This document shows positions 1 to 64,000 of a stretch of 64,000 nucleotides of DNA, one piece after another. The position numbers were made by a program, and so were the translations under genes. The notes under the pieces were generated by a model that worked only from the letters and a program-made list of their open reading frames with translations, did no database searches and was not told the DNA's origin. The number at the start of each line of letters is the position of its first letter. Position 1 is the stretch's first letter. The stretch is taken from sequence record OZ346228.1; one strand, written 5' to 3'. The stretch is from a phage.

Positions 1-1
1 G

Positions 2-1261
2 GGCACCTCCACACCACAACCTTTACCTAAAGAGCTGATGGATCAGGCAATAAGCGATCTGCAACAGAAGCGAATGCCTGACTGCAAGATACCTATGAAA
101 ATCAGCAATCAGGACGACATTAAGCGATACCTGATCAGTGCTGGTTGGCTTCCGACAATGTGGAGAACTAAGGATGTAACTAAGGACAGCAAGAAGAAAG
201 CTCTACCTGATGCAGATGTTGATGCACGAGTATATGCATACATGGACGAGCTTTTAGAGTCAGAGTATTGTGACCTAATTATCAACTTCTGGAACAAAAC
301 TGATGCTAAGTTTCAGACAACAGTGCACAAGTTCCGAAGCTTTCCTAACTCCGAAAGGATTAAAAAGGAAGTGTTCGGGAAAATACGCAGAAAAGCCAGG
401 GCACTTATTACTTCTCCGCAACTGAAAGATACGTTTGGACACCTATGTCCGAATCTTGAAAAATTGAACGGAGAGATGGCTAAAGATATCGTCTTGTGGT
501 TATCATTGCGAAACCGCAGATCGGTCCTTGATCCAATCAAGGAGGATAAGGTTGATACTGGTCTTCTTAATCACCCACGTTTGAAGATTGACCATAAGCT
601 TCCTGCTAAAAGCTCTGGATTAACAAACACTTCCCGACAGAAACACAGTATTTGTGCAAACATGCCTAAACCATCTCCTAAAGTGGTTATGGGTAAAGAG
701 ATGCGTAGCTTGTGGGGTGTTCCTCCTGGATACTTTGAGATCGGTATTGACGGGTCCAACTTAGAGCAGCTTATCGGGGCTTGGGGTGCCTTTGAGTTCG
801 ACAACGGCTTGTACTATGATGTTGTAAGTAACGGGGACGCACACCAAAACAATGCTGAGGCATATACAAAAGTAGCAGGCAGAGAGGTGTCTCGTAACGA
901 CGGTAAACCTATCACGTATGGGGTTATGTACGGGGCACAAAAAGATAAAGTTGCAGATATGCTGGATATCTCCCCAGAGTTGGGGCAAAGGGTGATCGAT
1001 GCACTTTGGGATGCCAACCCAGGTCTTAAGGGGCGCAAAGAGGATCTGGAGAAATTCTGGGAAGCAACAGGTAAGAAGTTTATCTACTCTTTTGATGGTC
1101 ATGCTATCTGGACCCGATCTAAACACTCTTTACTTAATGCATACCAACAAAATGGCGGCGCATCGTTGTGTGACTTAGTTGGGATACTCATGCACCATCA
1201 AATGGTGAAGCGTGGGTGGTACGATGAAGGTGTTCGTCGTATTATCTATTACCATAAATAA
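2..1261 (+). CDS. DNA polymerase family A, fingers/palm portion; 5' end lies outside window; frame stops just before motif C
   Basis: Frame open from window start. Motif A-like IDGSNLEQL, motif B RNDGKPITYGVMYGAQ, and colinear similarity to T7/PolI through ...LLNAYQQNGGASLCDL...KRGWYDEG; ends ...IIYYHK* where HDE motif C is expected. Confidence 0.85.
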   Translation, partial: GTSTPQPLPKELMDQAISDLQQKRMPDCKIPMKISNQDDIKRYLISAGWLPTMWRTKDVTKDSKKKALPDADVDARVYAYMDELLESEYCDLIINFWNKTDAKFQTTVHKFRSFPNSERIKKEVFGKIRRKARALITSPQLKDTFGHLCPNLEKLNGEMAKDIVLWLSLRNRRSVLDPIKEDKVDTGLLNHPRLKIDHKLPAKSSGLTNTSRQKHSICANMPKPSPKVVMGKEMRSLWGVPPGYFEIGIDGSNLEQLIGAWGAFEFDNGLYYDVVSNGDAHQNNAEAYTKVAGREVSRNDGKPITYGVMYGAQKDKVADMLDISPELGQRVIDALWDANPGLKGRKEDLEKFWEATGKKFIYSFDGHAIWTRSKHSLLNAYQQNGGASLCDLVGILMHHQMVKRGWYDEGVRRIIYYHK

Positions 1262-2300
1262 CATTGTGGCTTCGTGCAGTGATGCACGTCGAAAACCTCT
1301 TTAATTGACGGGAAGGCTAAGTTGACTTTTACACCTAAACATGGTAAAAGCTCAATATGCTAATCCGCAGCGAAGACTAAAGGGGTGTAGTTAAAATGGC
1401 TAGATCAGTTGAGTATCACGGATATACCGTGTTTGATGATGGAACAATACCTTTATCGAAACGTGATCATACAACAATGTTTTGTTTTGATAATGGTCGA
1501 GGTTACCTTTGCGTAACCATGTTCATCGAGGGGAAGCAGTGCACAAAAGGTGTCCACCACTTGGTTGCTGAATGCTTTGTATCAAACCCTGATCCTGAAA
1601 GGCTCACATGGGTGAACCATAAGGACGGAAACAAATACAACAATGCATACTGGAACCTTGAATGGACCACCCCTGGTGGAAATATCAAACACGCTTATGA
1701 TAATGACCTCAGAGTAAGGCCAGTCGGTGAGTATAATGCCAACGCTGTACTGACCGAGGATGAGGTAACGGAGATTTGCGAACTGTTACAAAGTGGTTTA
1801 CGACAATGCGAGATTAGGGATCTTGGGTATCCTTATGAGACGGTCAGAGCCATAAAGCAAAGAAGACAGTGGAAACATATCTCTAAAAACTACACCTGGT
1901 AGTAACGTTCAGAGACTATCGAAAGCATAGCGCCAACATAAATTGGTGCGAAGAAGCGAGTAGAGTAGACCAGCAAGTGCGGTCGAAATGGGAGGTGCCT
2001 TGGTAACAAGGTAGTGAGATAGTCCGATCCATACAGGAAACTGTATGGCTGTGCACGTAATGGTGCGGGGTAGCTTAACGACCTACCTGAACTATTGGAT
2101 GAGTACCAACTTCAAGTCCCTGACACACCGAAGTATAAGACTGTGTACACCTTCGACACAATCGAAGAACTGGAAGCATTTAAGGCAGAGCAGGAGGCCA
2201 AACTTCATGTGTTCGACGGTCATAAGTACAAAAAGGCACGCAAGGATGAGGACGGAAACGAAGTGGTTGACAGAGACGGAAACACGGTGTACGATCCTAT
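1256..2300 (+). mobile_element. Putative self-splicing intron (group I-like) carrying an HNH homing endonuclease, inserted at Pol A motif C; boundaries approximate
   Basis: Polymerase frame broken at motif C; HNH ORF inside; C-terminal polymerase residues resume in ORF 2095-2451; GNRA-capped hairpin ccatacag-gaaa-ctgtatgg at 2029-2048. Confidence 0.45.
1396..1902 (+). CDS. HNH homing endonuclease (intron-encoded)
   Basis: HNH motif region WVNHKDGNKYNNAYWNLEW; RBS-like aaagggg upstream of ATG; sits between the polymerase segments. Confidence 0.8.
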   Translation: MARSVEYHGYTVFDDGTIPLSKRDHTTMFCFDNGRGYLCVTMFIEGKQCTKGVHHLVAECFVSNPDPERLTWVNHKDGNKYNNAYWNLEWTTPGGNIKHAYDNDLRVRPVGEYNANAVLTEDEVTEICELLQSGLRQCEIRDLGYPYETVRAIKQRRQWKHISKNYTW

Positions 2301-2451
2301 CCTGAACGATGACGGAAAGCTTGAACTTATCTGGAGCCCTGTGGGTGAAATGGTGGTGCATTGCTTCTGGCAAGCTTCTAAAATGATGGGCGTCCCGTTC
2401 CAGATCACGGGTGAATACCTGTGTGGTCGTAATTGGGGTGATTGTCACTAA
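2095..2451 (+). CDS. DNA polymerase A C-terminal segment (exon 2 lies within this frame, roughly 2300-2451)
   Basis: C-terminus ...VPFQITGEYLCGRNWGDCH matches the PolI/T7 C-terminal tail (GENWDQAH / GPNWAICH); no RBS at the listed start. Confidence 0.55.
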   Translation: MDEYQLQVPDTPKYKTVYTFDTIEELEAFKAEQEAKLHVFDGHKYKKARKDEDGNEVVDRDGNTVYDPILNDDGKLELIWSPVGEMVVHCFWQASKMMGVPFQITGEYLCGRNWGDCH

Positions 2452-2500
2452 TGTAAACTATCAACACATGGAAGTGTTGTTGAGCAAAGAGGAGACTTTT

Positions 2501-2785
2501 ATGGTAGTAGAACCAACAAAAACATTTACATCCATGACTATCCCTGTTATTATGCAGGTGGAGTGTGTTCAGGTATCTCAAGTGTGGCCTGGCACCAAAA
2601 TCCCGACAGGGCCTGATTTCTTTCAGGTTGGCAAAGTGTACAATGTCTGGAAGGCACCAGATTGTTACCCTTTCATCAAAGATGACCGTGGGATGCTGTG
2701 GTATCTTGGAAATGATTTGACACTGCACCTTGGGAATGCTATTATTGCAGTATTCAGACTTAACAAGAAGGAGACTGATCAATGA
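2501..2785 (+). CDS. hypothetical protein
   Basis: RBS agaggag before internal ATG (MVVEPTK...); stop overlaps next start (ATGA). Confidence 0.5.
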   Translation: MVVEPTKTFTSMTIPVIMQVECVQVSQVWPGTKIPTGPDFFQVGKVYNVWKAPDCYPFIKDDRGMLWYLGNDLTLHLGNAIIAVFRLNKKETDQ

Positions 2786-3009
2786 CGACTTTGGTTAAAG
2801 CTACCTTTGTAGAAGAAAAGATGACAGACCTGTCATTCTTTAAAGAAGGAAAGACCTACGAGGTTTATTACGATAAAGCTCGTGCAAATAAAATGATTAA
2901 AGACGAGGAAGGGGTTGCCTGGTTTATCTCCCATCTGGCAAACGGTGAGTATCATATCTACGGAACCACCCTGCTTGCCAAGTTTGTAGCTGTTGAAGAG
3001 GACCTATGA
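2782..3009 (+). CDS. hypothetical protein
   Basis: RBS aaggagac; ATGA overlap with upstream ORF. Confidence 0.6.
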   Translation: MTTLVKATFVEEKMTDLSFFKEGKTYEVYYDKARANKMIKDEEGVAWFISHLANGEYHIYGTTLLAKFVAVEEDL

Positions 3010-3200
3010 AAGTAAAGTATCTGGCTGAGGGTATGAGTAGGTATTTCACCCTTGGTGAAGAATATTGGCCATTTACAAGCAACGGCGATGTCTACGTGAA
3101 AGATAATTTCGGCACGCCATGGTTTTTGCACCCTAACGGGTTAGGGTATTCTATTTATCGCAGTGCAATGAGCGACACAACCCTTGCAGAGTTTGTATAG
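3006..3200 (+). CDS. hypothetical protein
   Basis: Start overlaps upstream stop; RBS gaagagga. Confidence 0.5.
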   Translation: MKVKYLAEGMSRYFTLGEEYWPFTSNGDVYVKDNFGTPWFLHPNGLGYSIYRSAMSDTTLAEFV

Positions 3201-3210
3201 AGGAGGTAGA

Positions 3211-3582
3211 ATGTTAGTAAAAGGTACTCACACAGTCAAACAACGTATCGAAGTTGAGATCGATGACTGCGAGCTGAAGCATATTTTACGGTCATGTTCC
3301 AACGTTTTGCTCCTTAGTATTCTCCAGGAGCGAGCGGAGAACGAGTTCTTAAATGCACTGGCAGGCCGCCCTGGTGATTTCTGTGTGCGTAAGCGTGGTG
3401 ACAACAAGTCATGGCTGTGGGAGATAGACGCAGAATGGGATTACCATAAAAATGAGGGTATAGATGAACCTATTCGTGAATTGACGGACAACGAGGTTCA
3501 GATGTACAATGAAGTTTGTCAGTGGGCAAAAAGTCAACAAACTTATCTTGATCCTTGGTGGATGATCGAAAATAGTCGTTGA
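3211..3582 (+). CDS. hypothetical protein
   Basis: RBS gaggaggt before ATG at 3211 (MLVKG...). Confidence 0.55.
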   Translation: MLVKGTHTVKQRIEVEIDDCELKHILRSCSNVLLLSILQERAENEFLNALAGRPGDFCVRKRGDNKSWLWEIDAEWDYHKNEGIDEPIRELTDNEVQMYNEVCQWAKSQQTYLDPWWMIENSR

Positions 3583-3658
3583 CAGGAAGTAAGATTAGAT
3601 ATAAGATGCTTCACACAAACAGAGCGTTGATTGTTTAACACTTAAGGAGACCGCTAAG

Positions 3659-3913
3659 ATGAAAATTACTCTGAAGCCAGAATGCGTTGAAAATGACCGA
3701 GCTTTTAAAGATTGCACAATCGGTGCAATTTATGAAGCAGAGTTTTGTGAGAACCCTTTGGTAAAAGCCCTTCTGGAAGAAGGAGCTCCTCTATCACAGG
3801 AAGAGCTTGATGAGTTGGAAAACTCAGCACAGTGCCTTACCTTTAAAGATGATGAAGGAGACTCTGTCTGGTGCACTGTTAATGAAGTAGTTTTTGTAAA
3901 ACCTGAACATTAA
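3659..3913 (+). CDS. hypothetical acidic protein (paralogue of 3977-4249)
   Basis: RBS aaggagac; KPECVENDRAFKDCT... parallels KPDYLEKDSAFRDCT... in the next gene. Confidence 0.6.
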   Translation: MKITLKPECVENDRAFKDCTIGAIYEAEFCENPLVKALLEEGAPLSQEELDELENSAQCLTFKDDEGDSVWCTVNEVVFVKPEH

Positions 3914-3976
3914 TGCTTGACAACAGTCATAGGGCCTACTATAATGGCCCTATCAAAACGAAAGGGGACCACAGCA

Positions 3977-4249
3977 ATGACCAAACAATATCAACGAATT
4001 AAAGCCAAGGTTAAGCCAGACTATCTGGAGAAGGACTCTGCTTTTCGGGACTGCACAGCTGACAAAGTTTACACAGGGGCCGTCCTGTTGAACGATGAAC
4101 TTGAAGTAGATATTCTGGGTAAAGAGGCCACTATTAAGGACGACCAAGGCGATTATGTTTGCTGCACCACACGTGAGCTAGAAATCTTAGAATACTTCGG
4201 TGAAATCTTCACCTCTCTTGATGATTACTTAGATGATGAGGAAGCGTGA
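3977..4249 (+). CDS. hypothetical acidic protein (paralogue of 3659-3913)
   Basis: RBS aaagggga before internal ATG (MTKQYQ...); shared motif with preceding ORF. Confidence 0.55.
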   Translation: MTKQYQRIKAKVKPDYLEKDSAFRDCTADKVYTGAVLLNDELEVDILGKEATIKDDQGDYVCCTTRELEILEYFGEIFTSLDDYLDDEEA

Positions 4250-4638
4250 TGAAAAATATTTGGGATATCGATATCTTTGAAGCCTCTAAGCTTGATGGTG
4301 CTGATGGAGTGATTATGGTGTCTGATGGCAAAGCAACACTAACTTCCGGAGATATCATCTATGCCTTGGACGAGCTGGCGCTTCTGAAATCTACCGGTAA
4401 CACTTTAGAGGAGCGTCTTCAAGGCTTCGCCTTCAAAGAAGGCACAAATACCGCCATGATGTGCACCACACGGACAGTTCAAGTTGGTAACGGTGTCTAT
4501 ATGATCATTGCTGTGTGTCCTAAATTCAGCAACGTCAACAAAGATGATGCTGACGCTGTCAACGATGTGGTTGTTCTCTTCGTGGGTGACGCTATGGCAG
4601 ATCTGATGAATGCAGGAGAAGCAGCAAATGAAGACTGA
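4249..4638 (+). CDS. hypothetical protein
   Basis: RBS gaggaagc; start overlaps upstream stop. Confidence 0.55.
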   Translation: MKNIWDIDIFEASKLDGADGVIMVSDGKATLTSGDIIYALDELALLKSTGNTLEERLQGFAFKEGTNTAMMCTTRTVQVGNGVYMIIAVCPKFSNVNKDDADAVNDVVVLFVGDAMADLMNAGEAANED

Positions 4639-4930
4639 AAACATCACCCCCGCAGGGTTCTTAAAAGTATACCGTGAACTGCTATATACTACAGAGGACA
4701 GTGTTCTAGAGTATCCAGAATATCTTTTGCTGTATAAGTATCTGCAGGAGGCTGGTGAAAATCTGCCAGTTAGTGCAGAAGGTGGTCCGAACTGGATATA
4801 CAGCGCATGGAGAAAGGTTGACATTCTCCCAGATCCGGGTAAAGATATGGTAGTTTGGCAGCTTATCAACAACATCGGGATTCCAATCTTTGATGAAGCT
4901 GTTAAAATCTATTTTGAACTTGACGATTAA
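4628..4930 (+). CDS. hypothetical protein
   Basis: RBS caggagaag before ATG (MKTEN...). Confidence 0.5.
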   Translation: MKTENITPAGFLKVYRELLYTTEDSVLEYPEYLLLYKYLQEAGENLPVSAEGGPNWIYSAWRKVDILPDPGKDMVVWQLINNIGIPIFDEAVKIYFELDD

Positions 4931-4947
4931 TATCAGGAGACCTTAAG

Positions 4948-5193
4948 ATGGCTGAAGTAGTTGCTCGCGCAGGACAGAAAGTACGTTGTGTGGAAGTAGG
5001 TTTTGGTGGCAAAGGGTGTCAAAACTTGACTCAAGGTAAGGAATACGCTGTTATTTCTGGTGGTGGCGACGAGAGTATTGTGTTCGAGGGCCACATCCTG
5101 GATGCTGAAAACTTTGAAATCTTTGACGACGATGGAGATCCGATCACCTGCCTGCTGGACGGGAATTGGGGAACTTTCGAAGTGATTGGCTAA
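4948..5193 (+). CDS. hypothetical protein
   Basis: RBS caggagac. Confidence 0.6.
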   Translation: MAEVVARAGQKVRCVEVGFGGKGCQNLTQGKEYAVISGGGDESIVFEGHILDAENFEIFDDDGDPITCLLDGNWGTFEVIG

Positions 5194-5276
5194 CAAATAC
5201 CTATTGTAATTTACAGAAGGGGATGCTAAAATAGTGTCTCCTTCTATGTTGTTCAAATAAAATCGGAGATTCCATA

Positions 5277-5642
5277 ATGGAACAAATGAACGATCAAGCG
5301 TCGGTTGCGATGAACGAGCAAGAACAACCTCAAGAATTTTTCTTAGGGTTAAGTAAAGATCAAGTGTCTCTTCTGCTAGTGCTTTCTTCTTTCATGGGAA
5401 GACTTCAGGAGCTCACACAACAGCCAGAGGCTGAACAATTATTCCAAGCTTTGCGTGAAGAAGAAAAATATCGTCGTTTGGACTATGCCTTAGGTTGGGT
5501 AGCTCAACAACGAGATATGCTGATGGCCCTCTCTGGGACCACAAGTTTTGCAATGGGGCTGTTGGCTCAAGTTCAGGACAAATTAATTCAAGCAGGGTTT
5601 GCACACACGGCAAACACTAACGAAGAACAAGGAGACAAATAA
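5277..5642 (+). CDS. hypothetical protein
   Basis: RBS aatcggagat; TAATG overlap with next gene. Confidence 0.6.
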   Translation: MEQMNDQASVAMNEQEQPQEFFLGLSKDQVSLLLVLSSFMGRLQELTQQPEAEQLFQALREEEKYRRLDYALGWVAQQRDMLMALSGTTSFAMGLLAQVQDKLIQAGFAHTANTNEEQGDK

Positions 5643-6868
5643 TGAGCGTTATTCAACAATTCGCTAACCCGATGAATCCGCGTGAAACTGTTTTACTGGC
5701 TCACGGCATGATTAAACGTGTCAGCATCAAGCCTATCAAAGGTGCTGATCCTACAACAGGTATTAAAACCACTGTGTGGCAAGGTAAGAAAATTGAATCC
5801 AGCCACACCATCTCTTTACTGATTTCTGAACTGGATTCCTCTGATAACCTGCTTCAAGGTGGTGAAGAAGTTTGGATCAGCATGGGTGATAAGCTGCTTA
5901 AACCTGGTCATCAAGACTCTGTCTCTGTTAAAATTGATGACAAGTGGGAAACCGTAACGCCGGGATGGATCGTAAATATTCCTTTGAAGGCAAACGAGCA
6001 TAACGGTAAGACCTATTACAAAGGCTCACTGGCTAAGATGGTCAAGCTGGGTGCAGGAGAGGCTCCAGCAGCGACTCAGCAGCAAAAACAGCAACAAGGT
6101 GCACAATCACAAGGCCAGAAGCAGAAACCTCAGCAGAATGCCAATCAGGACGTTTTACGCATCTATGGTGATGTGACTCAGATTGTTGGCAACGTGGTTA
6201 CTGTTAATGACCACAAGATTGGCGAAGGTGCTATGGTTGTAACTGATGAGCAGCTTAAAGACCTGGTGGTAGGTGGTCGTGTTGCAGCCATTGTTGACAA
6301 AGACACCGGAAACATTATCAGTGGTTTCAAGGCCTATCCTCCTAAGGCAGAGAACGGCACTCAAGGCTCTGGTGGCAAGCGTAAATCCTCTTACGACCCT
6401 ATCGGTGTGGAAACGGGGCATAGCATCAATGCGTTGCAGATCATCCTGGATCGCGGGTTTAAGGTAGACGACCCACTGGGCGTGGCTAAAACACTGCACG
6501 TAGTCACCATTGAGCTTAAGAAAGAGTATGCTCAAGCCACCAACCGAGCTGAAGATGAAGTAGGTGCCAGTGTCGGTAATGCGGTGTTGAACGCTTGTCG
6601 CCGTATTGACAAGAAAACGAAAGTTGATGATTTTGCAGTGGCAATTACTGCAGAAGCAAAAGATGTCTTGACTAATCTAGCTGAGCCGTTGTACGATTGG
6701 ATCAAGAACGGTGCTGAGTCCACTGACCATCAAGAACCTCAGGCTGCCAAACAGGAAGCAGCTCCACAGCAAAACACTGTAGACGCTCCTCCTGTAAATG
6801 ATGCGGAAGATGACCCAATGGATCAGAATCCAGCACAGTACGTCTTTGATGATGACATCCCATTTTAA
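5642..6868 (+). CDS. SSB-like protein with Gln-rich linker and acidic C-terminal tip ...DDDIPF
   Basis: C-terminus VFDDDIPF identical to the bacterial SSB C-terminal tip; Q-rich low-complexity linker (QQQKQQQGAQSQGQKQKPQQNANQ). Confidence 0.55.
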   Translation: MSVIQQFANPMNPRETVLLAHGMIKRVSIKPIKGADPTTGIKTTVWQGKKIESSHTISLLISELDSSDNLLQGGEEVWISMGDKLLKPGHQDSVSVKIDDKWETVTPGWIVNIPLKANEHNGKTYYKGSLAKMVKLGAGEAPAATQQQKQQQGAQSQGQKQKPQQNANQDVLRIYGDVTQIVGNVVTVNDHKIGEGAMVVTDEQLKDLVVGGRVAAIVDKDTGNIISGFKAYPPKAENGTQGSGGKRKSSYDPIGVETGHSINALQIILDRGFKVDDPLGVAKTLHVVTIELKKEYAQATNRAEDEVGASVGNAVLNACRRIDKKTKVDDFAVAITAEAKDVLTNLAEPLYDWIKNGAESTDHQEPQAAKQEAAPQQNTVDAPPVNDAEDDPMDQNPAQYVFDDDIPF

Positions 6869-6930
6869 CATTTAGTTAACATAGCCCTGCCAGAAAGGGT
6901 GGGGTATTTTTGTATAAGGAGATCTAAAAA

Positions 6931-7347
6931 ATGACATTAGAAGATATCATTGTTAAACCTGAGAACTATGACCAATACAACCTGTCAACTCAATCTGTAG
7001 ACCTTGGATGCGCCACGGTCAGTGCGTGGCTGGTTAACGGAAAAGAGCTGGATAAATGCTTAGAAGCTCACATGTCTATTAACAAGTTTCTGGATGAAAA
7101 TACTCACTGGCTTGAGGGTGCAGGAGTATATGCTTCATGGTTGGAAAGTATGGGATTCGACTACCAATCTGAAGAAGGGTGGTGGAGCTATTTAGCTATC
7201 TGCCCAGAGACGCTGCAATGCTTCATGAAATATTCTGAAGATTTGGAGTACCGGGCGGTGGTTGATAGTGCTATTGCCCGTTATAGCCGTAAACCTTTTT
7301 CCCACGACATTAAAACTGTGGAAGAGTTTGTTGAAGTTTTCTGTTGA
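6931..7347 (+). CDS. hypothetical protein
   Basis: RBS aaggagat; 138 aa ORF. Confidence 0.6.
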   Translation: MTLEDIIVKPENYDQYNLSTQSVDLGCATVSAWLVNGKELDKCLEAHMSINKFLDENTHWLEGAGVYASWLESMGFDYQSEEGWWSYLAICPETLQCFMKYSEDLEYRAVVDSAIARYSRKPFSHDIKTVEEFVEVFC

Positions 7348-7443
7348 CACAGGTGGAAAGGTGTGCAATTATAACTTCATAGAACGGGAGGACGTGATGA
7401 ACGAAGAAAACTGGGATGTATAACTAACAGGAGGCCACTGCCC

Positions 7444-7641
7444 ATGATTTATCGAATCCGTGTAAGAGAAGATGCACCAGGCTGTTACTTTGACTGGCGT
7501 GGGTGGTGGTTTCTCCACCCAATGGATGGACTCACAGATAGAATGCTGGATGCTGCCCTTTATACAGATACCGACATAGAATATAATCTCTATCTGAAGG
7601 ACGGTATAGATAACGGCCTGTTTGAAGCAATTCCTGTGTAA
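7444..7641 (+). CDS. hypothetical protein
   Basis: RBS caggaggc. Confidence 0.5.
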   Translation: MIYRIRVREDAPGCYFDWRGWWFLHPMDGLTDRMLDAALYTDTDIEYNLYLKDGIDNGLFEAIPV

Positions 7642-7709
7642 GAGACTGTAATAGCTATGTTTTATGATCTTCCTGTAGCACCACCACCTGTTGAACCCGG
7701 AGAACTAAG

Positions 7710-8135
7710 ATGATCTATGAAATGCCAAAACTGATTCGTGACGATGCCCAAAACGCCCACACCTTTATCATGGGCAAGCGCATGGATATTATTTGTCATA
7801 AAGATTTCTGGGAAGGTAGTTACTTCACAGAATATTTTGGTAAACTGGATAATGGTCTGCTGATCCAGTTCTACACCGATGCGGAAAACAATATCTGCTG
7901 GGAGTTCGAAACTGAAGATATCCATAAACTTTTCACCTTCCTAGGTATTAAGGTTGAGGCCAAGTTTGAAGAAGGCGAGTGCGACGATTGTGGATTCTAC
8001 GAGGTAACAGATTTCTATCTCCCAAGTGGTGAGAACCTTTACTATGAAAGCCACTTCGGCAACTCAAATATGCCACAAGGTTGGGATGAGTTTTTTGAAA
8101 TTGCGGAAGAGGAGCTGACATACCGTGATTATTGA
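7710..8135 (+). CDS. hypothetical protein
   Basis: 141 aa ORF in same-strand array. Confidence 0.5.
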   Translation: MIYEMPKLIRDDAQNAHTFIMGKRMDIICHKDFWEGSYFTEYFGKLDNGLLIQFYTDAENNICWEFETEDIHKLFTFLGIKVEAKFEEGECDDCGFYEVTDFYLPSGENLYYESHFGNSNMPQGWDEFFEIAEEELTYRDY

Positions 8136-8583
8136 TACTGTAGCGGGAGATTTAATCTCCCTTTTTAAGAGCGGTGCTGGTCACCTGATCCACGGTTGTA
8201 ACTGCTTTCATACAATGGGTGCAGGCATAGCGAAAGATATTGCCCGTGAGTTCCCTCAAGCACTGGCAGCCGACAAAGAGACTGCCTATGGTAATCTGGA
8301 CAAGCTGGGTATGTTTTCTTGTTGGGAGCATTTTGCCAAGAACAGGGTCGTATATGGAATCAACCTGTATACCCAGTTCTACCCAGGGCCCAATGCTGAA
8401 TACTTCTCAATAATGAAAGGTTTTGAGCGAGTCAACGAGGTATTCAAAGGTGTGTCATTGCCGTTCTACATTCCTAAAATTGGATGCGGTATTGGCGGTC
8501 TAAAGTGGGAACATGTAGAAGATGTAATTAATCTTGCAACCACAGATATTGATGTGGTTGTAGTAGAGTACAAAAAGTGTTGA
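8125..8583 (+). CDS. macro-domain-like protein (ADP-ribose binding/processing family), tentative
   Basis: GAGHLIHGCNCFHTMGAGIAKDI and IGCGIGGL resemble macro-domain nucleotide-binding loops; GTG start overlapping upstream stop. Confidence 0.45.
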   Translation: MIIDTVAGDLISLFKSGAGHLIHGCNCFHTMGAGIAKDIAREFPQALAADKETAYGNLDKLGMFSCWEHFAKNRVVYGINLYTQFYPGPNAEYFSIMKGFERVNEVFKGVSLPFYIPKIGCGIGGLKWEHVEDVINLATTDIDVVVVEYKKC

Positions 8584-8834
8584 CGACCATCTTCTGAGGT
8601 GATATAGTTTCCACAACAACTAAGAGAGGAGAGCACTGTGGAGACTAAAATCTTAATTCTTGCTGTGGTAGATACAACCGAAGGAGCTATATTCGAATCT
8701 GCAGGGGGGTATTTCTACCTACCATACGGAAAAAGAACTTCCGAGCCAAGTAAAGATTCAATCCTCAAGGTGTTCCCGTGTGCTTTCTGGCTGGAGATTT
8801 TGGTATAAGATTGCAGAGGATTTGGGAGAGAATT

Positions 8835-9029
8835 ATGAGAAACAAGAAAGAGCTTTACTCTGGTGAGTGGATCAACGATCAACAGGTGGGAGAGGTAACC
8901 TGCTTCCGATGTTTTACCAGGTACAATCTTAAAACTGCACCAAAAAGTGTTCCAAAGACTGACGGTTATTACATAAAAGAACCTCATTGCCCAAAATGTA
9001 AATGCCGATTATACTGGAGTAACCTGTAA
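8835..9029 (+). CDS. small Cys-rich (zinc-ribbon-like) protein
   Basis: CFRC...CPKCKC; RBS gggagag. Confidence 0.45.
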   Translation: MRNKKELYSGEWINDQQVGEVTCFRCFTRYNLKTAPKSVPKTDGYYIKEPHCPKCKCRLYWSNL

Positions 9030-9092
9030 AAGATTGACATCTGAAAACTGCAGTGTATAATATATGCATAAACTAACAGAGAGTGATGTATT

Positions 9093-9284
9093 ATGGTAAT
9101 TTTTAACCGGGATGGTATCATAGTTAGACAGCACCCGTTCCTTGAATACTATCAAATTGAGCAATGGTGCTACGGGGATTGCAGTCACTCCTATGGGCAA
9201 AGTTGGGGATATCGTACAGTTTTTGAATCCACAGACCTTGACAAAGTAAAACAGAAAGTTTTAGAACTTCTTAACAACAAGTGA
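9093..9284 (+). CDS. hypothetical protein
   Basis: 63 aa ORF; weak RBS. Confidence 0.4.
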   Translation: MVIFNRDGIIVRQHPFLEYYQIEQWCYGDCSHSYGQSWGYRTVFESTDLDKVKQKVLELLNNK

Positions 9285-9294
9285 GTATCGTGCC

Positions 9295-9627
9295 ATGGTA
9301 ACATTGGAAAGACGTAAAGCTATTGCCGCCACACTGGCAGACATCTTTTGGGATTGTAATTTAAAATCTACCCGAAATTGTGGTGCATCTGTAGATGTAT
9401 TATTCCCACGGCCTACTATTGTTGCAATGGGCAACCTGCTCGATGTGGTATATGGAGCATGGGACAAGGAAGGTGGATTCTATATCTGGCAACCTGACTA
9501 CGGGACTTGGAAAGAGGTTAGTGGTTCTTCGGACTTCACTCCTGCAGTGGCTAAAATGGATGGCTGGAAAATCTATGTCGGTAACGACATGGAACTGAAA
9601 GGCGAAATTGTTTACTGGTTACCTTAA
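9295..9627 (+). CDS. hypothetical protein
   Basis: 110 aa ORF; weak RBS. Confidence 0.4.
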   Translation: MVTLERRKAIAATLADIFWDCNLKSTRNCGASVDVLFPRPTIVAMGNLLDVVYGAWDKEGGFYIWQPDYGTWKEVSGSSDFTPAVAKMDGWKIYVGNDMELKGEIVYWLP

Positions 9628-9648
9628 GAAAGTCCAGGAGATAAAGTT

Positions 9649-9894
9649 ATGAACAAAGGGTGGACATTTGTAGACGGCGTTAAAAACATGCCTCTAGGAA
9701 AGTATATTGTAGCCATGGCAGATGAGAATGGCAAGGTTGATTTCGGAGTTTGCGAGGTTGTTCTTGCAGGATCTGGTGACTATGCTCACAAAACTGGGAT
9801 AATTAACGGTCATTTCTACTTTGATTACAACCCTGTTGTGGCGTATATGGCTATGCCAGAGTTCGAGCTCCCAAAGGAAGGTGCAGATGTTTAA
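9649..9894 (+). CDS. hypothetical protein
   Basis: RBS caggagat. Confidence 0.55.
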   Translation: MNKGWTFVDGVKNMPLGKYIVAMADENGKVDFGVCEVVLAGSGDYAHKTGIINGHFYFDYNPVVAYMAMPEFELPKEGADV

Positions 9895-10084
9895 GCTTAA
9901 ATCTGCATGGAACATCGCTGTGGGGGACGAGATCCGTATCCCAGGTGGAAAGACCATTATGAAAATATCTCGTATCGAGTACGAAGGTGATCGTGTATTT
10001 CATATCTTTGCAGAAGATGGTCGAGAGATTTATATACAGGCAGGATCTCACATCTATATTCGTAAGAAAGGGGAGGACAAATGA
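9888..10084 (+). CDS. hypothetical protein
   Basis: RBS aaggaaggtg before ATG (MFKLKS...). Confidence 0.45.
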
Positions 10085-10410
10085 CAGAGATCATCATTTC
10101 AACTGCAGGGTATGTATTCCTGACAATCATTGCACTGGCTATTTTGGTGACAGTGTATGGGTTTGTTATCCTTCCTATCCTTGAGACATTTAGTTTGTGT
10201 CGGTGTTGGAGAAAAGCTTACGGTCCACAACCATGGAAGGACTGGCCCCACCTGGTGCGCTTAGCGTTCTCTTATGCTTACGATCACTCCAGTAGTGCAT
10301 GCATAACCGGATACCACGCCCACAACTGGAGCTGGGAAGGGTTGAGGAAATGGAATGTTACAAAGACCATACCTCTGCGCATGTACAAACCTAAAAACAA
10401 AGACAACTGA
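10081..10410 (+). CDS. hypothetical membrane protein
   Basis: RBS aaggggagga; hydrophobic segment IIISTAGYVFLTIIALAILVTVYGFVILPIL. Confidence 0.55.
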   Translation: MTEIIISTAGYVFLTIIALAILVTVYGFVILPILETFSLCRCWRKAYGPQPWKDWPHLVRLAFSYAYDHSSSACITGYHAHNWSWEGLRKWNVTKTIPLRMYKPKNKDN

Positions 10411-10990
10411 TACTTGAAAATTCCTGGCATATCAAGTATAAGGGGGATTTCTAAAATGGATTTCCTCCTTTTGATATTTCACCGGGCTGGATATTTTAAA
10501 ATTCTTAGAAAATCAGAAAATGGATCGAAAACTAAAATGGATTTTTCAGAGTAGGCGCGACAAGCTGAATAACTCATCCTATCGTTTGCACCATATTCCA
10601 GGCCACCATTATAGATTTCCCACACATGCTAACCTCTCCCTACTAGAACTTCCTCCACTTACCCTTGACCTTCTATGGTAACAATCTAACCGCTATCTTG
10701 AAGTTGCGGTGCAGCTTTCCAGGTACTCGATCTACTTTTCATTTCAGGGCTTGGATTTTCTGAAAATTTTTCTCGATAAATTTCTCAGTACTCGATCTGT
10801 TTTTCGTTTTCTGAATCGGATTTTCTGGAAATCGTTCCGGCTCTCAACCTGAAATTTTTGGGGACGAAATCGATTTTTCGTTTTCAGAAATGGATTTTTA
10901 AAATTTCTATATGGGAATATTTTAGTGGATACTGTTTTATAGGAAATTGTTACGGAGGGTAATTAGCATGCTAATTAAATTTATTAAATG
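10411..10990. repeat. iteron-like non-coding tract with several short direct repeat families
   Basis: aaaatggattt (about 4 copies), ggattttctg (2), gtactcgatct (2), cgatttttcgttttc (2); no credible ORF. Confidence 0.6.
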
Positions 10991-11009
10991 CGAGGAGTTC
11001 TCATTTAGA

Positions 11010-11240
11010 ATTTTGAATGATAATCATTCTCGTTTGCAGAATAACGGGCAGGCCCGGTGATTGTCTCCCGGCCCCTGTTGCCCCGGCTTGTTATTATAGT
11101 ATCACACAGGACAAAGAAAGCAAGGACTTTTTGCATAAATTTTTAAATGATAATGATAACCGTTCTCATTTTATGCAGCGCCCATCCCCGGTGGTTGTCT
11201 CCCCCGTCACCGGTGCCTGCCGTCCTTTCGATATGTATAT
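11010..11240 (+). promoter_or_regulatory. two Fur-box-like sequences, each heading a conserved GC-rich element
   Basis: gaatgataatcattctc at 11015-11031 and aaatgataatgataacc at about 11145-11161 resemble the Fur box GATAATGATAATCATTATC; each followed by tgcag... and a GGTGRTTGTCTCCC hairpin-like element. Confidence 0.45.
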
Positions 11241-11594
11241 TGTGCCACCTGGCGGGGCCGCTGTCAACACTTTTCAAAAAATTTTTCTAACCTGGTGCGC
11301 TAACCGTTGCAACCTGGCGGGGCCAGCCTGGCAGGACCTAACTGACCAGGTAGGGGAGAATGAAGGCTTGTAAACCTGGTGGGCCTATGCTACAGGATAG
11401 GTAACAATTGAAGAGGAGGTACAAAAATGATATGATCCCCCTGGAAAATGTAGCTATTAATGACTCTGAGGCTATCGCCCTGGTTGAAAAGGCTATGGCG
11501 GGAGCGTTGGAACATAAAGAAGAGTACGAAAATGGTGGTTAACCTGGCGGGGGCGGCAGGTGGATTCTATCATAAAAATAATTTAAAATAGTAG

Positions 11595-11623
11595 TTGACA
11601 ACAAGGTTAATCATGGTATTATT
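11595..11623 (+). promoter_or_regulatory. sigma70-type promoter
   Basis: TTGACA at 11595-11600, 17 nt spacer, -10-like ATTATT. Confidence 0.5.
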
Positions 11624-11672
11624 ACCCTACAAGGTGAACAACACCGCACTAACCAGTAAAGAGGATAAATTT

Positions 11673-11870
11673 ATGAACGCATACGGGATCAAAGTACGTC
11701 GCAACACTCGCCAGGTGGTCACCAATCAAGTGATTTGCCGGGTGGATGTAACCATCAACAACGGGCAAGGCCTTTATAAATTTCGTCGCGGTCATAGCTA
11801 TACCCTGCAACAGCTTAATCGTTGCGCCCTGACAAAAGGTCAGATCAACCACTGGTTTAATAAAAAATAA
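11673..11870 (+). CDS. hypothetical protein
   Basis: RBS aaagaggataaa before ATG; promoter upstream. Confidence 0.5.
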   Translation: MNAYGIKVRRNTRQVVTNQVICRVDVTINNGQGLYKFRRGHSYTLQQLNRCALTKGQINHWFNKK

Positions 11871-11873
11871 GTA

Positions 11874-11902
11874 TTGACATACAGTCAGACACCAAATACA
11901 CT
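11874..11902 (+). promoter_or_regulatory. sigma70-type promoter
   Basis: TTGACA with -10-like TACACT about 17 nt downstream. Confidence 0.5.
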
Positions 11903-11934
11903 AAAAGCACAAAAGACACTAAGAGGATAAAATC

Positions 11935-12120
11935 ATGAAAACCACTACCTTTAATTTTGATAATGCAGACTTTTCTTTTTCTGATGTCAAGAACTGCCGC
12001 CGTGATCGTGGATTTTACAAGGCTTATAATCTGGTGGGCCTGGACGATGACAATAATTTGCACGAAGTAGCTGAGATCCAGCTTGACAGATTGGACGGGA
12101 AAGTACTAAAAACTTATTGA
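11935..12120 (+). CDS. hypothetical protein
   Basis: RBS aagaggataaaa. Confidence 0.5.
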   Translation: MKTTTFNFDNADFSFSDVKNCRRDRGFYKAYNLVGLDDDNNLHEVAEIQLDRLDGKVLKTY

Positions 12121-12121
12121 G

Positions 12122-12167
12122 TTTATTTTTAGATGGCCTTGACACCAGGGCCATCAATAAAGTAAAC
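12122..12167 (+). repeat. repeated promoter/palindrome element, copy 1
   Basis: tttatttttagatggccttgacaccagggccatcaataaagtaaac; inverted repeat GATGGCC...GGCCATC enclosing TTGACA; directly follows a stop codon. Confidence 0.7.
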
Positions 12168-12320
12168 TAACCACAGTTGAGCGGAAAAGGAGGCTTAAAG
12201 ATGAGCACTACACGCCAGCACACAAAGGTAACCATCATCGTTTGCATCATTGGGTACATCCTGGCGCAAATGTTGATGGGTAGCGCCAACGGTGTCGCAA
12301 AATTTTTCTTAAACTTTTAA

Positions 12321-12348
12321 TTGACAAGCTAACTTAAATCGATATAAT
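12321..12348 (+). promoter_or_regulatory. sigma70-type promoter with AT-rich upstream tract
   Basis: TTGACA, 16 nt spacer, TATAAT. Confidence 0.7.
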
Positions 12349-12399
12349 AAGCACATAAACGGGAAAACTTCCCAGAACACACAAAAGGAGAAAAACACC

Positions 12400-12741
12400 A
12401 TGACTACTATGACCGCCTCAGAAAAAGCTATGCAGATCGCTGAACTGAAAAAACAGATCGCAGACCTTGAGAATAAGATCGATAACTTTGAAATCGACGA
12501 GGACAAGTACGACGAAAACTATGATGAATGGTTAGACGAGATCTACGGCGAAATTATGATCGGAAACATTTCTTTTCTTCCGTCGCGTATCCTCAAGGAG
12601 CTAGATCCTATCGCTTACCGCTGCGGATTTAGCGACTACATCGACAGCCTGGATATTGAGGACGATGAAGAATACCAGGAATTACAGACAGAGTTAGAAG
12701 AAGCAAAAGAAGAGCTTGCGGAGCTGGAAGAAAACGAGTAA
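12400..12741 (+). CDS. hypothetical acidic coiled-coil protein
   Basis: RBS aaaaggagaaaaa; promoter upstream. Confidence 0.6.
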   Translation: MTTMTASEKAMQIAELKKQIADLENKIDNFEIDEDKYDENYDEWLDEIYGEIMIGNISFLPSRILKELDPIAYRCGFSDYIDSLDIEDDEEYQELQTELEEAKEELAELEENE

Positions 12742-12742
12742 G

Positions 12743-12788
12743 CTTATTTTTAGATGGCCTTGACACCAGGGCCATCAATAAAGTAAAC
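12743..12788 (+). repeat. repeated promoter/palindrome element, copy 2
   Basis: Identical core to 12122-12167, immediately after a stop codon. Confidence 0.7.
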
Positions 12789-12830
12789 TTTATACTGTTA
12801 ACACTGAACTAATGCATAGGAGTTAAAACC

Positions 12831-13076
12831 ATGGCAGCACTAATCACCAAATATTATGCCCCTACCAACACCAAAAGCGCCCGTATCATGGTAAAAGGCT
12901 TCGGACGTAAAAAGGTGTACACCTGGGATTATGCCTTAGACACGGAAGACAACTACACCAACGCAATGACCGATTTTATTAATGAACTAAATAAGCAGAT
13001 CTTGACAAGTTATAAAGTGACCGATATTGCTTATATAGGTGAAGGCGGGATCTGTTTTGTAGGCATTGTGAAATAG
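12831..13076 (+). CDS. hypothetical protein
   Basis: RBS ataggagtt. Confidence 0.55.
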   Translation: MAALITKYYAPTNTKSARIMVKGFGRKKVYTWDYALDTEDNYTNAMTDFINELNKQILTSYKVTDIAYIGEGGICFVGIVK

Positions 13077-13150
13077 TTATTTTTTCGGTGGTCCTGGTTG
13101 CAGGGCCATCTATAAAGATAATTTATTAACACCATGAAAGGAGAAAGTAC

Positions 13151-13504
13151 ATGATCAGCGGGGCAAGTTTTATTATTGGCGCTATTGCTACGGCTTTAAT
13201 TGTAAATAAGATCCAGGATAAAAAGGAAAGAGGAAGTACCGCCCTTGCAGAATATCCATTTTGGGCATTCAACGATAACGAAGATTATATTATAAAGTAT
13301 AAAAATAAAGAAGGTGACCAAGTAACACCGCGACCGATCCCGGCTTACAAAATGCAGGAAACACTATACCGCCTGGAGGCGGGTGGCGCAAAAATTGTAG
13401 ACTTTTGGGGATACGACCACACAGATCAGGAAGTTATAAAGCGCCGTATCCGGGCTATTCAGGCCAATATTGAAGTTAGCAAGGGGGGAATATATGAAAA
13501 TTAA
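13151..13504 (+). CDS. hypothetical protein with N-terminal hydrophobic segment
   Basis: RBS gaaaggagaaag. Confidence 0.55.
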   Translation: MISGASFIIGAIATALIVNKIQDKKERGSTALAEYPFWAFNDNEDYIIKYKNKEGDQVTPRPIPAYKMQETLYRLEAGGAKIVDFWGYDHTDQEVIKRRIRAIQANIEVSKGGIYEN

Positions 13505-13691
13505 TTTCGAGAAAATTGTAAAGCGCCCTCATGATTCCGAAGAGCTGCCAGAACGCCGCCAGCGTAACAATAAACTGAATAAGCCAAAAAGGTTTGGGAA
13601 GATCTGGCGTAATCATTATGATCGTAAATTGCCCGGCCTACTTTTGGAACGTGAACGACAGGCAGAACGATACCGCCATAAAGACAAATAA
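13494..13691 (+). CDS. hypothetical basic protein
   Basis: RBS aagggggg before ATG (MKINFEK...). Confidence 0.45.
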   Translation: MKINFEKIVKRPHDSEELPERRQRNNKLNKPKRFGKIWRNHYDRKLPGLLLERERQAERYRHKDK

Positions 13692-13699
13692 CAACCAAC

Positions 13700-13730
13700 G
13701 CCCCGCCATTGTGCGGGGCTTTTTATTTCT
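13700..13730 (+). terminator. rho-independent terminator
   Basis: gccccgcc-attgt-gcggggc followed by ctttttatttct. Confidence 0.8.
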
Positions 13731-13848
13731 ATCCTACGAATAGCGCCCCTGGTTGGCCCTGTAAGCGCCAAAAAGGCCCCCACCTATGCAATCGCCCCTT
13801 TAACCTGAAAACATCGCCCAGGGCCGTTTCATGGCGTTAAAAATATCA

Positions 13849-13876
13849 TTGACATCGTCAACAGGTTAGCTATACT
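13849..13876 (+). promoter_or_regulatory. sigma70-type promoter
   Basis: TTGACA, 16 nt spacer, TATACT. Confidence 0.65.
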
Positions 13877-13908
13877 AACCACATCAAAGAGAGAAAGGAG
13901 TAAACGCC

Positions 13909-14169
13909 ATGCGTAAATTAAAAAATTTTGATAAAGTTGATGTTATCCTGAATAATTTTTACTACTGCAACAACAAGGCTATTTGGTGGCGTGATAGTTC
14001 CACCGATAAAGTCAGGGCGCGCTTTCTTCAGGGGCACTGGCAAGGCCGCCCAGTGATTAAAATCATGGGGCAATCGGTAGCGTTTAAAAATTGCCGCCGT
14101 GTTGATGACGTTGAGGAGATTTTAAACATTTTGCGCCACAATAATTTAAAAAATAGTGTTGACAAGTAA
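13909..14169 (+). CDS. hypothetical protein
   Basis: RBS gaaaggag. Confidence 0.5.
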   Translation: MRKLKNFDKVDVILNNFYYCNNKAIWWRDSSTDKVRARFLQGHWQGRPVIKIMGQSVAFKNCRRVDDVEEILNILRHNNLKNSVDK

Positions 14170-14186
14170 GCCTCAATAAGTATACT
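14159..14186 (+). promoter_or_regulatory. sigma70-type promoter (overlaps end of preceding ORF)
   Basis: TTGACA, 16 nt spacer, TATACT. Confidence 0.6.
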
Positions 14187-14243
14187 TAAACACACAGGCG
14201 GGAAAACTTCCCGCCACTAACAAAGAAAATAGGAGAAAATATC

Positions 14244-14867
14244 ATGACCACCGTTAACATTACCGCAGGTTACAATTTATCTTTCGACGTGCTGACCGAC
14301 GAACAAAAAGAAAAAGCCGTTGAAATGGTCCGCGAAAGAGAAGAACACAGCGGGGATAACTTTTTTGCAGAAAGTGTAATTGAATACTATAAAGAATATG
14401 TTTTTCCAGAGTATGGCCTTGAAGATACCGAAGTACATTGGTCAGGCTTTTGGTGCCAGGGTGACGGCGCGTCAATCAGTGCTGAAAACGTGGATTTAGA
14501 AAAATTTTTACGTAAAGTAAAGGCCCTGACCAAGTTCCGATCAATTCGTCACTTGTTCGGCACAATGCACGATGGCGAGTTATCAGCCAGTGTTGAACGC
14601 GACAAGTACAGCCATTACAGCCATGAAAACACTGTAAGCGGGTACATTGATACCACTTGGCTAGATCTGACCGCCAAACAAGAAAACAAAGTGGAAGACC
14701 TGGAAGAACTGATCACCGAGACGGTACGGGAGCTATCCCGCAAGGTTTACGTAGACCTGGAGGAGGCCTATCTAGAACAGTTCACCGCAGAAAACCTGAT
14801 CGGCCTTATCGAGGCCAATGATTGGCGGTTTGATGTCGATGAATATGGTGAGATGACTTTTTCATAA
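14244..14867 (+). CDS. hypothetical protein
   Basis: RBS aataggag; 207 aa. Confidence 0.6.
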   Translation: MTTVNITAGYNLSFDVLTDEQKEKAVEMVREREEHSGDNFFAESVIEYYKEYVFPEYGLEDTEVHWSGFWCQGDGASISAENVDLEKFLRKVKALTKFRSIRHLFGTMHDGELSASVERDKYSHYSHENTVSGYIDTTWLDLTAKQENKVEDLEELITETVRELSRKVYVDLEEAYLEQFTAENLIGLIEANDWRFDVDEYGEMTFS

Positions 14868-14957
14868 ATAAAGTGTTGCAATAACCTAAAAACCTGCTAT
14901 ATTAAAACTCAAGGGGGCAAGACGTTTGCCCCAACACAAAACAAAGAGGATAACATC

Positions 14958-15338
14958 ATGAAAAACACTACCAAGGCTATTGACACCGTTATGTTTAACC
15001 TGGTTACATTCCGTGAAGATATGAAAGATCTTCCTCGTGAAACAGTGTGCGACCATATCGAAAACTATCGCAAACTAATCAAAGAGTTGCCTTTAAAACG
15101 TGATCAATATGCGGCTAACGCCATGCTTAATGCCATGATCAAAAAGATGATCCAGTGTGATTTAACCCTGGCCTATGATTATGCAGGCGGTCGTTTTGCA
15201 GTATACAATCAGCCCGTGCCCGGTATGAGCACCACCGAAGAATTGCACGCGCTCAATCTAAAACAAGACGTGTGGGATAGTATGCCTCGCGTGGTGGTAT
15301 GGGTAGAAAGCGGAAAGATTTACGGCGATAATTTTTAA
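14958..15338 (+). CDS. hypothetical protein
   Basis: RBS aaagaggataa; promoter-like TTGCAA...TATATT upstream. Confidence 0.55.
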   Translation: MKNTTKAIDTVMFNLVTFREDMKDLPRETVCDHIENYRKLIKELPLKRDQYAANAMLNAMIKKMIQCDLTLAYDYAGGRFAVYNQPVPGMSTTEELHALNLKQDVWDSMPRVVVWVESGKIYGDNF

Positions 15339-15402
15339 TCAGGTAGCAGGCGGCATATTTGCCGCCTTATTGTTAATCAGAACTGTAAAAGAGGTACATA
15401 GA

Positions 15403-15774
15403 ATGGAATTTATTATTTTGGCTGTATTGGTTGCCTTGTTTAACGCCTGGATCGCTGGCAAGATGGGAAGATCCGCCTTTTTATGGTTTATTATATCTAT
15501 TTTCCTGGGGGTGGTTGCAACTATTGTATTGGTTATCCTTGCAATTGTTGACAAGGGGAATAATAGAAAGGGTAAAGTATTTTCAGACCTGTACGACGCT
15601 CAAACGTTTGTCAACGCCTATTATAGTGATCTTCCAGTCTCCCTACGTTGCAGCCTTGCACAACAGGTTTTCGATGAAGCTAAAACCAGAGATCACGCCC
15701 ATGAGATTTGTTTAACTGAGGCGGATCGCCTATTTGAGAGGAATAGAAAATATGTGGACCAGCCGTTTAAATAA
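15403..15774 (+). CDS. hypothetical membrane protein
   Basis: RBS aagaggtac; two hydrophobic segments. Confidence 0.5.
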   Translation: MEFIILAVLVALFNAWIAGKMGRSAFLWFIISIFLGVVATIVLVILAIVDKGNNRKGKVFSDLYDAQTFVNAYYSDLPVSLRCSLAQQVFDEAKTRDHAHEICLTEADRLFERNRKYVDQPFK

Positions 15775-16117
15775 TGCCACGTTAATTAACCCCTTTAGTA
15801 AAGATTTGAAGCCAGCCGCCTGGCGGGATGGATTCAATAACGAACGCTTTATTTTCAGGCCTGATCTTGAGGAATTTTATAACAATGGATCGAACAACAG
15901 CGGAGATAATTTTTCTTGTGGTGTGTGTCGTGATAGGACTCCTGGGGGGCCATTGTAGATCGCGTCACTACTACCAGAAGGAAAGGGGAGACGATGACAA
16001 CCAAGGATAAGCCCCGCACCGATAAGGTGCGCCGTGTTATGGTATGGCTTGAGATCATCGCCCTTGAAATATTGTTAGGCGTAGGGATGTATTTTATCTC
16101 TGTAAGTAACTGATAAC

Positions 16118-16150
16118 GGCCCCCGATCCCTGGGGGGCCTAACTTTTTTC
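16118..16150 (+). terminator. rho-independent terminator
   Basis: ggccccc-gatccct-ggggggcc followed by a T run. Confidence 0.8.
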
Positions 16151-16256
16151 AAAAAATTTTTCTTCCGGGGTGTTGCAATCCGGTCCTGAATATGGATAAT
16201 AACAATCAACGGGGAAACATCCCCACCAACACAAAAACCAGAAAGGAGAAACAAAA

Positions 16257-16457
16257 ATGAGCAACAATATCCGCGTTATTAACTTCAAAAAAGAAGAAAA
16301 AATTGCCGTGCTGATTGACGGTCAAGAAATCTTCAAGGGCGACTATGAAGATCATCAAACGGCGATTAGTATCACTCGCGTGATTGGTTACCATAATTTT
16401 TACCCCCAAGGCGCTGAGGCGGCGGTTAAACGAATCAAAGAGATTGTAGGCCTGTAA
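16257..16457 (+). CDS. hypothetical protein
   Basis: RBS aaaggagaaac. Confidence 0.5.
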   Translation: MSNNIRVINFKKEEKIAVLIDGQEIFKGDYEDHQTAISITRVIGYHNFYPQGAEAAVKRIKEIVGL

Positions 16458-16461
16458 AATT

Positions 16462-16505
16462 TATTTTTAGATGGCCTTGACTCTAGGGCCATCAATAAAG
16501 TAAAT
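16462..16505 (+). repeat. repeated promoter/palindrome element, copy 3 (variant)
   Basis: ttatttttagatggccttgactctagggccatcaataaagtaaat, immediately after a stop codon. Confidence 0.7.
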
Positions 16506-16550
16506 TTAAACCCTGTTAAAATACCACGCAGTTAACAAGGAGTAATGATC

Positions 16551-16850
16551 ATGTTTATCCAGGCTAATAATCTTTATTTCTTTGATGGTCAGATCGTAGA
16601 TGGTGTGGAAGTGGAGATCACTGGGTGCCCTGGTGGTCAGGCTATGACTTTTCGGAATAATGCCTTTGATGATTCTCATATCGTTATGAGAATGGAAGTT
16701 ACAAAGCTGGACGACAAGAAAACGCTCATTGACTATTCCGTGAAAGATCATCCAGACTACCACATGATCTATGGTGATTTGTGCATTGTTGACCGTGACA
16801 AGGTGGGCGGCATTGTGATCGCTATTGTGAACGATGTTTTCTCTGTATAG
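16551..16850 (+). CDS. hypothetical protein
   Basis: RBS aaggag 8 nt before ATG. Confidence 0.5.
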   Translation: MFIQANNLYFFDGQIVDGVEVEITGCPGGQAMTFRNNAFDDSHIVMRMEVTKLDDKKTLIDYSVKDHPDYHMIYGDLCIVDRDKVGGIVIAIVNDVFSV

Positions 16851-16907
16851 TTCCGCAAATGATGCAAAAGAAGGCCCCTAGCAGGGCCTACAGCGATATA
16901 ATCACAT

Positions 16908-16941
16908 AAAGGCCATGCAACCGCATGGCCTTTATTATTTT
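16908..16941 (+). terminator. rho-independent terminator
   Basis: aaaggccatgc-aacc-gcatggccttt followed by attatttt. Confidence 0.85.
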
Positions 16942-17073
16942 GGCGTTACAGCGGCCCCAAGGCGCTTAAAAATTTTTTAAAGAAGTACTTGCATCAAGCC
17001 CTACAATATGGATAATAGGACGTGTCAGGGGGGGAGGCCCCAATCATTAACCGGATAGATAGGAGTTAAAACC

Positions 17074-17358
17074 ATGGCTATTGTTACCGCTGGCGATGTA
17101 GTAGAAATGGAAGCAAAATACTTAAAAGCGGGTATGCATATCCTACGCAACGATCTTGAACTGGTCCTGACAATGGTTGACTATAACCCAGGGCAAGATT
17201 ATCCAAGTGTTGACTACTTTTTTGAGTATGTTGATGAAGAGTTGAAAGAGGATGAGGCCTATTGCGGTGAGTTCTGCAACTTCTTTTGTCCTGATGAGGT
17301 TGTAAAGGTTATCTATCAACCTGGCGTAGCTTTCCCGCTGCACGCTATCAATAAATAA
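17074..17358 (+). CDS. hypothetical acidic protein
   Basis: RBS ataggagtt. Confidence 0.5.
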   Translation: MAIVTAGDVVEMEAKYLKAGMHILRNDLELVLTMVDYNPGQDYPSVDYFFEYVDEELKEDEAYCGEFCNFFCPDEVVKVIYQPGVAFPLHAINK

Positions 17359-17420
17359 ACCTGGCGGGGCCGAAAAGGCCCCCGCCTGAAATTATGAAAA
17401 ATAAAAAGAGGCAAACTATC

Positions 17421-17654
17421 ATGATGGAACAAATTAAACGCGCTGAGGCTATTAATGGCAATGTAATCTATTTTGTCAGCAAAAACGAAAAAGGCGTACC
17501 CTATGCGGCGGTAATAGTACAGCCTGACGGCGATTATTGGTGCACTGTGTACGGCGCTTATTCTTTTGGGCGTCCAGTGCATGATAAAATTTTGAAAGTA
17601 GCGAACCCTACCGGGAAAAATATTACAGCAGAAAAATTTTTTGAAAAAAGTTGA
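17421..17654 (+). CDS. hypothetical protein
   Basis: RBS aaagaggc before internal ATG (MMEQIK...). Confidence 0.5.
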   Translation: MMEQIKRAEAINGNVIYFVSKNEKGVPYAAVIVQPDGDYWCTVYGAYSFGRPVHDKILKVANPTGKNITAEKFFEKS

Positions 17655-17683
17655 CATGACCATATAAAACTGTAGTATATAAA
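17651..17683 (+). promoter_or_regulatory. sigma70-type promoter
   Basis: TTGACA followed by TATATAAAT-type -10 region; precedes a 59 aa ORF at 17731-17910. Confidence 0.5.
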
Positions 17684-18002
17684 TCAAAAGGGGGCAACAA
17701 GCCCCACCAACCACAAAGAGGATAAAAAATCATGGCTATTATTGCAAAGACCGAGATCGTAGGCTTAGATTCTATTCTCCTCGCATATGAGGAAGCTATA
17801 GAAATGTATGTGGTTTCCTATGGTGAGTATATCCGTGAATATGAATCTATTGATCTAGCTTTTGAATGTTATATTCGCCAGGTTAATAAAGCGTACGATG
17901 ATTATCGTTAAAATAGTTTGACAACAAACAACCATCTAACAAAGCATAATACATAAGGTGGTAGAATGATCCGCCACCCGGAACAAAGAAGAGGTAAACA
18001 CC

Positions 18003-18248
18003 ATGAAAAGCAATAAAGGTTATAACGGTTACAAAAACAAAACTCATTGGAATGTAAGCCTTTGGATTAATAACGATGAGTCATTGTACCGGTTGGCCCA
18101 AGGATTTATTAACGCTAATGCTAATCGTAATGATGCGGCGCGGGATATGATGCTTTTTCTGGAGCTAACCGGACAAGATAAGACCCCGGACGGCTTCAAG
18201 TACAGCACTACGGCGATCCGTGCCGCGATGGTTGGAATGAAACACTAA
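18003..18248 (+). CDS. hypothetical protein
   Basis: RBS aagaggtaaa. Confidence 0.5.
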   Translation: MKSNKGYNGYKNKTHWNVSLWINNDESLYRLAQGFINANANRNDAARDMMLFLELTGQDKTPDGFKYSTTAIRAAMVGMKH

Positions 18249-18399
18249 AAGCACATAGCCGCCAGATCTCAGAATTTACGTACGCTCACCAGTCTATAGC
18301 CTGCTAAGTATTTATTCCAACCATAGAATAACGGAATAGTCAATACCTGCATAAAATAATTATTCGTGTAAACTGCATAACATAAATCGGCTAGGATGT

Positions 18400-19150
18400 C
18401 AACATTTTTCGTAAACAGCTCGAAATTATAACGGTGAGTTATAATAAACAGAGAAATCTTTAGTCGTCTAATGTTTACTGTACATTACTATACTGACTGG
18501 AATCATTAGATGACTAAGAGAAAGATAAGAAATCATTAACAATGCAATTGTTTTATTCGTAACAATAAGGCAACTATGCAAACGGATGGCATGGCGCGAC
18601 GGAGTCGCGACATAATATAAAAGCAGTAACCATCACCCCCGTGATAGTTTGTCTGCAAACTATTAATCAGATCATAGTTGCCTTGTATTTAGTTAATCAT
18701 GACATAACAAGCAAGGCAACTATAGATCTGCTAATAGTTGCCCTGCTTTTATATTATGTCATAGATTATTAGCCTGTTAATTGTTAGTCAGTCAAATCAA
18801 CAACGTTATCATTTCAGTCTTTATTGTTGTTGATCGTTATTGTTATCATGCAAACGAATGGCATGGCTTATCATTTTTGAGTAAACAATCTATACGTGAA
18901 CAGTGAGGCATGCAATAGTAAGGGCGGGAATAATGAGAGTGTAAACTGTCAGGCATGTCAATTATATCAATCGTGTCAGTTATGTCACCATTATGTCAGA
19001 CAAGTTTTTCTCCTCTTTGTCAAGTGCTGCATGAAAAATTTACAATCTTGTATGGTAGCATTTTTGCGGCCCTGTTTACATTCAGTATTGTATGTATAAT
19101 CCTTGTTGTGTGGGCGTTTAGACGTCTAGACGGTCAGAAGTCTGCAGGTT
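18400..19150. repeat. palindrome- and repeat-dense non-coding region between convergent transcription blocks (candidate origin or packaging/regulatory region)
   Basis: 18 bp inverted repeat gacataatataaaagcag / ctgcttttatattatgtc; aaggcaactat / atagttgcctt inverted repeats; direct repeat atgcaaacgRatggcatggc (2 copies); hairpins gcgcgac-gga-gtcgcg and atagtttg-tctgc-aaactat. Confidence 0.55.
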
Positions 19151-20435
19151 AATATCTAATCTATCGGCTGCTAACTATATCCCACACAAATAGTAAGAAA
19201 TATAATTGTTATGTGCGTAAACAGTAACTCATGTTATCAATCCCTGTATGTATCGCCAGTGGTGCGCATAATGGGTATTATGTTAAATTGCCCGTAATGA
19301 TAATGGTTCTCACAATGATAGGTATTCTCATTCCCCCACACAAAATAGATTGCAAATGTTGTGCCACTATGTGAACGGCCTCACCTATTAATTTGCCTCA
19401 CTGCCTCGATATTTGAGAATTATCATAAGAATGAGAAGTATTCCCATTTCGTCCGCCTGGCAGCACTCCAGTCGCTACGGCTCAGAACAGGGCAGAATTG
19501 TGTCCATTCAGATATTTCTGTCTGGCTCTTCAGGTCTGTGTGGGAAAAGTCCACCTCTCTGGCGGGGCATGGGGTCATGACGGGAAAATTGCAGGTCAAT
19601 TAAAAAATTTACGTGGTGTATGAAGCGCTCTTCAGGTAAGGCATGTATTATGGGATGAAACCCTCTTCAGGCAATGATATTTGTGGGTGTGATATTTGCT
19701 GGAAAGCCAGATATGACGGGACTCCCGGCGGGGCAGGGGTAGTACAGACAGGGGAAATATGGAGGATGTGGTTAGGTGAATTGATCAGACAGGTAGAGTA
19801 TGGAATATGTTACAGGTATGTTAAATAGGGCGGCTGAATATCTGTAGGATTTGTGTGTAAAATCAAAGACTTAAGTGGTGTTGTGGTATTTTCTATAAAT
19901 AATTCAAGTTTAATAGGTAATATTTGTCTCTATTCGCTTTGTGTGGTAAACAGATTCAGATGAGATTGGTTTACAAGCGTATACATAATATACAAATTAA
20001 AGATACAAGAAACCCCCCTCCCCCTTCGGCTACCATTCACCTTTTCCTCTGACTGGTACTTAAACACTTATTCAGACTCTTCAGGTTATCACCCATATAT
20101 CATATGGCAGTGACTGGTGTCCTCCGGCCCCTCTTTCGTCACCCGTCCGCTTCGCCATGCTAATGCCATAGCCAATGGTTCGGTTGTTCACCCTGTTCAC
20201 TCAGGTGTATCTCCATACCCCTTCAAAACGAAGAGAACAGAAAACCCGAATTACTCGGTAAAAGAAAAGAGAAGAACTTAATTTTATCAGGATAGGCAAG
20301 AATGTCAAGGCATGACTGCTCACTAAACAAGCAAACAGTCATGTGTGGGAGGTAAGTGATTGTGGTGGTAGGAAATTTAGTTGAAAGATGTGTTATAGGT
20401 GCTTCCAGCACTTTAGCCGGGCAGCTAATTGTGTG

Positions 20436-20651
20436 TCAGTCCAGCGGTTCATCCTCTACTTCACTGAAATCAATGTTCATGGTCTCTTCCCAACCATCGA
20501 TCTCAGCACAAGAGTGGAGTTCTTTAGGGTTTACTCCTAAAGCCTCAGCAACAGAGTCTATATTTAACACCTCTGGCAGGTATGATTCATCAAATTCAAG
20601 GTAAATCAGGCCACGAGTGTTGTCAGCTCCACCAAATATTTCTATCTTCAT
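20436..20651 (-). CDS. hypothetical acidic protein
   Basis: RBS gaggag upstream of ATG; last gene of leftward block. Confidence 0.5.
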   Translation of the reverse strand: MKIEIFGGADNTRGLIYLEFDESYLPEVLNIDSVAEALGVNPKELHSCAEIDGWEETMNIDFSEVEDEPLD

Positions 20652-20772
20652 AAAATCTCCTCTGGAAATGAGAGTGTGAACAGGGTTTTATACGTCCCAA
20701 TGCACAGGAATTATGCACGTTTTCCTCTTCAGGCCATGCTTTAGCATGAGGAACCTGTGTGGGCTCGGTGCT

Positions 20773-20985
20773 TCATAGTCTACCACCTCTGAACTCTTCG
20801 TGCTCAGGCATAATAGAGAACCAGATATCTACGATGTCCTCCCACGTCAGGTCATCAGCCTCAGGATCTGTCTGGGACGAAGATGAAGAGTCCTCAGAAT
20901 CTAAGTTTTCCTCTTTAACTGGCTCATCCAAGGGACATATGGTCACTCCTTCGGATGTCTCTTCAGATGCATGTGTGTTGATCAT
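20773..20985 (-). CDS. hypothetical acidic Ser-rich protein
   Basis: ORF in leftward block. Confidence 0.4.
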   Translation of the reverse strand: MINTHASEETSEGVTICPLDEPVKEENLDSEDSSSSSQTDPEADDLTWEDIVDIWFSIMPEHEEFRGGRL

Positions 20986-21345
20986 GTTCCACCCGTGAGT
21001 ATTCCGGCAACAGCTGCTATGGACGTAATGATCATCAGGATCACCACTAAAACTTCGGACAATGTTCTCATTGTGTACTCCATATTCTACAAACTATGTG
21101 TGGATACTATCACTGGATCGGTAATGTGTCAACAGAAACGCCGCGAGGGTTTGGTTAAAATCCGAGCGTATGGTGATTTGGGTCAAAACGGACGTGCGTT
21201 CTCGCTACGCTCGAAAGAGAGATTTGTTTGTAGGAAGCTCTTAAACGCTCTGTAATGAGATTATCTGTCCAAGGTATGCAATCGTGCACCAGATAAAGAA
21301 AAGGACGCCACAGAGCGTCCTAGGTGTCTTAAATTTGATATTTTG

Positions 21346-21657
21346 CTATACCCATGAGGGCTTATCAAGGTTGGAGTAGCTGAAAGGTGTCAAAAGGTGA
21401 CTGTCAAAATCTCTCAAACTATCTAAATCTTTTTCCTCGTCCTGACACCATCTGTGCCTACATTTATTGTTGTAGTGCATAGAATGCATAGCGTTCTGCA
21501 ACTTAACAGGTACAAGTGATTCAGGAGTAGATAGTATTGTTGGGTATGCCAGAATCACCTCAAACAGTGGAAACACATCGAAACTAAAGTCTACCTCTGC
21601 AGAGGTTGATGGCATATAGGAGTATTTAGCCGCCTTTGTAGACATAATCCACCTCAC
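21346..21657 (-). CDS. hypothetical protein
   Basis: ORF in compact leftward array. Confidence 0.45.
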   Translation of the reverse strand: MRWIMSTKAAKYSYMPSTSAEVDFSFDVFPLFEVILAYPTILSTPESLVPVKLQNAMHSMHYNNKCRHRWCQDEEKDLDSLRDFDSHLLTPFSYSNLDKPSWV

Positions 21658-21980
21658 ACAGGTTTGATAATACCTTTACCGAATAATTCTTCGTATCTAA
21701 TCTTATCCGGATCCCACTCTTGGATAATTTCGAAGACAATATCCAACCCAGGGATAATCACTTCTCCAGTGTCAAGTTTGGCAAGAACAAAACCAGAAGG
21801 CTGAATGGTTTCCCAGTTGCGCCGATTGGAATAGAAGACCTCGAAAATATCGCCGACCTTTATCTGTTGATCAAGATGTTCAAGATTCTCTTTCATATAG
21901 ACGCAGCGGATTTTTCGTGCAGGCCATAGACCACCTGCATCACGTTCATTTAGCTCTTTTACAGTAATCGGTATACCCAT
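21654..21980 (-). CDS. hypothetical protein
   Basis: ORF in compact leftward array. Confidence 0.5.
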   Translation of the reverse strand: MGIPITVKELNERDAGGLWPARKIRCVYMKENLEHLDQQIKVGDIFEVFYSNRRNWETIQPSGFVLAKLDTGEVIIPGLDIVFEIIQEWDPDKIRYEELFGKGIIKPV

Positions 21981-21996
21981 CTCAAATCTCCTTCAT

Positions 21997-22028
21997 AGAT
22001 AGTAAAAAGAGGGGCCCAAGCCCCCTCT
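21997..22028 (-). terminator. hairpin terminator/attenuator within leftward block
   Basis: agaggggc-ccaa-gcccctct flanked by A/T runs on both sides. Confidence 0.55.
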
Positions 22029-22034
22029 TTGTCA

Positions 22035-22340
22035 TCATTCTACAGAGCGTTTGAACAGAATGTCTGCCTCAGACATGTGCTCAACCTCTTCTTCGATTTT
22101 AGCGCGACGTTTTTCAGCCTCATAGCGAATATCGAACTCGGTAGCCACCAGAGATTTGATGAATTTAGGAGAATACAGGTGATCCTGCTTCTCAACGAGA
22201 ATGATATCCTTAATGGCATCTTTCAGATCTTTAATCTGAAGTTGGAGTTCTACCAGTTCTTCGATTGTTTTGCGAAGGCGATCACGCTCTGCAGTGTCAG
22301 AAGGAAGAGAGGTGAACAGTTCAACTTTAGATTTAGCCAT
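22035..22340 (-). CDS. hypothetical coiled-coil protein
   Basis: ORF; charged heptad-like sequence. Confidence 0.5.
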   Translation of the reverse strand: MAKSKVELFTSLPSDTAERDRLRKTIEELVELQLQIKDLKDAIKDIILVEKQDHLYSPKFIKSLVATEFDIRYEAEKRRAKIEEEVEHMSEADILFKRSVE

Positions 22341-22368
22341 AGTAAGAGTCTCCTTATGTTGTTTTAAA

Positions 22369-22686
22369 TTAACGTTCTACAAAAATACCGTTCAGTTCAA
22401 TAACCAGGAATTTCTGGTCTTCACTATCGTCTCGTGCCAGCACCTCACAGACGTATCGGTCATCCCCATCATCATCGCAGTCAAATACAAGACTGAGGAC
22501 TTTATCATGGTAAACCTTCGCCACTACCGCCTCGTAAGTATTGCCGATTGTGAATCCAAGATAATCTCCGATGCATTTGACAACAACATGGTCTCCAGCA
22601 TTTAAGTCAATCTTCGTCATTACTGCGCTCCTTGGGTAATAATACTGTATGTAAAACTTTAACCAGAGATGTGAATAACGCCCCAA
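22369..22686 (-). CDS. hypothetical protein
   Basis: ORF in compact array. Confidence 0.5.
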   Translation of the reverse strand: MGRYSHLWLKFYIQYYYPRSAVMTKIDLNAGDHVVVKCIGDYLGFTIGNTYEAVVAKVYHDKVLSLVFDCDDDGDDRYVCEVLARDDSEDQKFLVIELNGIFVER

Positions 22687-22775
22687 AACACACCGATAGC
22701 GCTAAAACAGACAAGGCCATCATTAAAGCTTCAGTAAAATCAGTCATTCCTCACCTCTTGTTAGCCACTATACTA

Positions 22776-23039
22776 TCATTTATCCTTTTCGTCAAGAACT
22801 TTTTTAAATCTTTCAGGGATATCTCCCGTTCTTAGATAGTTCATGACCTCGCAAGGTTCCCACTTGAATTTCTTACAGAGCAGGGCGGCTGAGATTGTTT
22901 CATTGCGAAAAGAAAGGATATTAATATCCCACTCTGAGAACCCCAACTTCCGAAGGGTAGCTACAGAAATCCTCACCGCAACCCAGCAGCAAAAACATGC
23001 AACAAACGCCACTGCTACAACCCACATCAGGATGTTCAT
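22776..23039 (-). CDS. hypothetical membrane protein
   Basis: N-terminal hydrophobic segment MNILMWVVAVAFVACFCCWVAV. Confidence 0.45.
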   Translation of the reverse strand: MNILMWVVAVAFVACFCCWVAVRISVATLRKLGFSEWDINILSFRNETISAALLCKKFKWEPCEVMNYLRTGDIPERFKKVLDEKDK

Positions 23040-23128
23040 ATAAGCACCTTACTGAAATACAAGACACAGTGTTAAGGTTACTGACCAGCAAATAATTAGC
23101 AGGACCATTGCAACCTTGGCAAGATTTA

Positions 23129-23416
23129 TCATAGTGCCTCTAAGATTTCATATCCTTCAGGTCGAAATACAAGCCACTCCGTGGCTCCGTTTGGTCGATA
23201 CGCTTTATACAGAACAACCTGATCTCGGCACATGCACATGGCTACATAGTTTTCATCCACACCTGCAGCCTGCATTGCATCTTCTTCTCCGGCAACTGCT
23301 TTGCTTACAACTTCCTTGGTAGGTAGGTGTGCGATCAGCTCGTCACCATCATTAATTCCAAAATGACTGAGTTCTCCATTGGTATCTTTAATCTTAATCT
23401 TAACCAGATCTTTCAT
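23129..23416 (-). CDS. small-protein paralogue array member
   Basis: MKDLVKIKIK... start; adjacent to related ORFs. Confidence 0.5.
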   Translation of the reverse strand: MKDLVKIKIKDTNGELSHFGINDGDELIAHLPTKEVVSKAVAGEEDAMQAAGVDENYVAMCMCRDQVVLYKAYRPNGATEWLVFRPEGYEILEAL

Positions 23417-23745
23417 TAGTCTTTCTCCAGGTTCAAAGGTCCTAAGATTTCATATGCCAGATTAGAAGTTACCAGAGGGTCTTCTGCATCTTTAGTATTG
23501 TACCACCCGTGAATAACCAGAGTCCCACTTTGTTTCATATCCAACTGGAACTGTTCTGCAGTTTCCTCATCCAGCTCCAAGATTTCCATAAGGTATTTGA
23601 TGTTAGGAAGGTATGCAGCTGTTACAGTTCCCTCCACCAAACCTTCGGGCCAACCTACATCCGGATGACAAGTAGGAACCAGGTTGGTCAACTTAATGGT
23701 GTACGCTTTTTCTGCACGAGCCTTCAGTAACGGGTCAATCTTCAT
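23416..23745 (-). CDS. hypothetical protein
   Basis: ORF with ATGA-type overlap to neighbours. Confidence 0.5.
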   Translation of the reverse strand: MKIDPLLKARAEKAYTIKLTNLVPTCHPDVGWPEGLVEGTVTAAYLPNIKYLMEILELDEETAEQFQLDMKQSGTLVIHGWYNTKDAEDPLVTSNLAYEILGPLNLEKD

Positions 23746-24095
23746 TATTCGTCCTCCTCTTCGGTGCCTGCTTCCAGTAATAAGTTAAGAATATCTTCTG
23801 CACAAGGCTCATAGAACTCTTGGCCTTCATTATCGATGATTTTGTAGTCATCTCCACGAATAATCAGGGGATCACTCTCAAAATTATCGAGACCTTTAAC
23901 AACGACAACACGATCGATTGCCATCATTGTAAGAACTTTATCGACATCTTCCTCTGCTACACCATACTGCAGCAGAATGTCTTTGGTAGGAGGAACAGCA
24001 TCCACCACAACGCCGTTACCAAAACCTTCTGGAAGTTTAGCTAAAATATCTTCCGGAACCACATTCACATCAAAACCGGTAATTTCTACTTTCAT
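23745..24095 (-). CDS. small acidic protein (paralogue array member)
   Basis: MKVEITG... start; acidic C-terminus. Confidence 0.5.
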   Translation of the reverse strand: MKVEITGFDVNVVPEDILAKLPEGFGNGVVVDAVPPTKDILLQYGVAEEDVDKVLTMMAIDRVVVVKGLDNFESDPLIIRGDDYKIIDNEGQEFYEPCAEDILNLLLEAGTEEEDE

Positions 24096-24356
24096 TTACA
24101 GCACCTCTTCGTCAACTACTTCATAAAAATGGCCTGGGATTGCAATAGCGTTCTCACCTTCACCTGCAAACACAGTTCCGTCAAGAATCAACATCATAAG
24201 AATTTCTGTAATATCCTCTTCCGGAACGTTGCCAAAACCTTTAATCAGCTCGTAGGTTGGAATATTTACATCTAAGATGTCACCATCTTTAGAACGGAAA
24301 TCAACACCGTCCTGAATCTCTGCCGTTTCAAGGTTTTTCAATTTAATCTTCATCAA
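24096..24356 (-). CDS. small acidic protein (paralogue array member)
   Basis: MMKIKLKNL... start; ...YEVVDEE C-terminus. Confidence 0.5.
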   Translation of the reverse strand: MMKIKLKNLETAEIQDGVDFRSKDGDILDVNIPTYELIKGFGNVPEEDITEILMMLILDGTVFAGEGENAIAIPGHFYEVVDEEVL

Positions 24357-24432
24357 TCGGTCTCCTGTCTTGTTAAGATGAAGGTATTATTTCACACAGG
24401 GTTGGCGTTGTCAACACCTGTGTGCAAGAAAA

Positions 24433-24828
24433 TTACTGAAACAGTGCGGATAAATTACCTTCTGGTGGGAACTTATCTGCCAAAAACGGTGTTAGCACAG
24501 TAGCCTTCTGAAGATCTGGGGTCCACTCGTTGTTCAGAACATCCCAGTAGTACGCAATGTTGCTGTGTGGGTGCCGCATTACGAACTTTTTCCCTTCGTA
24601 GTCGTCTGAAACCTCTACAGAAGAAATAACAACAGAATCTTCAAGGGTTTCTTCATAGAAAGATCCCCCTTCAAATTTCCAACGAGATGCAAGAGCCCCT
24701 GCCTTGAACGCTGCAGATAACGGACTGTCGGCAAGAACATACATTTCTTGCACTCTGTCGCTGCGATCTTTGCTTCTTACGTTGTATACAGTATCTGAGC
24801 TATACTCAACACGGTATAGGCTTACCAT
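24433..24828 (-). CDS. hypothetical protein (paralogue of 26640-27038)
   Basis: Shared HPxS...YW...WTP...ATxL motif pattern with 26640-27038. Confidence 0.55.
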   Translation of the reverse strand: MVSLYRVEYSSDTVYNVRSKDRSDRVQEMYVLADSPLSAAFKAGALASRWKFEGGSFYEETLEDSVVISSVEVSDDYEGKKFVMRHPHSNIAYYWDVLNNEWTPDLQKATVLTPFLADKFPPEGNLSALFQ

Positions 24829-25187
24829 TACCGCACCTCCTCAATAACTTCCACATCTGAACCTACCACAAATGCAAAAGGACAGGTTTCATGAAAGACA
24901 TCTGGATCGCCGCCAAGCTTGCTAACAATCTCTCCACCACTAATAAACACAAGCTCACCGATATTCATCAGATTGCTGAAATAGTACCCATAATGATTAA
25001 AGAATGCAGCAGGGTCAGGTAGACTGGTAGCCTCAAGCACTACATCGGTTGAGGTTACTTTCTTATCATAACCTCTCGCCTTTTGAGATGCAAGATCTGC
25101 AGAATCCTCAGGAGACCGGAGATGCACAGGAATTGTTTCACCAATAAAGCGTACTTTCATATTATCACCCAACAACCATAGCTTCAA
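24828..25187 (-). CDS. small protein (paralogue array member)
   Basis: C-terminus VVGSDVEVIEE resembles other array members. Confidence 0.5.
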   Translation of the reverse strand: MKLWLLGDNMKVRFIGETIPVHLRSPEDSADLASQKARGYDKKVTSTDVVLEATSLPDPAAFFNHYGYYFSNLMNIGELVFISGGEIVSKLGGDPDVFHETCPFAFVVGSDVEVIEEVR

Positions 25188-25428
25188 AAGGAGTCATGAA
25201 CGAATAAACGGCATCATCATCTGCTTCAGGGAATGCTCCCAAAGACTTCATATCTGAACCCTTGACAAATACAAGGTTTTGATCAAAGGCTTCTTGGGGG
25301 TCAATCCGATACATATTTCGTAGAATATCGCTTACCTCCTCATCAAGAGGTGAGTATGCTGTGCACGTTTTTCCGATCAAGCTTTGAGAATCAGGGTATC
25401 CACCTGAAGTTTTAAAATAAACAATCAT
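25165..25428 (-). CDS. small protein (paralogue array member)
   Basis: ORF; C-terminus ...FEAMVVG. Confidence 0.45.
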   Translation of the reverse strand: MIVYFKTSGGYPDSQSLIGKTCTAYSPLDEEVSDILRNMYRIDPQEAFDQNLVFVKGSDMKSLGAFPEADDDAVYSFMTPFEAMVVG

Positions 25429-25519
25429 ATAGTATCACCTCTGGTAAGAGATTGGGATTCCTTTCCCACAAATAATTACAAATCTTCCTTATCGAGGAAG
25501 TATGCTAATCCAAGCAGGA

Positions 25520-25789
25520 TTATTCCTCTACAATCTCATACACATCAGGAGTTACAATCAACTCTTCTCCGTTACCCGGTGCAACAAACACCACCAAACC
25601 TTCAGGTGTGTGCTTTTTAGCCATCTCGATAACATCTTCTCGCAGAGCTGGCTCCATCAGATCAAAACCTTCACCCAGGGCATCACGAACCACCTTCATA
25701 TAGTCAACTGGTTGTGCTTCAACAATCATGCCTTCAACCAGTCCACAGTTTTTGTCTGCCAGCTCAGTTTTGAATAATTTAATTTTCAT
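25520..25789 (-). CDS. small acidic protein (paralogue array member)
   Basis: MKIKLFK... start; ...YEIVEE C-terminus. Confidence 0.5.
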   Translation of the reverse strand: MKIKLFKTELADKNCGLVEGMIVEAQPVDYMKVVRDALGEGFDLMEPALREDVIEMAKKHTPEGLVVFVAPGNGEELIVTPDVYEIVEE

Positions 25790-25926
25790 TTAGAGGTCTC
25801 CTCAATTATTTGATATTAATAGCCGTAACCTAACACATTAACTACAACTGCGATTGCAAACATAATTTCAAAGCATGCAATCTCTACATTTGGGACTAAT
25901 TTCTTAATCACACCCATTGTAGCACC

Positions 25927-26247
25927 TCATTCTCCAAAGTCAATCTTTACTTTGCCTTTCCCCTTACCTTTCTTTCCACCGCATTTAGCCAGCTGACGTG
26001 CTGCAACATCTACCATACGGTCAGTTGCCTCGTAAGCATCACTGCCTTTAGCCTTGGCAATAACTTCTTTTCCAGAATTGTCAAAAATGAACGCCATAAC
26101 TTCCTGGTGATCATTTTCAACTTTTACACTTACACGTGCATAGTTAACAGAGGGATGTAAACGCTCCAGCTTGGACATTTTGCGGGAAATAAAAGATACC
26201 ATACCTTCTGTGATTTCTACATTGTTGCCAGTGATTTCAATTTGCAT
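25927..26247 (-). CDS. hpf: ribosome hibernation promoting factor / RaiA (YfiA) family homologue
   Basis: MQIEITGNNVEITEGM...KLERL...VSVKVE...ARQLAK is colinear with bacterial HPF (MQLNITGNNVEITEAL...KLEQY...VVLKVE...ARQLTK); Lys/Gly-rich C-terminal tail. Confidence 0.8.
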   Translation of the reverse strand: MQIEITGNNVEITEGMVSFISRKMSKLERLHPSVNYARVSVKVENDHQEVMAFIFDNSGKEVIAKAKGSDAYEATDRMVDVAARQLAKCGGKKGKGKGKVKIDFGE

Positions 26248-26331
26248 AACGTGTTCCTTTTAAGGAAGAGGGAATAACTATCTCTCTTTGAAAACAATGA
26301 TACTAAATCTGAAGCGTTGTGTCAACAGTTT

Positions 26332-26622
26332 TTACAGCTTGTTGTCGATAGTTTTTAAAATATCCACAGCAAGATCTGCCATTTTTCGAACATACTCTGC
26401 AAACTCAACAGGATCCTTGATCAAAGAATTCACAGGGTCGTACCCTAGAGCGTTTAAAATGGCTGCAGCATCTACAACCTTCTCATCATTTGCGAAGATC
26501 TCTCCGTCAAACTTGTAGGTCCATTTTGAGTCAACCTTAGCAGAGCAGGGTTTGTCCATGCTTGTTACACCATCGTCTTTAAACTCTCCTGCGTTATCAA
26601 TATTTAGAATTAAATCCATCAT
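26332..26622 (-). CDS. hypothetical protein
   Basis: ORF in compact array. Confidence 0.5.
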   Translation of the reverse strand: MMDLILNIDNAGEFKDDGVTSMDKPCSAKVDSKWTYKFDGEIFANDEKVVDAAAILNALGYDPVNSLIKDPVEFAEYVRKMADLAVDILKTIDNKL

Positions 26623-26639
26623 GGTGACACCTCACTGTT

Positions 26640-27038
26640 TCAGTTTAGCTTTTCTTCAACAACCCCATAACTTGGGGCAGAGTCAAGAGCTTTCTGGTTT
26701 AAAAGTGGCGTAGCAGAATCTGCAAACGGTGTCCAAGTTTTTGTTCTGGAATTCCAGTAATGCTTCACTCTGGAATCTGGATGCACTATAACAAAAACTT
26801 TTTCACTTGTCAACACATTAATTTCTTCTACACCCTTGCTGATAATTTCTCCGTCATAGCCCCCAGTCTGGTATCCTTCGTACCAGGTTCTTGCATAGGC
26901 ATAGCCAGCCTGCCAGCATGCAGCCTCCTCCGAGGTGGAGACTACGTAGAAGTCTTTCTCAAATTCCGGAATACGCCCTTGCTTTACGCTCCAAGCTCCG
27001 CGAATTTTCATTGTTACTTTGAAAAGCTTGTTCTTCAT
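26640..27038 (-). CDS. hypothetical protein (paralogue of 24433-24828)
   Basis: Shared motif pattern with 24433-24828. Confidence 0.55.
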   Translation of the reverse strand: MKNKLFKVTMKIRGAWSVKQGRIPEFEKDFYVVSTSEEAACWQAGYAYARTWYEGYQTGGYDGEIISKGVEEINVLTSEKVFVIVHPDSRVKHYWNSRTKTWTPFADSATPLLNQKALDSAPSYGVVEEKLN

Positions 27039-27039
27039 A

Positions 27040-27294
27040 CTACCGCTCTACAATCTCTACGTCTGTTCCTACACCGAAGGCATAGTAATGTTCTTCCCCA
27101 AAGTAATACTTGGGGACACCCGCTTTGATCAGATCTAACCCGCGAATAAATACCACACCGTGTGATACAGTGGAATGCTTCTGACGCACAGGATCGTTGT
27201 CAGGCAACCATTCAAAGTACACCGCAGGTACAACCTTTCCCTTCAGGAAGGATTGTCCCAAGTAGACGTTAGAATCAAGAATTTTAACCTTCAT
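27040..27294 (-). CDS. small protein, MKVK-family paralogue
   Basis: MKVKILDSNVYLGQSFLKGKVV...GLDLIKAG...DVEIVER; clear paralogue of 27284-27511 and 30934-31167. Confidence 0.6.
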   Translation of the reverse strand: MKVKILDSNVYLGQSFLKGKVVPAVYFEWLPDNDPVRQKHSTVSHGVVFIRGLDLIKAGVPKYYFGEEHYYAFGVGTDVEIVER

Positions 27295-27511
27295 TCTCGT
27301 CCTCCACTATCTCTGCATCCTCACCAAGGGCAAAGTTGTAGGTCCACTGGCTGTCAAAGCAGTCTTGAGATGCACCAGCGGCAATAAGATCTGCACCTTT
27401 TATTTTTAAAAGGTCAGGATAATCTTCGTTAGGGATAGCGGTAAACACTTTCCCCACTAAGGGCTCCTGACCAATATAGAAGCTTGAATCTAAAACTTTA
27501 ACTTTCATCAA
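27284..27511 (-). CDS. small protein, MKVK-family paralogue
   Basis: MMKVKVLDSSFYIGQEPLVGKVF...KGADLIAAGA...AEIVED. Confidence 0.6.
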   Translation of the reverse strand: MMKVKVLDSSFYIGQEPLVGKVFTAIPNEDYPDLLKIKGADLIAAGASQDCFDSQWTYNFALGEDAEIVEDENEG

Positions 27512-27795
27512 CGGTCTCCCTCAGGCGGTTGTGGGACGTAAACACTGTTACGAATATCGTCAGCAGTGTAGTAATAAGTGGTTCCAACCCTATCTCGGGC
27601 TGCAATGTACTCTGCTATACCAACAAGTGCCATTGATTTGGTGGCGTATCTTCCCCACTCGTTAGCTCCCCAGTAGAATTTAGACCAGTAGGGAATAAGA
27701 CCGAACAAATATACCTTTTGACGAACTTCCCAGTAAGTGCCTTTTCCGACAAGTTTAAACTCTACTTCACTACTGTTAATCTTTTTCATTATCAA
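27508..27795 (-). CDS. hypothetical protein
   Basis: ORF in compact array. Confidence 0.5.
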   Translation of the reverse strand: MIMKKINSSEVEFKLVGKGTYWEVRQKVYLFGLIPYWSKFYWGANEWGRYATKSMALVGIAEYIAARDRVGTTYYYTADDIRNSVYVPQPPEGDR

Positions 27796-28088
27796 TCTCC
27801 CTCTACCGTGGTCGGATTGTCAGTAAGAAATTGAGCATTGGCTGGAGGCACGCCTGACATTTTCCACACAACCATAAGTTTATAACCAGGCACTCTATTA
27901 AGTGCAGATCGAGTAGAGTTTGTGCACGTATACTTTCGCTTTCCAAACCCGTTCTCCATCATAATCCAGTACCCAGTATCTTTGTCACCAGGTATCGGTA
28001 GACCACCTTCATCAACCCACTGAATTGACCACGGCACGATGGCTACAGCTTTATATTTAAACTTTTTAAACCACTCAAAAAGTTTCAT
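27792..28088 (-). CDS. hypothetical protein
   Basis: ORF in compact array. Confidence 0.5.
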   Translation of the reverse strand: MKLFEWFKKFKYKAVAIVPWSIQWVDEGGLPIPGDKDTGYWIMMENGFGKRKYTCTNSTRSALNRVPGYKLMVVWKMSGVPPANAQFLTDNPTTVEGD

Positions 28089-28388
28089 AATTCAGCCCCG
28101 CATAGACATAATCACTATAAATAGGCAAACAATGAATCCGAATGCCACGCCACCCATAAACGTTAATATTGATGCAATCATAGTCAATCAGCCTCGCCTG
28201 GCAACTCTTCTACCTTAACATGCCGAAAAGTGTTACCGTAATGGTTGATCCATGACATCAGCTCACTTTCTTGCTCTTCCTCTGGGATGAACTCTCGAAT
28301 ACTGACAAGTTTTAAGAAAACCTAATCACAATCTGCACCCATTCTACCAGACAGACAATAGTGCTTCATAAAAACCCTCCCGCCCGGT

Positions 28389-28583
28389 TTAGAATATTGC
28401 TTCTTCCATTGCGCCTGAGAGCAACAAAGAGGTGATCTGGCTAACATTCATCTCAGACTCTACTTCCTCCCCTTTGAAAGGTTCGCGGCAGAATAGGACT
28501 GTTTCAGGACTTTTACTTCGAACAATATAATACAAATCATTCAATGTGTTGTAGTAATAAGTGTTAAAACGTAAGTTTTTCAT
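28389..28583 (-). CDS. hypothetical protein
   Basis: ORF with ATGA overlap to next. Confidence 0.45.
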   Translation of the reverse strand: MKNLRFNTYYYNTLNDLYYIVRSKSPETVLFCREPFKGEEVESEMNVSQITSLLLSGAMEEAIF

Positions 28584-28867
28584 TTTCTAGTCCTCTTCTT
28601 AGATTTTTGGGGAGAAACGCTTTCTGCAATACGAGACAGACGTTCTTCTGAAGCCTTACCTACTCCAGGTTTTTTGAGTGGATTATCTTTATGACCACAA
28701 TCCAACTGGATATTGGATACCTCTCCAACTTTGTAAGTCAATTCTAGCAAAAGGTTGTCGTCCTTGTCAAATGTTTTTACGATAAATTTTTTATCGTTCT
28801 CCTGAACTTCATATCTGGTACCTGCAGTATACAGCATGGTGCCATCAGCATAGGATATCCAGATCAT
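28580..28867 (-). CDS. hypothetical protein
   Basis: ORF; basic C-terminus. Confidence 0.5.
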   Translation of the reverse strand: MIWISYADGTMLYTAGTRYEVQENDKKFIVKTFDKDDNLLLELTYKVGEVSNIQLDCGHKDNPLKKPGVGKASEERLSRIAESVSPQKSKKRTRK

Positions 28868-29211
28868 TGAGCCTCCTTTTGCTGCAACAGCATTAACTCT
28901 TTGTTAGAGATCTTTACTGCTGTTTTTATTGTTCCATCTTCACGAAACCACGACCAGAACTCTACAGTGTCACCACTATCAAGTAAAGCATGCCCATGGT
29001 AAAAATCTTTGTCCTTAGACAGTTTCTCATCTATATCTGCATCAACACATTCGTGATCCAGAGCATTTTGCCTGAACGCATCGGTTATGCCAATGCACGC
29101 CTTGCTCTCAAGACTGGTATATCCGATATCTTTTAATTCAGTTTCCCAAGTCCAGTACCCTATAAAAGCTAAAACAGCTACCCACAGTAATAACGTTTTA
29201 ATCTTTGGCAT
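28864..29211 (-). CDS. hypothetical secreted/membrane-anchored protein
   Basis: N-terminal signal-like hydrophobic segment LLLWVAVLAFIGYW. Confidence 0.5.
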   Translation of the reverse strand: MPKIKTLLLWVAVLAFIGYWTWETELKDIGYTSLESKACIGITDAFRQNALDHECVDADIDEKLSKDKDFYHGHALLDSGDTVEFWSWFREDGTIKTAVKISNKELMLLQQKEAQ

Positions 29212-29273
29212 TCTCTCTACCTCTTTCTTAGTTTATTTCACTATGGCACATCCTTTGTGCCATATCTCAACTA

Positions 29274-29744
29274 CTACTTAAATAGTAGTTCAAAATAGTG
29301 CAAAATTAACAGAAGTTGAACTACACCTAGTGCAACGGCGAGTATGTTAATCTTAGAATCGAAAAACTTCTTAACTTTTACTCTAAAAGGTTCCTTAATG
29401 TCCTTTACGATCCTATCTATAGATGACCTCATATCTCTGATTACCATCCTGAACATTAAAGACGGATGCTCCCCCATCTCCGTAACGGAATCGAAAACAT
29501 ACTCTCTTCGGTCATAAGGGCCGCCAGCTCTGCGTATTAACCTCTCCACAGAGACCTCGAACGTCACACCTGTAACGTAATCATCTATAACAAGTCGTGA
29601 CGGGTCTTTACCTTTACTATCAAGAGGTATCAAAGTTATCTTTCCAGATTTTGTTAAAATTTCCCCTTTTTCAAGCAAGGTGTACCAATGCTCTCTGCCA
29701 AGACTGTTGAGGCACGTTTTTACATATTTAACAAACATCGTCAC
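29274..29744 (-). CDS. hypothetical protein with C-terminal transmembrane segment
   Basis: C-terminal ILAVALGVVQLLLILHYF. Confidence 0.5.
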   Translation of the reverse strand: MTMFVKYVKTCLNSLGREHWYTLLEKGEILTKSGKITLIPLDSKGKDPSRLVIDDYVTGVTFEVSVERLIRRAGGPYDRREYVFDSVTEMGEHPSLMFRMVIRDMRSSIDRIVKDIKEPFRVKVKKFFDSKINILAVALGVVQLLLILHYFELLFK

Positions 29745-29944
29745 CCCTCATCGCACGTCTGATATAACCACTCTATAAAATCTTGATACCATTCGCCCTC
29801 TGAGCGCTCCGTAGGCCAATAATCTTCACCCTCTCGTGCATTAAAATCTGAGTATTCAACTTTCCACTCCTTTACCAGCTCGTGGAGAAGGTTTTCAGCC
29901 TGCTCTAAAGATTTATTTTTTACCATTGCTGTCTCCTTTTTCAA
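29741..29944 (-). CDS. hypothetical protein
   Basis: ORF overlapping neighbour start. Confidence 0.45.
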   Translation of the reverse strand: MKKETAMVKNKSLEQAENLLHELVKEWKVEYSDFNAREGEDYWPTERSEGEWYQDFIEWLYQTCDEG

Positions 29945-30145
29945 GATAGTTATACATCAGAACTGCACCACCTAAGATGGCTACCAGTAACAATATCCCA
30001 GATAGCATCTCAATAAACATGGCTTGAAACACTGGAAGGTCTCCCTAAATTAACGCACCATTTTAAATACATGCTCTTTTCCCATAAAGGTGCCTGGCTA
30101 AGATCTGCGTAGAACGCAATCTCTTTAAGAACAGTATAGATAGTT

Positions 30146-30373
30146 TTAGGTGCGGTCTCCATCCCTACTCTCCTTCCTGATATTCTTGTAGTAATCAACT
30201 AGGCACATTATTACGATGAAGATAACAACAGGCCAAAAAGGTGCAGCAGTGATGATGGTGATAAAATCATCAAACTTCACCCTTCGTCTGGACACGATGC
30301 ATACACCTGTCAAGAATACCGCTGTTATAACGGACATTACCAGGTAACCTATTAGCACAACATTTATACTCAT
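30146..30373 (-). CDS. hypothetical small membrane protein
   Basis: Two hydrophobic segments. Confidence 0.45.
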   Translation of the reverse strand: MSINVVLIGYLVMSVITAVFLTGVCIVSRRRVKFDDFITIITAAPFWPVVIFIVIMCLVDYYKNIRKESRDGDRT

Positions 30374-30403
30374 TGGTCCTCCCTTTGTAGGTTAAATTGT
30401 ATA

Positions 30404-30937
30404 CTACAAATGGTCGCTGAGGGTGTCAAGAAAATTATCCCGTTCTTTCTCAGAGTTTTCATGTGTGTAGCTGAAAAACATATCGAGAATAACCTTATTG
30501 ATATATTCCAGCTCCTCTGTGTTCAGATGCTTAGCAGGATCTACAATGACATCCCAAATATCATACAGACCGCACTCATGATACCCATAACGCCACTCAA
30601 TTGTCAAGCTGAGCGGCAAATCTTTACCTTCACAAACAACCTTCCATCTACATATGTTGGTATCTGGTCGTACCTGTGCACGGTACACCTGCACAAAATC
30701 CAATTTGAATTTGAGGTACTCGTCATACAATTTAAGCACAAAGCTCTCGATTTGTGGAGACACTTTTGCAGCAAACTGTGCGTATTCGTACTTGCACTGG
30801 ATGATCTTTCTGCGTTTTGCAGTTAAATTTTTTGCCGCCAGTTGTTCTTCAGTGTATCTCCACCTACGATCAACAAACGCAACAGGGTCTTTGTCCCCAT
30901 AGAGGTCTTCCCAGTTAATCAGAAGCATACCTGTCAC
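30404..30937 (-). CDS. hypothetical protein
   Basis: 177 aa ORF; ATGA overlap with upstream gene. Confidence 0.55.
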   Translation of the reverse strand: MTGMLLINWEDLYGDKDPVAFVDRRWRYTEEQLAAKNLTAKRRKIIQCKYEYAQFAAKVSPQIESFVLKLYDEYLKFKLDFVQVYRAQVRPDTNICRWKVVCEGKDLPLSLTIEWRYGYHECGLYDIWDVIVDPAKHLNTEELEYINKVILDMFFSYTHENSEKERDNFLDTLSDHL

Positions 30938-31167
30938 TCCTCCACAACTTCAAGGCCTTTACCGCCTCGCTCTGGCAGATTACTTAAAGATAGGTAATAC
31001 ATATAATCAGGAGAGATCCTGCCAGACTCTGCACCTGCAGCTAGTAAATCCTTCCCTTTAACCAGGACAACATTCTCGTTTGCAGATAGCCGTTTTGCTT
31101 CCACAATTTTACCAACACAGTCAACCAAGGAAGGGTACCCTAAATCTGTAAGAAATTTAACTTTCAT
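30934..31167 (-). CDS. small protein, MKVK-family paralogue
   Basis: MKVKFLTDLGYPSLVDCVGKIVEA...KGKDLLAAGA...LEVVEE. Confidence 0.6.
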   Translation of the reverse strand: MKVKFLTDLGYPSLVDCVGKIVEAKRLSANENVVLVKGKDLLAAGAESGRISPDYMYYLSLSNLPERGGKGLEVVEE

Positions 31168-31204
31168 GCTACCTCCTACCTACCGTCCCTGGTAAGATAA
31201 ATTA

Positions 31205-31603
31205 TTACTGAACAGAGCGCGGTGCTGGGAAGGATAACTCTTCTAAAGAGAAGATTTCATTTCCTACCACCCAAGTTGCTGGGTCATCTGGATCAACAGG
31301 TTGGATAATCATTACCTCATCCGCCTCGCACACACGTTTCCCACCCATAGTAGCGTCAGCCACTAACATACGCGGCTCTTCAGAAATGCACAGGTAGCCA
31401 CCTCGGCCCACTGTTCCTTCCACGGGATCCTGCCCTTTGACCACAATGAATACCTTCTCTCCTGTGGCGATATTACTTTTCACACTAACAGTTTGACCAA
31501 CTTTAGATGTACCGATCTTGGTGGCTTCAAACATTAAATCCCGAATTACTGTTGCATAGTTGCCGGACACTTTCTTACCTTCTTTAGTAATCTCAATCTT
31601 CAT
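31205..31603 (-). CDS. hypothetical protein
   Basis: MKIEITKEG... start; 132 aa. Confidence 0.5.
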   Translation of the reverse strand: MKIEITKEGKKVSGNYATVIRDLMFEATKIGTSKVGQTVSVKSNIATGEKVFIVVKGQDPVEGTVGRGGYLCISEEPRMLVADATMGGKRVCEADEVMIIQPVDPDDPATWVVGNEIFSLEELSFPAPRSVQ

Positions 31604-31872
31604 AACCTAGGCTCCTTAAATGAATCTATGTAATCAATTAAATCCCAAGCATCGCGATGGGCTGTCAGAGGGTATACTTCTCCGAGAGGGATCATAGCAA
31701 TAAGTCTATCAAAAACCCAGTCTGGACGCAACATTTTATGGTGATATTCCCACTCACCTTCCACAGATTTTTTCTGAGTGATCAGGATCTCTGTGTAGTG
31801 TTTCGCCTGTCTTGAGTAGATTGAAAATGACTTGTACATAAAGACCCCCTCTTGTTGAAAACAACAATACAC
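31600..31872 (-). CDS. hypothetical protein
   Basis: ORF overlapping neighbour. Confidence 0.45.
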   Translation of the reverse strand: MYCCFQQEGVFMYKSFSIYSRQAKHYTEILITQKKSVEGEWEYHHKMLRPDWVFDRLIAMIPLGEVYPLTAHRDAWDLIDYIDSFKEPRL

Positions 31873-31874
31873 AA

Positions 31875-32189
31875 CTACCAGGTTACTGTCAAGTAGGCAA
31901 CCGTATTATTTTTCTCTGGGGAGATGCCAACAACATCTACCTGCAGACCTCCTGCCCTTAAATCTCCAACAATGTGCGGGAAGTAATCTGAGAGATGCGA
32001 GGGTAGATTTATCGAAAATCCGCACCCCAGAAAGCCTGCTAACGCTTTATTTTGTATCTCCCCTACAATCGCATCATAAATGGAGTTAAGCTCGTCAGGG
32101 AGCGTTACAGGACGTTTTAGCGCTAACTGGTGTAATTTGTCCTTAGCACTCATTTTCATTTCAGGTCTACCTCTGGTGGTGCCAACCAC
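31875..32189 (-). CDS. hypothetical protein
   Basis: ORF. Confidence 0.45.
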   Translation of the reverse strand: MVGTTRGRPEMKMSAKDKLHQLALKRPVTLPDELNSIYDAIVGEIQNKALAGFLGCGFSINLPSHLSDYFPHIVGDLRAGGLQVDVVGISPEKNNTVAYLTVTW

Positions 32190-32689
32190 ATAAATGGCGG
32201 CAAGCCTAAACGGTTTTTCTTATCCCACACAAAATATGCATATGCTTGCCCGTCAGTTCTGCCATTTGATTGAAAAGATGGACGCTTAGATATTGTGATC
32301 ACAGTGGTAGGTGCATTATCAAGCCACCATTCAAATCTGGCTTTGCTTTCCAGAAAATTAAGACGCAAAAGCATAATAACTACGTCAGCATCTTTCAACG
32401 CCTTGTCTACAAACTCACGAGCCAAACTGTATGGTGGGTTGGTGATAATACAGTCAACATGGTTGTATTCTGTATTCAGATAGTCAACACCTTCTTGGAT
32501 TTCTCCCCATGCAGATCCTAACGGCATACGGGAGTAGAACACACCTGAGGCACTATTCCTGCAAGGCTCTAAGTAGGTCCAGTCTTCTGGGAACGGAATA
32601 AGGTCATACAGCCCTTCTGCACACCACTCCGGTGTCACATACTCATCGTAGGCGTTACGTTGTTCATCAGGTTTTCGAGCACAAGTCAT
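32156..32689 (-). CDS. putative DNA N6-adenine methyltransferase (small, DPPY-type)
   Basis: Catalytic motif IV CIITNPPYS. Confidence 0.6.
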   Translation of the reverse strand: MTCARKPDEQRNAYDEYVTPEWCAEGLYDLIPFPEDWTYLEPCRNSASGVFYSRMPLGSAWGEIQEGVDYLNTEYNHVDCIITNPPYSLAREFVDKALKDADVVIMLLRLNFLESKARFEWWLDNAPTTVITISKRPSFQSNGRTDGQAYAYFVWDKKNRLGLPPFMWLAPPEVDLK

Positions 32690-32740
32690 GCAAATCTCCA
32701 GATCATAAAAGCCCTCCGAAGAGGGCTTTAGAATTAATGT

Positions 32741-33790
32741 TTAAGCTTCTTCGACAATTCCTGCACCCAGGATTTTTTCATTGAGCTCTTTTGCTGTTTT
32801 AATAATATTGTCCACCAGACGCTTGCGAGTCTTATCTTTTACCTTAACCTCTTCACCGCCGTTCAGGGTTGTCTTCAATTGGGACAGAATGTCTTGAAGT
32901 TCAACGACAGAGAATCGCTGCAGATCTTCTGAGGTAATCTCGCCTAAGGCAATCTTAACGGTCTCACCACTTTCCATCTGCAGGTTCAGGAACACAGTGT
33001 GAACATCACCTTTCGAACCACCCGCTTTTGCAGATTCAACAGCATGAACTAGCTCATCTAAAGAGGTGCACTGGTGAATCTCCGGAAGACCTGCTTCACC
33101 TAGCACACCTTCTTCATCACCTTTTGCCAAAAGCTTTTTAGGTTTTTGTCCGTTCTGGATGCGTTGTATGTTGCCTTCATCCAGAATGATAGCTCCAGTT
33201 CGAGCTGCCAGCTCCTCTCCGTCCAACCACACTTCGCCACCCGCTGTGATGGATGCGATCTCATCTTCTGTCAGCACCCAACCGTAGTATTTTTCGATCA
33301 GGCGTTCGAAACGTTTTTTCCAGTAGCTGACCTGAGTATTCATGTTCACACCATTGCCATAAGTGCCGCCTTGATAGTAGTGGAACATAAACTCTGTGTC
33401 CGGAGCCACAGTGCGTTCTTTGCAACCCAGCCATAGGATTGTTCCAGCAGAGCAGCACATCCCTTCAGCATGTGCAACAACGCTTGCCTGAGACTCGCGG
33501 AATGCCTGTAGATAAGCCATTGCAATGTGCACGCAACCCCCAGGGCTATTGATGATCACACGAATGCTTTCTTCCGGCTGAGCCATACGGATCGTCTGCA
33601 GACGAGACATATGATCCTGCAGGTCCTCCAAATCGTCGATATAAAGAACGTGGTCAACAACAGGTGTTGGGTAGCTGTATGTTTCCATAATACCACCCGG
33701 CATACCAAACATTTTATTACTCATAGGTTCGAAACCGTTCTGTTTTTCTTTCATGCCGTGTACCATGGTTCTGCGAGGTGTTAAATTCAT
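32741..33790 (-). CDS. ClpP-family serine peptidase (S14) with extended C-terminal domain
   Basis: INSPGG and GMCCSAG match ClpP signature regions. Confidence 0.75.
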   Translation of the reverse strand: MNLTPRRTMVHGMKEKQNGFEPMSNKMFGMPGGIMETYSYPTPVVDHVLYIDDLEDLQDHMSRLQTIRMAQPEESIRVIINSPGGCVHIAMAYLQAFRESQASVVAHAEGMCCSAGTILWLGCKERTVAPDTEFMFHYYQGGTYGNGVNMNTQVSYWKKRFERLIEKYYGWVLTEDEIASITAGGEVWLDGEELAARTGAIILDEGNIQRIQNGQKPKKLLAKGDEEGVLGEAGLPEIHQCTSLDELVHAVESAKAGGSKGDVHTVFLNLQMESGETVKIALGEITSEDLQRFSVVELQDILSQLKTTLNGGEEVKVKDKTRKRLVDNIIKTAKELNEKILGAGIVEEA

Positions 33791-33850
33791 GAGAAATCCT
33801 TAATATTGGAAGTTGAAAGCTATTTATTTAAACCTGATTCACATTTACCT

Positions 33851-34162
33851 TTATTTAGCAATCACTATGGAATACTTACGATTGTCAGAAGCATCACAAC
33901 TCAATGATTGCCAGTCTACCACATACCACGTATCATTGTCAACAATTACTTTATCGCCTGTTCTGTAGCAAGTGCTGCTTTCAATAATTCGAGACTCGAT
34001 AAAGAATCTGTGTCGGCGCTCACGTAGCAACGCTAAGTTAATTATATTACCACCGCTGTCCTTGGTCCACACATTCTTGGATCCCTTATTTGCCAAAATT
34101 GTCTCGCCGTTATAGACAAACAGGCAGTATATTTTATTCAGTTTCTCTTGTATTGTAGCCAT
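33851..34162 (-). CDS. hypothetical protein
   Basis: ORF. Confidence 0.45.
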   Translation of the reverse strand: MATIQEKLNKIYCLFVYNGETILANKGSKNVWTKDSGGNIINLALLRERRHRFFIESRIIESSTCYRTGDKVIVDNDTWYVVDWQSLSCDASDNRKYSIVIAK

Positions 34163-34263
34163 ACTGTCCTTCTCTCTGTTTTGTCCGATAATAATATCTA
34201 AAGCTTACCTATTTGTCAACAACTGTTTTAGATATTTAAGGGTGGAATAACCACCCTTCTGTA

Positions 34264-35052
34264 TTACTCGGAAACAGGGGTCCAAATATGATTTGCACGA
34301 TCCTCAATAAGATTGAGTGCGATCTGACGACCCAACCCAGAACGAACGACATCGTCTGGACTATCAAAGCTGATCATTCCAACCTCAGGATCTGGATGAC
34401 GAGTAAAGAAATCCGTCACCCATGCAAGGCCAGATTTACCAGGGATGTCACGTTGGCTATTATCACCCATAATTACAAGGGTGGCTTGATCAGAGATCCT
34501 TGTGATAATTGACAACATTTCTTCAGGGTTAGTTTGCTGTGCCTCGTCAATCAGGACAAAGCATCGCTCATCGAAACTACGACCACGAATGCTTTCAACT
34601 TCACAAATCTCGATACGGCTGTTCTGACCGTCTCCCAGCATTGCGGCAAAAGCACCTTTGCCAACACGACGACAAATCGTGTCCATCATGCTTCGAAGAT
34701 AGGGCCACAGTTTCTGCATTGCATTTCCAGGTTTAAATCCTGAAGTCTTTCCTGTCTGAACGTAAGGACGTGCAACAATAATCTTATCAATCTCGTTCTT
34801 ACGCAGAAGATCACCTGCATATGCAGATGCCATGAATGTCTTACCGGATCCAAACACACCGTTTACAATAATAATCTTACGTGACCCTAGATAATCAAGA
34901 TACTTTTGCTGCTTCTTATTCATTGGTCTGAGAGCTGGAGCGGTGTGCTCTCTTTCGTCAGCAAATTTCTCAGCAGCCTTACGCAGGCGATCAGATTTGC
35001 GAGCCTCTCTAGCTTCATCACGCATGCGTTTTGTTTCTTTAGCTCGACCCAT
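34264..35052 (-). CDS. phoH: PhoH-like ATPase
   Basis: Walker A GVFGSGKTF; PhoH-like colinear sequence (...IVNGVFGSGKTFMA...LIDEAQ...). Confidence 0.8.
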   Translation of the reverse strand: MGRAKETKRMRDEAREARKSDRLRKAAEKFADEREHTAPALRPMNKKQQKYLDYLGSRKIIIVNGVFGSGKTFMASAYAGDLLRKNEIDKIIVARPYVQTGKTSGFKPGNAMQKLWPYLRSMMDTICRRVGKGAFAAMLGDGQNSRIEICEVESIRGRSFDERCFVLIDEAQQTNPEEMLSIITRISDQATLVIMGDNSQRDIPGKSGLAWVTDFFTRHPDPEVGMISFDSPDDVVRSGLGRQIALNLIEDRANHIWTPVSE

Positions 35053-35090
35053 GTTGGGACTCCTTTCAGATTGAGATGTGCCAAGTACTT

Positions 35091-35441
35091 TTACTGCAAC
35101 AGTTTTTCAATAGCCGCTTCCATGCTGCTTGCAACAGCCTGAACTCGGATATTCATCTCTTCTTGGTGGATCAGCTCCTTAAGCTCTTTAATGGTAAATT
35201 CTTTAGAGAAACCTTCCACCATAATCTTGTGCAAGGCTTCTTGCGTGTCTACTTGCAAGAACTTTTCCAGTTTGTTGGCAGAGGCTTCTAAATCAGCCCG
35301 AATACGAGGGTCATCTGTGCGATTCAGCATTAGGCGTAAGCCATCAAGATTAGTAGAAATAGCATCTGCATGTTGAGTAACTAACCGTGGCAAAATGAGA
35401 TCTACAAACTTATTAGCCAAATCGATACGTTCTTGTGTCAC
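35091..35441 (-). CDS. hypothetical alpha-helical protein
   Basis: ORF. Confidence 0.45.
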   Translation of the reverse strand: MTQERIDLANKFVDLILPRLVTQHADAISTNLDGLRLMLNRTDDPRIRADLEASANKLEKFLQVDTQEALHKIMVEGFSKEFTIKELKELIHQEEMNIRVQAVASSMEAAIEKLLQ

Positions 35442-35613
35442 TGTTGCACCCCCTCTTCATCTTCATGATGTTTCTTTTCACGCTTGTGTTTTTTCTTAAG
35501 CTCAAGCGCAATCTCTTTCTTGTACGCCTTCTTCAAGGCTTTTTTAGCCATTTGGCACCTCCTCTGCTTTCATTACGGCAATTATAACCAACTCAACAAA
35601 GCTTTGTCAACAA

Positions 35614-36087
35614 CTAGTCTACCTGAACCCAACCGCCTGATACTTTTTTAAACATTCTTTGGTTATCACTGCCTCGGAACGGTTTCTTGGTTGGTAAATC
35701 TTTTACATACTTACCGTCAATGATGATATCAGCCAGTTTAATAACATCACTAGAGATATGGTCAAATGTGAACCCAGTATATACAAGAATAGTTTTCTTG
35801 TCACCAAATTTTTCCTTAATTTTCTCCATCAGGCTAATAATATCTGGCTCATTATAGTATGCTAAGGGTTCTCCACCCAGTAGAGAGATACCGCACACAG
35901 ACGGGTTATCTAAATCTGACAAGATTTTTTGCAAGTCTTCTTCAGTGAACTTCCTCCCCTTATCTTTTGACCAAAATGCCTGATTAAAGCAACCAGGGCA
36001 AGCGTGTGGGCACCCAGATACCCACAAGGCAGTTCTAATACCTGGTCCTTCGGTGTAAGATATTTCTGTGTATCCAGCAATGTTCAT
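35614..36087 (-). CDS. nrdG: anaerobic ribonucleotide reductase activating protein (radical SAM)
   Basis: Cys cluster CPHACPGC; adjacent to nrdD. Confidence 0.8.
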   Translation of the reverse strand: MNIAGYTEISYTEGPGIRTALWVSGCPHACPGCFNQAFWSKDKGRKFTEEDLQKILSDLDNPSVCGISLLGGEPLAYYNEPDIISLMEKIKEKFGDKKTILVYTGFTFDHISSDVIKLADIIIDGKYVKDLPTKKPFRGSDNQRMFKKVSGGWVQVD

Positions 36088-36200
36088 AGATACTCCGCAT
36101 CACATTTAGGGCAATGCCAAATAAAATCGTCTAGTGCCTTGCACCAACGAAGATTACAACTACAGCCGCACTTGCAAATTTTATAAATACCTGATGACAT
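36084..36200 (-). CDS. small Cys-rich zinc-ribbon-like peptide (38 aa), translationally coupled to nrdG
   Basis: Not in ORF track (below length cut-off); RBS aggagg; MSSGIYKICKCGCSCNLRWCKALDDFIWHCPKCDAEYL; stop overlaps nrdG ATG. Confidence 0.45.
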   Translation of the reverse strand: MSSGIYKICKCGCSCNLRWCKALDDFIWHCPKCDAEYL

Positions 36201-36263
36201 ACTGCACCTCCTAGCTCACTGTGTGTCAATAATATGCCACATCCTTGTGGCTTTTGTCAAGAA

Positions 36264-37472
36264 TCAGCAACCACAACTTCCGTAGTGCTTAACTCGCTCG
36301 ATAACTTCCGCTTGCTTACCTTTATTGTAAGGACGGGAGTTAGGACTGGAAAGGTATCCAGACACACGTCGAATTACACTGATCGTTCCCTCTTCATGGT
36401 TTCCACACTCTGGGCATACAAAGCCTTTAGCTGTTGCACTGAACTCACCAGAGAAACCACACTTGAGACATTTATCCACAGGTTGGTTAATACCAAAATA
36501 CATAATGTGTTTATACCCGAAGTCAACAAGAGCCTCTAAAGCATCCAGGTTGTTTTTCAGGTTAGGTGTTTCTACGTATCCGATGTTGCCACCAGAGGAT
36601 ATCATAGCAAAACCTTCTTCATACTCCCACTTATCAAAAGGAGAGCTATTGATCCATACTGGCTGATGGAAACTGTTGGTGAGATATTCATGCTCGTGCT
36701 TCAACACTTCAGGATATTCACGATCCAGACAGGTTGCAGCTTTATAGCATAGACTCTCAGAAGGGGTGCCGTACAAACTAAACGCTAGTCTACTTTTCTT
36801 CTTGTATCGCTCACAAGCATCTCTCATGTGCTGAAGTATTCCAAGAGCTAAAGCCTTGTCACCCTCTCTGCCCAAAATCTGACAGGTTTCATACACACCA
36901 ATATACCCAATACTGATGGAAGCGTACCCGTCATAGAAGAGTTTATCAATACTCTCTTCAGGATCCAGGCGAGCAAGAGCGCCTTCACACCACATGATAG
37001 GGTTCTGCCCTGCCTTAGTGCCTTTCAGACGGTTAACCCTTACAAGGTGAGCTTCATATGCCAAATCCAGATACTCGTCAAGAACGGAAAAGAAATCAAC
37101 ACCTTCCGTCTTAGCTTTTGCCGCAATCATTGGCAGGTTAAGACTAACAACACCCAAGTTGAATCTGCCGAGGTATTTCTCCTCACCTGTTTCCAAGTCA
37201 TTGTATTTGCTAAGAAAACTCCGGCAACCCATGCTCGTTACTTTACCATCTGTCGAGCCTGTCACTTTACGATTTAGTGGAACAGAAACAAAGTCAGGAT
37301 AAATCCGCTCTGCAGAGCATTCCAGAGCTAATCGTTTCAAATCATAGTTAGGATCTCCAGGGTTCATGTTGACACCCTCTTCTAGGAAGAACAACACTTT
37401 AGGGAACACAGGTGTGATACGTTCTTCACCAAGACCCATTTTGTGGACTTTCAAGTAGTTTTTGGTAATCAT
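36264..37472 (-). CDS. nrdD: anaerobic ribonucleoside-triphosphate reductase, C-terminal part (glycyl radical domain)
   Basis: C-terminal glycyl-radical motif RVSGYLS and terminal Cys pair; N-terminal part is in separate upstream ORF. Confidence 0.8.
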   Translation of the reverse strand: MITKNYLKVHKMGLGEERITPVFPKVLFFLEEGVNMNPGDPNYDLKRLALECSAERIYPDFVSVPLNRKVTGSTDGKVTSMGCRSFLSKYNDLETGEEKYLGRFNLGVVSLNLPMIAAKAKTEGVDFFSVLDEYLDLAYEAHLVRVNRLKGTKAGQNPIMWCEGALARLDPEESIDKLFYDGYASISIGYIGVYETCQILGREGDKALALGILQHMRDACERYKKKSRLAFSLYGTPSESLCYKAATCLDREYPEVLKHEHEYLTNSFHQPVWINSSPFDKWEYEEGFAMISSGGNIGYVETPNLKNNLDALEALVDFGYKHIMYFGINQPVDKCLKCGFSGEFSATAKGFVCPECGNHEEGTISVIRRVSGYLSSPNSRPYNKGKQAEVIERVKHYGSCGC

Positions 37473-38320
37473 TCTACCAAAGACTGAGGTGTCCAGACCT
37501 AAACTTAATGTGATGAATGGAGTCTGCTGTCTCCTCCCTGTGTTTCCACAGGGCCAGACTATCTCTTACTCTACTTCAATAAGATAATAACCCTTTATTG
37601 TGAGATGCTTACCTTCGGCATTTCCTTCGATAGCCCTATGAACGTTACCTACGTTCAAATTTAAGGCTTTTGCACAGGCATAGAGTGAAGGATATTCACC
37701 CACCAAGGTTTTACCTTTGTATGCCTGCACTTTCCTATAGCACTTACCTGGACAAAGTCCTGTTCGGAAAGCATGTCTCTTATTATCTTCCGGCAAAACC
37801 CACTCTAGGTTAGACGGATGATCATTCAATGTATTGCCATCTTTATGATTCACTTCCCAGTTTTCAGGGTCTTCTGGGACATCCGGCAAACAATACAAGG
37901 CAACAATCCTTGAGGTTTGGATTCGAATCTTTTTACCTTTGTGGTTGAAAGAGTACATATAACGGCGTTTAACATGCTTGTTACCTTTTCCATAACCTCC
38001 CCACAATATTGGGTGTAGCATTCCACGTTTTCCGTATACGTTTCCAACCTCATCAATCACATAGTTTGATTCTTCACCATTAAGAATGATCTTTTTCATA
38101 GAGCCTCTCCATTTCGAAGTTAGTATTTCAACTAACCCCTACACTACTTGGTTCAGAAATGTTTGTCAAGCATTTCTGCCTTTCGTTAGTCGTTACAACC
38201 GTTCCAACTCCTGTAAGAACTAGTCACGGGATTGGCATAGCTTTCGCCTTAGCGTTCCCCGTTAGCCGGATTTACCGACCCCTCTTATGAGGTTAGGAGA
38301 GTTTTACAACGGCCAGTTTG
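37473..38320 (-). mobile_element. intervening sequence in nrdD (intron-like) carrying HNH endonuclease; bounds approximate
   Basis: nrdD reading frame split into two ORFs flanking an HNH ORF; about 220 nt of ORF-free hairpin-rich sequence at 38100-38320. Confidence 0.45.
37566..38099 (-). CDS. HNH homing endonuclease
   Basis: WEVNHKDGNTLNDHPSNLEW HNH motif; paralogous to 1396-1902. Confidence 0.8.
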   Translation of the reverse strand: MKKIILNGEESNYVIDEVGNVYGKRGMLHPILWGGYGKGNKHVKRRYMYSFNHKGKKIRIQTSRIVALYCLPDVPEDPENWEVNHKDGNTLNDHPSNLEWVLPEDNKRHAFRTGLCPGKCYRKVQAYKGKTLVGEYPSLYACAKALNLNVGNVHRAIEGNAEGKHLTIKGYYLIEVE

Positions 38321-39184
38321 TTAACCGTTGACAGAAGTTAACGTGTTGATTTGATAGAGCAAAGTCTGCATGCTGTCAAATACGTCTTTATCTGTCATTT
38401 GCATTGCAACAGTTTCAGCATCCGGCAACCAATGTTCCTGGCAAAATTTAAGGTTCTTCTCATAGGTTGCTTCAGCATACTGTGCCAGATAATGATCAAT
38501 ATGGCTCATAGTCTGACCACCATATTGAGCACTAGCTACCGCACTAGAGATTTGGCTAAGGATTGTTGTTGCAACCCCTATTGACTTCGGCTTACTGACA
38601 TGGGCGTTACCAATGTTGAATCCGTTTTCCAACATATCTGGATAATTTACCAAACAACAGTTTGTTAACGGACTGATCAAGTAGTCAAGATCATGCACAT
38701 GGATGAATCCTTTATTGTGCTCTTCGGAGACACGGTCTGGCAGGATCTGTGTTGATGCAAGGTGTTTGCTAAGAATACCTGCAAGCAGGTCGCGATGAGT
38801 GTGTACATGATTAGTAGGCTTATTTGCGTTTTCTTTTGTAAATTCATCACAAGTTCGATCCAAGAAGCCACTAATATCTGCAAGCAGTTTTCCACCTGCC
38901 TCTCTGTTATTATCTCTTGTCTGTCTATACTGGATGTATTCTCTGGCTGCACATTTTAAACCCATATCCATAAGAGCATCTTCAACAAGGATATGGATAT
39001 TTTTTACAGAGATCGTGCACTGGTCGGTTGGTAGATTGTTAGCAACAACTTCATTAACCGCGCAGGCGATCCGGTAAGCTTCTTCTTCAGTATGTCCAGA
39101 CTCAAGTAAGGCGGACTCTGCCGCCTTGATCACCTTAATTCCGTTATAGAACTCTTCTCTACCGTCCCGTTTTACAACTTTCAC
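38321..39184 (-). CDS. nrdD: anaerobic ribonucleoside-triphosphate reductase, N-terminal part (ATP-cone)
   Basis: N-terminus MKVVKRDGREEFYNGIKV ATP-cone-like; continues in 36264-37472. Confidence 0.75.
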   Translation of the reverse strand: MKVVKRDGREEFYNGIKVIKAAESALLESGHTEEEAYRIACAVNEVVANNLPTDQCTISVKNIHILVEDALMDMGLKCAAREYIQYRQTRDNNREAGGKLLADISGFLDRTCDEFTKENANKPTNHVHTHRDLLAGILSKHLASTQILPDRVSEEHNKGFIHVHDLDYLISPLTNCCLVNYPDMLENGFNIGNAHVSKPKSIGVATTILSQISSAVASAQYGGQTMSHIDHYLAQYAEATYEKNLKFCQEHWLPDAETVAMQMTDKDVFDSMQTLLYQINTLTSVNG

Positions 39185-39459
39185 TTTTTCTCTCCAAAAC
39201 CATTCTTAACAAAAGAGATGAAATCGTCGGCACCGCCTATATGGACACTGTCAAGATCGCTTTCTAAGAAGATCTGCGGCAACGTTCTGGGGACAATTGG
39301 ACTGCACTTCTCAATAAGCTCTTCTTTTGTGTAGCCCTCGCCAAGTGTCTTATATACAAAAGGCAGACCTTTGCTGATTGCAAATTCTTTTGCTCTGACA
39401 CAATGTGGGCAGTTATCATTACCGTAAATGATGATGAAAAAAGATTTTTCGCAGCTCAT
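39181..39459 (-). CDS. glutaredoxin/NrdH-like redoxin
   Basis: CPHC active-site motif; sits between nrdB and nrdD. Confidence 0.7.
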   Translation of the reverse strand: MSCEKSFFIIIYGNDNCPHCVRAKEFAISKGLPFVYKTLGEGYTKEELIEKCSPIVPRTLPQIFLESDLDSVHIGGADDFISFVKNGFGEKK

Positions 39460-39462
39460 ATA

Positions 39463-40552
39463 TTAAAACTCCCAAATTTCTTCTTCAGCGTCGTTAACAG
39501 TTGTGTTGACGCGGTAGTCAGTGTTCGACATTTCTTGGTTCGCCGTCTGTTGTAATGAAGGTTTCATCCACACCTGCATAAACGGTAGCGGGTCCTTTGT
39601 TGGCGGCACAAAGTCTTTGTCGATGTCGTAGTAATCATAAATCGGTGAGCAGTTATAGTCAACCCACTCTTTAAGCAACGGTGAGTTAAGACCTATAATC
39701 GCTCTTCCTTCGCTGAAAATATAGTCACTCCAACCGTACTCTTTGGTTCGTACTTCATCAAGAATCTCTTTTAACTCCCCCTTTATCTCAAGGAAGCTTT
39801 TCTCCCATGCGGGATCATTAAGCAAGATATCAATGATGGCAAAATCACCTTTCGAATGTAGCATTTCGTCAAGCATGATTTTTTGAACAAGCTGCGCCAC
39901 CTGAACAAAGATACCCTGTTCAGCTACTGCGAAAGTGCATGCAAAACTTGCAATAAACTCAATACTTTCCAGAGCTAAAAGTGCAAAAAGCGCTCTAAGA
40001 ATGCATTTCCGCACAACATCTTCTTCAACACTAGAAGGATCCAGTCGGTATTTTGCACCAATAACCTCAAGCTCTTGCATGTATTTGACAATAACGCCAG
40101 ATCTGCTCAGAACGTTTTGGTTTTCCTGAATCTCTTCTATAATCTCACGGGCATTGGGGAGGCATTGTCTAACAATCTCTGAGTAAGTTAGTGCGTGAAG
40201 AACTTCAATCTCTGACTGTTTCATCAATAGAGTGAAAAGCTCACTATTAGTGATGAATGGTGAAAAGAGGCAGATGATCGATCTTGCCGCAACGCTATCA
40301 GCCTCCCATTGCCACATCAAGGTCTGCACCATCACGTCATAAGTTGACTTTGAGCATGTTACAAAATCTGAAATAGATTGCGACAAATCCACTTCATCCT
40401 CTGCCCAATCTTGCTCTTTTTGTTTTTTGTATAGTTCAAACAGTTGTGGATATTTTTTGTTGATAGAGTCGTACATACCCATTTGCTGTCCCAGAAACAG
40501 CGGATAGTCACCAGTTTTATGAGCGGTGTTCTCAGCATTAAATACAGCCATT
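39463..40552 (-). CDS. nrdB: ribonucleotide reductase class Ia small subunit (R2)
   Basis: Colinear with E. coli NrdB (LFLGQ, WAEDEVD, ALESIEFIASFACTFAVAE, DEMLHS, DYIFSEGRAIIGLN); start set at ATG after RBS agaggtag. Confidence 0.85.
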
Positions 40553-40565
40553 ATTCTACCTCTAA

Positions 40566-40586
40566 AATGGGGCCGAAGCCCCTTTA
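40566..40586 (-). terminator. intercistronic hairpin between nrdA and nrdB
   Basis: aaaggggcttcggccccatttt on the - strand. Confidence 0.4.
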
Positions 40587-40589
40587 AAA

Positions 40590-42905
40590 TTATAGTGCAC
40601 AGCTTTCGCAATACGGATCTTCAACTGAACTATCTGCAATCAAAGGATAGTTCTTTCTGGTTTCATCTTCAGCCTGTTTCTTGGCATGGAGTTCCTCTGC
40701 CAAGGAGTCACCAGCACCAACCCTAGAGTTTAAATAATACCATGTCTTCATCCCGAATTTAGTGGCACGGATAAGGTACCCTAGCTGCTCCTTCATTGAA
40801 ATTTTACCATCTTTCAACTTGGTGTAGTCTATGTATAAATCCGCGCTGATTGCCTGACCTGTGAATTTTTGAATCACAGCATACATATCGATCATGTCGT
40901 TAGTATCAACGTCCCAAGCCGAAGTGTAATACTCTTTCAACTCATCGTATTCAGGAACGATAAACAGCACCTGCCCTTGTGGCGACTTTTTAAAGATAAT
41001 GTGCTCACGGACAGGATAAACCCCGTTAGTGGTGTTTGTTGCCAGCGAAGAGCTTTCATTAGGCATATATGCTTCAAGAACGCTATTACGTAGCCCACCA
41101 TTTTCAATGATTTCTTTACGTAACCCTTCCCAATCCTGTTTAAGAGAAGGATCTTTCACCACACTATCGACCTCTTTGTTATAAGTGTCGATTGGTAACC
41201 AACCTTCTGGATATTTTGTTTTATACATCCACTCGCAGACACCACGCTCTTTTGCCAACCGTAAACTTGCCTTATGCAAGCTGTAGCTGTGAAGTTCTGC
41301 AAGATCGTGAACAAGCTGTTTACTTTCAGGAGATCCGTAAGTAACCTTGTGGCTGGCAATAAAATGTGCAACATTGGTAAGGCCAACCCCGATGGATCTG
41401 CGTTTTTTAACAGTACTCTCCATGTTTTCATACGGATATGCCATGATTTCCATAACATTGTCAATCATAAGCACCGTGTAGTATGCAACATCCTCATACT
41501 CCTCTGGGGTAACCCTTCCAGCTACAAGAGATGACAGGAAGCACAATGCAACCTCACCATCATCAACATCGTACTTGAAGATATTACGCATATCTGAATA
41601 GCCTTTTGTCGGGAGGGCTATTTCTGCACACAGGTTGCTTGAATAGATCACATCTTTAAAAGGTGTATGTCTATTCATCTCATCTGTCCAGTATACGTAC
41701 AGCCTTCCCACCTCAGTACGCTGCGTGATCAGCTCAACAGCAAGATCTCTAGCCCGGATCCATGTCTTAGGAATACTGTCATCTTTAGCAATACGCTCAA
41801 CCTCTGCATCGAACTCCTCCATAGACATGGTGAAGATACCCTCATACAGTTGAGGAGCGTGCTTATAAGAAACAAGCATCCAATCTAAATTCTTAGCCAC
41901 ACGGTTGATAAACGACCTATTAATACCGATGGAGTAGTCCATGGTGTTGATTCTTTTTGAAGCAACAGTCATAGGGTTTCTCAAACGGATTAGCTCATCA
42001 ATCTGCGGGTCCAGTGCAAGGAATGATACTGTTGCAGAACCGCCACGTGATTGTTGTCTGTTCTCCTTAACACCAGCATCAATACCTCGATAATATGGAA
42101 TCTTACCCATGTGTTTAATAGTGTTACCGCGAACACCATCACCTGCAGATCTTGATGATAAATAGTAGCCGATACCTGCTTGGTTAACCGTCATTGTGTA
42201 CGCAACTTCACGTGCCACACCAATAGATTTTGCTGTATCGTCAGCTTTTATTACACAACAAGATGCATACCCTGTCTTACCTGTGCGCAGCCCGTTTAAG
42301 TACGGTGTCGGGGCATTGATCTTTAAGTCGGACAGATAAGTGTATAATTTTACAACATCGTTGATACGACGTTCTTTCGGCATATTCTTCATGACAGCCA
42401 TTGCTATCCCCATAAACATCATCTGGGGAGATTCAAACAAGGTGTCTTTAAGAGTATCCTTGATCCCGTATTTGTCGCGAAACTGTTTAAGGACTGCATA
42501 GCCATAGCCGAGATCTTTACTGTGGTCAATAACAGCGTCTAAAGTGTTTAGCTCGGTAAAGCTATATCCCATATCCTCCCAATACCCTTTCTCAACCATG
42601 TCGTTGTAAAATGATGGTAAGGAAGGGATCTTTGTAAACCCTCCAAAAGCCTCTTTATAAATCTGACCAATAAGAACACGACCAGCCATACGGGAATGTG
42701 CTTCGTCTTTACGGCTAACACAGGAGTCTATGATAGCTTGGTTAACTTCTTTGGTTGTACATCCATCATACAGTCGTTTGTATGCATCCAGTGCAATATG
42801 TGACCAATTGCCGTTACCGTCGTCACCGAAAATAGCTGCCTTATTTAAACGTTCTGGATCGAATGCCACTTCACATCCGTTGCTTTTAATTACCTTGGTG
42901 ATCAA
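40590..42905 (-). CDS. nrdA: ribonucleotide reductase class Ia large subunit (R1) with ATP-cone
   Basis: N-terminal ATP-cone (VIKSNGCEVAFDPERL), 771 aa, C-terminal Cys pair ...CESCAL. Confidence 0.85.
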   Translation of the reverse strand: MITKVIKSNGCEVAFDPERLNKAAIFGDDGNGNWSHIALDAYKRLYDGCTTKEVNQAIIDSCVSRKDEAHSRMAGRVLIGQIYKEAFGGFTKIPSLPSFYNDMVEKGYWEDMGYSFTELNTLDAVIDHSKDLGYGYAVLKQFRDKYGIKDTLKDTLFESPQMMFMGIAMAVMKNMPKERRINDVVKLYTYLSDLKINAPTPYLNGLRTGKTGYASCCVIKADDTAKSIGVAREVAYTMTVNQAGIGYYLSSRSAGDGVRGNTIKHMGKIPYYRGIDAGVKENRQQSRGGSATVSFLALDPQIDELIRLRNPMTVASKRINTMDYSIGINRSFINRVAKNLDWMLVSYKHAPQLYEGIFTMSMEEFDAEVERIAKDDSIPKTWIRARDLAVELITQRTEVGRLYVYWTDEMNRHTPFKDVIYSSNLCAEIALPTKGYSDMRNIFKYDVDDGEVALCFLSSLVAGRVTPEEYEDVAYYTVLMIDNVMEIMAYPYENMESTVKKRRSIGVGLTNVAHFIASHKVTYGSPESKQLVHDLAELHSYSLHKASLRLAKERGVCEWMYKTKYPEGWLPIDTYNKEVDSVVKDPSLKQDWEGLRKEIIENGGLRNSVLEAYMPNESSSLATNTTNGVYPVREHIIFKKSPQGQVLFIVPEYDELKEYYTSAWDVDTNDMIDMYAVIQKFTGQAISADLYIDYTKLKDGKISMKEQLGYLIRATKFGMKTWYYLNSRVGAGDSLAEELHAKKQAEDETRKNYPLIADSSVEDPYCESCAL

Positions 42906-43210
42906 TTTGCTTCCTCCACTTCATCAACGTATTTATCAAGGCAGGTATCAGTATCTTGCTGGATAAAGGTATCCTCTTCTACAGAGATATTTATAATTTT
43001 GCCTGTATACTCGTCATAATAAACATCATCATACATTTTAATATCGTTTGTCAGGCCGTTGAACCAAAGCCAACCAACATACTCTGACCGACTTGCAAAA
43101 CCAAGATCCTTCCACTTGGAGTTATGACTCATCTTCACCACCTTAGCTTTCAATACCGAATAATTTTTCCAGGCGATGCAGATCTTCAAAATTGAAAGGT
43201 TCATCAACAA
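42902..43210 (-). CDS. hypothetical protein
   Basis: ORF. Confidence 0.45.
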   Translation of the reverse strand: MLMNLSILKICIAWKNYSVLKAKVVKMSHNSKWKDLGFASRSEYVGWLWFNGLTNDIKMYDDVYYDEYTGKIINISVEEDTFIQQDTDTCLDKYVDEVEEAN

Positions 43211-43643
43211 TATGAATATCTTCAGCCTTTTCAGATTGTTTTGTATACTTTCTTACATTAACACGATCCTCTACAGGAATATCATACGGAAGATCTTGAA
43301 CAAGCATTGCCTCACCAGGTGCTTTATCCACATCTAAAATATCTACACCGTTATACATTTGCGGGTATCTAAAGTCTGCACGCATGACACCAGCAAATAC
43401 ATCTGCCTTTCGATAATGTGTTGGCTTATTTTTGCATCGAACGTTTTTTCCACGAAGAACATCAATACTTTTTAAATCAAACCCTACGGCAAAGAGTGCA
43501 GCTCGGAGACCGTTTCGTGTGCGAACGTTAAACCCGGGAACGGTAGATAGGAAATCCAAAGTAACTGAAATAAATGTCTTTTTAGGAATCATAACATTAC
43601 TCATATCTGTCTCCATTTCTGGCTCACCAACAAAGTGAGCCAT
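43143..43643 (-). CDS. hypothetical protein
   Basis: 166 aa ORF. Confidence 0.5.
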   Translation of the reverse strand: MAHFVGEPEMETDMSNVMIPKKTFISVTLDFLSTVPGFNVRTRNGLRAALFAVGFDLKSIDVLRGKNVRCKNKPTHYRKADVFAGVMRADFRYPQMYNGVDILDVDKAPGEAMLVQDLPYDIPVEDRVNVRKYTKQSEKAEDIHIVDEPFNFEDLHRLEKLFGIES

Positions 43644-43702
43644 TATTATAGATTATCTAATACTATTAGTCAACACAAAAGTTACCTATCGCTGTGATAG
43701 GA

Positions 43703-44686
43703 TTAACCTTTCACGAAGTGGTTATTAAGCAGTTGTCTGTGCTGAACCCACCCACAAAAGTTGGCAGACCAGAATTTACCATCACGGTCTTGATGGGTTA
43801 CACCTTCCTGCCAAGTACTGATGTCTTGTGTGATTTCACATGAAGACAGGTAGTAGTTTAAACGTTCCATTGCGTTATCGTGATCCATAGGTGTTGCCTG
43901 GTGCTCGTAAGGGCTTGCATGAATACGATCCCCACCAATCAATTTTTTAGCCACACTGTCTGCCTTTTCAAACGTGCTGTCAATATTTCGATAAGATACT
44001 TGTGCACAGCAACTAGCACTGATAGACAGAGCTTCTTTAGTATCGAGAATGCAGAGCTTTCCTTCTGTGTCACGTACAGCGTAGTTAAACTCCCCGTCCA
44101 AATAAACGTGCTCTACATATGGAGTGTGCCATTGACCCGGTTTAAGGATTTCAGGAGTGCTATTCACAAGAGCCTCCCACATACAATTAGCTAACATCTG
44201 AATCGTAGGATCCGCATCGTGCCAGCAACGGAGGTGGAAAAAATTATTCCACTCGGTGCTTGTTACAACTGTTTTCATGCGCTGAAAAGGCTCCACTAAG
44301 CGGTTACATACTTGCTTATGGTAACCAGCAAGGGCAAACTTCTCTGCATGCCAAGCGGCGTTTTTTGCAGCTTCTTTCCAAAACTCTTCCGGAGTTAGCT
44401 CCATATCAGTGTACTCTACACGGATCTTTTGATCGTGTTCCCCACCATCTTCCATTCCTCGCTTATTTACACCGAAGCGAACTGGCATTGCCGGATTCTC
44501 CACAATCTGTTGCAGCATCTTTCCGACAGGCACTGCACGGGAAGACATGGCGTTTCGGCTGAACACTCGGTGCGTCATAAGCTCTGAGTGAATAATTCGA
44601 GGATACTCTAGCTCAAAAGTGGTGATGCGCTTACCTTTCTCGGAAATGCTGTCAGCAATGATCTTTGCAGTGCACAGTTTTAGCAT
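43703..44686 (-). CDS. thyX: ThyX-like (flavin-dependent thymidylate synthase family) protein with variant signature
   Basis: THRVFSRNAMSSRA parallels the ThyX signature RHRxxSxNExSxR with T in place of the first R; 327 aa, longer than typical ThyX. Confidence 0.6.
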   Translation of the reverse strand: MLKLCTAKIIADSISEKGKRITTFELEYPRIIHSELMTHRVFSRNAMSSRAVPVGKMLQQIVENPAMPVRFGVNKRGMEDGGEHDQKIRVEYTDMELTPEEFWKEAAKNAAWHAEKFALAGYHKQVCNRLVEPFQRMKTVVTSTEWNNFFHLRCWHDADPTIQMLANCMWEALVNSTPEILKPGQWHTPYVEHVYLDGEFNYAVRDTEGKLCILDTKEALSISASCCAQVSYRNIDSTFEKADSVAKKLIGGDRIHASPYEHQATPMDHDNAMERLNYYLSSCEITQDISTWQEGVTHQDRDGKFWSANFCGWVQHRQLLNNHFVKG

Positions 44687-44886
44687 TATTTAGCTCTCCT
44701 TGTTTTAATTTTGGAAATTTCGTCTGGGTTTATGTTGGCCTTAAATGCAAGGTATCTGTTGAACATATCGGAGCACATGTCTTGGGTGATCCTGGAGGCA
44801 TACACCAGCTTACCTCCCAGATCATACACCTCTAGCCAGTCACCGTATCTGACTACAGGATCGCCACCTTTAGAACATCTGCCCAT
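44686..44886 (-). CDS. hypothetical protein
   Basis: ORF. Confidence 0.4.
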   Translation of the reverse strand: MGRCSKGGDPVVRYGDWLEVYDLGGKLVYASRITQDMCSDMFNRYLAFKANINPDEISKIKTRRAK

Positions 44887-44887
44887 T

Positions 44888-45481
44888 TCAAATACCTTCT
44901 AAAAACTTTCCTATTTTATACCAGCTATTAGCGGTATAGTCAACACTGACCTTTAACTCCTCAAATTGCTCATAAGGCGTATCTTTTAGGATTTTAATAA
45001 CTTCAGGGCGTGAAGCGAATTGGTTCAGGTATTCATGCCTGTCGTCAATTATAACATCTACAGCCACATTTCCCTTGAAATGCGTGGCGTAGAAGCCGTG
45101 ACCCTGGGTGTGATCGTCCAGATCCATAAAATCACTAGTCCAACGCTTTAAGAACCTTGATTTAGATGCAAGGTGACCTTTCTTGCATACCGAGATAAAT
45201 GCAAGCTTGTGACCACGAGCCACCAAATCTTTCATAACCTCAATAGCCCCCTCTTCAGGCTTAAGAAAGTCGTAGAGGAACGGGTCACTCCAGAAATCAA
45301 AAGGCCCTATGATGTTTTCTTTGGGGCGATCAGGCCAATACTTTGACAGATCGTAATACATTAACCCATTAGAAGGTTTAGTGACTGTCTTACTGGCTGG
45401 ACCATATAAACGCTCCAACCACTCCCACCATGCTGTTCCTGAATCTACCAGTGTCAAATCTACATCAATACCGATTAACAT
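44888..45481 (-). CDS. HAD-superfamily phosphatase/5'-nucleotidase-like
   Basis: N-terminal DxDxT-type motif IGIDVDLTLVDS. Confidence 0.5.
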   Translation of the reverse strand: MLIGIDVDLTLVDSGTAWWEWLERLYGPASKTVTKPSNGLMYYDLSKYWPDRPKENIIGPFDFWSDPFLYDFLKPEEGAIEVMKDLVARGHKLAFISVCKKGHLASKSRFLKRWTSDFMDLDDHTQGHGFYATHFKGNVAVDVIIDDRHEYLNQFASRPEVIKILKDTPYEQFEELKVSVDYTANSWYKIGKFLEGI

Positions 45482-46092
45482 TCTTCTTGGGCCTCTTTAG
45501 CATCAATATACTTGCACACAATCTCCGATGCACATTCCCAAGGTGCACCTTCAGGGTTTACAACATCGAACTCAATTCCTTTTATTCCGTTCTTTTCCAG
45601 ACTTAGATAGGTTCTGGAATCATTTCCCCAGTCATATCCGACACGGTGAATACGGAACAACAACAGATCTCCACCTGTGCTGTACGCGTACTCGCTAAGG
45701 CATGCCAGCTCCTCTTTGAATCCACCATCGGAGTAAACAACAACCCCTTTACCTTTAGGGAAATCTTTCTTCAAAGATGCGACTGCGGCTTTACCGAAAG
45801 CATCTTCACCAAAGATAGGTTTAATCAGATTTTCACTACAATGGATCATCCATTCTCGCGGAGAAACATGCTTGCCGTCTATCATTAAGAAAGGGCAAGG
45901 CTCTTCTTTGTAGTGGCGGTCATAAAGTGCATTCCAGAGTTGAGGAGTTACACCAGCTGCCTTAATTGCCACACTGAAGAGCATCTCCTTAACCTCACGG
46001 TGGTGTGAGTTAGGAATAGCTTCCAACAAGAGATCTGCAATGTGATCCTTACCACTGCTGGGTGGGGCGTTAAGAACAATAATATCCATCAA
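45475..46092 (-). CDS. deoxynucleoside monophosphate kinase (T4 gp1-like)
   Basis: N-terminus MMDIIVLNAPPSSGKDHIADLL resembles T4 gp1 MKLIFLSGVKRSGKDTTADFI. Confidence 0.65.
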   Translation of the reverse strand: MMDIIVLNAPPSSGKDHIADLLLEAIPNSHHREVKEMLFSVAIKAAGVTPQLWNALYDRHYKEEPCPFLMIDGKHVSPREWMIHCSENLIKPIFGEDAFGKAAVASLKKDFPKGKGVVVYSDGGFKEELACLSEYAYSTGGDLLLFRIHRVGYDWGNDSRTYLSLEKNGIKGIEFDVVNPEGAPWECASEIVCKYIDAKEAQEEC

Positions 46093-46292
46093 AAACCTCC
46101 GTGGTATTCTTCAACTGCATCAATAATACTTTTACACTTATCTACCAGCTCGTTAGCCACTACAGCATCGTCTTCCCAAACAGCTTCCTCGATCTGATCA
46201 AGCAATGATCGCATCTTACCCATCATTTCTGGGATAAAGTCTTCTGAAAAGCTGTCTGGAATTGTTAACTTTAGTGTCATTGCGTTCTCCAA
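46089..46292 (-). CDS. hypothetical acidic protein
   Basis: ORF. Confidence 0.4.
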   Translation of the reverse strand: MENAMTLKLTIPDSFSEDFIPEMMGKMRSLLDQIEEAVWEDDAVVANELVDKCKSIIDAVEEYHGGF

Positions 46293-46307
46293 TCATACTA
46301 TGCGTTA

Positions 46308-46766
46308 TTAGAAGTTTGTTTTTACACGTCCCTTTTCATCAACCTCGTTGTTGGCTAGAAGCGTTACAAAGTCTGTGAAACGGACATGAAGAACTCTTTT
46401 CTTATCAAGGTATCCTAAAGCCACCCCTGAGAAATTTAGCATCAAAGGGGCTAAAGAAGCTCTGGCACTGAAATGCTGTTGTTCTACCCTTCCAACACCC
46501 TTAGTGTAGGATGGGTTAAGATTGTAAGTTCTGAATCCCAGTTTTGTTGGAGCTTTAGAATTAAAAACAACTTTATAGCGTTTCTTACTCAACTTATGCT
46601 CCAGGATAAGCATTCCCTTATCACCCTTGATAAGTTGAAAATCTGTAAAGTGCTCTTTTAATACGAAAGGTAGTGCCAGTCCCATCGCCTGCCCCCTTTG
46701 TACCGCTGTCTCACCAAAAGCTTTTGCATCAGTAAGTTCTTTGGTCAAGTCTATGCTTTTGATCAT
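46308..46766 (-). CDS. hypothetical protein
   Basis: ORF. Confidence 0.45.
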   Translation of the reverse strand: MIKSIDLTKELTDAKAFGETAVQRGQAMGLALPFVLKEHFTDFQLIKGDKGMLILEHKLSKKRYKVVFNSKAPTKLGFRTYNLNPSYTKGVGRVEQQHFSARASLAPLMLNFSGVALGYLDKKRVLHVRFTDFVTLLANNEVDEKGRVKTNF

Positions 46767-47577
46767 ACCTAGTCTCCAAAATGTATTGTAGTTCTTTCTT
46801 ACCTATACTCTTCATTCCGGCAGTCTTACCTGCTTCTTCTTGAAAAGAAGAATAGCATTCAGCAAACACTCTGTCAACACCGTCAACTAAAGATTTTATG
46901 AAATATGTTGATTCTTCAGATTTTGGGTCATCCTCCCCCAATACTTTTCCAGCATTATACCCAACACGTCTTACACAGAAGTCGTAGTCATCTGGAGTGC
47001 TAAAAGAAAATAACTTATTCTCCCCAATCTCTACAGGATCCCTGTTGCACGCCTTTTTCTCCCAAATTTGGAAAACACACGGCACGTCATAAGGTTTGCC
47101 ATTAAGTAGAAACGAGTTCTTAGGGCACCTTTCACTGTAGACAAGGTGCATCGACATGTCCAGTTTGTTTGCAAAAAATATTTTTTCAAATGTCCGTGGC
47201 AAGATGAAGGCTATAGCCCCTCCAAGCTCTAGCAATGATGCACAATGGTTAAAGAATTTGCAAGCTAAAGATGAATTCTTGCCAAATGGTGGGTTACCTA
47301 TGAAGACATCTGCCTTGGGATGCACCTCCAAGAAGTTTGCCTGAATGCACGGTGTTGGTCCTTCAAATTCAGGATCTGGTACTAGATCGTAAGACAGTAT
47401 CTCTGAAAATAGTTTTGAAAAAGAACCCCTTCCAGCAGAAGGCTCAACGTATGCACAATTTCCATACTTATCTTTTACTTTACCAACAAGATATTCTGCA
47501 TACTCAGGGTTTGTGTAATATTTGTCGTTGGACTCTTTCTTGCTCAAAGTGCCTCCAAAAGGAAAAGGGAGGCGCAA
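46729..47577 (-). CDS. DNA methyltransferase (amino-MTase, NPPF motif)
   Basis: Motif I-like EPSAGRGSF and motif IV GNPPFG. Confidence 0.7.
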   Translation of the reverse strand: MRLPFPFGGTLSKKESNDKYYTNPEYAEYLVGKVKDKYGNCAYVEPSAGRGSFSKLFSEILSYDLVPDPEFEGPTPCIQANFLEVHPKADVFIGNPPFGKNSSLACKFFNHCASLLELGGAIAFILPRTFEKIFFANKLDMSMHLVYSERCPKNSFLLNGKPYDVPCVFQIWEKKACNRDPVEIGENKLFSFSTPDDYDFCVRRVGYNAGKVLGEDDPKSEESTYFIKSLVDGVDRVFAECYSSFQEEAGKTAGMKSIGKKELQYILETRYDQKHRLDQRTY

Positions 47578-47593
47578 GCCTCCCTATACTTGA

Positions 47594-48583
47594 TTAGATT
47601 ATCTGAATCAGGGTGTTTTTCATTTCTTCTCTGGTACGGATGTTGTTACGGTCACGAACAACAGATCCACAACCTTCGCAGCGATATGTTTTAAATGCAC
47701 TCAGTTGAGTATACGCCAAAGCTTCTTCCTCGTGAAGGTGTTCTCCACCGCAGCGTGGGCAACGAACTTTTGGCTCCTCATCCTGGTAGTACAATGACAT
47801 ATTGGGGTGCTGCTTAGCAAACGGGCGTGCCAGCAAATACAGGCCTTCCAGAGATAGGATATCACCAACATTGTACTCCCGCATCTGTTTAAACGCCTCA
47901 AGATCACCATGAACACACTTGATCCACATTTCAAATGTGTGGTCAATCAGTTTCTGTCGGGCAAGTTGGAAGTATTTGCATGCATACTCCAAAGTGTTTG
48001 CATTCAAACGGAATGCCTTCTTGATCATTTTAAGGGTGTCAACCTCTTTGTATGGGCTTGTTGGAGGCAACCCGTGAAATGCAAATCGTTGGTTTGCCCA
48101 CCCACAGTCAAAACCTGAATTGTGGGCTACTGCGACATCACATTTATCCAGATAATACCACAAGTCCTGAATCAATTCGAGGTCATTGTGAATATCCTCA
48201 TCCCACATTTTGTAATCGGGAAGAGCGCAGTCAACCACACTAGGACTGTCTAACCACTTACCTGCGAAAGTTAGCATATAGGGCATAATTTCAATACCGC
48301 AGGTTTGAATGTTGGTCTTATAGTGCCCAAAGAACCAGCCGTTTGTTGGTGATGTTTCTGTATCATACACCCAAACTTTAGCTCCTTTGTGTTCTTCAAG
48401 GAAGCGCTCAGTTGCTTCTCCTACAATCTCTGACATATTCTCTTGTGCACGTTTAAGCTGTAGTCGGATCCAACTCTCACGTGACTCACGGCCTAAAAAT
48501 TCACGAGCAATTTGTCTATTAGTGTATCCCTGCTGCTTTAGTGTTAAAATTTGCTCAAGAGTTAACTTTGTCATCATCGTCAA
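47594..48583 (-). CDS. DnaQ-like (DEDD) 3'-5' exonuclease with N-terminal HTH-like and C-terminal zinc-ribbon segments
   Basis: Exo I VYDTET, Exo II VAHNSGFD; C-terminal CPRCGG...CEGCG. Confidence 0.6.
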   Translation of the reverse strand: MTMMTKLTLEQILTLKQQGYTNRQIAREFLGRESRESWIRLQLKRAQENMSEIVGEATERFLEEHKGAKVWVYDTETSPTNGWFFGHYKTNIQTCGIEIMPYMLTFAGKWLDSPSVVDCALPDYKMWDEDIHNDLELIQDLWYYLDKCDVAVAHNSGFDCGWANQRFAFHGLPPTSPYKEVDTLKMIKKAFRLNANTLEYACKYFQLARQKLIDHTFEMWIKCVHGDLEAFKQMREYNVGDILSLEGLYLLARPFAKQHPNMSLYYQDEEPKVRCPRCGGEHLHEEEALAYTQLSAFKTYRCEGCGSVVRDRNNIRTREEMKNTLIQII

Positions 48584-48749
48584 AATTCCTTAGTAAAACT
48601 GAAGAATGTCTTTTAAAGCGAAGTCACGATATTCGCCCTTGTCTACATCAAAGGCATGCATCAACCACTGCTCTTCTTTATGATACTCTGTAGAGCCAAA
48701 CCATAAATTAGGCTCAGTAACGCAGCGATCTGCAACAACACCTTTCCAG

Positions 48750-49355
48750 TTACGGTATTTCATCCTGATCAGGACTGAGTCGCAAGGATTGAATACCTTT
48801 TTCATCCCCATAGAAATCTCTCTCCTCAGTTTTCTTTATAAACTCCTGCATGTAGGACTCAATAGCCTCATGCTTGGTGCACTCTGGATTAATGACAAGA
48901 TTGAGATCTGATTCTGCTCGTGCAATAATCGTAGCTTTAGAGCATCTCCTCAAGAACTTTGTCATATCATCTCTGTAGTTTTTGTGGAGCGGGAAGTCGC
49001 TGTAGTCTTTCTCCAGATAGTCAGCCATCCGGCGCAACGCCTCTGATAAACTGCAATCTGTATACTCGTTACAGTATTTCATCCAGTATTTAAGCACATA
49101 CCCCTCAAAGGTATTAGTGCACTGAGACAAAACACCCCTGCAACGACCAGTCAGATGATCATGATCTAAACAAGGCTTACGAAGTGGCTCGCACAAGATC
49201 GGATCAAGACCATCCTGCTCCTCTGACAATTCTTTTCGAAAGTTGGCTATGTCCTTAGAATCTTTTAGCCACCCGCTATGAACGGGGGCTTTGACAGCTT
49301 TCTTTCTTATTTTACGCTTTGCGATAACCCCTCCAGATGCGCCCTGCCTATCCAA
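48750..49355 (-). CDS. endonuclease VII-family junction-resolving nuclease
   Basis: CLDHDHLTGRCRGVLSQC matches the T4 endo VII zinc/HNH-like signature. Confidence 0.7.
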   Translation of the reverse strand: MDRQGASGGVIAKRKIRKKAVKAPVHSGWLKDSKDIANFRKELSEEQDGLDPILCEPLRKPCLDHDHLTGRCRGVLSQCTNTFEGYVLKYWMKYCNEYTDCSLSEALRRMADYLEKDYSDFPLHKNYRDDMTKFLRRCSKATIIARAESDLNLVINPECTKHEAIESYMQEFIKKTEERDFYGDEKGIQSLRLSPDQDEIP

Positions 49356-49936
49356 TAAGCATCTGCGAGATCGGCCTTACCTTGTACCAAATTGATCCCA
49401 TCTAGGAACCCAGGTTCAGATACTTCGCAGGCCTTAACCATCAACTTTTTATCCATCGTAACAGGTTTCTTCACAGTATGCTCTTTACCTGTCTTTTTGT
49501 CAAGCTTTTTCTTCTCCTCAAAAGCAAGTTCCTCAGGAAGATGACTACGAGCAAACTTTTTGGCAGTTGTTGGTGTCACAGTGTGGACCTTAAACAGGCC
49601 GTCATTTTCACAATCAGCTAAAGCATCCCAAAGCATAACTTCAAGACCGTAAAACAACCCAGCCAGTTCGCGTGTGGCATCCCCGCGTGATCCAAAGGAA
49701 AGCCCTTCCATAACCACGGTGTCAACGCCGTGCGTGTGGATGTAATATCTGACCTGTTTGCAGATCCAGTCAATACGCTCAGCAGCTGTTGCAAAAGAAA
49801 CCGTCCCTGGTTTCTTCTCTTTTGCAGATGAGCTTTGAGTTCGTAACACAACCTTATGAACAGGCTTTCCATCGTCCCATACAACGCAAGCTGTGTGTGT
49901 CAACGACTGGTCTATGGATAATAGACGCTCTCTCAT
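49307..49936 (-). CDS. RuvC-like Holliday junction resolvase, tentative
   Basis: N-terminus LLSIDQSLTHTACVVWD resembles the RuvC first beta-strand/Asp motif. Confidence 0.5.
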   Translation of the reverse strand: MRERLLSIDQSLTHTACVVWDDGKPVHKVVLRTQSSSAKEKKPGTVSFATAAERIDWICKQVRYYIHTHGVDTVVMEGLSFGSRGDATRELAGLFYGLEVMLWDALADCENDGLFKVHTVTPTTAKKFARSHLPEELAFEEKKKLDKKTGKEHTVKKPVTMDKKLMVKACEVSEPGFLDGINLVQGKADLADAYWIGRAHLEGLSQSVK

Positions 49937-50265
49937 GCTTCCTCGTCCTCCTCTCCTTCATCAGGAGCATAAGCCTTATCTTTGAACAAGACGAGAGAGC
50001 AAAGCTTAACATCTGTTTCCACACTGGTGAACATGCATAACCGCTCGCCCTCAATCAGCTCACAATCCTCTTTTAAAACAGCAGACCATACACGGTCATC
50101 TGCGTAATCATCCGTGTACAGGATGTATGAAATGGTGTCATCTTCATACAACCGCCACATACCTGTGGCAACAACGAATGTATTTTTTGTTTTAAGTGTC
50201 CCTGTTGTGTGATCATCCTCAAAAACAGCTTCCATAATTGCGTTATCTACAGCATTTTTAGTCAT
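49933..50265 (-). CDS. hypothetical acidic protein
   Basis: ORF. Confidence 0.45.
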   Translation of the reverse strand: MTKNAVDNAIMEAVFEDDHTTGTLKTKNTFVVATGMWRLYEDDTISYILYTDDYADDRVWSAVLKEDCELIEGERLCMFTSVETDVKLCSLVLFKDKAYAPDEGEEDEEA

Positions 50266-51404
50266 CAGATTGCTCCAACATTTCTAAGAACGTTAACAAG
50301 TTTTGTCTGGTCATTAAATGTCCGCTTCATATACAAACAGTCAAAAATTATACTCATCCATTGACCTACGGAAATTCTACGATCAATACCATTGAAGTCA
50401 GTATACTTAACAACACCTTTCGGGAACCACTTCTTGTACTGATCAATAATAGCCACCCACATCTCCTTTGGAGTGCTGCACTGAGACAGTAGGTAGAATG
50501 CTGAGGCATCCCCGAACTTACCCTTACCGATAAGTCCTTGATACGGCTTGATGTTGTCAGCAGAGTCACCACACAGCATTTGGTATCCGAAGAACAGCAT
50601 CCCGTAACCGCCAACCTCTCCATTGGGCTTCATGAAGATGTTCCCCATACCGTTATCGATCAGCATAGGGGTTTCCCTTACAAAATCTCCCTTATCGTTT
50701 CGCATGGGATCGAACACAAGCCCCGGTAGTGTTCTTTGGTCCTTATCAATAGAGATAATAAACTTGTTGAACTTACCTGTTTTTTGGTAGTGGTTCCAAC
50801 CTTCAAATTGCTGGATAGCTAACCAGTCGTCAGCCTCGATACCGTTGATCACTTGAGCATTATACTGCTTTTGGAGATACTGTCTTGCATCTCCAAGCAG
50901 CAGTGGTCGAAGAGTATTGTTACGGTTGGCTTTATATCTTTCCGGCATGGGAAGATCTAGTCTGAAATTACCTGTGCCTCCAAGTACCCCCACGCACCGA
51001 TCTTCCGGAATACCGAGATAATTAAGGACTGCATTAGCTTTACACTTAATTGTGTGCAAGCAGTTCTCTACAGGATCAGGGGTTTGGATATCCAAGACAT
51101 CGAAATCTTCTCGTGTCCACGGAATAAACTCCTTGCCAGCCTTTTTACATGCAGCTTCACGGTTGGTATTCTCAGCTTTTAACCAACCACCAACGGTGTT
51201 CTTCTGCCGCCCCCAGAACTCTGTTCGTGTTTTAAACATCTTCTTACGTCCGGAGGCTTTGTGTGTTACCTCAATTGTCCTTTTTTCACAACTTGCTGCA
51301 GCTTGATATGCAACCTGATCGAAGTCATAATAAACTATAGCGTCAGGTTCAAGAAGATCAGCCAGACAATCTATGGACTCAATAAGTGGATATTCTCTAC
51401 TCAA
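50265..51404 (-). CDS. 5'-3' exonuclease / flap endonuclease
   Basis: CGDSADNIKPYQGLIGKGK resembles the FEN/5'-nuclease GDxSDNIPG helix-three-turn-helix motif. Confidence 0.65.
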   Translation of the reverse strand: MSREYPLIESIDCLADLLEPDAIVYYDFDQVAYQAAASCEKRTIEVTHKASGRKKMFKTRTEFWGRQKNTVGGWLKAENTNREAACKKAGKEFIPWTREDFDVLDIQTPDPVENCLHTIKCKANAVLNYLGIPEDRCVGVLGGTGNFRLDLPMPERYKANRNNTLRPLLLGDARQYLQKQYNAQVINGIEADDWLAIQQFEGWNHYQKTGKFNKFIISIDKDQRTLPGLVFDPMRNDKGDFVRETPMLIDNGMGNIFMKPNGEVGGYGMLFFGYQMLCGDSADNIKPYQGLIGKGKFGDASAFYLLSQCSTPKEMWVAIIDQYKKWFPKGVVKYTDFNGIDRRISVGQWMSIIFDCLYMKRTFNDQTKLVNVLRNVGAI

Positions 51405-51705
51405 AGACCCTCCTGTTAGTTATTCTGCAAGATGGTTGGATGCTGTAATGGAATGCATCATCACTCTCTGCAATAAGTGACTCAACATCCCAATACTTTT
51501 CAAAAAGGAACGGATTAGACCCCCAGTGGTGGGTTATTTTCATCAAGGAGTCTGGTATCATATAACCACAGATCTTAATTACATCGCCAGGTTGAATTGT
51601 GTTTTCATGAAGGTTGCTTGCCTTCTTCAGAATCATACCTTTATGATTCTCGTTTGCATACAACTGGACAATATCTTTATCTTCAACAATAAAAATTTTA
51701 AGCAT
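51397..51705 (-). CDS. hypothetical protein
   Basis: ORF. Confidence 0.45.
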   Translation of the reverse strand: MLKIFIVEDKDIVQLYANENHKGMILKKASNLHENTIQPGDVIKICGYMIPDSLMKITHHWGSNPFLFEKYWDVESLIAESDDAFHYSIQPSCRITNRRVFE

Positions 51706-51764
51706 ATCTAGTTCTCCTAGTTTATAGATATCTGACCGATAATATCAGATTAATAACACTTTTG

Positions 51765-52058
51765 TCAAGACTTTTTAGTCTTTCTTGGAGAGCTTTTTGT
51801 TGATCTTTTCCTTTTGTGGTAGATTCCAAGTGCAGCGTTTTCTTGGGCGCACGTTTTAACAGTTCTCAGAGAAGAACTTTCAGCTTTAGGCAGGTTTAAC
51901 TCCCACCAACCGAGCCAGTAAAGTTCTGATTCCGACAGCTGCTCAGATTCAGCCTTCCGATACAATGATTGCATACCTCTAATGATGTCGTCCAGAGGTG
52001 TATCGAATACAAAAGCTGTCTTATCGAATTTCTCTTTTACAGGTCTCTTAGCCATCAA
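51765..52058 (-). CDS. hypothetical basic protein
   Basis: ORF. Confidence 0.45.
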   Translation of the reverse strand: MMAKRPVKEKFDKTAFVFDTPLDDIIRGMQSLYRKAESEQLSESELYWLGWWELNLPKAESSSLRTVKTCAQENAALGIYHKRKRSTKSSPRKTKKS

Positions 52059-52563
52059 GGTAACCCTCTATCCACGAAAAGTCAGTCTTCCATTCTGGAA
52101 CTTTACTAAGCTCACGCCACTCTGCAAAGCAGTCTCGGTAATACGCCTCTGCCATACTCTTGGTGATCTTATTCACCTTAGCCAACTGATTAACTGCCTG
52201 AGCATACTTTCCACGGATATTTGCTAACCCAGGATGCACCGATGTGTGACAATCCGGGCACAGTGCTATCAGTCCGACAAGCCGGATCACTCCCTCTTCG
52301 AAAGTGTAAAGTTCATGACACTCCACTGGGTGTTTGCTGCCTTTACCGCCGCACACCTCACAAGTGTAGTTGGCTTCTCTATAGCACTTCTTACGTATCT
52401 TATCCCACTCACTCTTCTTCACAGCGTTTCGGAGGTTATTATACCAAGCTGTTTCTGGGATCAGTTGCACAATAAGCCTGCGTTCAGACTTCATTAAACG
52501 TCCGTCTTCCACGTGTTCTCCCTCATTCAAAGAAATGGGTGCGAGGGCAGGAACCTGCCTCAC
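52048..52563 (-). CDS. putative HNH-type zinc-binding nuclease
   Basis: CEVCGG...H...CPDCH arrangement. Confidence 0.45.
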   Translation of the reverse strand: MRQVPALAPISLNEGEHVEDGRLMKSERRLIVQLIPETAWYNNLRNAVKKSEWDKIRKKCYREANYTCEVCGGKGSKHPVECHELYTFEEGVIRLVGLIALCPDCHTSVHPGLANIRGKYAQAVNQLAKVNKITKSMAEAYYRDCFAEWRELSKVPEWKTDFSWIEGYLDG

Positions 52564-52729
52564 CTTGTTTCACAAGCTCGTAGAGCTCACCTTGACTTGT
52601 CTCATAAAGGCAAATACGTTTACCATTGTCCCGATATACATCGACAAGATACGCTGTTTCACCTGCAAACACGACACCACAGGCCAGACATGCTACCATG
52701 AACAAAATTGCCAATAGAAAATCTTTCAT
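52523..52729 (-). CDS. small secreted protein / possible lipoprotein
   Basis: Signal-like N-terminus MKDFLLAILFMVACLACG. Confidence 0.4.
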   Translation of the reverse strand: MKDFLLAILFMVACLACGVVFAGETAYLVDVYRDNGKRICLYETSQGELYELVKQGEAGSCPRTHFFE

Positions 52730-52792
52730 GGTTAAGCCCTCCTAAACATTTTATGAGGTAACAATACCACGTCCGTGTGGTTATGTCAATGA

Positions 52793-53263
52793 TCAATCAA
52801 GGACAACACCGCCTGCCTTTTTAAACACCTCGATCAACTTCTCGATCTTCTGTTCATGCTGACCATATCCAGCACCAGGTAACGAAGCCCAGCGGGAACG
52901 GCATTTATGGATAGCCTCGTGGATACGCCCTTCGTCAATGTCGGCGAGAGCCTTGCACTCACGGATCAGTTGCAACGCAATCTTGTCCTGACTGGCGGGG
53001 CCAAAATCTGGCAATCCTAACTGTTCCATGTAGTGTTTAGCAAACTTCTCCAAAACCTGGTAACGACCAGCAGCGGAGGAGGTAAGTTTAGCATTTAGCT
53101 TAACGTACACACCTGGATGCTTGCTGTAATCGCTAAACAGCTTGCCACCAACTATGACATCGTATCCCCGATCCTTAGTGGGTTGCCTACCATTATCTGT
53201 GCCTTCCGAATATGCGATCATGTCCAAGAAAGCTTTTCGTTGAACATTTTTATCAAGTTTCAT
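52793..53263 (-). CDS. endolysin, lambda R-like lytic transglycosylase
   Basis: QRKAFLDMIAYSEGTDNGRQPTKDRGYDVIVGG...RWASLPGAGYGQ closely parallels lambda R. Confidence 0.9.
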   Translation of the reverse strand: MKLDKNVQRKAFLDMIAYSEGTDNGRQPTKDRGYDVIVGGKLFSDYSKHPGVYVKLNAKLTSSAAGRYQVLEKFAKHYMEQLGLPDFGPASQDKIALQLIRECKALADIDEGRIHEAIHKCRSRWASLPGAGYGQHEQKIEKLIEVFKKAGGVVLD

Positions 53264-53386
53264 TTTTCATACTCTCCAGTTTACTCATAACTAACACGAT
53301 CAACAACACTACACAGTGTGGTTATGTAGGTGCCGATTGAAAACCATCATTCAATTGGCTACCGTTACCTACTGAACCTTCCTACA

Positions 53387-54670
53387 TCATTCAAGCACCT
53401 CCCAAGTGTCTGGGTTAACATTTCGGACGCAGATACCGACAGGGAATTGGTAATTGTTGTCTTCTGTCCTTGCTTGGTATTTGAAGGTGACAAACTTGCC
53501 GATCATTTCCTGCATCCTGTCATAGCTACGCTCCTCGTGCGTGCCTTTCATCTTCATTTTAACAACAACACCTTCCTTGTCAACACAGATAAGAACACCT
53601 TCATCATTCTTATCTTTCTCAACGTCAATAACTTTCACCTCTGCGTCGTTGAACTTTTTCCATTTCAATGCTTCAGATGTTCGCTGACCATACTCATATT
53701 TACCGCAGAAATTACGCATGATAGTACCTTCATATCCTTCGGACATGAATATACCAACAGATTCTTCGCAATGATCAACTGTGTACGCAAGCTCTGCGTC
53801 AACAACCTTGATATGATCAAGCATCAGAGTGGTAACGGTATCCTCTGCATCCATAAGATCCTTGCAGCGTCCAGACTCTGTTTCTGGATCCCACCACACC
53901 TTGTCGCTAGGAATATCAAAAATGTGATACTCCAGATCGTAGCTACAGTATCCACCGTAACGCAAATCATCACGAACAGGCTCAACATCGACAGGAATAT
54001 CTACCTTGTTGAAGTTTTTGTATGTTGATAAGCCTGCCTTAATTGCTGCATGACGGCGTTTTTTATCTGCCTCATAGTCTTTATCGATCTCGGCCTGAAT
54101 CTCTTCCTGTGTGCGCCACCGTTTAGCAAGAGACACTATTTTCTGCAAAGGAAGACCATGAATGTATAGTTCCCCATCAAGTTGTTTAATCCCAGTGGTA
54201 GAATGGAAAGAACGAAGTTGCTCTAAAAGCTTTCCTTGAATAGGGTAGGACTTATTACCACGGGAAATAAATTTAGGCTCACCATTTTGGAAAACAACAA
54301 GCAGACGAAGGCCATCTAACTTACGCAAGATCCAGCAAGGTAATTTAAGTGCCTTGCCACGCTTCAGGTAGTCATGCACCAGCATAGGTAAAAGATCAAC
54401 ACCCTGCTCGCAATCTTCCATGTTTTCAACATACCCCAGACGGACTTGTTTTTCCCACTTGCTGATAGCCTCAAGCTCGGCCTGTTGCTCAGCTGTAGTC
54501 TCGTTGGCACGACCTACGTTTTTAGGTGTACATACCGTCTCTTTGTACTGCAATTTACCGTCAAGCTTGCCAAACTCTACGATAACCTTTTCGCCATCAG
54601 TGAATACTTTCCACTGTTGGTAGCTGCCATCTTTGTTCAGTGCGTACAGTGTTGTTTTGATTTGATGCAT
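53387..54670 (-). CDS. ATP-dependent DNA ligase
   Basis: Motif I KLDG, motif IV-like EGTIMR, motif V-like KWKK; 427 aa. Confidence 0.7.
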   Translation of the reverse strand: MHQIKTTLYALNKDGSYQQWKVFTDGEKVIVEFGKLDGKLQYKETVCTPKNVGRANETTAEQQAELEAISKWEKQVRLGYVENMEDCEQGVDLLPMLVHDYLKRGKALKLPCWILRKLDGLRLLVVFQNGEPKFISRGNKSYPIQGKLLEQLRSFHSTTGIKQLDGELYIHGLPLQKIVSLAKRWRTQEEIQAEIDKDYEADKKRRHAAIKAGLSTYKNFNKVDIPVDVEPVRDDLRYGGYCSYDLEYHIFDIPSDKVWWDPETESGRCKDLMDAEDTVTTLMLDHIKVVDAELAYTVDHCEESVGIFMSEGYEGTIMRNFCGKYEYGQRTSEALKWKKFNDAEVKVIDVEKDKNDEGVLICVDKEGVVVKMKMKGTHEERSYDRMQEMIGKFVTFKYQARTEDNNYQFPVGICVRNVNPDTWEVLE

Positions 54671-54939
54671 TACTCGGCCTCTTCCTTAAAAATTTTAAAC
54701 ATCTCTTCTTTACTCATTACCAACCAGTCTCCCATAAAGTCAACTAACCAATCTCCCTGGTACAAAACCAAGTTGCCAAACGGCTCAACAAGCTCACACA
54801 TGCGACGAATATCTCTGGTCCGAACAGGTGACGATGTAAACACACCTGTATCAATCCACCGTTGCAGATCAGATACTGATGAAGAGCTTCCATCAAACTG
54901 GTGTGCTTCTACAGGTTTAGCAAGATTAAATAACGGCAT
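54670..54939 (-). CDS. hypothetical protein
   Basis: ORF. Confidence 0.45.
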   Translation of the reverse strand: MPLFNLAKPVEAHQFDGSSSSVSDLQRWIDTGVFTSSPVRTRDIRRMCELVEPFGNLVLYQGDWLVDFMGDWLVMSKEEMFKIFKEEAE

Positions 54940-55234
54940 TGCAGTCCTCCTTCTGTAGTAGGTCTTTTATAGGATAAACAAGTAAGTGTGGATCGGAATA
55001 ACGTATAGTCCTATTCTGCCACACTATGAACTTTATTACAACCAAATTTACAATATCTTTATCACCATGTAGCCCAACACACACATTTGTCCATATTTTG
55101 TGGTTGAAGATCTTGCTATCGATGTAGATTTTAGTGTCAAACTTATCTTCCATTCTACCTATAAGTTTGATCAGCTCCTTCATCTGGTCGCCAAACACAG
55201 CATCTTTTTCAAGATCTCTGGAATGCTTGTACAT
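54926..55234 (-). CDS. hypothetical protein
   Basis: ORF. Confidence 0.45.
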   Translation of the reverse strand: MYKHSRDLEKDAVFGDQMKELIKLIGRMEDKFDTKIYIDSKIFNHKIWTNVCVGLHGDKDIVNLVVIKFIVWQNRTIRYSDPHLLVYPIKDLLQKEDCNAVI

Positions 55235-55296
55235 AACTAACTACCTCACTGCATACTTTCCATAATAAGTAAAGCCGGGTAATCCCGGCTATGTTG

Positions 55297-56010
55297 TTAA
55301 ATATACTCTGTTACATCCTTGAAGCTCGAAGGCTTCATAATCTTACCTTTACTGTCAAGGAATATAATAACTTTATTACCGTTGTAGAACTCCTCTTTAG
55401 CAACGAAACCTTCGTAGCGACCACCAAAACGACGCTCAAGATCTTCAATCTCTAACTCTATGAGCAATTCAGTAGACATATCTGCACTGGCACCGTGAGA
55501 ATATCGTAGATGGTTGATCCGTGCAAACTTGCTGTCATTAGATTTGAGAACCTTCCGCATCATCCCACACACATCGCCGCGAAGCTGGAACAGCAAAGCT
55601 GTTGACAACTCCGCTAAGCGGTAAGCTGACGCTCTTTGCTTGGATGTGTTTTTCGCAGCGATCAGTGTATCATAGAACTCACCGATCTTGAACTTAAGAC
55701 CTCGTGGATTATCAAACAGGTTTGACCACTTTTCGTGATTATCATTAACAAGATAAGCGGCATAACTTGTGACAACGTGAAGATCGCAGGCCTCTTTTAG
55801 CAGGTGATCTCCACCATCACCTTTCTCCAGCTCTTCCAAAACCTCATTGAACTCTTCCTCAATGAAGCTAAGCTGTAATTCGAATGGTGTGTATGATTTT
55901 TTCACTTTAGCTGCCACACGGTTCCAGTTTTCCACCCAGTTGGCAGACCAAAGGTAGTTTTCAGGCTGAGACAGTTTTTCCAGGTTGTCGATCAGTTTAG
56001 TATTCAGCAT
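55297..56010 (-). CDS. MazG-like all-alpha NTP pyrophosphohydrolase, tentative
   Basis: FIEEEFNEVLEELEKG...EACDLHVV resembles the MazG/dUTPase-like EExxE...D metal-binding motif. Confidence 0.4.
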   Translation of the reverse strand: MLNTKLIDNLEKLSQPENYLWSANWVENWNRVAAKVKKSYTPFELQLSFIEEEFNEVLEELEKGDGGDHLLKEACDLHVVTSYAAYLVNDNHEKWSNLFDNPRGLKFKIGEFYDTLIAAKNTSKQRASAYRLAELSTALLFQLRGDVCGMMRKVLKSNDSKFARINHLRYSHGASADMSTELLIELEIEDLERRFGGRYEGFVAKEEFYNGNKVIIFLDSKGKIMKPSSFKDVTEYI

Positions 56011-56023
56011 TAAAGGTCTCCTT

Positions 56024-56785
56024 TTAAAGTTCCATAAAGTTTTCTACAGTTTCAATAAATGCTTTATCAGAGAAAGCGTCAACAGCACCGTTAAACCATA
56101 CAGGGATCCCGCGATCCTCATATTGATAAAGGTCGCTACGTGAAATGCCACTCCCATCTGCACTCTGCGAGTCATACTTGTTTACAATCAGCAGTTTTGT
56201 GCCTTTACAAGTAGCAGGAAACAATTCCCAGTTAAAATTAATAACTGTGTTAGAACAACCTACTAGGATCACCATATCATTGCTTGTGAGAGATGTCAAC
56301 AGGTCATACATGTCTGTATACTTAGGAGCAACCTCACCGAAGAACACTACATTGGGCTTAACCCAGGTATACTTGCCTGTATCTACCTCCGTGTATCCGA
56401 TATTTTTAATTACATCATTACCTTCAGCATCTTCGTAGGTGATTTCAGGCAAATACCCGTGGACATGTAAAATATCTTCATGTTTTACACCAGCACGCTC
56501 CAGCAAATCATCTACATTGGTGGTAAGGTTGATCACACGACCAGACCAGCGGGAATACCACTCAGCGATCCGAAGATGTGCAAGGTTAGGATCAACACTG
56601 CCCAGAGCTACACGACGTGCATTGTAAAAGTCATGCACCTTATAGTAGTTCTTGGCAAAGGTGTGGATGTTGCACACCTCATCGATGCTGAAATTCTCCC
56701 ACATTGCAGTGCTACCAGATCGGAAAGTGGGAATACCAGATTCAGCGCTCAAACCAGCACCGGAGATAATAATCAGTCGTCGCAT
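56024..56785 (-). CDS. Sir2-family (sirtuin-like) NAD-dependent protein
   Basis: N-terminal GAGLSAESGIPTFRSG matches the Sir2 NAD-binding signature. Confidence 0.7.
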   Translation of the reverse strand: MRRLIIISGAGLSAESGIPTFRSGSTAMWENFSIDEVCNIHTFAKNYYKVHDFYNARRVALGSVDPNLAHLRIAEWYSRWSGRVINLTTNVDDLLERAGVKHEDILHVHGYLPEITYEDAEGNDVIKNIGYTEVDTGKYTWVKPNVVFFGEVAPKYTDMYDLLTSLTSNDMVILVGCSNTVINFNWELFPATCKGTKLLIVNKYDSQSADGSGISRSDLYQYEDRGIPVWFNGAVDAFSDKAFIETVENFMEL

Positions 56786-56793
56786 AAGTGTCC

Positions 56794-57144
56794 TCAGTAG
56801 ATGTTTTGTTTAATCTCTATTCCAAACTTCTTGAATGAGTCAGCAGCAAGCATAAATTTACGAGCTGCCGATGGATTAGAAGTATGCACGAAAATAATCA
56901 CGTTGTCAATAAGTGGTGGCTTTCCGAATACAAGTTTCTCCTCTAGCGCAGAGAAGCAGTCGTACCCTTCAAGCACTTCACCTAGATCATTGTCAAAATA
57001 CCACTCAGATACGCGTCTGTAGAGCTTTCTCTTATCATTAAGAAAATCCATAAACTCAGAAGAATTCTTTAGCCACAGAGCGTCTGGGAGTCCATAATCT
57101 GACGGATCTCTAAAATCATCAAGCCACACAATCCACTTCTTCAT
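56794..57144 (-). CDS. hypothetical protein
   Basis: ORF overlapping RNA ligase stop. Confidence 0.45.
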   Translation of the reverse strand: MKKWIVWLDDFRDPSDYGLPDALWLKNSSEFMDFLNDKRKLYRRVSEWYFDNDLGEVLEGYDCFSALEEKLVFGKPPLIDNVIIFVHTSNPSAARKFMLAADSFKKFGIEIKQNIY

Positions 57145-58076
57145 TGCATATAGTCCTCGTTGTGGAAATAGTAGTCCAGTATCTCACGACGCTCCTGCTC
57201 TAATAAGCAATTCCACACATCTTCTGTATAGTTGCTACGAATAAATTTTACCATACCGTAAAACTCTTCGTCAACACGTTTAAAGATATCATCATCCCAA
57301 ATCTTCCAAGCTTTACCCCTCATTACTGCCTTCCGTGCCAGATAGTATGGAGACTTGATCTTCAGCTGCAGATCATAAGGGTAGTAAGGCTTACGAATCA
57401 TATACCCTTCACCTCTTGTTTCTGCAGCTAATTCTTTTGCATAGCTGAACGGAATTTCACGCACAGTGTTAGGACGTTTTGCACCAAGGTATTTGGCAAT
57501 CCCATCTAAAGCTGCTTCTGGTAGCATTATTCCAGAATCATTATATCTGCAACCTATCAAATATGCGCCATGGTCTTCTTGAACAATATGCGGATCTGAA
57601 GGGTGACAAATTTCAAACATGAATGTCATGTTTTCATTGCCCATAACCTTCTTGATAAGATCTAAATTACCACATTGCTCTTGGATGGTTTCCTTTGCAA
57701 GGTTACAATATGGAGAATCAAGAGACCCGGTTGTTGAGAACAATAGGTCACCTTTATGAGATGATACCACACCAAGGAATCCGTTCTTTTTCTCTACCGC
57801 AGTCACAAGCTTATTGTCAGGCAGGTTGGTGGAGTTTTCTCCCAAGTTAAACACTTTTGTGAAGGGCCATGCCACAACATTTCCTTCATTACCTACAACA
57901 ATGCCTCGGCACTCCAGTAAACGAGGGGACAAATGCCATAAATTGTTGTAAAATACTTTTCTAGCATATTTATAGATCTTTAACCCGAGATCTGGGTAAT
58001 ACCTACTGGTTACAAGACCTTTGTCAACTAGGTCGTCTGCATTAAAATACTTCATTATATGTTCCTCATTTGTCAT
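57141..58076 (-). CDS. RNA ligase, T4 Rnl1-like
   Basis: LLECRGI, KVFNLGEN, motif I EKKNG, motif IV EGYMIRK, motif V LQLKIK colinear with T4 RNA ligase 1. Confidence 0.8.
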   Translation of the reverse strand: MTNEEHIMKYFNADDLVDKGLVTSRYYPDLGLKIYKYARKVFYNNLWHLSPRLLECRGIVVGNEGNVVAWPFTKVFNLGENSTNLPDNKLVTAVEKKNGFLGVVSSHKGDLLFSTTGSLDSPYCNLAKETIQEQCGNLDLIKKVMGNENMTFMFEICHPSDPHIVQEDHGAYLIGCRYNDSGIMLPEAALDGIAKYLGAKRPNTVREIPFSYAKELAAETRGEGYMIRKPYYPYDLQLKIKSPYYLARKAVMRGKAWKIWDDDIFKRVDEEFYGMVKFIRSNYTEDVWNCLLEQERREILDYYFHNEDYMQ

Positions 58077-58118
58077 TTTGTCAGTCTATCCTGCCACACA
58101 AATAACCTAGTGTCAACA

Positions 58119-58147
58119 CTTGAAATTAACAAAACAGTTAGGTATAC
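58119..58147 (+). promoter_or_regulatory. sigma70-type promoter in divergent intergenic region
   Basis: TTGAAA, 17 nt spacer, TATACT. Confidence 0.6.
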
Positions 58148-58176
58148 TACCGTTGAAATTAAAACGGAGGGTCGCT

Positions 58177-58587
58177 ATGTCTAAAATGCTATATATCGTG
58201 CGTGGTCTACCAGGGTCTGGCAAATCAACACTGGCAAATGAGCTATCTTTAGAGGGTCTGTATCCACATTTTGAGAACGACATGTTCTGGTATGACGATG
58301 ACGGCAATTACAACTGGGATGCAAGTAAAGTAACACTCGCAGCAAAATGGTGCAAAGATAACGTAGAAGATATGATGCGTATGGGATACGACCGTATCGT
58401 GGTAAGTAATACGTTTACAAAAGAAAAACATGTGCAGGAATATGTTGACATGGCAATCACTCACGGGTATAGTTATACCGTGATCGTGGTTGAAAACCGC
58501 CACGGTAATAAAAGCATTCATGATGTTCCAGACAAGGTTGTGGATCGTATGGAACGCCAGCTTAAAAACTGCATTAAACTTAAATGA
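58177..58587 (+). CDS. P-loop polynucleotide kinase-like protein (T4 Pnk kinase-domain-like)
   Basis: RBS ggaggg; Walker A GLPGSGKST; N-terminus parallels T4 Pnk MKKIILTIGCPGSGKSTWA. Confidence 0.6.
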   Translation: MSKMLYIVRGLPGSGKSTLANELSLEGLYPHFENDMFWYDDDGNYNWDASKVTLAAKWCKDNVEDMMRMGYDRIVVSNTFTKEKHVQEYVDMAITHGYSYTVIVVENRHGNKSIHDVPDKVVDRMERQLKNCIKLK

Positions 58588-58594
58588 GGAATGT

Positions 58595-59149
58595 ATGAAA
58601 TACTTTGTAACAAGCGACACACACTTTCTCCACCAGCGGGTCATGGAGTTTGATTCATGTCAAAAACACAGATCTCAGTATGATCACAATCTTGACAGTA
58701 TGAATGCAGGAATCATCGCCGAGTGGAACTCTGTTGTGTCACCTGCAGACACTGTGTTCCACTTGGGAGATATTGCGTGCACTAATGATAAGAATATCAA
58801 CAACTTACTTCCAGATATTCTAAATATGTTGAACGGACATATTATTCTTGTTCGTGGCAACCATGACACAAGGACGACTGTCAGAATTATGAAAGAGTTC
58901 GGTCATGAGGTTGTAGATTATTACGAGCTTCGCCACAACAAGAATTTGATCTGTATGAGCCATTACCAGTTTGCAAAGTGGAACAGAAAGCCTCACGGAT
59001 CAGTCCAACTGTTCGGTCATGCTCACGGAACCACACAACAGTTGTTTGGCAGGCAGCTTGATGTCGGTTGGGATGTGTGGGGGAGACTCTTACCATTAGA
59101 AGAGGCATACCGTATTGCAATGAGTTTTGATATTGACAGCAGGGAGTAA
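58595..59149 (+). CDS. calcineurin-like metallophosphoesterase
   Basis: SDTHF, GDIACTND and VRGNHD motifs; RBS gagga before ATG (MKYFVTSD...). Confidence 0.75.
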   Translation: MKYFVTSDTHFLHQRVMEFDSCQKHRSQYDHNLDSMNAGIIAEWNSVVSPADTVFHLGDIACTNDKNINNLLPDILNMLNGHIILVRGNHDTRTTVRIMKEFGHEVVDYYELRHNKNLICMSHYQFAKWNRKPHGSVQLFGHAHGTTQQLFGRQLDVGWDVWGRLLPLEEAYRIAMSFDIDSRE

Positions 59150-59196
59150 TCCCTGCTATTTTAAAGAAAATTGCCACACAAGGAGAATCAGGAGAT

Positions 59197-59547
59197 ATGA
59201 AAGATGGGGATAAGCTGCTATATCTTAAAGTCCCCCTTGAAATACTATCTATGTCAAAAGTTTTGAATGACACAACTGGGGAGGTTGTTGTTCTTGACTT
59301 GTATGACAAGATCGTATACTGCTACCTGCACAACTGGTATAAGCTTGGAGGAAATTCACGCTTCACACCAAGCACAAGGAAAATTGCAGCAGATGTTGGG
59401 ATAAAGAAAACAAAAGCAGCAGCGTGCGTTAAAACTTTAGAATGTGCAGGAGTGGTTGAAACATCCACACAAGGGAGAGGTAAAAGATGCACATTTTCCA
59501 AAGTTTTGCCACCAGAAGAAGTTATTCGGATGTCAACAACTGGTTAG
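59197..59547 (+). CDS. putative DNA-binding regulator (winged-helix-like), tentative
   Basis: HTH-like segment STRKIAADVGIKKTKAAACVKTLECAGVV; followed by palindromic operator array. Confidence 0.4.
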   Translation: MKDGDKLLYLKVPLEILSMSKVLNDTTGEVVVLDLYDKIVYCYLHNWYKLGGNSRFTPSTRKIAADVGIKKTKAAACVKTLECAGVVETSTQGRGKRCTFSKVLPPEEVIRMSTTG

Positions 59548-59619
59548 ACCAGTAAAAACTTAAATATCTGTACTATAAGGATTCGTATGTTTTATGTTCG
59601 CCATGGAACGGATACTATT

Positions 59620-59705
59620 AACTGTCCGTGATACGGACACTACTGTCCGTCACGCGGACACATCTGCCCGTAATACGGACACTAACTGTCCGTGATACGG
59701 ACACA
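59620..59705. promoter_or_regulatory. four tandem palindromic operator-like sites
   Basis: GTCCGTgatACGGAC (59624-59638), GTCCGTcacgCGGAC, GCCCGTaatACGGAC, GTCCGTgatACGGAC (59688-59702), centre-to-centre about 21 bp. Confidence 0.6.
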
Positions 59706-59825
59706 TAAAGAATATAACTAAAATAACTAAATAATAAAAAATAAAAGATCTAGTACTTATGGTACTAAGTACATATACTTAACTTATGTAGAATATACTA
59801 GATCCTAAGTACCATGTTTTAAATT

Positions 59826-60110
59826 TATTACTTACTATGGGCAGTGTCGGCCCTTCATTGGCACTCGCCTACGAGGGGGCGAGATGCCGGGCCTCCTTGG
59901 CGCACACAATAACAGAAGTTCATACATGCAGGTCTGTTAACATGTGTGGGAGCGAAGCGATAGCGCAGGCCAAAGGCCGAGCACTGATGTGGACCACCGA
60001 CGAAAGCTTGCCAGCGCCGTAAGGAGTCGGTTGAGAGTCTCCCGCGCGAGCTTGGATGAAGTTTATGTGTGGAAACTGACAAGAAGGCCCCTAAATCGCT
60101 CCACAGCTAT
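59826..60110. other. GC-rich non-coding island, candidate structured RNA
   Basis: Abrupt rise in GC relative to flanking AT-rich DNA; hairpins such as cgcc-tacgaggg-ggcg; no convincing ORF or RBS. Confidence 0.35.
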
Positions 60111-60208
60111 ATAAACTATACCAGGTAATGCAATCGCACCAGTTTGATAGAAAAGCTCGTTACAAAGCGATACAGTGAGTTTTTCTATAACTTGAAGAGG
60201 AGGCAGCT

Positions 60209-60787
60209 ATGGGTTCACGCAAAGATGACCGTGAAAAGATTGCAAAACGTTATCAGAATGAAGAACAGATGGAGAAAACTTTCAAGTGGAAGCCAGGTTT
60301 CCAGCGTAATCATTCTAACGCTCGTGATCGTAAGCATCCGGATAAGTGGCTAACACCGCCAAATGATGGCATGCAGGTTGGGGATGAGAAGGAGATGTCG
60401 CCTGGAAAAGATGGCAACTACATTCGCACTAAGGACGCTGGTCCAAAGGATGACAGCTATCTTGTAGATAAGGTTCTTGATGGTATCAATGTAGATGTTG
60501 ACACTGCACGAAACCTTTTTCTTGGGTGGTATCGCACAGGTTTTTTCGACATCAAGGCTATTCGTCGTGTTTGTGATATTAAAAAGTCTGCATATGATGA
60601 CGACTCGTTACATCGCACCCTGAGACAATATTCAGAAAGATATGGTCATCCGGTTATCACTCTTGACGATGTTAACGAAGTGATGTATCATGCAGAGGTT
60701 GTTGCAGGAAGATTCGGTGATGCATATCTTGATATCCTTTCTGCAAAGGATGAGGTAATGTTAAATAAGATTTACTATGAACGCTGA
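60209..60787 (+). CDS. hypothetical protein
   Basis: RBS aagaggagg; 192 aa. Confidence 0.6.
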   Translation: MGSRKDDREKIAKRYQNEEQMEKTFKWKPGFQRNHSNARDRKHPDKWLTPPNDGMQVGDEKEMSPGKDGNYIRTKDAGPKDDSYLVDKVLDGINVDVDTARNLFLGWYRTGFFDIKAIRRVCDIKKSAYDDDSLHRTLRQYSERYGHPVITLDDVNEVMYHAEVVAGRFGDAYLDILSAKDEVMLNKIYYER

Positions 60788-60797
60788 GGAGCGCTTA

Positions 60798-60986
60798 ATG
60801 AACAACCCGGTAGCAAAGAACTGTAATAAGTTCAACAAGTCTGCAATTCACACTGACAGGAAAAAGAGCTGGTCTCCTGACATTGACGAGGAGCTTGAGA
60901 GTTACTTTGAAGACCTGGTCACTAATGCAGATGAGGTTGCGATTAAAGAATACGCAGACAGGAAGGATAAGGCCGGAATCTGTTGA
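60798..60986 (+). CDS. hypothetical protein
   Basis: RBS gaggag before ATG (MNNPVAK...). Confidence 0.45.
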   Translation: MNNPVAKNCNKFNKSAIHTDRKKSWSPDIDEELESYFEDLVTNADEVAIKEYADRKDKAGIC

Positions 60987-61062
60987 CAAAAATAGTGTTA
61001 CCTGATAAGATCTGCAATATGATGTGATGCAATTTTAACTTACGAGGTCTACAGGTAATGCT

Positions 61063-61305
61063 ATGTTTAAGGTTAAGCTCGTTTTTCGTTCCATGAATGA
61101 GGATTATTTAGAAGATGAAGGTGAATTTCGTGCACTGGATGATGCAATAGATTTTGCCAACGACTTAGCTTGTATGAATACGGGTTATGGGCTATGCTGT
61201 TGGGATGGTGGTGTTCAGATCGGTGATAGCAAGATCTTCTACTTCTACCCTGAACCTGATAACAAACAAATTAAGTATGTTTTATTTATTTGTGCTTTAC
61301 AATGA
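61063..61305 (+). CDS. hypothetical protein
   Basis: RBS-like gaggt; 80 aa. Confidence 0.45.
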   Translation: MFKVKLVFRSMNEDYLEDEGEFRALDDAIDFANDLACMNTGYGLCCWDGGVQIGDSKIFYFYPEPDNKQIKYVLFICALQ

Positions 61306-61329
61306 GGTTGTTTTCGTGTATCATGATGA

Positions 61330-61590
61330 ATATCCAATTTAAAGATGAATTTGATGGCTTTATCTCCGGATGCTTTGAAACAGGGTTCGGAGAAGGCTGA
61401 GTTCCCCTTAGAGGGCTTGATAGTGCACCACACTTAAAATGGTAGGGGCAGCCAGCACATGACGATGTGACCCCAGCCAACCTGTAATAAGGTCGAGCCA
61501 AAGTGCGGTAATGGGCTCTGGTAACCCACTTGTTGGGTCTTGCTGGTCCAGGACGCTGGACAAGTCGCAGGGAATACCACCCTGCGGCGA
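61330..61590. other. second GC-rich non-coding island, candidate structured RNA or leader
   Basis: GC-rich, hairpins cgcaggg-aatacca-ccctgcg and gtccag-gacg-ctggac; overlapping ORFs on both strands lack RBS. Confidence 0.3.
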
Positions 61591-61592
61591 AC

Positions 61593-61621
61593 TTGACAAT
61601 CAGTATTTGCTATGATAAAAT
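61593..61621 (+). promoter_or_regulatory. sigma70-type promoter followed by 12 bp perfect palindrome TATCACGTGATA (61627-61638)
   Basis: TTGACA, 17 nt spacer, TAAAAT. Confidence 0.65.
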
Positions 61622-61649
61622 CCACCTATCACGTGATAATGGAGGAAAC

Positions 61650-61988
61650 ATGGCGGATACAACTAAAAAGCGTCGCCGTAGAGGCAGACCTCTGAAAGAG
61701 GAGTCCAACGCCATTCAGCTAGAGAAGAACATCCTTGATATGAAGGAATCTTTTATAGCGATGGTTCCAGAAGCTCACAAAGTTTTAAGAGAGCTGATGT
61801 TGGACCCGAAAACCAAACAAAATATTCGTCAAAGCATTGCAGAGTATGTTCTTGATAAGGCAGACCGAATGCAGGAAGAATATGATGAGATGTTTGGTGA
61901 AGAGGAAGAGGTGGTAGTAGAAGAGGCTGAAAAACCAGCACCTTTTATGCCATTCACCACAGAAATACAGCCTGTTGGCAATAGTTAA
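61650..61988 (+). CDS. small basic/acidic DNA-binding-like protein
   Basis: RBS ggagg; N-terminal KKRRRRGRPLKE (AT-hook-like), acidic C-terminus. Confidence 0.55.
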   Translation: MADTTKKRRRRGRPLKEESNAIQLEKNILDMKESFIAMVPEAHKVLRELMLDPKTKQNIRQSIAEYVLDKADRMQEEYDEMFGEEEEVVVEEAEKPAPFMPFTTEIQPVGNS

Positions 61989-61997
61989 AATATTTTC

Positions 61998-62026
61998 TTG
62001 ACAAACTTTGCTTAACAGTGTAATAT
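61998..62026 (+). promoter_or_regulatory. sigma70-type promoter upstream of tRNA cluster
   Basis: TTGACA, 17 nt spacer, TAATAT. Confidence 0.65.
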
Positions 62027-62084
62027 TGTAAACATGGTCTCCCACCTTTTCTGGCGGCTAAGGTGTAAAAGAAAGCCACCCAGT

Positions 62085-62159
62085 GCCCTGTTAGCTTAGT
62101 GGATAAAGCAGCGGCCTTCTAAGCCGTTGACACTGGTTCGAGTCCAGTACGGGGTGCCA
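62085..62159 (+). tRNA. tRNA-Arg (anticodon TCT)
   Basis: Manual fold: D stem GCTT/AAGC, anticodon loop CTTCTAA, T loop TTCGAGT, 3' CCA encoded; acceptor stem has two G-U pairs. Confidence 0.7.
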
Positions 62160-62163
62160 AATT

Positions 62164-62250
62164 GGGGAGTTATCCCGTAGAGGTAGCGGTGTAGACTGTA
62201 AATCTATTGTCATTGCGACTCGGGTGGTTCGACTCCACCACTCCCCACCA
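62164..62250 (+). tRNA. tRNA-Tyr (anticodon GTA), long variable arm
   Basis: Acceptor GGGGAGT/ACTCCCC, anticodon loop CTGTAAA, T loop TTCGACT, CCA encoded. Confidence 0.8.
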
Positions 62251-62364
62251 AATTTATATTTTTAGATGCATAAATAATACAGATAATGGCATTGATATTT
62301 ATCGTCGTTTATACTAGTCACTAACTGCTCGAAAATCAGTGTCATTATCAGTATTATTTATAAA

Positions 62365-62455
62365 GGAGGGTAGGGAGCAATGGTGCTCAATCGGTCTTGA
62401 AAACCGTCCCGTTGAGGATGACTCGATGATGGTTCGATTCCATTACTCTCCGCCA
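62365..62455 (+). tRNA. tRNA-Ser (anticodon TGA), long variable arm
   Basis: Acceptor GGAGGGT/ACTCTCC, anticodon loop CTTGAAA, T loop TTCGATT, CCA encoded. Confidence 0.7.
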
Positions 62456-62553
62456 CATTGTTGACCTTGTAATTAAGCGAAAGTCGGAAGCAGAACCGGA
62501 TTATCAAATGTTACAGTCGTCATCGCCGACTAGCAACATGGTCAACATACTGA

Positions 62554-62652
62554 GCTAGGTAAGCCCTTTGGCAAGGGCGAGGATTTTTAATCCTGAAAAT
62601 AGACGAGGTAGTCGTTGAATACATAGGTGGTTCGATTCCATCACCTAGCACC
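62554..62652 (+). tRNA. atypical tRNA-like gene; anticodon loop TTTTTAA (Lys-TTT-like), about 28 nt extra between anticodon and T arms; may be a pseudo-tRNA
   Basis: Acceptor GCTAGGT/ACCTAGC, D arm GCCC-TTTGGCAA-GGGC, T loop TTCGATT; variable region far longer than class I; CCA not fully encoded. Confidence 0.35.
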
Positions 62653-62657
62653 TTTTT

Positions 62658-62733
62658 GCTGATGTAGCACAATCGGTAGTGCAATTGATTTGTAATCAAT
62701 AGGTTGTAGGTTCAAGTCCTGCCATCAGCACCA
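62658..62733 (+). tRNA. tRNA-Thr (anticodon TGT)
   Basis: Acceptor GCTGATG/CATCAGC, anticodon stem-loop ATTGA-TTTGTAA-TCAAT, T loop TTCAAGT, CCA encoded. Confidence 0.8.
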
Positions 62734-62734
62734 A

Positions 62735-62809
62735 GGCCCTGTAGCTGGAAGGTTCAAGCAAGCGACTCATAATCGCCAGACGGTGGTTCAATTCCACCCA
62801 GGGCCACCA
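62735..62809 (+). tRNA. tRNA-Met/Ile2-type (anticodon CAT)
   Basis: Acceptor GGCCCTG/CAGGGCC, anticodon loop CTCATAA, T loop TTCAATT, CCA encoded. Confidence 0.8.
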
Positions 62810-62820
62810 AATAGTAAATA

Positions 62821-62897
62821 CTCCGCGTAGCTCAGCTTGGTAGAGCGCCTGATTTGGGATCAGGAGGTCGAGTGTTCGAATCACTCCGTGGAGACCA
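62821..62897 (+). tRNA. tRNA-Pro (anticodon TGG)
   Basis: C1-G72 acceptor, D stem GCTC/GAGC, anticodon stem-loop CCTGA-TTTGGGA-TCAGG, T loop TTCGAAT, CCA encoded. Confidence 0.8.
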
Positions 62898-62943
62898 CTT
62901 TCAGTTATACTTTAAACATATATAAACAAAAGGAACCTTTAAA

Positions 62944-63213
62944 ATGTATACACTTAAAATTGTAGAGCGTGTAAATCCAACTCATACCGTAGATTTTCGT
63001 GACGATTTCAATCCTCTGGCTGTAAATCTTCGAGAGTCATATCATGAACTCAGCTGCGATGCAGTGGTGGTCTTTTTTGAAGACAACTCTGAAGGGGCGG
63101 TAGCTTGTGTTGTTGATAGTGAGCAGAAGTTTTATATTTACAGAGATGTAGATGCATACTTGATGAATGAAAACGCAGTTACTGTTAGAATCATCCACCG
63201 AGTGCCTCGATAA
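62944..63213 (+). CDS. hypothetical protein
   Basis: RBS aaaaggaacc; terminator downstream. Confidence 0.55.
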   Translation: MYTLKIVERVNPTHTVDFRDDFNPLAVNLRESYHELSCDAVVVFFEDNSEGAVACVVDSEQKFYIYRDVDAYLMNENAVTVRIIHRVPR

Positions 63214-63265
63214 GTATTAGTCTCCTTTTAGTTAGTTTCGATCTATTTAGGTTACTCAATTTTAA

Positions 63266-63300
63266 CCCGCCCCGTTAGCTGTATAGCTGCGGGGTTTTTT
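63266..63300 (+). terminator. rho-independent terminator
   Basis: GC-rich hairpin ccccg...agctgtatagct...cgggg followed by tttttt. Confidence 0.8.
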
Positions 63301-63318
63301 CGTTTCTGGAGCCTTAAA

Positions 63319-63717
63319 ATGATTTCAGGTTTAACATGGCTGAGTAGGTATAGAGGGATCATAAAAGGTTTAGTTTTTGCAGCGGCTATAGGTACAGCTT
63401 ATCTTGGGGCCGTGTATTGGTTTAACTCTAAGCTTAATGAAGCCTACCAAGAAGGTGTGTTAGCAACAGAGTTGAAGTGGGAACGGATCCTTGATCAGCA
63501 ACAAAAGCAGGCCGACAAAATTAAAATGGGCCACGCAGAGGAGGTTAAAAACCTTGAAAAATCCCTTTCTGATCTACAGGATAAATTAAATATAGCTGAG
63601 AGGGCAGGTAGAGAAAAGCAGATTATCTACCTCCAATCACCTGAAGGTAAGAAGTCAACACTTCCTGATCAGCTTATAGATATTTATAATGAGAGTATCA
63701 ATCAGGAGGATCGATGA
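63319..63717 (+). CDS. i-spanin (Rz-like)
   Basis: N-terminal transmembrane segment followed by charged coiled-coil-like periplasmic domain; immediately followed by lipoprotein ORF. Confidence 0.55.
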   Translation: MISGLTWLSRYRGIIKGLVFAAAIGTAYLGAVYWFNSKLNEAYQEGVLATELKWERILDQQQKQADKIKMGHAEEVKNLEKSLSDLQDKLNIAERAGREKQIIYLQSPEGKKSTLPDQLIDIYNESINQEDR

Positions 63718-64000
63718 GAGTTGCCGCACTGTTTATTGCGTGCTTGTTATTATGTGGGTGTGCAACAAGCGTTGAGAGAGAATACAAGATTGACCCTCCG
63801 GATGTAGGAAGGTTGATTGTTAAACCCCCAGAAGGTGCCATGAAACCACCTGCTAAGGCTATGCCTTTGAAGAAAGGTGCGCCAGATGCAGTGAATTCTG
63901 GCATTATGAGGGATAATAATCTGTCTTGTAGCAATGATAGAGCTAAATTGATCATTTTGCAAGACTATATTAGAACACTGTTTCCAAAGGAGAGAGGTTA
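63714..64000 (+). CDS. o-spanin (Rz1-like) lipoprotein, 3' end beyond window
   Basis: ATGA overlap with Rz-like gene; signal/lipobox-like LLLCGC, Pro-rich mature region, ...PKERG reminiscent of lambda Rz1; no stop before window end. Confidence 0.5.
   Translation, partial: MRVAALFIACLLLCGCATSVEREYKIDPPDVGRLIVKPPEGAMKPPAKAMPLKKGAPDAVNSGIMRDNNLSCSNDRAKLIILQDYIRTLFPKERG

Follow-up and report, generated by a model that had tools for sequence, protein, structure and literature searches.

The window, i.e., the whole 64,000-nucleotide stretch of phage DNA that was analysed (OZ346228.1), carries at positions 59826–60110 a GC-rich island which is a real, conserved, non-coding and structured element. 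We classify it as an origin-associated or leader hairpin element, a new variant of these, and infer its function from the evidence set out below. Its most interesting aspect is that its modules are shared, as a mosaic and exclusively, with a family of plasmid-like satellites that seems not to have been described before. Biocontrol of O157 and phage therapy both make wide use of rV5-like phages, for which the locus provides a concrete, testable candidate origin of replication, made up of an initiator, iterons, an AT-rich block and a structured flank that is conserved. Literature searches turned up no account of the island, of the origin or of the plasmids.

Genomic context and composition of the island

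The region shares 99.8% identity with Escherichia phage isim and matches 119 phage records, all of them rV5-like (genus Vequintavirus, including records mislabelled as "Campylobacter"); the window is that of an rV5-like coliphage. Genes for a polynucleotide kinase/phosphatase, a phosphoesterase and a 116-aa winged-helix protein (rV5 gp79, 59197–59547) follow each other on the + strand and, after a gap of 660 nt, are succeeded by the gene for a 192-aa protein (rV5 gp77, 60209–60787). Small ORFs, seven tRNAs and spanins come next, and in the closest full genome they are followed by the gene for the large terminase, some 4 kb 3' of the island, which heads the unit leading there.

The earlier note had described a GC-rich island in AT-rich surroundings, and the composition bears this out. 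The GC content is 55.1% at 59826–60110 (56.4% at 59836–60110) versus 42.7% over the whole window, and the island comes directly after an AT-rich block of 19.8% GC (59705–59835), a candidate DNA-unwinding element that is near-invariant in typical Vequintavirus genomes. No other 285-nt stretch of the 64 kb is richer in GC, and those that reach the GC content of the island amount to 0.02%, all at 59826–59841.

A sigma-70-like promoter, TTGACA-18-TATTTT, lies on the + strand upstream of the initiator-like gene (59133–59162), and the equivalent site is annotated in rV5 as P76. Transcription of the + strand through the island has no other candidate source. A sigma-70 promoter scan and a terminator search for the island itself found none. 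Directly before the ribosome binding site of the 192-aa gene there is an AT-rich 12-bp inverted repeat (60147–60188, + strand), almost invariant even in L015, a divergent phage discussed below. In all of the phages, L015 among them, the gene for the 192-aa protein accompanies the island. The protein belongs to phrog_12226 ("function unknown"), has no match in Pfam or PDB, and its single-sequence AlphaFold model is unusable (pLDDT 39).

The island was found in 119 out of 119 Vequintavirus records, at 87–99.6% identity, and in no other among 50,697 phage records; neither flanking protein was found outside the genus. In Seunavirus SSE121 and Justusliebigvirus muut, tightly packed genes come after the phosphoesterase gene and the whole module is absent, which makes the whole module genus-specific. 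Scans with exact patterns returned one rV5-like contig among viral contigs (L015, from IMG/VR), no match in one scan of species-representative genomes, and, in metagenomes, a further plasmid (L026) and a further phage (L028). A protein-based scan gave matches in Alkalihalobacterium only, and these were rejected as spurious.

Coding potential and RNA families

Three ORFs of 56–75 aa overlap the island, one of which is annotated in rV5 as ORF78 (59944–60114). That ORFs here are not genes, as the earlier note had proposed, is confirmed by several observations. Across 15 phage copies, the variable sites by codon position number 15/8/14, 14/20/17 and 15/13/19 for the three ORFs, with no excess at third positions, and none of the ORFs matches a Pfam family. 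The window itself has one extra G at 59874–59879 compared with every relative, which breaks the frame, while rV5, Murica and A135 share an 18-nt deletion within the island. It would thus be very surprising if one of the small ORFs were a real gene. ORF78 would be the case in point, being annotated in rV5 and some relatives, with a stop-free run of about 57 codons kept in most copies; however, its codon-position counts (14/20/17) are unbiased, it has neither a convincing ribosome binding site nor a family match, Phage 206 lacks one nucleotide inside it (a frameshift), and the equivalent frame is absent from the plasmid copies. The island is non-coding.

As to known RNA families, the island had not been matched by eye to tmRNA, RNase P, 6S or introns, and the Rfam scans agree. 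Rfam 15 run over the whole window at the gathering threshold returned tRNAs only; for 59500–60400 at E<=10, the best match was rli43, with 22.5 bits versus a threshold of 100 and mostly in the AT-rich block; and for three plasmids at E<=1 there was nothing in the island region. An independent non-coding RNA gene or ribozyme, which had also been suggested, finds no support here: besides the missing sigma-70 promoter and terminator, the sequence directly upstream of the island differs fully in L015 and in the plasmids, so that there is no conserved promoter.

Plasmid-like elements share the modules of the island

It had been proposed that the island might be a fragment acquired horizontally. A host origin was rejected, since none of 5,426 E. 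coli genomes has a chromosomal match; what remains of the proposal is a mosaic sharing with plasmid-like elements of 13–14 kb. The matches are with circular E. coli plasmids of 13.2–13.7 kb, in DNA that has no annotated genes, at 84–89% identity, in the blocks 59843–59897 and 59987–60054, and this is the strongest nucleotide match between the plasmids and the isim genome. Conversely, the hairpin cassette array of the plasmids matches exactly the same 119 Vequintavirus records.

One gene order is common to eight complete plasmids, a 39.6-kb record (with three match copies) and a 13.9-kb metagenome contig. It starts with an 86-aa HTH protein and a membrane-like protein, followed by about 2.3 kb without an annotated gene, a 49-aa ORF, a 288–306-aa protein, several small proteins and a tape-measure protein; the opposite strand encodes a tail-completion/Neck1 protein, a Dit-like protein, a capsid protein and small proteins. 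The 288-aa protein falls into O-like/DnaD-like replication-initiator families (phrog_270, 5e-12; HTH_36). Compared with isim, the Dit-like protein is 50%, the tail-completion protein 45% and the N-terminus of the tape-measure protein 33% identical, and no terminase or portal is recognisable. Clusters of the 49-aa protein cover well over 100 assemblies, almost all of them contigs of 13–14 kb from E. coli or Enterobacteriaceae. The shared modules tie virulent rV5-like phages to widespread small elements with tail genes of the rV5 type and a capsid gene, and these elements look like satellites or miniature relatives of such phages.

In most plasmids, the region corresponding to the island consists of three to five repeats with dyad symmetry, each about 20 bp long, a short AT block (CTAATAGATAAAG...AATAGAT), a GC-rich hairpin and between two and six cassettes. 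The cassettes begin with (T)GTGTGGG or ATGTGGA and hold one to three short hairpins each. The 3' end of the array is formed by GAGTCTCCCGCGCG, by CCCCTAAAT with a mini-hairpin, and by GCAATTGCA. A strong promoter, TTGACA-N17-TAAGAT, serves the 49-aa ORF and lies downstream of the whole array. Which parts of the phage island are present differs from plasmid to plasmid, but they always follow the order seen in the phage: hairpin A (see below) in L013, L055 and L060, hairpin B in "type 1" plasmids, GAGTCTCCCGCGCGAGnTTGGA in L036, L045, L047, L048 and L052, and CAGCTAGATAAACTATAC...GTGCAATCGCA in L039, L041 and L043. Hairpin B is swapped for an unrelated hairpin in 14 out of 21 distinct plasmid variants. 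As different plasmids carry different parts of the island in the order of the phage, the island is best seen as a mosaic of modules exchanged between phage and plasmid genomes.

Hairpins and covariation

The earlier note had also pointed to frequent local hairpins. For the island as a whole, the folding energies lend this little support (z between -1.2 and -1.9), yet the individual hairpins are backed by covariation. For the + and - strands, respectively, the z-scores of the whole island are -1.9 and -1.6 (-1.35 and -1.18 with separate shuffles), with no strand preference, whereas the plasmid arrays are far more stable than their shuffles on both strands (z from -3.3 to -7.4). An alignment for covarying pairs revealed compensatory changes in hairpins A and B and in mini-hairpin D.

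Hairpin A (59849–59893) consists of three stems, GGCCC/GGGCC, GGCA/TGCC and CTCGCC/GGCGAG. Its 15 pairs are 99.2% paired over eight distinct sequences, against 36–50% with slid partners, and three of them show compensatory changes in the plasmid copies, the combination in L013 and L060 differing from that in L055. Hairpin B (59996–60031) has a 6-bp stem, ACCGAC/GTCGGT, and a 24-nt loop, GAAAGCTTGCCAGCGCCG(T/G)AAGGA, which contains CC-GNAA-GG. The phages have the stem as given, the plasmids have GCTGCC/GGCAGC, and L015 has GCCGAC/GTCGGT, i.e., three compensatory pairs plus one A-U to G·U change (in L015); the stem is 100% paired, compared with 12–51% in slid controls, and the loop is identical everywhere save for the N of GNAA. 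According to RNAalifold, run on the phages alone, AAGCUUGC in this loop (60004–60011) may pair with GCGAGCUU (60046–60053) as a pseudoknot, and in this possible pairing of the loop with the 3' flank G-C alternates with G·U. The loop was also considered as domain IV of SRP RNA; this was rejected, as the matching GCAGC is part of the covarying stem and occurs in the plasmids only, and there is no SRP match in Rfam. A CsrA sponge, suggested by the GGA motifs, and DnaA boxes, suggested by TGTGG, were weighed by eye only.

The remaining parts are conserved to different degrees. Hairpin H2 (59911–59938, AACAG...CTGTT) loses its 5' arm through the 18-nt deletion in rV5, Murica and A135 and is dispensable; its inner pair is changed from A-T to C-G in L015, and its AACAG/CTGTT stem also closes the plasmid cassette "f". 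Between H2 and hairpin B, a conserved core (59952–59978) has few variable sites, comprises GCGAAGC (59952–59958) and a GGCC-AAA-GGCC hairpin (59968–59978, pairs 137–140/144–147), and is similar to the plasmid cassette d'. The GAGTCTCCCGCGCG block (60035–60048) is the part most widely common to the phages and both plasmid types. Finally, a 3' block (60088–60138) holds CCCCTAAAT, mini-hairpin D (60098–60107, GCT-CCAC-AGC), ATATAAAC and the near-palindrome TGCAATCGCA (60129–60138). The plasmids have GCC-TTCT-GGC in place of mini-hairpin D and L015 has GTC-ATCT-GAC, so that two of its three pairs covary, and 60103–60138 is 83% identical to L039, L041 and L043. Compensated differences are found among the plasmid cassettes as well, e.g., GTGCC/GGCAC versus GTGCT/AGCAC, or the series CTTAGCC/GGCTAAG, TTAAGCC/GGCTTAA and TTAAGCT/AGCTTAA.

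These contrasts come from few lineages, and the swap of a whole module by recombination counts as one event; despite this, the hairpins have clearly been maintained. By eye, the covarying stems are almost all Watson-Crick and hence formable on either strand, and the G·U content of the predicted folds pointed to neither strand. Compensating stems together with some fixed loops indicate selection for secondary structure, i.e., for a single-strand fold, which could be of DNA or RNA and of either strand.

The TGTGTGGG motif (59943–59950, + strand) marks the boundaries between hairpin cassettes in the plasmids. L015 has kept it but has lost the TGTGG sites at 59988 and 60066. The window has 12 copies of TGTGTGGG versus 2.15 expected. 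A second non-coding region of the phage, at 18.7–20.45 kb, also has the motif together with a cassette-like hairpin. One might ask whether these are selfish or structural intergenic hairpin repeats, like REP or the T4 promoter-stem-loop repeats, which recombine at TGTGTGGG junctions and have no dedicated local function. The cassettes would suit such repeats, as they vary in number from two to six and are shuffled among the plasmids, and so would the second occurrence and the dispensable H2. Nevertheless, we consider this improbable, since the hairpin B loop and GAGTCTCCCGCGCG are invariant across phages and plasmids whose shared proteins are at 45–50% identity, and the order of the modules is constant.

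A candidate replication origin upstream of the island

The array between the winged-helix gene and the AT-rich block had been described as operators. It consists of four dyad-symmetric direct repeats of 21–22 nt (59619–59704) with the core TGTCCGTGATACGGACA, three or four copies being present among relatives, and is better read as the iterons of an origin. The adjoining gene belongs to an initiator family, as in a lambda-like iteron origin: its 116-aa product, a candidate replication initiator, matches phrog_12838 ("replication initiation protein", 5e-80) as well as phrog_8102, phrog_428 and Pfam HTH_36, is labelled "replication initiation protein" in Murica, JES2013 and APECc02, and has a weak similarity to the O-like initiator of the plasmids (BLASTP 1e-4). 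An iteron origin is expected to have three or more direct repeats of about 17–22 bp with an AT-rich block behind them; the window has its four repeats and the 19.8%-GC block, and the arrangement recurs, with other sequences, in L015 and in all plasmids.

In the plasmids, the N-terminal domain of the initiator covaries with the repeats. In this small sample, L016 and L018 are 98% identical in this domain and have identical repeats, L019 and L021 (91%) have the same core, and L017 and L020 (83%) have similar cores, whereas pairs at 50–60% identity do not share repeat cores. The phage L015 provides a module swap. Here, a different wHTH protein of 143 aa is found with the repeats GATACATATTTGCATCAGAT and an unrelated A-rich block, but the island and the 192-aa gene are kept, and the switch point is exactly at the 5' edge of hairpin A. 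Retention of the island beside a different initiator, different repeats and a different block makes it independent of initiator specificity. Based on the initiator families, the layout of ori-lambda, the covariation of initiator and repeats and the swap in L015, the upstream array most likely represents an iteron origin. The rV5 paper could not define an origin; one of the skew changes that it reports lies about 1.7 kb from this locus, where the direction of transcription switches.

Ori-lambda has four 18-bp iterons and a 38-bp AT-rich block (PMC3349717). The phage locus is like the lambdoid origins in its winged-helix initiator, its four dyad-symmetric repeats of about 20 bp and the adjoining AT-rich block. 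It differs from them in that the repeats lie outside the initiator gene, the initiator has only 116 aa and no obvious helicase-recruiting domain, the AT-rich block is 130 bp long, and the GC-rich flank extends over about 300 bp with several hairpins. In lambdoid origins, a palindrome is found beyond the AT-rich block, and hairpin A would correspond to it.

Possible functions of the hairpin module

The reading that we favour, although we place it somewhat short of an even chance, is that the island acts in cis as an origin-flanking hairpin module similar to the single-strand-initiation (ssi) signals. The initiator gene, the four dyad-symmetric iterons and the AT-rich unwinding block would then be followed by the GC-rich hairpins as the right flank of a lambda-type origin. 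The initiator would melt the AT-rich block, the adjoining DNA would turn single-stranded and fold into hairpins, and these could serve the replisome as a landing or priming signal, with a putative role in priming or helicase loading. Such a module would be independent of the neighbouring initiator and iterons, common as it is to rV5-like phages and to satellite-like elements with initiators of their own. A cis-acting origin flank is favoured by the apparent selection on a single-strand fold, by the independence from the initiator, by the neighbouring unwinding block, and by the lack of a promoter, a terminator and a conserved upstream sequence. Among the phage's own genes are those for a primase/helicase (isim_55), a DNA polymerase and an RNase H.

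Two known systems resemble this arrangement. The IncQ (RSF1010) oriV combines iterons, an AT-rich segment and the hairpins ssiA and ssiB, which a dedicated primase reads and which work as signals in single-stranded DNA, whatever the iteron specificity. The phage locus has the same order of parts, and the phage its own primase/helicase, the likeness being one of layout; unlike in IncQ, nothing in the island points to two signals of opposite orientation. The complementary-strand origin of G4 likewise has three short GC-rich hairpins in a non-coding gap. Its stem-loop I has GCGAAAGC, where the island has GCGAAGC and C-GAAA-G, and both share 8–10-mers in the same order (CAAAGGCCG, AATGTGG, GTGCCTACGG and GAGTCTCC). 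Homology was rejected, since the local alignment is within the range of shuffled sequences for the window and three of four plasmids, the remaining plasmid reaching 1 in 300 before multiple-test correction. The likeness to G4 is a resemblance or analogy, not homology.

Some observations count against an origin flank. The 116-aa protein is a DNA-binding domain only and could be a mere repressor, with the repeats as its operators. In the plasmids L013, L055 and L060, hairpin A is not adjacent to the repeats but about 330 nt away, H2 has been deleted in rV5 without apparent harm, and the island is barely more stable than its shuffles. The plasmids persist without helper phage, so host factors must suffice for their replication. 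Lastly, the variation between GUAA and GGAA, a C-UUCG-G loop and the G·U changes fit better with an RNA of the + strand.

It is possible, if doubtful, that the island is such an RNA, transcribed by read-through from the 59133 promoter through the initiator gene and acting as a folded leader or a processed RNA. It might, for example, regulate the 192-aa gene together with the operon that follows, or titrate a host or phage RNA-binding protein through the repeated UGUGUGGG/GGA linkers between the hairpins. Functional RNAs typically combine covarying stems and conserved loops, N is the one variable position of the CC-GNAA-GG loop, C-UUCG-G occurs in one plasmid cassette, and one-sided changes from A-U to G·U and from G-C to G·U are seen on the + strand. 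Moreover, the whole gap lies inside a + strand transcription unit, and the phage island stays with the downstream gene and its highly conserved 5' hairpin while the upstream module is swapped. Against this, the z-scores favour neither strand, the Rfam scans gave no match, the island has no promoter or terminator of its own that could be found, its upstream sequence is not conserved, and L015 no longer has the TGTGG motifs at 59988 and 60066. In addition, the TTGACA-N17-TAAGAT promoter of the plasmids is downstream of the island, which therefore is not the leader of those plasmid genes. An RNA would be comparable to the C4/CI antisense RNAs of P1, P7 and P4 (RF01695), with which the island shares repeated short complementary boxes (CCACACAA and TGTGTGG), a leader-like region and the presence in a satellite-like element; in contrast to C4, it has no Rfam match at E<=10 (phage) or E<=1 (plasmids), and the boxes are not conserved in L015. 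If the module is an RNA, it would represent a new family of interchangeable hairpin cassettes.

A pac region, or another site for a helper protein that the plasmids keep so that the terminase or another factor of the helper acts on them, seems unlikely. It would account for plasmids that code for capsid and tail proteins and have no recognisable terminase or portal, and for a top plasmid-phage nucleotide match that is exclusive to the genus and heads the unit leading to the large terminase gene, about 4 kb downstream. Vequintaviruses are reported to be circularly permuted headful packagers whose pac site has not been located (PMC8407724, PMC13211470). On the other hand, compensatory changes in stems are unexpected at a site that is read as double-stranded DNA, and most distinct plasmid variants (14/21) have replaced hairpin B by an unrelated hairpin. 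Pac sites are usually found in or beside the small terminase gene, which was not identified here.

Returning to the origin-flanking module, the sharing with the plasmids leads to a wider proposal that we put forward only tentatively: the island may be the phage copy of a modular, recombining hairpin-cassette element shared with an undescribed, widespread, plasmid-borne satellite family. It would be a common cis site, as DNA or RNA, where one trans factor of the helper (e.g., primase-helicase, terminase or a regulator) acts on the phage and the satellite genome alike, whichever initiator each of them has. If true, this would be a new mode of coupling between helper and satellite at a replication origin. 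If the elements are satellites, they would form a new satellite family of a large virulent myovirus, and the hairpin module would be the obvious place for the hijacking mechanism. A comparable case is P4 with its helper P2, a satellite which is able to live as a plasmid and whose cis sites match those of the helper. Presuming that the likeness holds for the plasmids, both are small elements capable of extrachromosomal life that depend on structural genes of a helper and have a non-coding cis element in common with it. P4 shares cos with its helper and encodes no capsid protein, whereas the plasmids encode a capsid protein and tail parts, would have a virulent 137-kb myovirus as their helper, and share with it an element located next to the origin.

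Phage-related circular elements in E. coli

Pieces of the GC-rich hairpin island (59826-60110) are carried, in phage order, by a widespread family of small circular elements of E. coli, represented by plasmids and contigs of 13.1-14.3 kb (L013, L016-L022, L026, L035-L060). Their gene content comprises a capsid protein, an O-like initiator, a tape-measure protein, and Dit and tail-completion proteins of the rV5-like type; ~2.3 kb of their DNA is unannotated. No terminase or portal was recognised among their genes. The elements resemble satellites, or miniature relatives, of rV5-like phages; no description of the family was found in the literature. The island match is present three times in a plasmid record of 39.6 kb (NZ_CP043822.1, L014), which is probably a trimer of a 13-kb unit and suggests that multimers form.

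The initiator of L013, L055 and L060 is a different one, of ~303 aa, with only ~22-24% identity to the initiators of the other plasmids. In these three, a further repeat set of different sequence (ATCAACATATCAATnTGATATA) is inserted ~330 nt upstream of a hairpin A like that of the phage; L013 was seen to retain the older set as well, further upstream.

Another large non-coding region of the phage is found at 18700-20450. Six of the 12 window copies of TGTGTGGG, the motif that marks the boundaries of the hairpin cassettes in plasmids, fall inside it (chance expectation for the whole window, 2.15). The motif CTCTTCAGG occurs five times within 19526-20733, always on the same strand, and a cassette-like hairpin (GGTGCTTCCAGCACTTTAGCC) is located at 20398. 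In the non-coding gap of every plasmid, short motifs from 19408-19431 and 19655-19675 are found again.

Variable and conserved features around the island

The number of 21-nt repeats (59619-59704) varies between close relatives, a clean 21-nt deletion having removed one copy in three phages (L008, L010 and L012). Within the loop of hairpin A (59849-59893), the G run at 59874-59879 is longer by one G in the window than in all other aligned Vequintavirus copies, and the plasmid copies have 4 to 7 G; the run may be a slippage-prone tract, or the extra G may be a sequencing error.

The 192-aa gene (60209-60787, + strand) has, directly 5' of its ribosome-binding site, an AT-rich, 12-bp inverted repeat (60147-60188) that is near-invariant, including in the divergent rV5-like phage L015. 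This repeat is better conserved than the gene that follows it and may function in translation or stability.

A 112-aa protein (phrog_3330 in PHROGs, listed as unknown) is encoded at 61650-61988, immediately ahead of the tRNA cluster; its sequence begins MADTTKKRRRRGRPLKEE, and this basic, GRP-containing N-terminus is reminiscent of some small terminase subunits. A 99-nt tRNA-like gene at 62554-62652, to which ARAGORN assigns a four-base anticodon (atcc), scores weakly in Rfam (35.5 bits) and is annotated as 'tRNA-OTHER' in Escherichia phage isim; this gene could specify an unusual tRNA, for instance one with an intron.

Follow-up and report, generated by a model that had tools for sequence, protein, structure and literature searches.

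The GC-rich island near the 3' end of the window (the whole 64,000-nt stretch of phage DNA analyzed here, sequence record OZ346228.1) carries a widely conserved RNA motif, and it is this island, and not the palindrome that follows it, that is the main object of interest at the locus. We consider it rather probable that the island specifies a structured RNA of the tRNA region, namely, a stable small RNA or RNA domain that would be recognized by a host component. An earlier note on this DNA had drawn attention to the same segment but had assigned the regulatory role to a palindrome at the downstream promoter.

The region from 60900 to 62100 shares 99 to 100% identity with Vequintavirus (rV5-like) phages, and the island sequence is 100% identical to that of rV5 (DQ832317). 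The GC content is 0.545 at 61400 to 61599, compared with about 0.37 to 0.43 on the flanks. The GC-rich segment that the earlier note had placed at 61330 to 61640 is thus present, but the rise in GC content begins near 61400 and not at 61330. The sequence from 61302 to 61400 is AT rich, and relatives annotate a 32-amino-acid mini-ORF there, the start of which overlaps the stop codon of ORF75 (ATGA). A segment of this mini-ORF, AAAGATGAATTTGATGGCTTT (KDEFDGF), is kept at the nucleotide level in L024-type phages, in which it forms an 8-codon ORF just 5' of the RNA's own promoter. The stretch from 61400 to 61600 is, depending on the related record, unannotated, part of a TTG-start extension of ORF74, or part of a minus-strand ORF. 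The two features that frame the locus are as follows.

61302-61400, plus strand: probable 32-amino-acid mini-ORF, annotated in relatives; upstream limit of the RNA domain
61405-61587 (approximate), plus strand: island RNA, GC rich, with multiple hairpins

The center of the island RNA is a compact three-way junction with the following parts.

61473-61520, plus strand: core three-way-junction motif of roughly 48 nt (P4/P5/P6), scoring 70.6 bits with covariance model R1
61476-61478 with 61514-61516, plus strand: core helix P4
61480-61483 with 61490-61493, plus strand: core helix P5, loop GUAAUA
61497-61499 with 61503-61506, plus strand: core helix P6, with U61504 bulged
A61479, CGA 61494-61496, and GGUAAUG 61507-61513, plus strand: junction strands of the core

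Model R1 matches the window over its full length (model positions 1 to 48; E value of about 6e-20); P4, P5, and P6 are paired, and CCUGU...AAGG and GGUAA are both present, making this copy a member of the family that R1 defines. Comparison between lineages revealed that the junction and loop nucleotides of the core are nearly invariant (CCUGURNNAAGG ... GGUAA) and that the flanks covary. The covariation is decisive support that the hairpins exceed chance. (i) Among 30 distinct versions, which form an effectively ungapped alignment, 88.7% of the cells were paired versus 23 to 37% in slid controls, and the covariation was 0.246 versus 0.076 ± 0.017 in shuffles, none of 500 of which reached the observed value. 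(ii) Among 50 distinct sequences, 94.7% of the cells were paired and the covariation was 0.312 versus 0.082, a value again reached by 0 of 500 shuffles; these shuffle statistics ignore the relatedness of the sequences, and the 51-sequence alignment was fitted to model R1. (iii) The two inner P4 pairs were kept in all 50 sequences, with 3 and 5 pair types, respectively, the outer P5 pair was AU, GC, or CG, and the middle P6 pair was CG, UA, or GC. The pair types in the core derive from clearly independent lineages. Two further pairings were rejected. The P4 pair 3-46 was unpaired in 23 of the 30 sequences and was dropped, and a pseudoknot pairing the P5 loop with the 3' tail, which looked convincing in T4-like phages (UGUAA/UUACA and UGUGA/UCACA), was no better than the control across the family (4.4 versus 4.2).

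Since R1 finds exactly one copy in the window, the first GC-rich island (59840 to 60100; GC content of about 0.53) is ruled out as a second copy of the motif. That segment is conserved only in rV5-like phages (119 records, 87 to 99.6% identity) and contains a small ORF in some annotations. Other features were observed upstream of it. An ORF at 59197 to 59547 matches a PHROG family annotated as "replication initiation protein" (winged helix-turn-helix [wHTH]), and 3' of it four tandem repeats of 21 to 22 bp, each with the palindrome TGTCCGTGATACGGACA, lie at 59619 to 59704 and are followed by an AT-rich tract; judged by this arrangement, the segment from 59197 to 59840 looks like an iteron-type replication origin. 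At 57141 to 59149, an RNA-ligase-like ORF on the minus strand, a P-loop kinase-like ORF, and a phosphoesterase adjoin the tRNA region. With annotations taken from relatives, these three genes resemble an RNA or tRNA repair set.

Outside the core, the island contains these elements.

61405-61443, plus strand: 5' conserved block with hairpins 61405-61407/61413-61415 and 61427-61430/61440-61443
61445-61474, plus strand: stem Pa (61445-61448/61471-61474) enclosing Hp1 (61456-61460/61465-61469, loop GACG), compensated between lineages
61524-61538, plus strand: H3 (ACCCA, loop cuugu, UGGGU), in which an A-U pair becomes U-A in L041
61546-61561, plus strand: H4 (GUCCAG, loop gacg, CUGGAC), in which 3 of 6 pairs change on both sides (L041 and FV3)
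61566-61586, plus strand: H5 (CGCAGGG, loop aauacca, CCCUGCG), in which the stem is invariant and the loop alone varies

The islands of eight Vequintavirus genomes align with few indels, and a ten-helix model of 44 pairs was paired in 308 of 308 cells. Six of these pairs change on both sides, and none does so in any slid control, so that the earlier description of the island as hairpin rich is borne out. The 5' block is nearly identical in rV5-type and L024-type phages, though the flanks differ; both of its hairpins, like the H5 stem, are invariant in the set and hence without covariation support. Hp1 and Pa have been wholly rewritten between these two types with the pairing kept. As read from the sequences, Hp1 is CACAU/AUGUG in rV5 and CUACG/CGUAG in L024, and Pa is GGGG/CCCC in rV5, GGAAC/GUUCC in L024, and GGGAA/UUCCC in T4. 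A variable hairpin 5' of the core is found in most lineages, with a modest folding z-score (mean of -0.6), and the L024-type phages carry GCUGG/CCAGC at the position equivalent to H4. The rV5 pairings GAGCC/GGCUC and CCAAC/GUUGG were contradicted by L041 and discarded. With regard to the strand, H4 has U-G wobbles in three genomes; such G-U and U-G pairs would be mismatches on the minus strand, and the RNA is therefore read from the plus strand. Single-sequence folding gave modest z-scores of -2.0 for the plus strand and -1.4 for the minus strand against shuffles. H5 lacks a U-tract and is therefore not an intrinsic terminator (the sequence 3' of it is GCGAACUUGAC), and no terminator-like sites were found at 61330 to 61650.

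Some annotations take the island to be protein coding, since JLBYU08 carries a 152-amino-acid "putative regulatory protein" starting from TTG and NHEP1 carries a minus-strand CDS. The TTG-start extension, however, has in-frame stops in L041 and FV3, which arise from the same substitutions that preserve the pairing of H4, and the islands of different genomes differ by indels of 1 to 4 nt. The earlier view of the island as untranslated thus holds. A function at the DNA level, such as an origin or a pac site, could be suggested by the Rep-like gene with iterons 1.8 kb upstream. Both ideas are at odds with substitutions that are compensatory within stems and with the occurrence of the same core in unrelated genomic contexts, and we regard a coding sequence or DNA site as extremely improbable. 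On the basis of sequence comparison, the island is an untranslated, multihairpin RNA domain on the plus strand, the core of which is a phage RNA motif.

The core occurs in about 1,000 GenBank phages, including T4-like, rV5-like, and other phages, usually with one copy per genome. A sensitive BLAST search with the island alone retrieved 981 phage records. The 119 full-length matches were rV5-like phages; about 860 records matched only 43 nt (61473 to 61515) at 90 to 97% identity and corresponded to T4-like phages of several genera and to a handful of unrelated phages, among them Ivi (44.9 kb) and SF1-1 (146 kb). The strict core was found at 26 IMG/VR loci, and a more permissive pattern search of IMG/VR, with R1 as a filter, contributed another 26 members, some of them divergent and one from a 359-kb jumbo-phage contig. 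Among 185,579 bacterial and archaeal species genomes, the strict core gave only 4 chance-like matches, in GC-rich DNA. A blastn search of 5,426 E. coli genomes gave no match, and a host origin or an antisense target was rejected on this basis. In the collections scanned, only phage and viral sequences carry the motif. Tandem pairs spaced by about 86 to 114 nt were observed in L027 (5092 to 5250), L031 (9021 to 9180), and L144 (830 to 962). Much of the covariation in P5 and P6 comes from the second copy of the Karam-like phages L027 and L031, which is divergent (40 to 46 bits).

Outside the T4-like phages, the motif is associated with tRNA genes: in 18 of about 22 lineages, the distance to a tRNA gene is 27 to 1,034 nt, and in all of these cases the two share a strand. 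In the window, ARAGORN and Rfam identified seven tRNAs at 62085 to 62897, and a tRNA-Arg gene starts 574 nt downstream of the motif on the same strand. One gene of this cluster region, at 62554 to 62652 (99 nt), is tRNA-like and has an odd anticodon loop; it is called "tRNA-???" by ARAGORN, scores 35.5 bits with the Rfam tRNA model, and is annotated in relatives as tRNA-Stop(tta) or tRNA-OTHER. Contigs of roughly 46 kb have an ORF-free region of about 900 nt that is led by a promoter and has tRNA genes at its end; the motif is found there among several modules, each enclosed by a stem. This arrangement, a promoter-led operon of RNA modules before tRNA genes, was observed at 1720 to 2460 in L029 and also in L006, L022, L032, and L020; the module at 2211 to 2330 of L029 is itself tRNA-like, with 21 bits against Rfam tRNA-Sec. 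Long inverted repeats flanking the modules of these contigs carry UGCUCUU(U/A), which we take to match the boxA antitermination consensus. No protein family was found to be shared near the motif across 20 lineages (blastp, 1e-5).

Given this association, the motif could be an element for the processing, stability, or antitermination of the tRNA operon, recognized by a host RNase or, like a put or nut site, by RNA polymerase. Its proximity to tRNA genes in the same orientation, together with the boxA-like repeats around the modules of the 46-kb contigs, fits such a role, and the frozen core would be accounted for if host machinery recognizes the motif. We nevertheless give this explanation little credence, because (i) there is one copy per genome and not one per transcription unit or tRNA, (ii) the motif of T4-like phages lies 5 to 8 kb from the tRNA cluster, and (iii) GAP31-type phages with 19 to 23 tRNAs in the examined locus have no copy there. 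The tRNA cluster of these GAP31-type Vequintavirinae includes the ORF74 homologue, and the slot taken by the island in rV5 is filled with tRNA genes; in L154 to L157 the homologue is embedded in clusters of 8 to 23 tRNA genes, and in L155 to L157 a 471- to 485-amino-acid protein with Pfam PF26128 (Gad2) follows the cluster.

Phage tRNA clusters can counter anticodon nucleases, and the location of the motif in such clusters is compatible with a decoy or inhibitor of a host defense nuclease that targets tRNAs. The P5 loop (CUGUAA) resembles the anticodon loop of tRNA-Tyr, its variants GUA, GUG, and GCA read like anticodons, and the window has RNA-repair-like genes nearby. However, the motif is not called by ARAGORN or by the Rfam tRNA model, the supported 4-bp P5 stem leaves a loop of 6 nt and not 7, and a core that is frozen in phages of many hosts contrasts with the sporadic occurrence of defense nucleases. 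A decoy function therefore appears highly unlikely.

The sequence 3' of the island contains the features given below.

61593-61621, plus strand: P74, sigma-70-type promoter (TTGACA at 61593-61598, 17-nt spacer, TAAAAT at 61616-61621 preceded by TG, i.e., an extended -10)
61627-61638, strand not applicable: perfect palindrome TATCACGTGATA, at about +1 to +12 of P74
61641-61645, plus strand: Shine-Dalgarno sequence GGAGG, just 3' of the palindrome
61650-61988, plus strand: ORF74, 112 amino acids, PHROG 3330, ATG at 61650

The consensus-like promoter proposed in the earlier note is well founded. P74, labeled as such in the rV5 GenBank record, matches 11 of 12 consensus positions in addition to the TG, is invariant in eight Vequintavirus genomes, and has the counterparts TTGACA-17-TAAACT in L024-type and TTGACA-17-TAACAT in GAP31-type phages, its position being conserved across three Vequintavirinae groups. 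We regard P74 as a genuine sigma-70-type promoter, with predicted activity, that would serve ORF74 and be separate from the RNA. The L024-type phages have one promoter (11/12) directly 5' of the RNA and the ORF74 promoter directly 3' of it, with about 170 nt between them and no terminator in this interval; L043 has a promoter (11/12), about 170 nt of RNA, and the second promoter. In these closest divergent relatives, the RNA would accordingly be transcribed from its own strong promoter, and in rV5-type phages it would most likely be made by read-through from one or several upstream early promoters. Since there is no terminator before ORF74 or before the tRNA cluster 574 nt downstream, the RNA belongs to the tRNA-operon region.

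The perfect 12-bp palindrome is located as the earlier note had predicted, at the transcription start of P74. In a reading that extends the note's proposal of an operator, the island is a spacer and the palindrome is the operator through which ORF74 or another phage protein would control P74. This proposal draws on the perfection of the palindrome, its position at +1 to +12 of a strong promoter, and its invariance in the eight Vequintavirus genomes. Relatives also carry other inverted repeats around the equivalent promoter, and one of these, in the promoter spacer of GAP31-type phages, covaries (CAGAG/CTCTG and CAGATG/CATCTG). The operator role did not find support beyond this, however. Perfect 12-bp palindromes occur in the window at chance level (19 observed versus 17.1 ± 4.1 expected), no second copy of TATCACGTGATA was found in the 64 kb and none beyond chance when 2 mismatches were allowed, and L024-type and GAP31-type relatives have retained the promoter and the gene but not the palindrome. 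ORF74 starts with MADTTKKRRRRGRP and has an Arg-rich N terminus and an acidic C terminus; an Arg-rich tail precedes the invariant N-terminal block GRPLKEESNAIQLEKN. ORF74 is predicted, at modest confidence (pLDDT of 68, pTM of 0.28), to fold as a helical hairpin, with the Arg-rich N terminus disordered. No HTH or other recognizable DNA-binding fold was seen in the model; Pfam and NCBIfam gave no match, and the PDB matches were insignificant (E values of 0.024 to 0.06). An operator would also leave the covariation and cross-family conservation of the island unexplained. As the palindrome lacks wider conservation and the ORF74 model lacks an HTH, the operator role is possible but unsupported, and we judge it quite improbable as an account of the locus. 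The palindrome is a genus-specific element at the transcription start of P74 and may be either an operator or a 5' hairpin.

In T4-like phages, the motif always lies in the gap directly upstream of vs.8. The T4 copy is found at about 64,855 to 64,902 on the minus strand of NC_000866 (68.1 bits with R1). In the T4 reference, vs.8 is annotated with 219 amino acids, and its N terminus overlaps the motif (NC_000866, about 64,795 to 64,912; L012, 2856 to 2903, minus strand). RB6 and other phages use a vs.8 start about 39 codons farther downstream, an ATG that has a Shine-Dalgarno sequence, and the start in the T4 reference annotation has probably been miscalled. This leader position, which accounts for most copies, fits a cis-acting regulator better than a free RNA. 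Such a sensor or leader, either riboswitch-like or a protein-binding operator, would control vs.8 in T4-like phages and ORF74 and/or tRNAs in rV5. In its favor, every T4-like genome has the motif at a fixed position, 60 to 110 nt upstream of vs.8, another conserved hairpin (GCCA-NGGAA-UGGC) precedes the vs.8 start codon, and the Karam-like phages and L144 have tandem copies. In addition, invariant nucleotides in a small junction are a typical feature of aptamers. These data have to be weighed against several others: (i) the class of downstream gene is inconsistent (vs.8, ORF74, tRNAs, or nothing), (ii) in rV5, P74 lies between the motif and ORF74, so that transcripts from P74 do not contain the motif, (iii) neither a terminator nor an obvious platform sequestering the Shine-Dalgarno sequence was seen, (iv) in many lineages the tRNA is upstream of the motif and not downstream, and (v) the scan of bacterial genomes did not recover the strict core beyond chance-like matches, an unusual situation for a riboswitch class. 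Taken together, we consider a cis-acting sensor unlikely.

We thus favor a stable, possibly processed small RNA or RNA domain through which the motif would act at the RNA level. A conserved host component would recognize the motif RNA, presumably in trans, and this would explain how a frozen core and covarying helices are maintained in unrelated phages that lack a shared phage protein. We infer transcription, processing, stability, trans action, and the host-factor partner from the sequence comparisons. More tentatively, this compact RNA, which virulent phages of several families (T4 among them) carry in their tRNA regions, might represent a new phage-only class of riboregulators or aptamers that lacks a counterpart in bacteria and reprograms the host by binding a small molecule or a bacterial component that is universally conserved; candidate targets in that case include the ribosome, RNA polymerase, and a tRNA-processing or -modifying enzyme. 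If real and functional, the element is a noncoding one that was missed in the best-studied phage, T4, where it was absorbed into an overlong vs.8 ORF, and that would also be unannotated in more than a thousand other genomes, including rV5-like and T4-like phages that are therapeutic candidates. That unrelated virulent phages share a frozen core points to a common host target, which, once found, could reveal a new mechanism of host takeover or counterdefense and could help to explain non-tRNA RNAs in phage tRNA clusters. Model R1 corrects misannotated ORFs, and the locus is an example of how RNA genes can be marked by GC-rich islands in phage genomes that are otherwise AT rich.

The motif is apparently an undescribed, widespread phage RNA family. 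In the window, only tRNAs pass the gathering threshold of Rfam 15, and a permissive Rfam 15 search (E value of ≤10) gave no match on the rV5, L029, T4, and L061 copies. A tRNA cloverleaf was called at 61400 to 61600 neither by ARAGORN nor by Rfam RF00005. Literature searches on the core strings, vs.8, T4 small RNAs, and phage tRNA-cluster RNAs, with most subscription journals outside their scope, yielded no description. Mimicry of rRNA had been prompted by the occurrence of GUAAUA, GGUCGAG, and GCGCGG in the same order in 23S H42 to H44 and by a likeness to the 16S 530 loop; it was rejected, since the best covariance model score against the E. coli rrn operon was 5.9 bits, and Smith-Waterman scores were at or below the shuffle mean (0.52 to 0.99 of the shuffles reached the observed score).

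Several known systems share features with the motif. Similar to purine riboswitches and hammerhead ribozymes, it is a compact three-way junction with conserved junction and loop nucleotides and covarying helices; unlike them, it has helices of 3 to 4 bp, no match to the corresponding Rfam families, and neither an expression platform nor a consistent downstream gene that could be found. The lambda N/nut and HK022 put systems offer a positional likeness only, consisting of an early promoter, an RNA hairpin element, and a small protein with an Arg-rich N terminus (here ORF74), to which the 46-kb contigs add the boxA-like sequences that flank the motif. There is, however, no sequence or family match to these systems, and the ORF74 of GAP31-type phages has no motif upstream. 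PeSL (promoter-early stem-loop) cassettes are short conserved intergenic elements in the hyperplastic regions of T4-type phages; they occur in many copies and contain an early promoter, whereas the motif is present once per genome, and no promoter consensus is seen in its T4 copy. The T4 RNAs rnaC and rnaD (species 1 and 2) are small phage RNAs encoded together with tRNA genes on the same strand. In T4, the motif itself lies about 6 kb away, upstream of vs.8, and with the R1 filters switched off the best score in the T4 tRNA region was 8.5 bits, which excludes rnaC and rnaD as relatives. Finally, drum, ROOL, and GOLLD, said to have been described by Weinberg and colleagues in 2017 and in related work, are reportedly structured orphan RNAs that often occur near tRNA genes of phages and prophages. 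The motif differs from them in having no Rfam 15 match and in the absence of its strict core from bacteria apart from the 4 chance-like matches; it is likewise structured and located near tRNAs and is much smaller, with a core of about 48 nt and a total length of 100 to 190 nt.

Follow-up and report, generated by a model that had tools for sequence, protein, structure and literature searches.

A conserved five-helix tRNA-like RNA gene in phage tRNA clusters, possibly a tRNA mimic

The window analyzed here, a stretch of 64,000 nt from sequence record OZ346228.1, derives from an rV5-like Vequintavirus and contains a tRNA cluster that includes a tRNA-like element at 62554-62652 on the plus strand, with acceptor, D, and T arms, a short anticodon-like hairpin, and a fifth hairpin (Table 1). 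The original prediction had described an atypical tRNA-like gene at this position, and its coordinates, arms, and loop TTTTTAA held when checked base by base. The cluster is preceded by a sigma-70-like promoter, and the rV5 reference record has an annotated promoter, P(tRNA), in the equivalent short interval 5' of tRNA-Arg. The cluster tRNAs besides the element mostly decode A-ending codons (AGA, UCA, ACA, AUA, and CCA), and no other tRNA-Lys is present in the window's cluster. All six ordinary tRNAs encode CCA, while the element ends in A73-CC followed by TTTTT and the next tRNA; its 3' CCA is thus incomplete, as had been noticed. The T arm and acceptor followed by TTTTT give a terminator-like score in the window, and the U-run is found 3' of the element in the rV5 clade only. 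An RNA repair module, also part of the original prediction, is located ~4.4 kb upstream and consists of an Rnl1-family ligase, a P-loop kinase, and a metallophosphoesterase; the annotation of phage Bas48 names the same functions. We considered and rejected a strict co-occurrence of the element with the Rnl1 ligase, which is far commoner, including in related phage groups outside the element search. Because the ligase is so widespread in those groups, no specific link between element and repair module can be claimed. GenBank records label the element tRNA-Lys, tRNA-TERM(tta), tRNA-OTHER, or hypothetical protein, or leave it unannotated; tRNA-TERM is the label in Erwinia phage records.

Table 1. 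The tRNA operon and the parts of the tRNA-like element in the window
Feature	Position	Strand	Remarks
Sigma-70-like promoter of the tRNA operon	61998-62026	+	TTGACA-17-TAATAT, 5' of tRNA-Arg
tRNA cluster with the element	62085-62897	+	Arg(TCT), Tyr(GTA), Ser(TGA), element, Thr(TGT), Met/Ile(CAT), Pro(TGG)
Acceptor stem, 5' strand GCTAGGT	62554-62560	+	7 bp with 62643-62649
Positions 8-9, AA	62561-62562	+	From alignments; A8 invariant in the family versus U8 in ordinary tRNAs
D arm GCCC-TTTGGCAA-GGGC	62563-62578	+	Three of four stem pairs compensatory
Invariant G (G26) between D arm and anticodon-like arm	62579	+	Faces invariant G at 62595
Anticodon-like hairpin AGGA-TTTTTAA-TCCT	62580-62594	+	15 nt versus canonical 17
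Linker J1, GAAAATA	62595-62601	+	GAAAA core conserved family-wide
Fifth (V) hairpin GACGA-GGTAG-TCGTT	62602-62616	+	In minimum-energy fold of most members
Linker J2, GAATACATA	62617-62625	+	AUACAUA invariant in 23/23 sequences
T arm GGTGG-TTCGATT-CCATC	62626-62642	+	Canonical T loop; 100% paired, one compensatory pair; C56 covaries with position 19
Acceptor stem, 3' strand ACCTAGC, discriminator A73, CC	62643-62652	+	Terminal A unencoded; TTTTT follows

The minimum-energy fold of the window copy is a cloverleaf (−34.2 kcal/mol; z = −3.66; 0 of 200 shuffled sequences as good). G19, the second G of the D-loop GG, is the elbow partner of C56 in the T loop. The D arm can be extended to 6 bp with a 4-nt loop as in tRNA-Sec, an arrangement predicted by both RNAalifold (de novo) and RNAfold; the additional pairs U14:A21 and U15:A20a are invariant and, hence, lack covariation support. 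The anticodon-like hairpin can alternatively be drawn with 5 bp and the loop TTTTA if a U:A pair closes. The anticodon-like hairpin and the T arm are separated by 31 nt, made up of J1, the V hairpin, and J2. The region between these arms is oversized, as originally proposed, although its length had been given as about 28 nt; the geometry is not that of class I tRNAs.

The comparison covered 23 distinct orthologues, carried by members of Vequintavirus, Seunavirus, Mydovirus, and Henunavirus, by uncultured phages, and by a single N4-like Ithacavirus. Two phage families and no fewer than five genera are represented, and each locus or genome region searched has one copy. All 23 share the five-helix fold with 98.6% of cells paired, compared with 32 to 45% in the same sequences when partners were slid by 1 to 3 columns. 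Compensatory changes were found at 12 of 22 pairs, including the tertiary elbow pair 19:56, for which 15 sequences have G:C and the other 8 have U:A, with no mixed combination. In the acceptor stem, all seven pairs are paired in 100% of the orthologues, four of them with compensatory changes, and the anticodon-like hairpin has a 4-bp core in every member, of which the innermost pair (columns 30:39) occurs as four pair types. RNAalifold recovered the acceptor, D, anticodon-like, and T helices de novo, RNAfold returned the identical five-helix cloverleaf for most members, and a covariance model (R1) scored members at 82 to 124 bits and ordinary tRNAs at ≤28 bits.

The two linkers, with their invariant, purine-rich GAAAA and AUACAUA, are the most conserved single-stranded sequence of the molecule and flank the covarying V hairpin, whose stem sequence varies by clade and whose loop GAACUAACAGUA is common to eight members. 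A8/U14 is invariant across the family, in contrast to the U8/A14 of decoding tRNAs. Outside the rV5/Av-05 clade, G1:C72, C2:G71, and U73-CCA are strictly conserved (19 of 19 distinct sequences); the 3' tails within that clade are ACCU, ACAU, UACA, or CACA. These comparisons show the element to be a genuine RNA gene that belongs to a conserved family of orthologues, unnamed until now, residing in phage tRNA clusters. Our literature searches found no description of the element or of its expression, end-mapping, charging, or binding.

The original prediction had offered a pseudo-tRNA or a tRNA with an insertion as explanations. The latter does not agree with the alignment, in which the extra 31 nt are ancestral and contain the best conserved single-stranded positions. 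A decaying, functionless pseudo-tRNA kept by linkage alone could account for the loss of the encoded CCA in the rV5 clade, which also has the shortest V hairpin of the family, and for the deletion of the element in two isolates (V18 and JES2013); moreover, sequence conservation within the genus is uninformative, as its genomes are 90 to 99% identical overall. However, compensatory substitutions keep every helix across genera, and they also occur within the rV5/Av-05 split, where A:U is replaced by G:C both at pair 4:69 and, between the rV5 and Av-05/TH18 clades, in the V stem. In addition, the rV5 lineage, which has far fewer tRNAs than its Seuna- and Mydovirus relatives, kept the element, and an unrelated N4-like phage acquired it. 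We therefore regard the pseudo-tRNA explanation as very improbable.

The element is always located inside a same-strand tRNA cluster at a distance of 2 to 7 nt from an adjacent tRNA. Its upstream neighbor is Thr/Ile-like in Seuna- and Mydovirus and Ser in rV5 and UTK0002. The presence of the element within tRNA clusters of both Vequintavirinae and the unrelated N4-like Ithacavirus UTK0002 indicates that it has been transferred between unrelated phages. V18 and JES2013 lost it via Tyr::element recombination, and both were still isolated as phages. From transfer and natural loss, we infer that the element is accessory and acts with host factors. The Salmonella N4-like phage TR2 was rejected as a second carrier outside the Vequintavirinae, because BLAST had matched the flanking tRNAs and R1 finds no element there. 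Scanning bacterial genome contigs with the family pattern gave 0 matches and, thus, no evidence of a prophage or host origin.

The constant location next to tRNAs, together with the terminator-like T arm, acceptor, and TTTTT in the window, would also suit a cis-acting module of the tRNA operon, i.e., an RNase P/RNase E handle for ordered processing or a U5-tail attenuator with no function in trans. We find this improbable. An ordinary tRNA would do as well in such a role, for which the invariant linkers, the conserved V loop, and U73-CCA would be superfluous; also, the U-run is restricted to the rV5 clade, and the neighbors differ between genera.

The anticodon-like loop differs between clades and is UUUUUAA in the rV5 clade, UUUAUAA in its sister clade, and CCAUCCAG, CAUCAAA, AAUCAAG, or GUGAUA elsewhere. 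Loop length is 6 to 8 nt across the family, or 5 to 6 nt where a fifth pair can close, and a canonical anticodon arm of 5 bp and 7 nt is found in none of the 23 members. U33 is present in four of the 23 sequences, all from the rV5 clade; most members have A or C at this position. Read as anticodons, the central triplets on this one conserved body would specify Lys, Ile, Gly, and opal. Loop type tracks phage phylogeny and not host, since CCAUCCAG is shared by phages of Salmonella, Klebsiella, Proteus, Cronobacter, and E. coli. UUU with A73 is confined to the rV5 clade; Av-05 has UAU with U73, TH18 has UAU with C73, and the other clades have different loops with U73. The originally proposed tRNA-Lys variant is therefore not supported as a trait of the family. 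An identity switch between Gly (NCC with U73) and Lys (UUU with A73) is suggestive, but Av-05/TH18 and the CAUCAAA clades do not fit it, and we therefore regard the pattern as ancestry and not as proof of charging.

Three other proposals for this region were rejected. The fold with a four-base anticodon (stem AUUUU/AAAAU, "atcc") returned by ARAGORN has a 5' strand that is missing from the orthologues, in which GAAAAUA is conserved as a linker. The annotation "tRNA-Stop(tta)" fails since no register places UUA centrally in a 7-nt loop and the triplet is not conserved. Finally, kissing-loop or pseudoknot pairing of the anticodon-like loop with J1, the V loop, or the T stem, assessed by eye, depends on complementarity that is present in one clade and absent elsewhere.

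In the rV5 clade itself, the element could be a working lysine tRNA (UUU, reading AAA/AAG) on an unusual scaffold, charged by host LysRS after completion of the CCA; the altered stem and body and the extra arm could confer resistance to Lys-specific anticodon nucleases. The 7-nt loop UUUUUAA has U33, A37, and A38. The discriminator A73, the 7/5 acceptor-T branch, and the canonical T loop are also those expected, and the copy in the window scores 35.5 bits with Rfam RF00005 (gathering threshold, 29), with a 26-nt insertion and one anticodon-stem position deleted in the alignment. AAA would suit the A-ending codon set of a cluster that has no second tRNA-Lys, and T5 tRNA-Lys, which acts against PARIS, is a precedent for a resistant phage lysine tRNA (PMC11464382). 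On the other hand, only 4 bp and a G-G mismatch make up the anticodon stem, position 26 is missing, A8/U14 replaces U8/A14, the variable region is 31 nt long, and every other gene of the cluster encodes its CCA. LysRS recognizes its tRNA mainly through U35, whereas close relatives have UAU, with U or C as discriminator; Lys identity is thus not maintained even within the clade. In other genera, the orthologous loops are neither of Lys type nor of canonical length. Moreover, AAA is already read by about six host tRNA-Lys genes per genome. Overall, we consider a lysine decoder unlikely, albeit with an appreciable chance of being correct.

The original prediction had asked whether tRNA-prediction tools would call a normal tRNA with different boundaries. 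ARAGORN reports 62554-62652(+) as "tRNA-??? (atcc)", which it does not resolve to a normal tRNA, and it called none of the orthologues. While the window copy is better explained by RF00005 than by the tRNA-Sec model RF01852, the latter is the best Rfam match of most members (23.2 to 39.0 bits, below the gathering threshold of 47). Rfam returned only tRNA and tRNA-Sec matches, arguing against tmRNA, Y-RNA-like RNAs, and other Rfam families; ARAGORN found no tmRNA, and the sole Rfam tmRNA match in the region is a 17-bit chance match elsewhere.

Alternatively, the element could be an irregular, allo-tRNA-like tRNA that is charged independently of its anticodon and acts as a missense or nonsense suppressor, at opal codons in the CAUCAAA clades and at Lys/Ile codons in the rV5 clade. 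It might be charged by SerRS, through the extra arm and U73, or by CysRS/GlyRS, through U73 and G1:C72/C2:G71. In favor of this alternative are the Sec-like D arm, the length of the extra arm, U73, and triplets that differ by clade, UAU and UCA among them, as well as the tRNA-Sec matches in Rfam and the tRNA-TERM label in Erwinia phage records. However, the branch is 7/5 and not 8/4 or 9/3, position 33 is A or C in most members with loops of 6 to 8 nt, and, unlike the V arms recognized by SerRS, the extra hairpin is parted from the core by linkers of 7 and 9 nt. Proteome-wide replacement of Lys or Gly by Ser would hurt the phage, too. Allo-tRNAs and SelC* tRNA-Cys were reported to have the same traits and include species that function in E. 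coli, but many allo-tRNA(UAU) species are themselves inactive in translation (PMC5389517). We judge this alternative to be quite unlikely.

The lack of a 5-bp, 7-nt arm, the rarity of U33, the mixed triplets, A8/U14, and the drifting rV5 tail together argue against ordinary decoding, and because the Lys-type loop is peculiar to one lineage, the element is a probable mimic rather than an ordinary lysine tRNA. The reading that we tentatively prefer, and consider quite possible, is that the element is a non-decoding tRNA mimic that engages a host tRNA-binding factor. It would be transcribed as part of the phage tRNA operon and processed by host tRNA enzymes: RNase P would cut at G62554, and the 3' end would arise when the transcript is cleaved at the following tRNA, trimmed by exonucleases, and completed by the CCA-adding enzyme. 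The element would dock through its conserved top half and core onto a host tRNA-recognizing protein, while the variable anticodon-like hairpin would tune which tRNA is imitated. In the rV5 clade, the hairpin would copy the tRNA-Lys anticodon loop with its two closing pairs (GA-UUUUUAA-UC versus GA-CUUUUAA-UC in host E. coli tRNA-Lys, 10 of 11 positions being identical). The most plausible target would be a tRNA-directed defense or toxin, such as anticodon nucleases of the PrrC, PARIS, or RloC type.

A more specific version, in which the mimic would be a decoy for such a defense, we regard as unlikely. A context of tRNA conflict is given by the RNA repair module in the window and by other phages, whose tRNAs can counteract PARIS and retron effectors (PMC11464382, PMC11555353, PMC10264068). 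Slightly less likely again, the family would constitute a new class of phage anti-defense RNA, i.e., a high-affinity tRNA decoy that clamps a host tRNA-targeting effector with its conserved elbow, core, and J1-hairpin-J2 module and that has a swappable hairpin setting which tRNA is imitated; the rV5 Lys mimic would blunt PrrC, PARIS AriB, or RloC while working alongside repair by the Rnl1 ligase, kinase, and phosphatase. Several observations speak against a mimic. The conserved G1:C72, C2:G71, and U73-CCA look like the result of selection for aminoacylation or 3'-end use. In the rV5 clade, the loop (U33, UUU, A37, and A38) is fully canonical for Lys, and with A73 the set of identity elements for E. 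coli LysRS is complete. Irregular tRNAs that combine a long V arm with a Sec-like D arm can support translation in E. coli with full activity (PMC5389517). The match to the tRNA-Lys stem-loop is not statistically compelling, and loop type, as noted above, goes with phage phylogeny and not with host. Lastly, a stoichiometric decoy would face competition from the host tRNA pool, which is very abundant.

More than 170 deposited phage genomes carry the element under contradictory labels, and analyses of codon usage, suppressors, and the "tRNA repertoire" of Vequintavirinae, which include therapy phages and BASEL model phages, consequently inherit the error. The family represents a clean, covariation-supported case in which a tRNA-shaped body is conserved and the anticodon-like hairpin is not. 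Its mobility between unrelated phages and its presence in genomes with tRNA repair single it out as a tractable candidate for a tRNA role outside translation in the conflict between phage and host, and it is directly testable using Bas48 from the BASEL collection and the natural deletion phages V18 and JES2013. In phages, it could correspond to allo-tRNAs and to the species 1 and 2 RNAs of T4, which have long gone unexplained.

Compared to known RNAs, the element shares with canonical tRNAs the 7-bp acceptor stem, the 5-bp T stem, the T loop, and the 19:56 elbow. It differs from them in the 4-bp anticodon stem with a G-G mismatch and the missing position 26 of the window copy, in A8/U14, and in a 31-nt variable region with single-stranded linkers of 7 and 9 nt; relative to canonical tRNA-Lys, UUU and A73 are not conserved among the orthologues. 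With E. coli and phage T5 tRNA-Lys, the window copy has in common A73, the 7/5 branch, a similar loop with the same two closing pairs, and the location in the tRNA cluster of a phage with tRNA repair enzymes, but not the stem length, U8/A14, the variable region, or the encoded CCA. Like tRNA-Sec, the element has an extra arm and a D stem of 6 bp that closes a 4-nt loop and is followed directly by the anticodon stem, and the CAUCAAA loop of several clades resembles the CUUCAAA of tRNA-Sec. However, its branch is 7/5 and not the 8/5 (13-bp) branch of tRNA-Sec, the Sec alignment being mismatched at the added acceptor pairs; it has U73 or A73 instead of G73 and A at position 33; and UCA occurs only in some clades, the window copy having UUU.

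Allo-tRNAs and SelC* tRNA-Cys, found mostly in bacterial genomes and soil metagenomes, have a tRNA-Sec-like long D stem with a tetraloop, a long extra arm, U73 or G73, and anticodons that vary widely on one body, including UAU and UCA; their defining trait is an acceptor-T branch of 8/4 or 9/3, their anticodon loops have 7 nt and include U33, some form five-stem junctions, and they were proposed to be suppressors and/or regulatory RNAs (Mukai et al. 2017, PMC5389517). The element resembles them in its long V arm, Sec-like D arm, U73, and diverse triplets and differs in its 7/5 branch, which has full pairing and covariation, in its short, irregular anticodon-like hairpin, in an extra hairpin set between two invariant single-stranded linkers, and in its location in tRNA clusters of enterobacterial phages.

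The T4 species 1 and 2 RNAs (rnaC and rnaD) are likewise small RNAs of unknown function inside a phage tRNA cluster. They are co-processed with tRNAs, and rnaC ends in a T-arm/acceptor-like module. Their size and architecture are unlike those of the element, and homology was rejected because R1 gives no match at T4 70908-71171; only T4 tRNAs score (≤25 bits). The mascRNA, the MHV68 viral tRNA-like RNAs, and B. cereus tRNA-Other are non-decoding mimics that are matured by RNase P and the CCA enzyme and that combine a conserved acceptor/T half with a degenerate or shortened anticodon arm. Those RNAs are unrelated to the element in sequence and host, and none has the J1-hairpin-J2 module.

The element at 62554-62652 on the plus strand had been described as an atypical tRNA-like gene. 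Base-by-base reading confirmed its acceptor, D and T arms and its TTTTTAA loop, and the minimum-energy fold agrees, being a five-helix cloverleaf of -34.2 kcal/mol (z = -3.66) that none of 200 shuffles equaled. The spacer before the T arm is oversized, as proposed, but measures 31 nt rather than ~28 nt. The Rfam tRNA model matched at 35.5 bits (gathering score, 29), with 26 nt inserted into the variable region and one anticodon-stem position deleted, while ARAGORN kept the same boundaries as 'tRNA-???' with a 4-base anticodon and called no normal tRNA. The 3' CCA is indeed incomplete: the element ends in A73-CC and is the only gene in the cluster without a full CCA, which all six ordinary tRNAs encode. 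The 99 nt are identical in at least 167 phage records, in which annotation varies: tRNA-OTHER in isim and Murica; tRNA-TERM or 'tRNA-Stop(tta)' in JLBYU08 and SophiaRose; tRNA-Lys in Alma, Gotham and the BASEL phages (for example Bas48, 'codon recognized AAA'); 'tRNA-???(atcc)' in slur12; and no annotation in the rV5 reference.

Features of the window, of the element (base-by-base reading; J1 and J2, linkers flanking the fifth hairpin) and of other phage loci (L numbers, each with its own coordinates)
Feature	Position	Strand	Content
Sir2-family protein	56024-56785	-	adjoins repair set
Rnl1-family RNA ligase	57141-58076	-	repair set
P-loop kinase	58120-58587	+	repair set
Calcineurin-like phosphoesterase (metallophosphoesterase)	58490-59149	+	repair set
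Sigma-70-like promoter	61998-62026	+	upstream of tRNA operon
tRNA operon	62085-62897	+	Arg(TCT), Tyr(GTA), Ser(TGA), element, Thr(TGT), Met/Ile(CAT), Pro(TGG)
Tyr-Ser spacer	62251-62364		114 nt, AU-rich
Ser-to-element spacer	62456-62553		98 nt
CAT-anticodon tRNA	62735-62809		
Element, acceptor stem			GCTAGGT/ACCTAGC
Element, A8 A9			between acceptor 5' strand and D arm
Element, D arm			GCCC-TTTGGCAA-GGGC, then single G
Element, anticodon-like hairpin			AGGA-TTTTTAA-TCCT
Element, J1			GAAAATA
Element, fifth hairpin			GACGA-GGTAG-TCGTT
Element, J2			GAATACATA
Element, T arm			GGTGG-TTCGATT-CCATC
Element, 3' end			A73, CC, TTTTT, then first base of tRNA-Thr
Irregular upstream tRNA, Seunavirus and Mydovirus	L005 1119-1194; L006 1118-1194; L007 1053-1126; L008 1051-1126; L009 1051-1125		
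tRNA-Cys(GCA)	L025 6275-6360		86 nt, long variable arm
T-arm-like fragment, UTK0002	L037 ~3300		GAGTTCGAGTCTC
tRNA-Ser(UGA), UTK0002	L037 3410-3495		
V18 chimera	L045 about 855-945		
JES2013 chimera	L046 about 860-930		

The window is from an rV5-like Vequintavirus, and phages isim and nimi are 99.9% identical to it across 2.2 kb. The Tyr-Ser spacer forms a single long near-perfect hairpin (-30.3 kcal/mol), contains weak promoter-like hexamers and in isim partly carries a repeat_region label; the Ser-to-element spacer is predicted to fold into several hairpins (-23 kcal/mol), GUCGG...CCGAC among them. The CAT-anticodon tRNA is labeled Met in most records, but the BASEL and Alma records give Ile, an assignment to AUA that implies lysidine. 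We also noticed ~18-23 records labeled as C. jejuni phages ("Campylobacter phage D1, C7, A141 ..."; MG065644-MG065690) that share 99% identity with rV5-like coliphages in the tRNA cluster, the capsid gene and the RNA ligase; these are probably mislabeled or contaminant assemblies.

Using BLAST, pattern scans of IMG/VR and metagenomes, and a covariance model, we recovered 23 distinct orthologues. The carriers are Vequintavirus (the rV5 and Av-05/TH18 clades), Seunavirus (PVP-SE1, 4MG, KE22 and EspYZU15), Mydovirus (Mydo and KpS8), Henunavirus (Erwinia phages Hena1 and pEp_SNUABM_01, where the annotation is tRNA-TERM), Raoultella phage Ro1, several uncultured lineages and the N4-like Salmonella phage UTK0002 (Schitoviridae, Ithacavirus), a podovirus unrelated to the rest. 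The model separated family members (82-124 bits) from ordinary tRNAs (≤28 bits). All copies are embedded in a tRNA cluster on the same strand as the tRNAs, and each locus or genome region that we searched, ~114 kb of the 138-kb Bas48 genome among them, showed a single copy. Because at least 167 records carry the element by BLAST alone, compared with 191 phage records matched by capsid protein at ≥60% identity and taken as roughly Vequintavirinae, it is present in most of these; a pattern scan of 185,579 bacterial and archaeal genomes gave no match. The element is an accessory gene, as phages V18 and JES2013 have lost it together with tRNA-Tyr and tRNA-Ser; what they have instead are recombinant Tyr::element chimeras with acceptor strands that cannot pair. 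In V18, tRNA-Tyr supplies the 5' half and the element its 3' part, the junction being a short TTG..CGTTG microhomology; in JES2013, a Tyr-like 5' part is joined to the element's 3' end inside the common T arm GGTGGTTCGA-TCCA. In these natural deletion chimeras, recombination between like T arms remodels the tRNA cluster. UTK0002 lacks the 98-nt spacer and has a tRNA-Ser(UGA), called by ARAGORN and absent from the GenBank annotation, just 5 nt upstream of the element; its T-arm-like fragment lies inside an unannotated 310-nt gap after tRNA-Ile.

Comparison of the orthologues showed a genuine family of RNA genes under structural constraint: the upper half is that of a tRNA, the lower half is irregular, and the J1-hairpin-J2 module is unique. 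Among the 23 sequences, 98.6% of cells are paired, versus 32-45% with partners slid by 1-3 columns, and 12 of 22 pairs have compensatory double changes (99.4% and 10/22 for the first 16 sequences alone); all five helices are supported. RNAalifold independently recovered the acceptor (7 bp), D (6 bp, with a tetraloop), anticodon-like (4 bp) and T (5 bp) stems, and with RNAfold the five-helix cloverleaf is the minimum-energy fold for most members. The fifth hairpin keeps its pairing despite sequence change, both within Vequintavirus (GACGA/UCGUU versus GACGG/CCGUU) and among members sharing the loop GAACUAACAGUA (GCC/GGC, GUC/GAC and UCC/GGA). D-loop position 19 and T-loop position 56 covary perfectly, as G:C in 15 sequences (TTTGGCAA with TTCGATT) and U:A in 8 (TTTGTCAA with TTAGATT). 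The element is therefore under selection for a genuine L-shaped tRNA elbow. Since compensatory changes keep the fold in all 23 orthologues, the suggestion of a pseudo-tRNA is not supported, and a dead pseudogene, fitting the conservation pattern poorly, is highly improbable. Nor is the variable region an accident or insertion, because the linkers, with GAAAA conserved in J1 and AUACAUA invariant in J2 (23/23), are the best-conserved unpaired sequence of the RNA. A purely cis-acting processing module likewise fits this pattern poorly and is very unlikely.

The anticodon-like loop varies. Inside the 4-bp core, it reads CCAUCCAG in nine sequences and CCAGCCAG, CCCUCCAG and CCUUCCAG in one each (6 nt if C:G closes), CAUCAAA in seven, and AAUCAAG and GUGAUA in one each; UUUUUAA or UUUAUAA is confined to the rV5/Av-05 clade. 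No member has a canonical 5-bp, 7-nt anticodon arm, U33 occurs only in the four rV5-clade sequences, A8/U14 replaces the near-universal U8/A14 of tRNAs, and nucleotide 26, between the D arm and a regular 5-bp stem, is missing. Every sequence outside the rV5/Av-05 clade ends in U73-CCA, and within it the end drifts (ACCU, ACAU, UACA and CACA). The Lys-type loop of the original prediction is therefore correct for the rV5 clade and not for the family, as the loop varies among orthologues. The main rival reading is that the rV5-clade copy truly decodes Lys. A UUU-type loop with A73 is a complete LysRS identity set, and this copy has both; yet the sister sequences have UAU/U73 and UAU/C73, other orthologues have non-Lys loops, the anticodon-like stem has 4 bp and the gene lacks CCA, and we consider decoding unlikely, if worth keeping in view.

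Other irregular tRNAs accompany the element. In Seunavirus and Mydovirus loci, the tRNA immediately 5' of it has the loop ACGAUUC or AAGAUUC (C33 or A33, triplet GAU), 8-nt ACAGAUCC in EspYZU15 or 6-nt ACGAUA in Mydo and KpS8, with Arg(GCG) instead in 4MG; ARAGORN labels these Ile(gat), ???(agat), ???(ga) or Arg(gcg), and they may represent another non-canonical tRNA family within these clusters. In an element-bearing phage on a 58-kb IMG/VR contig (UViG_3300004634), ARAGORN called an irregular tRNA-Cys whose acceptor, GCUAGGU.../...GCCUAGC-U, resembles that of the element. U73 and the loops (CUGCAAA versus CAUCAAA) hint at a possible tRNA-Cys-like ancestor for the family.

Because the element lies 2-7 nt from flanking tRNAs and its acceptor, T and elbow features are intact, it would be co-transcribed, with RNase P, 3' exonucleases and the CCA enzyme producing the mature RNA. 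It has moved between unrelated phage families along with tRNA clusters, and so its working partners are most likely host components, not phage proteins particular to one lineage. We tentatively favor, at nearly an even chance, a non-decoding tRNA mimic that would dock onto a host tRNA-recognizing protein. The most attractive target, though one of fairly low probability, would be a tRNA-directed defense or toxin, and in the rV5 clade the hairpin would then imitate tRNA-Lys. Over the loop and its two closing pairs, GA-UUUUUAA-UC of the rV5 clade and GA-CUUUUAA-UC of E. coli tRNA-Lys (sequence verified) agree at 10 of 11 positions, a suggestive but weak resemblance. The RNA repair module that had been reported is present: window positions 56024-59149 hold an RNA repair and NAD-related block whose ligase, kinase and phosphoesterase form a heal-and-seal set, in a split Pnkp-like layout beside a sirtuin, which suggests that this phage lineage is exposed to tRNA cleavage. 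Many related phage groups outside the element search (Pseudomonas, Vibrio and Phapecoctavirus) commonly carry Rnl1 homologues, and no specific ligase-element coupling can therefore be claimed. As Bas48 and natural deletion phages exist, the element's function is open to quick test.

Full-text literature searches found no description of this RNA, and we found no earlier recognition of the family or of the orthology among its differently labeled genes. T4 rnaC/rnaD were rejected as relatives for lack of homology. Rfam gave no matching family besides generic tRNA and tRNA-Sec. For most orthologues, tRNA-Sec is the best Rfam match, at sub-threshold scores (23-39 bits versus 47), and ARAGORN made no call for them. 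The tRNA-Sec match stems from a D arm of Sec type, from the extra arm and, for some clades, from a loop differing from that of tRNA-Sec (CUUCAAA) only at position 33. The element belongs with the irregular tRNAs or tRNA-like RNAs of tRNA gene clusters. Allo-tRNAs and SelC* tRNA-Cys have a Sec-like D arm, a long extra arm, U73 and varied anticodons, UAU and UCA among them; some do not work in translation, and they are defined by 8/4 or 9/3 branches (PMC5389517). A second rival reading, which we consider quite unlikely, is a suppressor of the allo-tRNA type whose charging does not depend on the anticodon: the family shares the arms, U73 and variable anticodons but lacks the defining 8/4 or 9/3 branch.
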